Positions 1 through 12,622 of a stretch of 12,622 bases of DNA are shown one piece after another. The notes below the pieces were generated by a model that saw only the letters and a program-made list of their open reading frames with translations, did no database searches and was not told the origin of the DNA. Position 1 is the first letter of the stretch. Every line of letters begins with the position of its first letter. Made by a program: the position numbers and the translations under genes. Origin of the DNA: Thermoproteota archaeon (GTDB lineage Archaea > Korarchaeota > Korarchaeia > Korarchaeales > Korarchaeaceae); assembly GCA_027491435.1 (NCBI GenBank), contig JAOZFG010000011.1, positions 1 through 12,622 on the forward strand, given 5' to 3'.

Positions 1-634
1 GGATGAGCCGGCTTAGCTGTTAAAAGCGGGGTTGGCGTTGTGAAGGGACAGCGGTGCTTCGCTGTAAGGTTTACTGGGGTGGCGCTGGACCCCTAATCGC
101 TAATCTGGCTGAGAAGCGATGGCAGGAGCTGGGGCGATGCCAGGGCTTCTAAGAGGTCAAGGGGCTCAGCGGTCTCAAGGATGGGGCGTACATGCGTTGC
201 AGCATCCTTACTAAACACGCTAAGAGGGACGAGAGGAGCTACGTTAGTCTAGAGACCAAAACAGGCTTAGGTTTCGACGTCTATTCAGCGAGCGTTACCT
301 GCTAACAGCTAGGAAGGCCAGTTCTGTCTTCCAACATCATCAGCTACATGACCCTCAAGAGCCAGTACCTTGTATCAGCCTGACGACGAAAGTGCTCACG
401 CTGGCGTTAAAGCGTGGAGGTGGCCTTAAGTTGACGGCACCTTTGGGTCATCGGAAGGAACTGCTCTTAGTGCAGAAGAGCTTGTAGCAAAAACTTGGCC
501 TAAAGGGCCTTCATTAAAGCTCCTTACCGCGTTGATCCCTATCAAGCTGACCGGGAGATAACCTTCGAAGTGTCAGGCCCGGCAGGCTCAGGCTAAACTC
601 CTCTTCAGATATCTCAAGCCTGAGTAAGGGTAGC

Positions 635-1294
635 TTAATCACTCTCCTCATTTAAATCACCCGGGAGCTTTCTAGAGAGGCTTTTCACCCTAACCAACTG
701 GCCAACGTCGGCCTTATCATGTACCTTAGCCTGATTCACGAAGTATACTTCGTCCACGTAGGCGTCCCTATCCACGACAACCTCAAAGGCCTCGACCCTC
801 TCCACCTCAGCCCCCCTACCGACCTTAACGAGTTCCCCTATCACTACCTCCGCCTCAGAATCCCTGCCTAAGCTCACAGCCCTGCCAACTACAATCCCCC
901 TTACCTTGGACTTCTTGCCTAATACAACCCTTTCAGCTATCATCTCCTCGAAGGAGGCCCCTCCGGACACCCTAACCTCCTTGGCCTCGACCCTCCTGGC
1001 CTTCAAAGAGCCGGAAATCTCTATTAACTCAGCCTTAACCTCATCTTCAACTGAGAGGCTGCCGGAGATGTAAAGCTCCCCTGCCTCAAGGGAGCCCACC
1101 TTCATGCTACCGGCCACCTTAAGTTCCCTTACCTTAAGGCCGCCCTCAACCTTCCCGGAGCCGCTTAAGTGGAACTCCTCCCCCTCAGCGTTCCCCTCTA
1201 CCTTCATTGAGCCGGCCACCTTCACCCTTCCGAACTTCACCGGACCCTTCAGCTTAACTGATCCGCCCACCGAGAGTTCCTCTATCTCCTGCAT
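635..1294 (-). CDS. Bactofilin-like (polymer-forming cytoskeletal, YhbE/YhbF/DUF583-like) beta-helical repeat protein, 219 aa
   Basis: Val/Gly-rich repeats of ~16-17 aa with a [VIL]x[VIL]xGSxx[VA]xG pattern (KVAGSMKV occurs twice; HLSGSGKV, YISGSLSV, EISGSLKA). These are followed by C-terminal VxLGxxSxV-type repeats. No TM segment or signal peptide. A TATA-like element lies ~23 nt upstream of the ATG. Confidence 0.75.
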   Translation of the reverse strand: MQEIEELSVGGSVKLKGPVKFGRVKVAGSMKVEGNAEGEEFHLSGSGKVEGGLKVRELKVAGSMKVGSLEAGELYISGSLSVEDEVKAELIEISGSLKARRVEAKEVRVSGGASFEEMIAERVVLGKKSKVRGIVVGRAVSLGRDSEAEVVIGELVKVGRGAEVERVEAFEVVVDRDAYVDEVYFVNQAKVHDKADVGQLVRVKSLSRKLPGDLNEESD

Positions 1295-1315
1295 CGGGCG
1301 TTAGGGAGCCATCAG

Positions 1316-1344
1316 CTTATATTGCGAACTCACAAATTGTGAGT
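1316..1344. promoter_or_regulatory. Shared TATA-like element (CTTATATT, 1316-1323) and perfect 8-1-8 inverted repeat ACTCACAA-A-TTGTGAGT (1328-1344); candidate operator
   Basis: Read directly from the 44-bp gap between divergent genes. The palindrome overlaps the GTG start of the wHTH gene. Confidence 0.6.
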
Positions 1345-1596
1345 GTGAGAAGGTGCAAGCACGACGTGGTTAGGGACATGCTCAGGGCCTTGACAGAAGG
1401 GGAGAAGAGGGCAACGAACCTGTGCAGAGAAGCTAACGTTCCAATGGACAGGGGAAAGCCCCTCCTCAACTACCTCGTTGAGAGAGGGCTTGTCGTGGCC
1501 TTAGAGGGAGAGAAGGGGGTAGAGTATAGGATAACCTTTCTAGGGTACGAGTGGCTTGGGCTCTACGAGAGGCTGGAGGAGCTCCTCCCCCTCTAA
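1339..1596 (+). CDS. Small archaeal winged-helix DNA-binding protein (HTH_45-like), 85 aa; start may be GTG 1345
   Basis: Pattern RR-x-K-H-D-VV-x-D-ML-x-AL...T-N-L...AN...L-x-Y-L-x-x-x-GL-V...Y-R-I-T-x-x-G fits small archaeal wHTH regulators. A T5 tract (1598-1602) follows the stop. Confidence 0.8.
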   Translation: MSVRRCKHDVVRDMLRALTEGEKRATNLCREANVPMDRGKPLLNYLVERGLVVALEGEKGVEYRITFLGYEWLGLYERLEELLPL

Positions 1597-1782
1597 CTTT
1601 TTACATTTATGGGCGCGACCCCCTACAGTGCAGGCTAGGCGATTATCAGGAAAATCGAGGTTTTGCTCCTTAACCTACTACTTTACTAAACCCCTACAGT
1701 ATGGTTTTGAGTCACCACCCAGCGTAGTACAAGAGAGGGGTTAAAGGTAGCTTTGTCACCGCTCCTGAACCTTAAAAGCACG

Positions 1783-3786
1783 TTACCTCAGCATCTTGGC
1801 GTTAACGGCTACCACCACTGTGCTTATGGACATGAGTATGGCGCCTGCAGCCGGGCTCAACAACAGCGGATAGAAGGCCCCCGCAGCTAAAGGTATTGAT
1901 ATTGCGTTATACCAGGTGGCCCAGAGTAGGTTCTGGACCATCTTCCTGTAAGTCTTCCTAGACAGCTCTATCAGCCCAACAACATCCCTCGGATCGTTCT
2001 TTACCAATATCACGTCAGCGCTCTCGATCGCCACGTCCGTGCCAGCTCCTATGGCTACTCCGACGTCAGCCTCCACAAGGGCTGGAGCGTCGTTCACCCC
2101 GTCGCCTACCATGATCACGGAGCCCACCTCGGACCTGAGCTCCCTGACCTTGAGGGCCTTCTCGTGAGGGAGGACCTCTGCGAAGTACCCATCTAGCTCC
2201 AGGGATTCGGCCACCCACCTGGCCACTTTGGAGTTGTCCCCGGTGAGCATGTAAACCTTTAAGCCCATCTCCTTGAGTGCCCTCACAGCTCCTTTAGACT
2301 CCTCTCTTATCACGTCTGCCAGTGCTATGGCGCCGGCCAACTTGCCATCCACCACAACGAAGACAACCGTCTTACCCTGATCCATCGCCTCCTGAACCTC
2401 CCTCCCCCAAGATAGGCCCATCTCCTCCACTAGTTGTGGGCTCACCACCATTACGTGCTTCCCCTTGACGTAACCCTCGACCCCCTTCCCTGGAATCGCT
2501 CTAAAGCCCTCTACCTCCTGCCCGCCTCCTAGGGAAGCTATGGCCCTCGCTATAGGATGCTCCGACCTGGACTCCAGGGAGGCAGCGAGCTCAATGAGCC
2601 CATCTCTATCTAGAGTTAGGGGGATCACGTCAGTCACCTGAAACCTCCCCTCGGTTAACGTACCAGTCTTATCGAATATCACAGCCCTGGCCTCTCTAGC
2701 TCTCTCAAACGGATTCCTATTCCTTATCAAGATGCCTTTCTTAGCCGAGAGTGAGGTGGAAACAGCCACTACCAAGGGAATCGCCAGGCCTAGAGCGTGG
2801 GGGCATGTAGTGACCATCACGGTGACAGCCCTCTCAAGGGCGAAGGCGGGCGCTTTCAAGGCAGTCCAAACCAAGAAGGTGACTGCGCTAACCCCCAAAG
2901 ATATTATGGTCAACACCAGAGCCGCCCTATCTGCCAGATCCTGGGTTCTGGACTTGGACTCTTGAGCCCTCCTGACTAGCTCCAGGACCTGCATCAGGTA
3001 GCTCTCCTTCCCCGCCTTCCTGACCTCCACCTCTATGGAGCCCTCAAGGTTTACGGACCCGCCTATCACCTGATCTCCCGGCCCCTTGTATACGGGATTG
3101 GATTCGCCAGTTAGCATGGACTCATCGACGCTGGTCTCGCCCGACCTCACGACCCCATCCACTGGTATCGTCTCGAAGGGCTTTACCAGTATCAGATCTC
3201 CCCTCTTAAGGCTCTCAACCGGGACGTCCCTCAGTCCCTCTCCGGTTATGAGGTGGGCCTCCTTGGGCACCAGCTTGGCCAACTCCTCCAAAGCCTTGGA
3301 AGCTCCCATCACAGATCTCATCTCCAGGTAGTGGCCCAGCAACATGACGTCTATCAGCGTGGCCAGTTCCCAGTAGAAGGTCTTACCTCCCCAGAGCAGC
3401 GTGGAGGCGCTGTAAAAGAACGCCACAGTTATGGCTATTCCCACCAGGGTCATCATGCCTGGCCTTTTCCCCTTGAGCTCCTCAACCATCCCCTTCAGGA
3501 AGGGCTTGCCCCCGTAAAGGTAGATGAAAAGGGAGAGGAGCATTAACGCTAGATCGCTTCCTGGAAACCTTAGCCTAAAGTTAAGGGCCTGTTGAACTGC
3601 AGGCGAGAGGATCAGCACGGGAATCGTGGCTAAAGAGGACAGGATGAACCTCCTCTTGAATTCAAGCACGTGCCCATGTCCAACGTGGTCTGAGCGCTTG
3701 TGGCCGTGCTCATCATGATGCCCTCCCCCACCGTGCCCGCTCTCACGGTGAACGTGCCCACCAGAGCCGTGATCATGTTCCATCAT
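1783..3786 (-). CDS. copB: Copper-translocating P1B-3-type ATPase (CopB) with His-rich N-terminus; likely start ATG 3786 or 3783 (ORF track extends to TTG 3801)
   Basis: CPH TM motif ([12 protein letters not shown]), DKTGT phosphorylation site, [22 protein letters not shown] in TM7 and MSIS in TM8. The first ~40 aa hold 12 His and there is no CxxC metal-binding domain. Confidence 0.93.
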
Positions 3787-3815
3787 ATGAATCAATAACA
3801 ATAGTTAGGTAAACC

Positions 3816-4694
3816 TTATAATCCTTCCTTCGTCCCCTGGTTGGCGAGCCTCTTATCCAAGTAAAGGGTTAAGGCCAGGTAAGCTAGGGCCGGGGGGGCC
3901 ATGTACATCTTGTCATCTGCTACGGCGACGAAGAAGGAGACGAGCACCATTCCCAAGAGGAGCCTCCTACCCACCAGCCAGGGATCAACGTCCTCCAACG
4001 AGTTGTAAAGCGTGGTGAAAAAGGGCACAGACACGAGCACGTGCACCAAGGGGTGAACCCTTTCAGCCAAAGCGAAGAAGGCGAATATTATGAGGGCCGG
4101 CGGGTACAGGTAGGCAAGGGTTAGCGGGAAGGACGGACCTGGCAACCTCTTCCCCCTCAGCTTAAGGTAGATCAGCACCAGAAGGCCCATCAAAAGGAGG
4201 GAGAAGATCCTGTGAGCTAGAGATGGTTTGTAAACTTCCTCGGAGAGGTTGAAGAGGAGCACCATGAGGGCAACTGGAATGAGGTAGGACTGCCTAACCT
4301 TAGAGAGGAACCTCCCCTCATAAATCGAGTCGAATATCATTATGGGCAGGAGGACGCTGAACACCGCGTGAAATATTGTTAAGTAGAAGAGCCAAGGCCA
4401 ATTAACTCCTAGAAACCTGCCATAGGACGAGAAAGTGTCCAGCTTATCGCTGTAAAAGGTGTTTACCGCCATCCCCTCTATCAGCACCCCCTCAAGCAGG
4501 CCCAGGAGCAAGACTGACCTGTAACCCTCTCCCCTGCTCATCACGAACTCCCTTATCAGGACGGCTGGAATTCCGTAGACTATGAGGAGGCCTGCCAGGG
4601 TGAAGGGGTTGAGGAGGTTCCAGAAGGGAGTGCTCCCCGTCAGGAGCTCCGGTATAGTTGCCGAGAGAAACATCAGCAGGAGGAGCCTTTTCAT
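3816..4694 (-). CDS. Uncharacterised polytopic membrane protein, 292 aa
   Basis: About 8-9 hydrophobic segments with polar motifs ELLTGSTP, YG...LIRE, EGxxxEG, GVNWxW and FHAVFS. Codon usage matches the neighbours. It ends 29 nt upstream of the probable copB ATG (3786). Confidence 0.8.
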   Translation of the reverse strand: MKRLLLLMFLSATIPELLTGSTPFWNLLNPFTLAGLLIVYGIPAVLIREFVMSRGEGYRSVLLLGLLEGVLIEGMAVNTFYSDKLDTFSSYGRFLGVNWPWLFYLTIFHAVFSVLLPIMIFDSIYEGRFLSKVRQSYLIPVALMVLLFNLSEEVYKPSLAHRIFSLLLMGLLVLIYLKLRGKRLPGPSFPLTLAYLYPPALIIFAFFALAERVHPLVHVLVSVPFFTTLYNSLEDVDPWLVGRRLLLGMVLVSFFVAVADDKMYMAPPALAYLALTLYLDKRLANQGTKEGL

Positions 4695-4750
4695 AAGTTA
4701 AGAGGGGGCTCGCCGCTTAAAACGGGAACCCCTGCTGGGTAACACAAACC

Positions 4751-4771
4751 TTTTATATCCCTGTATTACAG
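4751..4771 (+). promoter_or_regulatory. vapBC promoter: TATA box TTTTATAT (4751-4758) followed by palindrome CTGTA-T-TACAG (4761-4771), candidate autorepression operator
   Basis: The TATA box ends 21 nt before ATG 4780, a leaderless geometry. The palindrome sits between TATA and start, where TA autorepressors typically bind. Confidence 0.65.
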
Positions 4772-4779
4772 TAAGGGCG

Positions 4780-5001
4780 ATGGGCGCGAGCTCAGTCATC
4801 ACTGTTAGGGTGCCCAAGGAGTTGAAGGAAAAGATGAAGAGGCTCAAGGTTAACTGGAGTGAGGAAATAAGGAACTACCTGGAGAGGAGGGTCCAGGAGT
4901 ACGAATTCCTGGAGGTTTTAGAGGAGGTTAGGGGGAGAGCTCGCAGGAGGAAGGTGGCGACAGACTCTGTGACCATCATCAGGAGGGACAGGGAGAGGTG
5001 A
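4780..5001 (+). CDS. vapB: VapB-type antitoxin with ribbon-helix-helix (CopG-like) N-terminus, 73 aa
   Basis: VITVRVPKELKEKM...VNWSEEIR RHH signature and a C-terminal IRRDRE motif. Overlaps the PIN gene by 4 nt (GTGA). Confidence 0.85.
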   Translation: MGASSVITVRVPKELKEKMKRLKVNWSEEIRNYLERRVQEYEFLEVLEEVRGRARRRKVATDSVTIIRRDRER

Positions 5002-5411
5002 AGGTGCTGGACGCCTCCTTCCTGGTGAAGTTAGTGCTGGAGGAGGAGAGGTCTGAGGAGGCGGAGCGCCTAATAAAGGAGTGGATCCTAGAAGGGGAGG
5101 AGGTAGCTACTCTGGACCTGGCCTTCCCCGAGTCATTCAACGCCCTGTGTAAAAGGGCCGTGAAGGGGGAACTGAGCCAAGAGGAATGTAGGGAAGCGGC
5201 TGAGGACCTTTACAAGATTTTAAGCAGGATCAGGGTGTATCAGTCGAGGGAATTTATTTTGAAGGCCGTGGACATCTCACTAGAACATGGGATAACGGTC
5301 TACGATTCCTTGTACCTATCCCTGGCCGCCGATAGGGGAGGGGACCTGGCTACTTTCGATGAGGAGCTGGGCAGGGTGGCAGCCAAGCTGGGAGTGACAA
5401 CCCGCCCCTAA
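4998..5411 (+). CDS. vapC: VapC PIN-domain ribonuclease toxin, 137 aa
   Basis: N-terminal VLDAS, a central Glu (PESFNAL), ITVYDSLYLSLA and LATFD together give the PIN acidic catalytic set. Translationally coupled to vapB. Confidence 0.92.
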   Translation: MKVLDASFLVKLVLEEERSEEAERLIKEWILEGEEVATLDLAFPESFNALCKRAVKGELSQEECREAAEDLYKILSRIRVYQSREFILKAVDISLEHGITVYDSLYLSLAADRGGDLATFDEELGRVAAKLGVTTRP

Positions 5412-5571
5412 ATCAGCCGCAGAGGGGTGGTCACTCATTGGGTTAACGCCTACCCAATTAATCATAGGGGAAGCTGTTTGGAACCACGGGTTTTCATTAT
5501 CACCTAATTATCCAAAAAGCTGTAAAAATTTAAAGAAGTTTCATCCATCTAAAAGTTAAGAAGAGCAAGCT

Positions 5572-5583
5572 AAAAAGAAAAAA
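5572..5583 (-). terminator. U-rich archaeal terminator downstream of the MMPL gene
   Basis: The minus strand reads TTTTTTCTTTTT, starting 2 nt after the MMPL TGA stop. Confidence 0.6.
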
Positions 5584-5585
5584 GG

Positions 5586-8336
5586 TCAGTTCCAGCCCAC
5601 CGCCTTTATCAGGCTGGGCAGGAATAGGGGCCTTACCACGAAAGTGTCGACCAGCACAGCTGTCGCGAAGGCGAAGCCAATCTCTTGAAGCATCACGAAA
5701 TTTGATAGCATCAAGGAGCCGAAGGCCGCCGCCATTATGAGTCCGCAGGCCGTTATCACAATGCCCGTCGTCTCCACAGATTTTACTATTGCTTCGTCTA
5801 CTTTCATCCCATTGAAGAGCTCTTCCTTTATCCTCGTCACTAAAAAGATTCCATAATCCATTCCCAAGCCCAGCAGAGTTGTGAGGAGCATTATAGGAGT
5901 TAGCCAGTATATCTCTTTGCCCATGACAAACTGGAAGACCACCACAAGGGCCGCTAGAGACCAGAGTATGCTGGTCCCTATGGCGAGCAACAAGGAGGCG
6001 GCCACCTTAAACGACTTGAGTAGCAGGTACAGCACCAAGAATATCAGCACTAAGGCCACGGGGATTATGCGGTAGGCGAAGTTCTTGTTGACCTGATCGC
6101 TCATCTCGTAAGTTGAGACGGGCTCCCCTCCCACGTAAACCTTCGAATATTTTGTTGCCTCAATGGCCTTCTTAGCTACCTTTAAGGCCTCGTCTGAGTA
6201 GGGGGTTGAGTTTACCTGTACTAAAGCTAGGGCGTACCTGCCCCCCTCGCCCAGGAGGTAGTCCGTCACGTTAACCCTATCCCTGGGCACTAACTCATCC
6301 CCGTTAGTCACGAGGCTGATCACCCGCACGCCAGCTCCTTTAATTTCACTGATTACACGGCTCATGGCCTCATAGGCCTCCTCATCAATTCCCCTCGATG
6401 AGTTTACCGGCCTGTCGAACTCGAAGATCAGGTATATGGTAGAGCCTCCCAGGTTGAATTTCTCCTTAGCCAGCTGGAACCCCTTTATGGATTCGGTCTC
6501 CGGCATCAGCTGTGTGTAATCGTAGGTCCTCTTCATGTTCAAGAGGACTGCACTAGCAACCAGCGTCAGTATTAGGAAGGCCAATACTACTGCTTTAGGC
6601 CTCTTGATCGACAGGTTGGCCATCTTCCTGAGGTAAGAGGATCTTCCTCCGCCTAGGGACCTCCAAGAGGGCCAGAACGTCTTCCTTCCCAGTAAAGCCA
6701 GTAGCGATGGGGTAAGGGTTAAGGCTGAGGATATAGCCAGGAAGACCACCGTAGCAAGGCTGTAGCCCATGCTTTGGAGCATCTTAAAGTCGGAAGAGGC
6801 TAAGGCGCCGAAGCCCACCATGACCGTGAGGGCCGCGCTAACTACGGCCTCACCCGCAAACCTCACGGCCTTCTTCACCGCCTCCCTTTCATCTCCCCCC
6901 TCTAGCTCTTCCTTGAACCTGTAGAGCATGTATATGGAGTAATCTACGCCCACCCCCATGAGCAGAGGGACCACTAAATTCCTCACCACGTAAACCAGAT
7001 CCACTACGTAGGACTCCAAGTAGAGGGCCGCAAACGAAGTTACTATGGCCGTCGCCACCGTGACTAGGGGAATTGCTGGCGCCACTATCGAGGCGAGGAG
7101 AGCGGCCAGTAGAACAATTACTAGGATTAACGTTACCAAATCTATCCTGCTTACGTCCTTAAGGCTAACTCCCTTCATGTCGGCTATGAAGGCCGGCGGA
7201 CCCGTGACGTAGTGCTCGTAACTGAACCATTTGTCAGCCAGCGACCTTACCTCCCTAACTAAGGCCTCACCCCTCCCTTCAACGCTTATGGTGATTAGGA
7301 TGGTCTCGTTGTCCTGACTTATCAAGTTCTTCCTGAGCTCAGCCGGGATTGAGTCCGGGAACTTCAACGGGTGTTTCTTCAAAGCCTCCCCAATGTACTT
7401 CAAAGCCAGCTGGTTGGCCACCTCTCTTAAGTCGTCATCTCGAGCGTTGGGGCCTAAGCGATACAAGGCCTCCAAGAAATCCCTGGACACGTTGCCCTTG
7501 GACGTCAAGGCCTCGAACGCGAGCTTCTTAATCACATCAGGATCTCTGAAGTTGTTTAGGGTAACTCCCTCCACGTTAAATCCCTTTTTTGAGGCTATAT
7601 CCTCGATTATCTTTTCCATAAGCTCCTCAGGGTTAAGCTTACCGGACTTCATAGCTGCTAGGACGTCTCCAACCCTGTGCATTCCCAGTTCGAATAAGGA
7701 AGAGTCCCAAGTTTTGTATACGCCCTTCATGTACCCCTCAGCCTCAGGAGGCAGGAGTAACGAATTAAAGGCCCTCTCATCAACCTCCTTCAAGGGGGTC
7801 TCCGGGGGGCTCTTCAGCAGGAGCTCGTTCCACGCTTTGAGGTAGTAGGCTGGCATCCCGTAAATCAGCTGTAAGGACATGTTAACTTCCTTGTAGGCCC
7901 TCCACAAAGCTGGGTAGAGCACCTTTGTTGCGTTATAGATTTTCTCCTCCACCTCTTCCTTAGTCCGATTCATTACATCCCAGTACCTCTTCCTCACTTC
8001 GTCGTAGACAGTATAGGGAGTTACAACCCCCTTAACGTCCTCTAACTTCCTGACTTCCCTCTCAAACCCCCTGACTTCACTTTCAAGCTTTGAGTCCAGC
8101 CTGACGTTATCGAGCACCACTATCAAATCAGGAGGGTTAAACCCGCTGAACTCATCGTGTAAGAGCTTGGAGGCCTTTACGCTCCTCATTTTATCTGATA
8201 GAAAGGCTCTCTCGTTGTAGATCAGCCTGCCCTCAAGCTTACTCATTAGAGGAAGGCTGATCACCAGTAGCAGAATCCAGGCTGTCAGCGCCAGCTTGTA
8301 CCTCTTGGGCAGGGCTTCTGAGAGGCGGTCCAGCAT
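5586..8336 (-). CDS. MMPL-family (RND superfamily) transporter, ~916 aa; likely start ATG 8336 (ORF track starts at GTG 8345)
   Basis: Two RND halves with GVGVDYSIYMLYRFKEEL and GLGMDYGIFLVTRIKEEL motifs, ~12 TM segments and a large helical extracytoplasmic insertion after TM1. A GGTGAT Shine-Dalgarno (8341-8346, minus) lies 4 nt upstream of ATG 8336. Confidence 0.92.
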   Translation of the reverse strand: MLDRLSEALPKRYKLALTAWILLLVISLPLMSKLEGRLIYNERAFLSDKMRSVKASKLLHDEFSGFNPPDLIVVLDNVRLDSKLESEVRGFEREVRKLEDVKGVVTPYTVYDEVRKRYWDVMNRTKEEVEEKIYNATKVLYPALWRAYKEVNMSLQLIYGMPAYYLKAWNELLLKSPPETPLKEVDERAFNSLLLPPEAEGYMKGVYKTWDSSLFELGMHRVGDVLAAMKSGKLNPEELMEKIIEDIASKKGFNVEGVTLNNFRDPDVIKKLAFEALTSKGNVSRDFLEALYRLGPNARDDDLREVANQLALKYIGEALKKHPLKFPDSIPAELRKNLISQDNETILITISVEGRGEALVREVRSLADKWFSYEHYVTGPPAFIADMKGVSLKDVSRIDLVTLILVIVLLAALLASIVAPAIPLVTVATAIVTSFAALYLESYVVDLVYVVRNLVVPLLMGVGVDYSIYMLYRFKEELEGGDEREAVKKAVRFAGEAVVSAALTVMVGFGALASSDFKMLQSMGYSLATVVFLAISSALTLTPSLLALLGRKTFWPSWRSLGGGRSSYLRKMANLSIKRPKAVVLAFLILTLVASAVLLNMKRTYDYTQLMPETESIKGFQLAKEKFNLGGSTIYLIFEFDRPVNSSRGIDEEAYEAMSRVISEIKGAGVRVISLVTNGDELVPRDRVNVTDYLLGEGGRYALALVQVNSTPYSDEALKVAKKAIEATKYSKVYVGGEPVSTYEMSDQVNKNFAYRIIPVALVLIFLVLYLLLKSFKVAASLLLAIGTSILWSLAALVVVFQFVMGKEIYWLTPIMLLTTLLGLGMDYGIFLVTRIKEELFNGMKVDEAIVKSVETTGIVITACGLIMAAAFGSLMLSNFVMLQEIGFAFATAVLVDTFVVRPLFLPSLIKAVGWN

Positions 8337-8346
8337 AAGTATCACC

Positions 8347-8440
8347 TAGATATATCTAATCCATATATATGGATTAGATATGTTGAAGTTAGATGTATCG
8401 ATAAACTATTTAAATTTTCCTGTAATGGTCGATATATCGT
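8347..8440. promoter_or_regulatory. Divergent MMPL/PadR control region with repeated GATATATC-type palindromes, including a perfect 30-bp palindrome (8352-8381)
   Basis: TAGATATATCTA (8347-8358), CCATATATATGG (8361-8372), TAGATATGTTGA (8375-8386), TAGATGTATCGA (8390-8401) and TCGATATATCGT (8429-8440). TATA-like TTTAAA at 8409-8414. Confidence 0.75.
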
Positions 8441-8446
8441 GATCGT

Positions 8447-8911
8447 ATGAAGAGGAGCAGGATCAGCGGGTGGCTGAAGATCTCAATCTTGGCGATGCTA
8501 GTTAAGGGGCCAATGCACGGCTACGCGATGATAAGAGAAGTGGAGAGAATCACCGGCGGGGAATGGGTACCGGCCCCAGGCTCTTTATATCCAACGCTAA
8601 ACGAGCTCGTGAGAGAAGGCATGGTGGAGGCTAGGGAAGAGAGGATAGGGGGTAGGAGGAGGATCGTCTACTCAATAACGGACGAGGGGATTAAGTTCCT
8701 GGTCGAGAAGGCGGACAAGTTGATTTCTAGAGCCATTCCCTCGATATTCAAGTTCATAGAGAGTCAAATAATAGCCATAAACAGGTCTGGTAACCTGGAG
8801 GAGCTCAACAAGGTTGTGGAGGTGTTGGACTTCATGGTTAATAGGGCAGAAGAGCTAAAGAAGAAGATAGAGACCAACTCTCATGCAGAGCTAATAGACG
8901 CCAATTCCTGA
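8447..8911 (+). CDS. PadR-family transcriptional regulator, 154 aa
   Basis: G-x-LK-x-x-IL-x-ML...PMHGYAMI...PGSLYPTL...G...RRRIVYSITDEG is the PadR signature. Divergent from the MMPL transporter. Confidence 0.93.
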   Translation: MKRSRISGWLKISILAMLVKGPMHGYAMIREVERITGGEWVPAPGSLYPTLNELVREGMVEAREERIGGRRRIVYSITDEGIKFLVEKADKLISRAIPSIFKFIESQIIAINRSGNLEELNKVVEVLDFMVNRAEELKKKIETNSHAELIDANS

Positions 8912-9159
8912 TGAATCTTACAATTTTATCCTGATTCTAAGGTTATCTTCTTGGTTAAAGCAGTTAATTCTCAGATTCTATACTCCGTAGACCTCTGTGG
9001 TCTATTTATATTTAACTCTTTTATCTGAAAGATTTTTAGGATCTATGTTATGTCTAACAGAGCACCTGGACATTTTCTATATATTCTAACTCTAGAAACT
9101 TCCCTCATGCAGTTAGATATACGTGTTCCGCGGGAAGGGTTTTAAGCTTATGCTAGCCC

Positions 9160-9477
9160 TTGAAGAGAATGTTCCCTATAGTAGTTGAGTCCGAAACTTC
9201 GTGGCTGGAATCCCTGATAAAGTTCGTTCAGGAGCTCAGAAGGGAGTTTAAGGGTAGGTTGAAGAAGGTGATAGCCCTCCCCAGCCCTGAGATGAGGGTC
9301 TACGACTCAAACGTGCTTGTGGTCTTGGACAGGTACGACCTCAAGGACGTAGACCTGGTGGTAGAGCTGGCCCTTAAGGTGGACGAGAGGATAAACCCCC
9401 TGGTCTCCAGCGAAGAGGAAGGGGACGTTAAGGCTTTCCTGGGAGAGGGTGGAGTGGAAGTTGAGGGCTGTGGATAA
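9160..9477 (+). CDS. Minimal nucleotidyltransferase (MNT)-like protein with degenerate catalytic motif; probable antitoxin of the downstream HEPN (start may be ATG 9169)
   Basis: Size ~100 aa and MNT-like layout (helix, KKVIAL strand, loop, NVLVVLD strand, helix, INPLV strand, C-terminal EGGVEV). It overlaps a HEPN gene. The canonical GS...DxD appears as PS...DSN. Confidence 0.6.
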   Translation: MKRMFPIVVESETSWLESLIKFVQELRREFKGRLKKVIALPSPEMRVYDSNVLVVLDRYDLKDVDLVVELALKVDERINPLVSSEEEGDVKAFLGEGGVEVEGCG

Positions 9478-9829
9478 GCTAACCAAGTCGGAAGTCTTGC
9501 TCAAGGAGGCTTGGGCGGACCTAGAGGGCGGTTGTTACAACAAGGCGGTATCAGCCTCTTACTTCGCCGTAAGGCTCCTGGTGGAACATTATATACCGAT
9601 AAACACTTCTAAGGATGATAAGATAGCGAACGCTTTAAAGAGAAGGCTCGAGAGATCTGTAGGAAGTAGGGCTGAGGATTTCAGGAGGAGGTACCTCAAG
9701 CTGTTTCAGAGGAGGAAGATTGCAGACCACAAGCCCCTCCTCTTCTCAAGGGAGGAGGCTGAAGGGATAGTCAGAGAGGCCGCCGATCTGATAGGGGAGC
9801 TGAAGCGCCTGCTGGAGGGTAGTGAGTAG
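9449..9829 (+). CDS. HEPN-domain protein (MNT-associated type), ~120 aa; start may be TTG 9461
   Basis: LKEAxxDLExGxYNKAVSASYFAV N-terminal HEPN helix motif, R-x4-H (RKIADH, 9713-9730) and a SREEAE C-terminal helix. Confidence 0.85.
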   Translation: MEWKLRAVDKLTKSEVLLKEAWADLEGGCYNKAVSASYFAVRLLVEHYIPINTSKDDKIANALKRRLERSVGSRAEDFRRRYLKLFQRRKIADHKPLLFSREEAEGIVREAADLIGELKRLLEGSE

Positions 9830-9887
9830 CTGAGCGTTTGGAGTTCATCCTAGAAAACAAATAAGTAGTTTAAGTTATTTAGGCTAG

Positions 9888-11890
9888 ATGAGGGTAATCA
9901 ACCTTATATTTACAATAGTTATAGCGCTGATCCCGCTGGCGTTAGCCCTGAGGATGGCGGATCCAGCCTACCTGCCCCTTGCATACATGGTTCTAGCGGA
10001 CATGGTCATATCTGGCTTCTTGATGTTCATGTTTCAAGGTAGATACGTGAAAATGGCCCGAAAATATGAGGAAGAGTTCATGCCCAAAAATCCTCAGGGC
10101 CCTCAGGAAGGTGGAGCCTCGCAAAAGCGCTAAGGTTGCTCTCCTCATACCTGTGTACAATGAGCCACCGGACCTAGTCATCGAGACTGCCTGCGCAGCT
10201 AAACAGGCTGTATCAGGATATGGCGACGTTTTCGTCCTGGATGACTCCACCAAGGGGGAGATAAAGGAGGGCATAGACAGGGGCGCCAAGACTGTAGGGT
10301 ATAAGGTCTTCAGGAGGGGTTCCAGGAGAGGCTACAAGGCTGGCGCCTTAAACGACTGGCTCAAAAGGTGCGGCGACGACTACGATTACGTGATGATCCT
10401 GGACGCCGATCAGAGGCCCATTCCCACTGTTCTAGATCACGTCCTCCCGTTTTTCACCGACGATAAAGTGGCTTACGTTCAGGTCCCACAGTACTACTCT
10501 GACCTGAAGACCAGGGTGAGCTTAGCAGCTTACATACAGCAGATACCATTCCTAAGGGTGGTGATGAGGGCTAGACATTACACGGGAAGCGCTTTCAGCC
10601 TGGGAAGCGGAACCATATTCAGGGTGAAGGCCCTTAAGGAGATAGGCGGTTTCTACGAGTGGACGGTTACTGAGGACGTGCACACCTCACTTTTGCTGAA
10701 CGAAAGGGGGTTACGTTGGAGTATACTTGGACGCTCCCCTGGTATGGCACGGGGTTCCGCCCAAGGATGTGGGTTCGTACTGGATACAGCAAGGCAGGTG
10801 GTCCCTAGGTGGCTTCCAGCTGATCCCAGCCTTGATGAAGTCAAGGGTGGAGTTAAGGCAGTTCTTAGATTACCTGGCCGGCGCACTTTACTGGCTTCAC
10901 GTAGGCCCCCTCCTAATAGCTGACGTTATAGCTCCCGCCCTAGTCCTGCTCTTCGACCTCTACTACCTGAGGATGGACCCATTGGCCTACCTGCTAGTTT
11001 ACGTGCCCGCCTTTTCCCTGGGCATAACATACTACATGAAGGCCATGAGGAGGTACAACTACAGGCCATCAGAGTTCTTCATTCACCACGCCGCTCACGT
11101 TCTGGTGTCAATTCCTGTGACCCTCTCGTTCATCTCCGCCCTGTTGAGGAGGAGGGTTCCCTTCAGGACTACTCCTAAATCAGGGAGTAGGAGCAACCTA
11201 GTTTACTCCATTCCTTTCATCCTAATGGCACTGGCCTTATCAGTGGGGATTATAAGGGGGGTTCTCCTCCTTGCTAGCGGCCTCCCCGCCGCCAAGATGT
11301 GGGCAGTCGTCGTGAACGCTTTCTGGGCGGCTTGGTGGTTAACCTTCACCCTACCCGTCTTCTGGATAATCCAGCCCAAGGAGGTTCCTAGGGAGGTTAG
11401 GAGCAGGATAAAACAGAACTACGATTTCCTGGTGCACGTGTTAGCGATAATACTTAGGTGCGCCTCCTCCTTGGAGGATGCTGTGGGCAAATATTACCTT
11501 AGATTGAGCAGAAAGTTTGGTAAGTACTTTGAGAGGCTTGGAGAGGACTCCTTAAGGCATAGGGACGTCTACAAGCTCATTTCCGCCAGGGTATTCGTGG
11601 GAGACGTTGGGATTAACGTGGATGAAGCCCTGGTATGCAGGTCCTACTTCGAGCTGATGGAGAAGGTCAGCAGGATGTACGCTAGGTGTCAGGAGAACCC
11701 CTGCCTCTGTCTAATGCCTGAAGAGGAGATACACATGAGGTTGGTCGCCAACATGTCCGTGGAAATGCTGGAAACCCTAGTCGGCGAGGAGTCCTTGGAC
11801 AAGCTCAGGAAAATAGCTTCGGATGAGGTGGTTCACGAGAGGATTATAGAGGGGTGTGAACAGAGCTACCCCTTCTTTAAACCCAGGTAG
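9888..11890 (+). pseudogene. BcsA/cellulose-synthase-like processive GT2 glycosyltransferase with C-terminal ferritin-like domain. As read it is split into three ORFs (9888-10133, 10066-10923, 10727-11890) by two +1 homopolymer insertions; the reconstructed protein is 666 aa.
   Basis: Two N-terminal TMs, then IPVYNEP, LDDS, YKAGALN, DAD (10402-10410), QVPQ, TED (10669-10677), QQGRW (10787-10801), further TMs and FRTTPK (11162-11179). Removing one A from A5 (10086-10090) and one G from G5 (10706-10710) gives a single open frame. The gene may be intact in vivo if these are sequencing errors. Confidence 0.88.
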
Positions 11891-12162
11891 AGGCCCAAGG
11901 CGAAGGAGCTGGTCGGCATCAGGCTGCTCACCAAGAAGTGGATCAGGGCCTCGCCCCTCTCAAACCCCTCCCTGCTCAGGTTCAGCAGAGCTGATGAGAA
12001 CTTCCCCCAGTGAACTGTCACCAGGCCTTTCCAGTCCAGGTATAGGAGGAGAAGCGTGAAGAGGCCTGCCACAGTCAAGGCAACCTTGATGAACTTCTTT
12101 ACAGTGTAGCCTATCAGCAGCCCCAATATGAAGGGAACGCCCGCCTCCTTCACCAGGTCCAT
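11866..12162 (-). CDS. FUN14-family small membrane protein, 98 aa
   Basis: GxxFILGLLIGYTVKK...AG...LxYLxxxGLVTVxW...SSFALGLYLGLKKG matches the FUN14 pattern. A minus-strand TATA-like TTTTTAA at 12186-12192 lies ~24 nt upstream of the ATG. Confidence 0.85.
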   Translation of the reverse strand: MDLVKEAGVPFILGLLIGYTVKKFIKVALTVAGLFTLLLLYLDWKGLVTVHWGKFSSALLNLSREGFERGEALIHFLVSSLMPTSSFALGLYLGLKKG

Positions 12163-12472
12163 CGTCGTCTAGGCGGGACCCCTAGTTAAAAAGTTCACGC
12201 CCTAAACGATGGCCTCGGAGAGTACAGGGGTGAATTGGGGGTCATCTGGAAGGGCTAAGCTTATTTTGACGCTTTTCAGGCGATTATCAACTCGATTGAT
12301 AGTTAATCGAACTTCACTCTGGGCGTTGTCTGTGTGAGGGCTCCCTATTCACAGGCAGCGACGCTTCCAACCACTTAGGCAGTCCCCAGAAGGGCACTAC
12401 ACCCCAACTTTTAGAAAGTGATGCGAATGTTCCATAACTTTATTTTTGGTTTTCAGTGATTACAAGGGGAAC

Positions 12473-12622
12473 ATGGCTCAGCTTAAGGAGGAACTCCTGG
12501 AGTTACTTGAGAAGGATAAGGAGTTCAGGCATGCCGTAGCTGGGCTCATAGGTTACAAGGAGATCTTGGAGCGAATAGTTTCGCTGGAGGAAGGGCAGCA
12601 GGAGCTGAAGGAGGGGCAGCAG
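12473..12622 (+). CDS. 5' part of an archaeal coiled-coil heptad-repeat protein (paREP/DUF3782-like; such proteins often end in a PD-(D/E)XK nuclease domain), truncated by the window edge
   Basis: Not in the ORF track. Translates as MAQLKEELLELLEKDKEFRHAVAGLIGYKEILERIVSLEEGQQELKEGQQ, and the LLxxDxEFRxAVAGLxG N-terminus is typical of this archaeal family. TATA-like TTTATTT at 12439-12445. Confidence 0.75.
   Translation, partial: MAQLKEELLELLEKDKEFRHAVAGLIGYKEILERIVSLEEGQQELKEGQQ
12584..12622 (+). repeat. Start of a 21-nt coding tandem repeat (LEEGQQE / LKEGQQ...)
   Basis: CTGGAGGAAGGGCAGCAGGAG followed by CTGAAGGAGGGGCAGCAG, running off the window end. Confidence 0.6.

Follow-up and report, generated by a model that had tools for sequence, protein, structure and literature searches.

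Two questions are raised by positions 9888-11890 of the window (the whole 12,622-nt stretch of Korarchaeum DNA analysed here): what could control an archaeal BcsA-like glycan synthase that ends in a ferritin-like domain, and is the gene for it intact in this genome? The initial annotation saw here a candidate for a synthase gated by metal or redox state. Our overall best explanation, to which we give about an even chance, is that the locus belongs to a conserved archaeal family of BcsA-like synthases whose fused helical bundle binds metal and tunes polymerisation, and that this particular copy is interrupted in its reading frame.

The synthase gene lies on the + strand, as do all features given below, and its 666 codons are read in three frames. 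Positions 9888-11887 comprise 2000 nt, and removal of two surplus bases leaves 1998 nt, so the arithmetic behind the 666-aa protein reconstructed in the initial annotation was right. A tblastn search with the closest intact relative (P0009, 668 aa) gave three collinear pieces, at 9888-10088, 10051-10716 and 10709-11848, in frames +3, +1 and +2. The first piece (9888..10088; P0009 residues 1-67 by tblastn, and present in the ORF list) contains the start codon and the N-terminal membrane helices, and the first frame break follows in a run of five A residues (10086..10090) that has one surplus base relative to intact relatives. The second piece (10089..10708, in the frame of 10051) encodes the GT-A catalytic domain, as recognised by Pfam GT2 families, partial matches to NCBIfam CelA-like models and tblastn (65% identity to P0009 55-275); the second break, again with one surplus base, lies in a run of five G residues (10706..10710). 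Both breaks were placed by three-frame translation and alignment. The third piece, in the frame of 10700, falls into two parts. The first (10709..11389, from tblastn and the secondary structure of the P0009 model) holds QQGRW, membrane helices, FRTTPK and the last two membrane helices; the second (11390..11890, from AF2 modelling, VIA and profile searches and conservation) encodes a cytoplasmic rubrerythrin/ferritin-like helical bundle of 166 aa and the stop codon TAG at 11888-11890.

Because the copy is frame-broken twice, the synthase protein may not be produced in this genome, a prospect to which the initial annotation gave no weight. The most serious alternative is that the gene is dead here, two frameshifts having killed an accessory gene that the genus is in the course of losing, and we rate this at somewhat below an even chance. 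The Korarchaeum genome carries no uninterrupted reading frame for the gene, the two independent single-base insertions lying no more than 620 nt apart, and the source annotation of the contig holds a 305-aa fragment alone (P0119). The G015 copy is frame-broken too, between HYDF and LMILDAD, and the gene is present in just four of the 21 genomes of the genus; judged from these sequences, such breaks and such a distribution fit a dispensable accessory gene. However, both breaks fall in homopolymers, the most frequent kind of sequencing error. Beyond each of them the correct frame continues without a stop (290 and 396 codons, stop to stop), and every motif of the synthase and its tail, their coordinates having been checked, is retained despite both. 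Intact copies of 668 aa and 665 aa exist in the same genus. There is also a precedent in Vulcanisaeta sp. JCM 14467: one assembly (L030) has the gene frame-broken, but a protein recorded under that strain name (P0038) is intact at 686 aa and matches the two L030 pieces with 100% and 99.5% identity, indicating that frame breaks of this sort can be assembly artefacts. Two single-base homopolymer insertions would thus make the Korarchaeum copy either a very recent pseudogene or a mis-assembled gene.

Programmed frameshifting or transcriptional slippage at the two runs was considered and rejected, since the intact L002, L004 and P0009 need no shift there, and runs of five are short for slippage. 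Genome-wide, same-strand overlapping open frames number 525 pairs, too noisy a proxy for assembly quality.

The identity of the synthase itself is comparatively clear. The motifs of a processive synthase (D, DxD, TED and QxxRW) and the gating-loop-like FRTTPK, claimed in the initial annotation, are all present: LDDST with the catalytic D at 10237-10251, DADQRP (DxD) at 10402-10419, TED at 10669-10677, QQGRW (QxxRW) at 10787-10801 and FRTTPK at 11162-11179. The catalytic domain also has VYNEPP at 10153-10170 and QVPQYY at 10480-10497. Across 91 aligned sequences the columns of D, DxD, TED and QxxRW show conservation of 90% or more. FRTTPK is a motif of the FxVTxK type, with V changed to T as in P0009, and comes after the interface helix but ahead of the last two membrane helices; the pattern F.[VTI]T[PS]K matches 24 of the 25 relatives of at least 640 aa (the sole miss is P0031), as well as the N-truncated long form P0047. 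The family profile finds E. coli BcsA (7lby) at E 7.6e-47 and 4hg6 at E 4.3e-41 by hmmsearch, and a full-length AF2 model of P0009 (pLDDT 94.8, pTM 0.93) has BcsA chains as its best Foldseek matches (E 1.4e-21, TM 0.56-0.57). Profiles and predicted structure therefore support a BcsA-like processive GT2, as had been claimed. It is not a CelA equivalog, the catalytic piece scoring 76.8 bits against the NCBIfam CelA model TIGR03030, whose cut-off is 699.1.

A c-di-GMP route to this enzyme appears to be missing. The tail has no match to PilZ (PF07238) at E <= 1 and there is none in the genome; a motif scan of the tail finds one trivial RxxxR (RMYAR) and zero [DN]xSxxG, so that Pfam and motifs agree with the annotated lack of the PilZ motif pair. 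PilZ, GGDEF and BcsB are all without a match in this 99.46%-complete genome. Genes resembling bcsB, bcsZ or bcsC had been reported as lacking in the window, and none is found among its ORFs; for BcsB (PF03170) this extends genome-wide. The 92 neighbouring ORFs of ten loci of the family revealed no shared operon.

The tail comprises the last ~166 codons (11390-11887), begins on the cytoplasmic side immediately behind the last membrane helix, and is modelled by AF2 as a confident helical bundle (pLDDT 90.5, pTM 0.85), which bears out the annotated soluble helical domain. Its placement agrees with the proposal that it occupies the PilZ position, as the PilZ domain of BcsA presumably begins at the same point, right after the last membrane helix. 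Among the 50 matches listed in a VIA search with the window-domain model, all are four-helix-bundle proteins and ~41 have ferritin-superfamily titles; the top ten, all described as ferritin-like or hypothetical bundles, have Z scores of 13.8-12.1, and TM1526 (1vjx) has Z 12.7 with an rmsd of 2.9 over 130 residues, although helical bundles reach Z ~13 through their common arrangement alone. Foldseek gave no PDB match to the window domain at E <= 0.001 (best E 0.07, TM 0.56-0.61), and the best named ESM Atlas clusters, some of them Rubrerythrin, stand at 0.88, under the lead threshold of 0.9.

The case for a ferritin-like fold is carried by the relatives. The Rubrerythrin model PF02915 scores above its 22.8-bit cut-off in five of the nine fused relatives scanned, and at 33.4 bits in a separated 192-aa ORF of L018, to which the window domain is matched by BLASTP at E 8e-13 and by hhalign at 99.6% (E 1.6e-23). 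A domain-only family profile aligns 145 of 166 positions with TM1526 (1vjx), at E 1.3e-6. The window's own tail has no PF02915 match even at E <= 1 and no direct match in Pfam or NCBIfam, and a genome-wide PF02915 scan found five other places, the window tail not among them; by this comparison it is too diverged for the Pfam model. Homology of the tail to ferritin-like diiron-carboxylate proteins is thus shown by computation, as the initial annotation had expected of the fold. Its six Cys residues, including those of CQENPCLC, are also as annotated (24, 83, 100, 105, 107 and 156 in 166-aa numbering).

All four motifs that had been singled out as candidate metal ligands are at the positions given for them: E29 in LEDAVGKYY (11474), D53-S54-x-x-H57 in EDSLRH (11543-11560), E112/E113 in EEEIH (11720-11734) and D145-E146-x-x-H149 in DEVVH (11822-11836). 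The corresponding residues, in the order E, (D/E)SxxH, EE and (D/E)ExxH, do not vary among the family's 26 long forms. In P0009 numbering the invariant tail columns are Y513, E531, S560, H563, E621, E622, E655 and H658; only these eight residues are invariant in the fused tails, and their positions coincide with the annotated motifs. On this alignment the conservation of the motifs is not due to chance. Setting aside the two relatives closest to the window's tail (41% and 84%), tails across the clade share ~17-28% identity with it. Five of the six canonical diiron ligand positions are kept (E531, H563, E621/E622, E655 and H658), and an extra Glu adjoins the helix-3 ligand to form the EE pair. 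At the sixth position all members have Ser (S560), with D or E just before it, and this Ser aligns to the Glu of the 1vjx ExxH. The degenerate first ExxH noticed in the window therefore holds family-wide, and since every member has Ser where a bridging carboxylate would be, the site could be mononuclear, non-canonical or no metal site at all. The expectation that the E and H residues would be conserved in homologues stood for the five ligand positions and failed for the His of EEEIH, which is shared only with P0009 among the aligned sequences, most relatives having I, L, V, M, Y or T.

Of 88 clusters of close homologues, 26 have the tail, as do 16 of 23 genome loci. The 26 tail-bearing forms make up a single clade (SH-aLRT 97), requiring one change, in a tree of 84 core sequences from which the tail was left out; this clade covers Korarchaeum, Bathyarchaeia, Sulfolobales, Vulcanisaeta, Desulfurococcales, Thermoplasmata and Aciduliprofundum boonei. 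Acquisition of the bundle once, followed by its retention, is thus shown by computation from the core sequences, and the fusion is no one-off read-through, which the initial annotation had named as a way in which its proposal might fall. About 58 close relatives have no such tail, short-tailed sister enzymes from Archaeoglobus and Sulfolobus among them, so the domain is not required for the basic reaction.

There is no Rosetta-stone support from split genes by sequence search: weak domain matches in seven other genomes of the phylum fell in ORFs of 163-414 aa, and the four of these that were inspected (163-175 aa) had an aminotransferase, a GNAT protein, an aldehyde dehydrogenase and V4R proteins as neighbours, with no GT2. 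Apparent free-standing tails were set aside as fragments, P0007 because it lies on a 534-nt contig, and P0004, P0005, P0008, P0010 and P0012 because they begin within or just past the membrane region. A full-text literature search found no paper describing a fusion of GT2 with a ferritin-like domain; entries in public protein databases do, however, already show the two Pfam domains.

How the bundle might act on the synthase is suggested by a complex prediction in which residues 1-498 and 499-668 of P0009 were docked. The score was 0.81, against 0.00 for the best of three controls. This mark is attained by 116 of 157 solved complexes but by just two of 215 mismatched pairs, counts that apply only roughly here since our own alignment was used; the docked chains are halves of one polypeptide and neighbours in any case. 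At least 88% of the contacts recur between runs, and partner pLDDT is 81 or more. In the predicted interface helix 3 (619-635, including E622 and E634) lies against R175 and P178 past the DxD motif and against W285 and Y286; the contacts listed involve catalytic-domain helices, the loop that follows DxD, the strand ahead of QxxRW and the first part of the helix that comes before the gating loop. Two conserved tail residues, Y513 (invariant) and E634 (nearly so), belong to this interface and not to the ligand positions, and E125 of the window's tail (in VEML, 11759-11770) is likewise a predicted interface residue. We conclude that the bundle is predicted to pack, via its ligand-bearing third helix, on the catalytic domain beside the DxD loop. 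The initial annotation had expected it near the gating loop; the FRTTPK loop itself (418-435 in P0009) is absent from the interface residues listed.

Taken in this light, the locus is a Korarchaeum copy of a conserved archaeal family in which the last membrane helix runs directly into a cytoplasmic rubrerythrin-type bundle. We suggest that the bundle would bind metal, most likely iron, as one ion or two, and that occupancy or oxidation state of the site would alter its packing on the catalytic domain and in this way tune polymerisation. Organisms without a c-di-GMP/PilZ system would then have a direct metal or redox input. That a di-iron centre on a BcsA-like synthase is a direct sensor of peroxide, oxygen or iron, switching archaeal exopolysaccharide synthesis on and off, we regard as possible but doubtful; an oxidation-dependent ligand rearrangement on helix 3 would then be passed to the DxD-adjacent loop packed against that helix.

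A rival view has the bundle as a structural module that senses nothing, bracing a thermophile enzyme or mediating oligomerisation, with the conserved E and H residues forming a structural metal site or being a relic. A rigid brace is what a large and confident predicted interface and the pTM of the full-length model would fit, and the loss of one canonical ligand in all members and the placing of Y513 and E634 in the interface point the same way. However, the invariance of five ligand positions in tails that are otherwise so dissimilar is hard to explain without a bound ligand, and the short-tailed sisters come from equally thermophilic lineages that need no brace. We therefore think it unlikely that the bundle is structural only.

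It is quite improbable, in our estimate, that the bundle is a working di-iron enzyme carried on the synthase, a rubrerythrin-type peroxidase or an oxidase that protects the synthase or modifies its substrate. The homology to rubrerythrin-family, diiron-carboxylate proteins would suit such an enzyme, as would its structural and sequence neighbours, which include aldehyde-deformylating oxygenases and Mn catalases; most named hosts of the fusion presumably belong to anaerobic lineages, in which rubrerythrins detoxify peroxide. Yet the tail has no rubredoxin-type CxxC...CxxC domain through which electrons could enter (there is no CxxC pair, and the protein ends 17 residues past the last His), Ser stands in for a bridging Glu, the genes next to the synthase include no conserved redox partner, and the genome has separate rubrerythrin-family genes. 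Finally, a tail that is a read-through or a chance helical sequence with no relatives, as its want of a direct Pfam or NCBIfam match might hint, has a negligible chance of being right given its recurrence in so many clusters and loci, its single clade and its invariant residues.

The synthase and its bundle can be set beside several known systems. Like BcsA (7lby, 4hg6), the archaeal protein has a GT2 domain with D, DxD, TED and QxxRW, a membrane channel, a loop of the FxVTxK type (FRTTPK here, FxVTPK in most relatives) and an extra cytoplasmic domain behind the last membrane helix; unlike BcsA, it has only two membrane helices modelled before the catalytic domain and neither a PilZ domain nor its motifs, in a genome without PilZ, GGDEF or BcsB. 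The bundle shares with rubrerythrin-family and COG1633-type ferritin-like proteins, such as TM1526 of Thermotoga maritima, a length of ~150 residues, a helix-1 E with Tyr seven residues on, the H on helix 2, the E on helix 3 and the ExxH on helix 4. It differs from the rubrerythrin family in the Ser (after D/E) that replaces the Glu of the first ExxH, in the EE pair of helix 3, and in being fused to a membrane synthase without a rubredoxin domain.

Di-iron bundles coupled to a membrane protein or to a biofilm pathway are found in the erythrin-VIT1/MbfA iron exporters and in hemerythrin-regulated diguanylate cyclases, and these cases illustrate that such bundles can act as metal or redox inputs. 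The partner proteins there are different ones, and with the bacterial hemerythrin cyclases the redox signal reaches the polysaccharide synthase indirectly, via c-di-GMP, whereas the archaeal bundle sits on the synthase itself. The mixed-linkage beta-glucan synthase BgsA of Sinorhizobium meliloti is reported to be another BcsA-like GT2, with a C-terminal regulatory domain that cannot be predicted as a PilZ and still binds c-di-GMP (PMC5567048). The archaeal tail differs from it in being a ferritin-like bundle, in a genome without c-di-GMP enzymes.

Most of what is understood about how processive glycan synthases are regulated concerns bacterial c-di-GMP and PilZ, and archaea, to our knowledge, are without the c-di-GMP messenger. 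A conserved, once-acquired bundle of metal-binding type, predicted to lie on the catalytic domain, offers a concrete hypothesis for how BcsA-like enzymes of archaea may be controlled. Because the family is present in named strains, among them Aciduliprofundum boonei T469 and Vulcanisaeta spp., which we take to be cultured isolates, the hypothesis can be tested beyond metagenome sequence. If the sensor reading were true, it would be the first non-nucleotide allosteric input in the class of BcsA-like synthases, and would take the place, in archaea, of the c-di-GMP/PilZ switch known from bacteria.

The synthase gene of the window (9888-11890, +) is one gene spread over three successive frames. 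With P0009, an intact 668-aa protein of the same genus and the closest intact relative, as tblastn query, three collinear pieces were recovered on the plus strand: 9888-10088 in frame +3 (P0009 residues 1-67), 10051-10716 in frame +1 (residues 55-275, 65% identity) and 10709-11848 in frame +2 (residues 273-662, 48% identity). Frame comparison with intact relatives places the junctions at two homopolymers, AAAAA at 10086-10090 and GGGGG at 10706-10710 (both +). One base fewer in each regains the reading of the intact relatives, and the 666 aa reconstructed in the initial annotation are therefore arithmetically correct. The motifs listed there for synthase and tail were all recovered at their coordinates; the soluble tail, noted at 11420-11890, is here set to start at 11390 (+), directly after the last membrane helix. 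The 3' end of a gene for a 98-aa FUN14-family membrane protein (11866-12162, -; PF04930, E 1.7e-15) overlaps the last 25 bases of the synthase gene, stop codon included.

Pfam assigned GT2 families to the middle piece, and the NCBIfam cellulose-synthase models gave only partial matches, far under their equivalog cut-offs (76.8 versus 699.1 bits). A profile built from 39 family sequences matched BcsA of E. coli (7lby, E 7.6e-47) and of Rhodobacter (4hg6, E 4.3e-41); the E. coli alignment stops at BcsA residue 698, immediately past the last membrane helix, which is presumably where the BcsA PilZ domain starts. The AF2 model of P0009, based on a 91-sequence alignment, was very confident (pLDDT 94.8, pTM 0.93), and its best structural matches were BcsA chains (E 1.4e-21, TM 0.56-0.57); plant CesA and hyaluronan synthases ranked next. 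Between the FRTTPK loop and the tail this model has two membrane helices (436-465 and 469-496), so that the tail lies on the cytoplasmic side together with the catalytic domain, in agreement with the position first proposed for it.

That the tail is a rubrerythrin/ferritin-like domain is established by sequence homology, through relatives. The window tail had no match in Pfam or NCBIfam and was missed when the whole genome was scanned with PF02915 at E <= 1. When nine fused relatives were scanned, however, five passed the PF02915 gathering threshold along almost the full profile, one was sub-threshold and three gave nothing. P0024, one such fused protein, scored 30.4 bits (residues 519-648, profile positions 3-136 of 137), and a separately called 192-aa ORF at the related locus L018 scored 33.4 bits. 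This ORF was matched by the window tail in BLASTP (E 8e-13, 28% over 151 residues) and by a four-sequence Korarchaeum profile in hhalign (probability 99.6%, E 1.6e-23), and a 12-sequence domain-only profile matched TM1526 (1vjx), a ferritin-like diiron-carboxylate protein of Thermotoga, at E 1.3e-6 over positions 14-158. These matches bear out the identity that had been suggested. The AF2 model of the window tail was confident (pLDDT 90.5, pTM 0.85), with long helices at 2-43, 45-68, 84-99, 110-126 and 133-159; Foldseek returned weak rows only, all of them ferritin-like (best E 0.07, TM 0.56-0.61). An exhaustive VIA search put the top ten at Z 13.8-12.1, 1vjx at Z 12.7 (rmsd 2.9 Å over 130 residues) and ferritin-superfamily titles on about 41 of the best 50 rows (Dps, ferritin, bacterioferritin, Mn catalase, aldehyde-deformylating oxygenase, R2, symerythrin), but such Z values are easily reached by helical bundles, and the assignment therefore rests on the sequence evidence. 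A BcsA-like synthase carrying a ferritin-like tail is an architecture of which we are highly confident.

Only eight tail columns are invariant among 26 aligned long forms, that is, synthases fused to the tail: Y513, E531, S560, H563, E621, E622, E655 and H658 (P0009 numbering), with Y538, E634 and I651 conserved in at least 90%. All the Glu and His among them are candidate ligands, as anticipated, and the window tail has the equivalents E29, S54, H57, E112, E113, E146 and H149, together with Y36 and E125. The resulting pattern is E(x6)Y in helix 1, (D/E)SxxH in helix 2, EE in helix 3 and (D/E)ExxH in helix 4. The Ser aligns with the Glu of the first ExxH in TM1526, which we take to be one of the two bridging carboxylates of the ferritin-like fold; thus five of the six canonical ligands are kept and one is altered in every member, so that the degenerate first ExxH noticed in the window is a family trait. 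The lost ligand could be made up for by the acid preceding the Ser or by the EE pair's second Glu. The His of the window EEEIH, in contrast, had been counted as a ferritin-like motif residue but is common only to P0009 among the sequences aligned. Homology and conservation are computed results; metal binding, which seems rather probable, and the nature of the metal, most likely iron, are inferred. Six Cys are present in the tail, as noted, with no CxxC pair; Cys24 and Cys83 occur in most fused relatives and are not invariant. Cys 24, 83, 100 and 107 of the window tail (11459, 11636, 11687, 11708) are invariant among four Korarchaeum copies, Cys24 lying five residues ahead of the helix-1 Glu, and the conserved Cys might be joined in a disulfide or make up a second metal or redox site.

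The fusion is a conserved architecture and not a one-off. Among 1.84 billion representatives, 20 proteins matched the Korarchaeum tail profile at E <= 0.001, including full-length fused proteins of 663-690 aa, and a P0009 search gave 88 clusters at E <= 1e-20, with the tail covered in 26; clusters without it are of about 500 aa and end 75-110 residues past the FxVTPK motif. Source names of the long form include Sulfolobales, Aciduliprofundum sp. MAR08-339, Bathyarchaeia, Vulcanisaeta sp. JCM 14467 and Candidatus Korarchaeum, and Aciduliprofundum boonei T469 has a member of 650 aa. In species-representative genomes the long form was present at 16 of the 23 loci found, which add MAGs of Desulfurococcales, Thermoplasmata and Thermoplasmataceae as well as Vulcanisaeta sp. 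JCM 16159. A maximum-likelihood tree of 84 cores, tail excluded (four of the 88 rows, below 470 aa, were dropped), united all 26 long forms in one clade (SH-aLRT 97) with one change of state and an Archaeoglobus-type short clade as sister. On the evidence of this tree the fusion is old, acquired once and retained. Within the genus it is patchy: the gene occurs in four of 21 genomes, the window's own counted, and the other three copies share 35-38% identity with the window over the piece compared.

Two insertions within 620 nt suggest that the window copy has decayed. Its source annotation is only a 305-aa fragment (P0119), and the copy in another genome of the genus, G015, is likewise broken. 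That break (L003, G015:C2) is a single one, between ORFs 2952-3470 (-) and 1474-2988 (-); the copy runs into a stop after HYDF at the point where P0002, intact and nearly identical, has HYDFLMILDADQ, which a one-base loss between TTTC and TGATG would explain. Against decay, the two window breaks are indels in homopolymers, the correct frames remain open with every motif intact, and the draft assemblies at L018, L030, L037 and L038 hold the same gene in two or three frame pieces. For L030 (Vulcanisaeta sp. JCM 14467) the intact 686-aa record P0038, which bears this strain name too, matches the two broken pieces at 100% and 99.5% identity, and for L018 the intact P0024, from another assembly, is 99.6-99.8% identical; frame breaks in the fused gene are therefore often assembly-level. 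We rate the chances of a live and a dead window copy as roughly even.

No shared operon was found among 92 neighbouring ORFs of 10 other loci. The window also encodes a 672-aa P-type (E1-E2) ATPase (1783-3801, -) near a 219-aa ORF with a borderline bactofilin match (635-1294, -; 27.7 versus 27.9 bits), and a 919-aa MMPL-family transporter (5586-8345, -) divergent from a PadR regulator (8447-8911, +). The fused synthase is likewise preceded by PadR in L027 and L037, two Bathyarchaeia loci that are close kin and not independent; DUF362/4Fe-4S and VTT/DedA genes lie upstream there too, with an ABC-2 transporter downstream. Two small pairs of overlapping genes resemble toxin-antitoxin modules: at 4780-5411 (+) a 73-aa ORF precedes a PIN-domain gene (4998-5411, +), and at 9160-9829 (+) a family-less 105-aa ORF overlaps a 126-aa ORF (9449-9829, +) with a weak, sub-threshold HEPN-like match (17.8 versus a 22-bit cut-off). 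PIN genes lie near the synthase at L022 and L038 as well. NosD/right-handed beta-helix genes lie about 1.2 kb or less from the fused synthase in Bathyarchaeia (L026:8178-11117, +, 980 aa) and Desulfurococcales (L031:1760-3793, -, 678 aa), and their products may be secreted polysaccharide-binding or -cleaving partners. In a Crenarchaeota MAG, a sugar-nucleotide cluster about 1.2 kb from the fused synthase (L022:8222-11987) comprises an NAD-dependent epimerase/dehydratase, a nucleotidyl transferase, a UDP-glucose/GDP-mannose dehydrogenase and a Polysacc_synt flippase-type protein.

PilZ, GGDEF and BcsB had no match in the window's genome (99.46% completeness), so the bacterial switch is not available; the window tail has no PilZ motif pair. 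When P0009 residues 1-498 and 499-668 were folded as two chains, the complex scored 0.81 (runs 0.79, 0.81 and 0.82) and the best of the three controls 0.00, with at least 88% contact agreement between runs and partner pLDDT of at least 81. A score of 0.81 is attained by 116 of 157 solved complexes and by 2 of 215 mismatched pairs, counts that apply only approximately here, since the prediction was run on custom alignments. It speaks for a specific core-tail interface without demonstrating it, the chains being halves of one polypeptide and close anyway. On the tail side the interface involves the first helix (502-523), to which the invariant Y513 belongs, a short helix (588-595), helix 3 with its candidate ligands (619-635, E622 and E634 among the residues) and the C-terminus (659-668). 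On the catalytic side it involves helices 97-109 and 130-136, residues 175-182 directly past the DAD motif (171-173), residues 203-218, strand 281-286 upstream of QxxRW, and residues 388-397 at the start of the helix preceding the gating loop. The gating loop itself (418-435) is absent from the listed interface residues, which with this tool is not evidence of absence.

The earlier interpretation is partly supported: the identity, position and conservation of the domain hold, as does its predicted coupling to the catalytic domain, while the switch function and a contact with the gating loop are hypothetical. Short-tailed relatives demonstrate that the tail is not needed for the core to work. 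Acquired once, with a near-complete ligand set and a ligand helix predicted to face the post-DxD loop, the tail is best read as a putative regulatory metal site, and we consider this reading as a whole evenly balanced. Occupancy or oxidation state of the metal site would alter helix 3, and the altered helix would change substrate binding or catalysis. The docking is computed and such an effect on activity inferred; regulation by metal or redox state is a tentative proposal. The same predicted docking would suit a purely structural brace, but such a role, or one as an oligomerisation module, we think rather unlikely beside the invariant ligand columns. A tethered di-iron enzyme is improbable, with the Glu of the first ExxH replaced by Ser and no CxxC pair in the tail.

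Public protein records already have both Pfam domains, and the full-text literature searched gave no account of a GT2 synthase with a ferritin-like or rubrerythrin domain. Archaeal cellulose synthase homologues are described as shorter than BcsA, with no mention of a tail in the cellulose synthase passages (PMC10086821), and PMC5567048 deals with the BgsA synthase. The fusion is therefore present in databases and, as far as the literature searched reaches, undescribed. The broken state of the window copy lessens the interest of the family, which we nevertheless regard as moderate to high.
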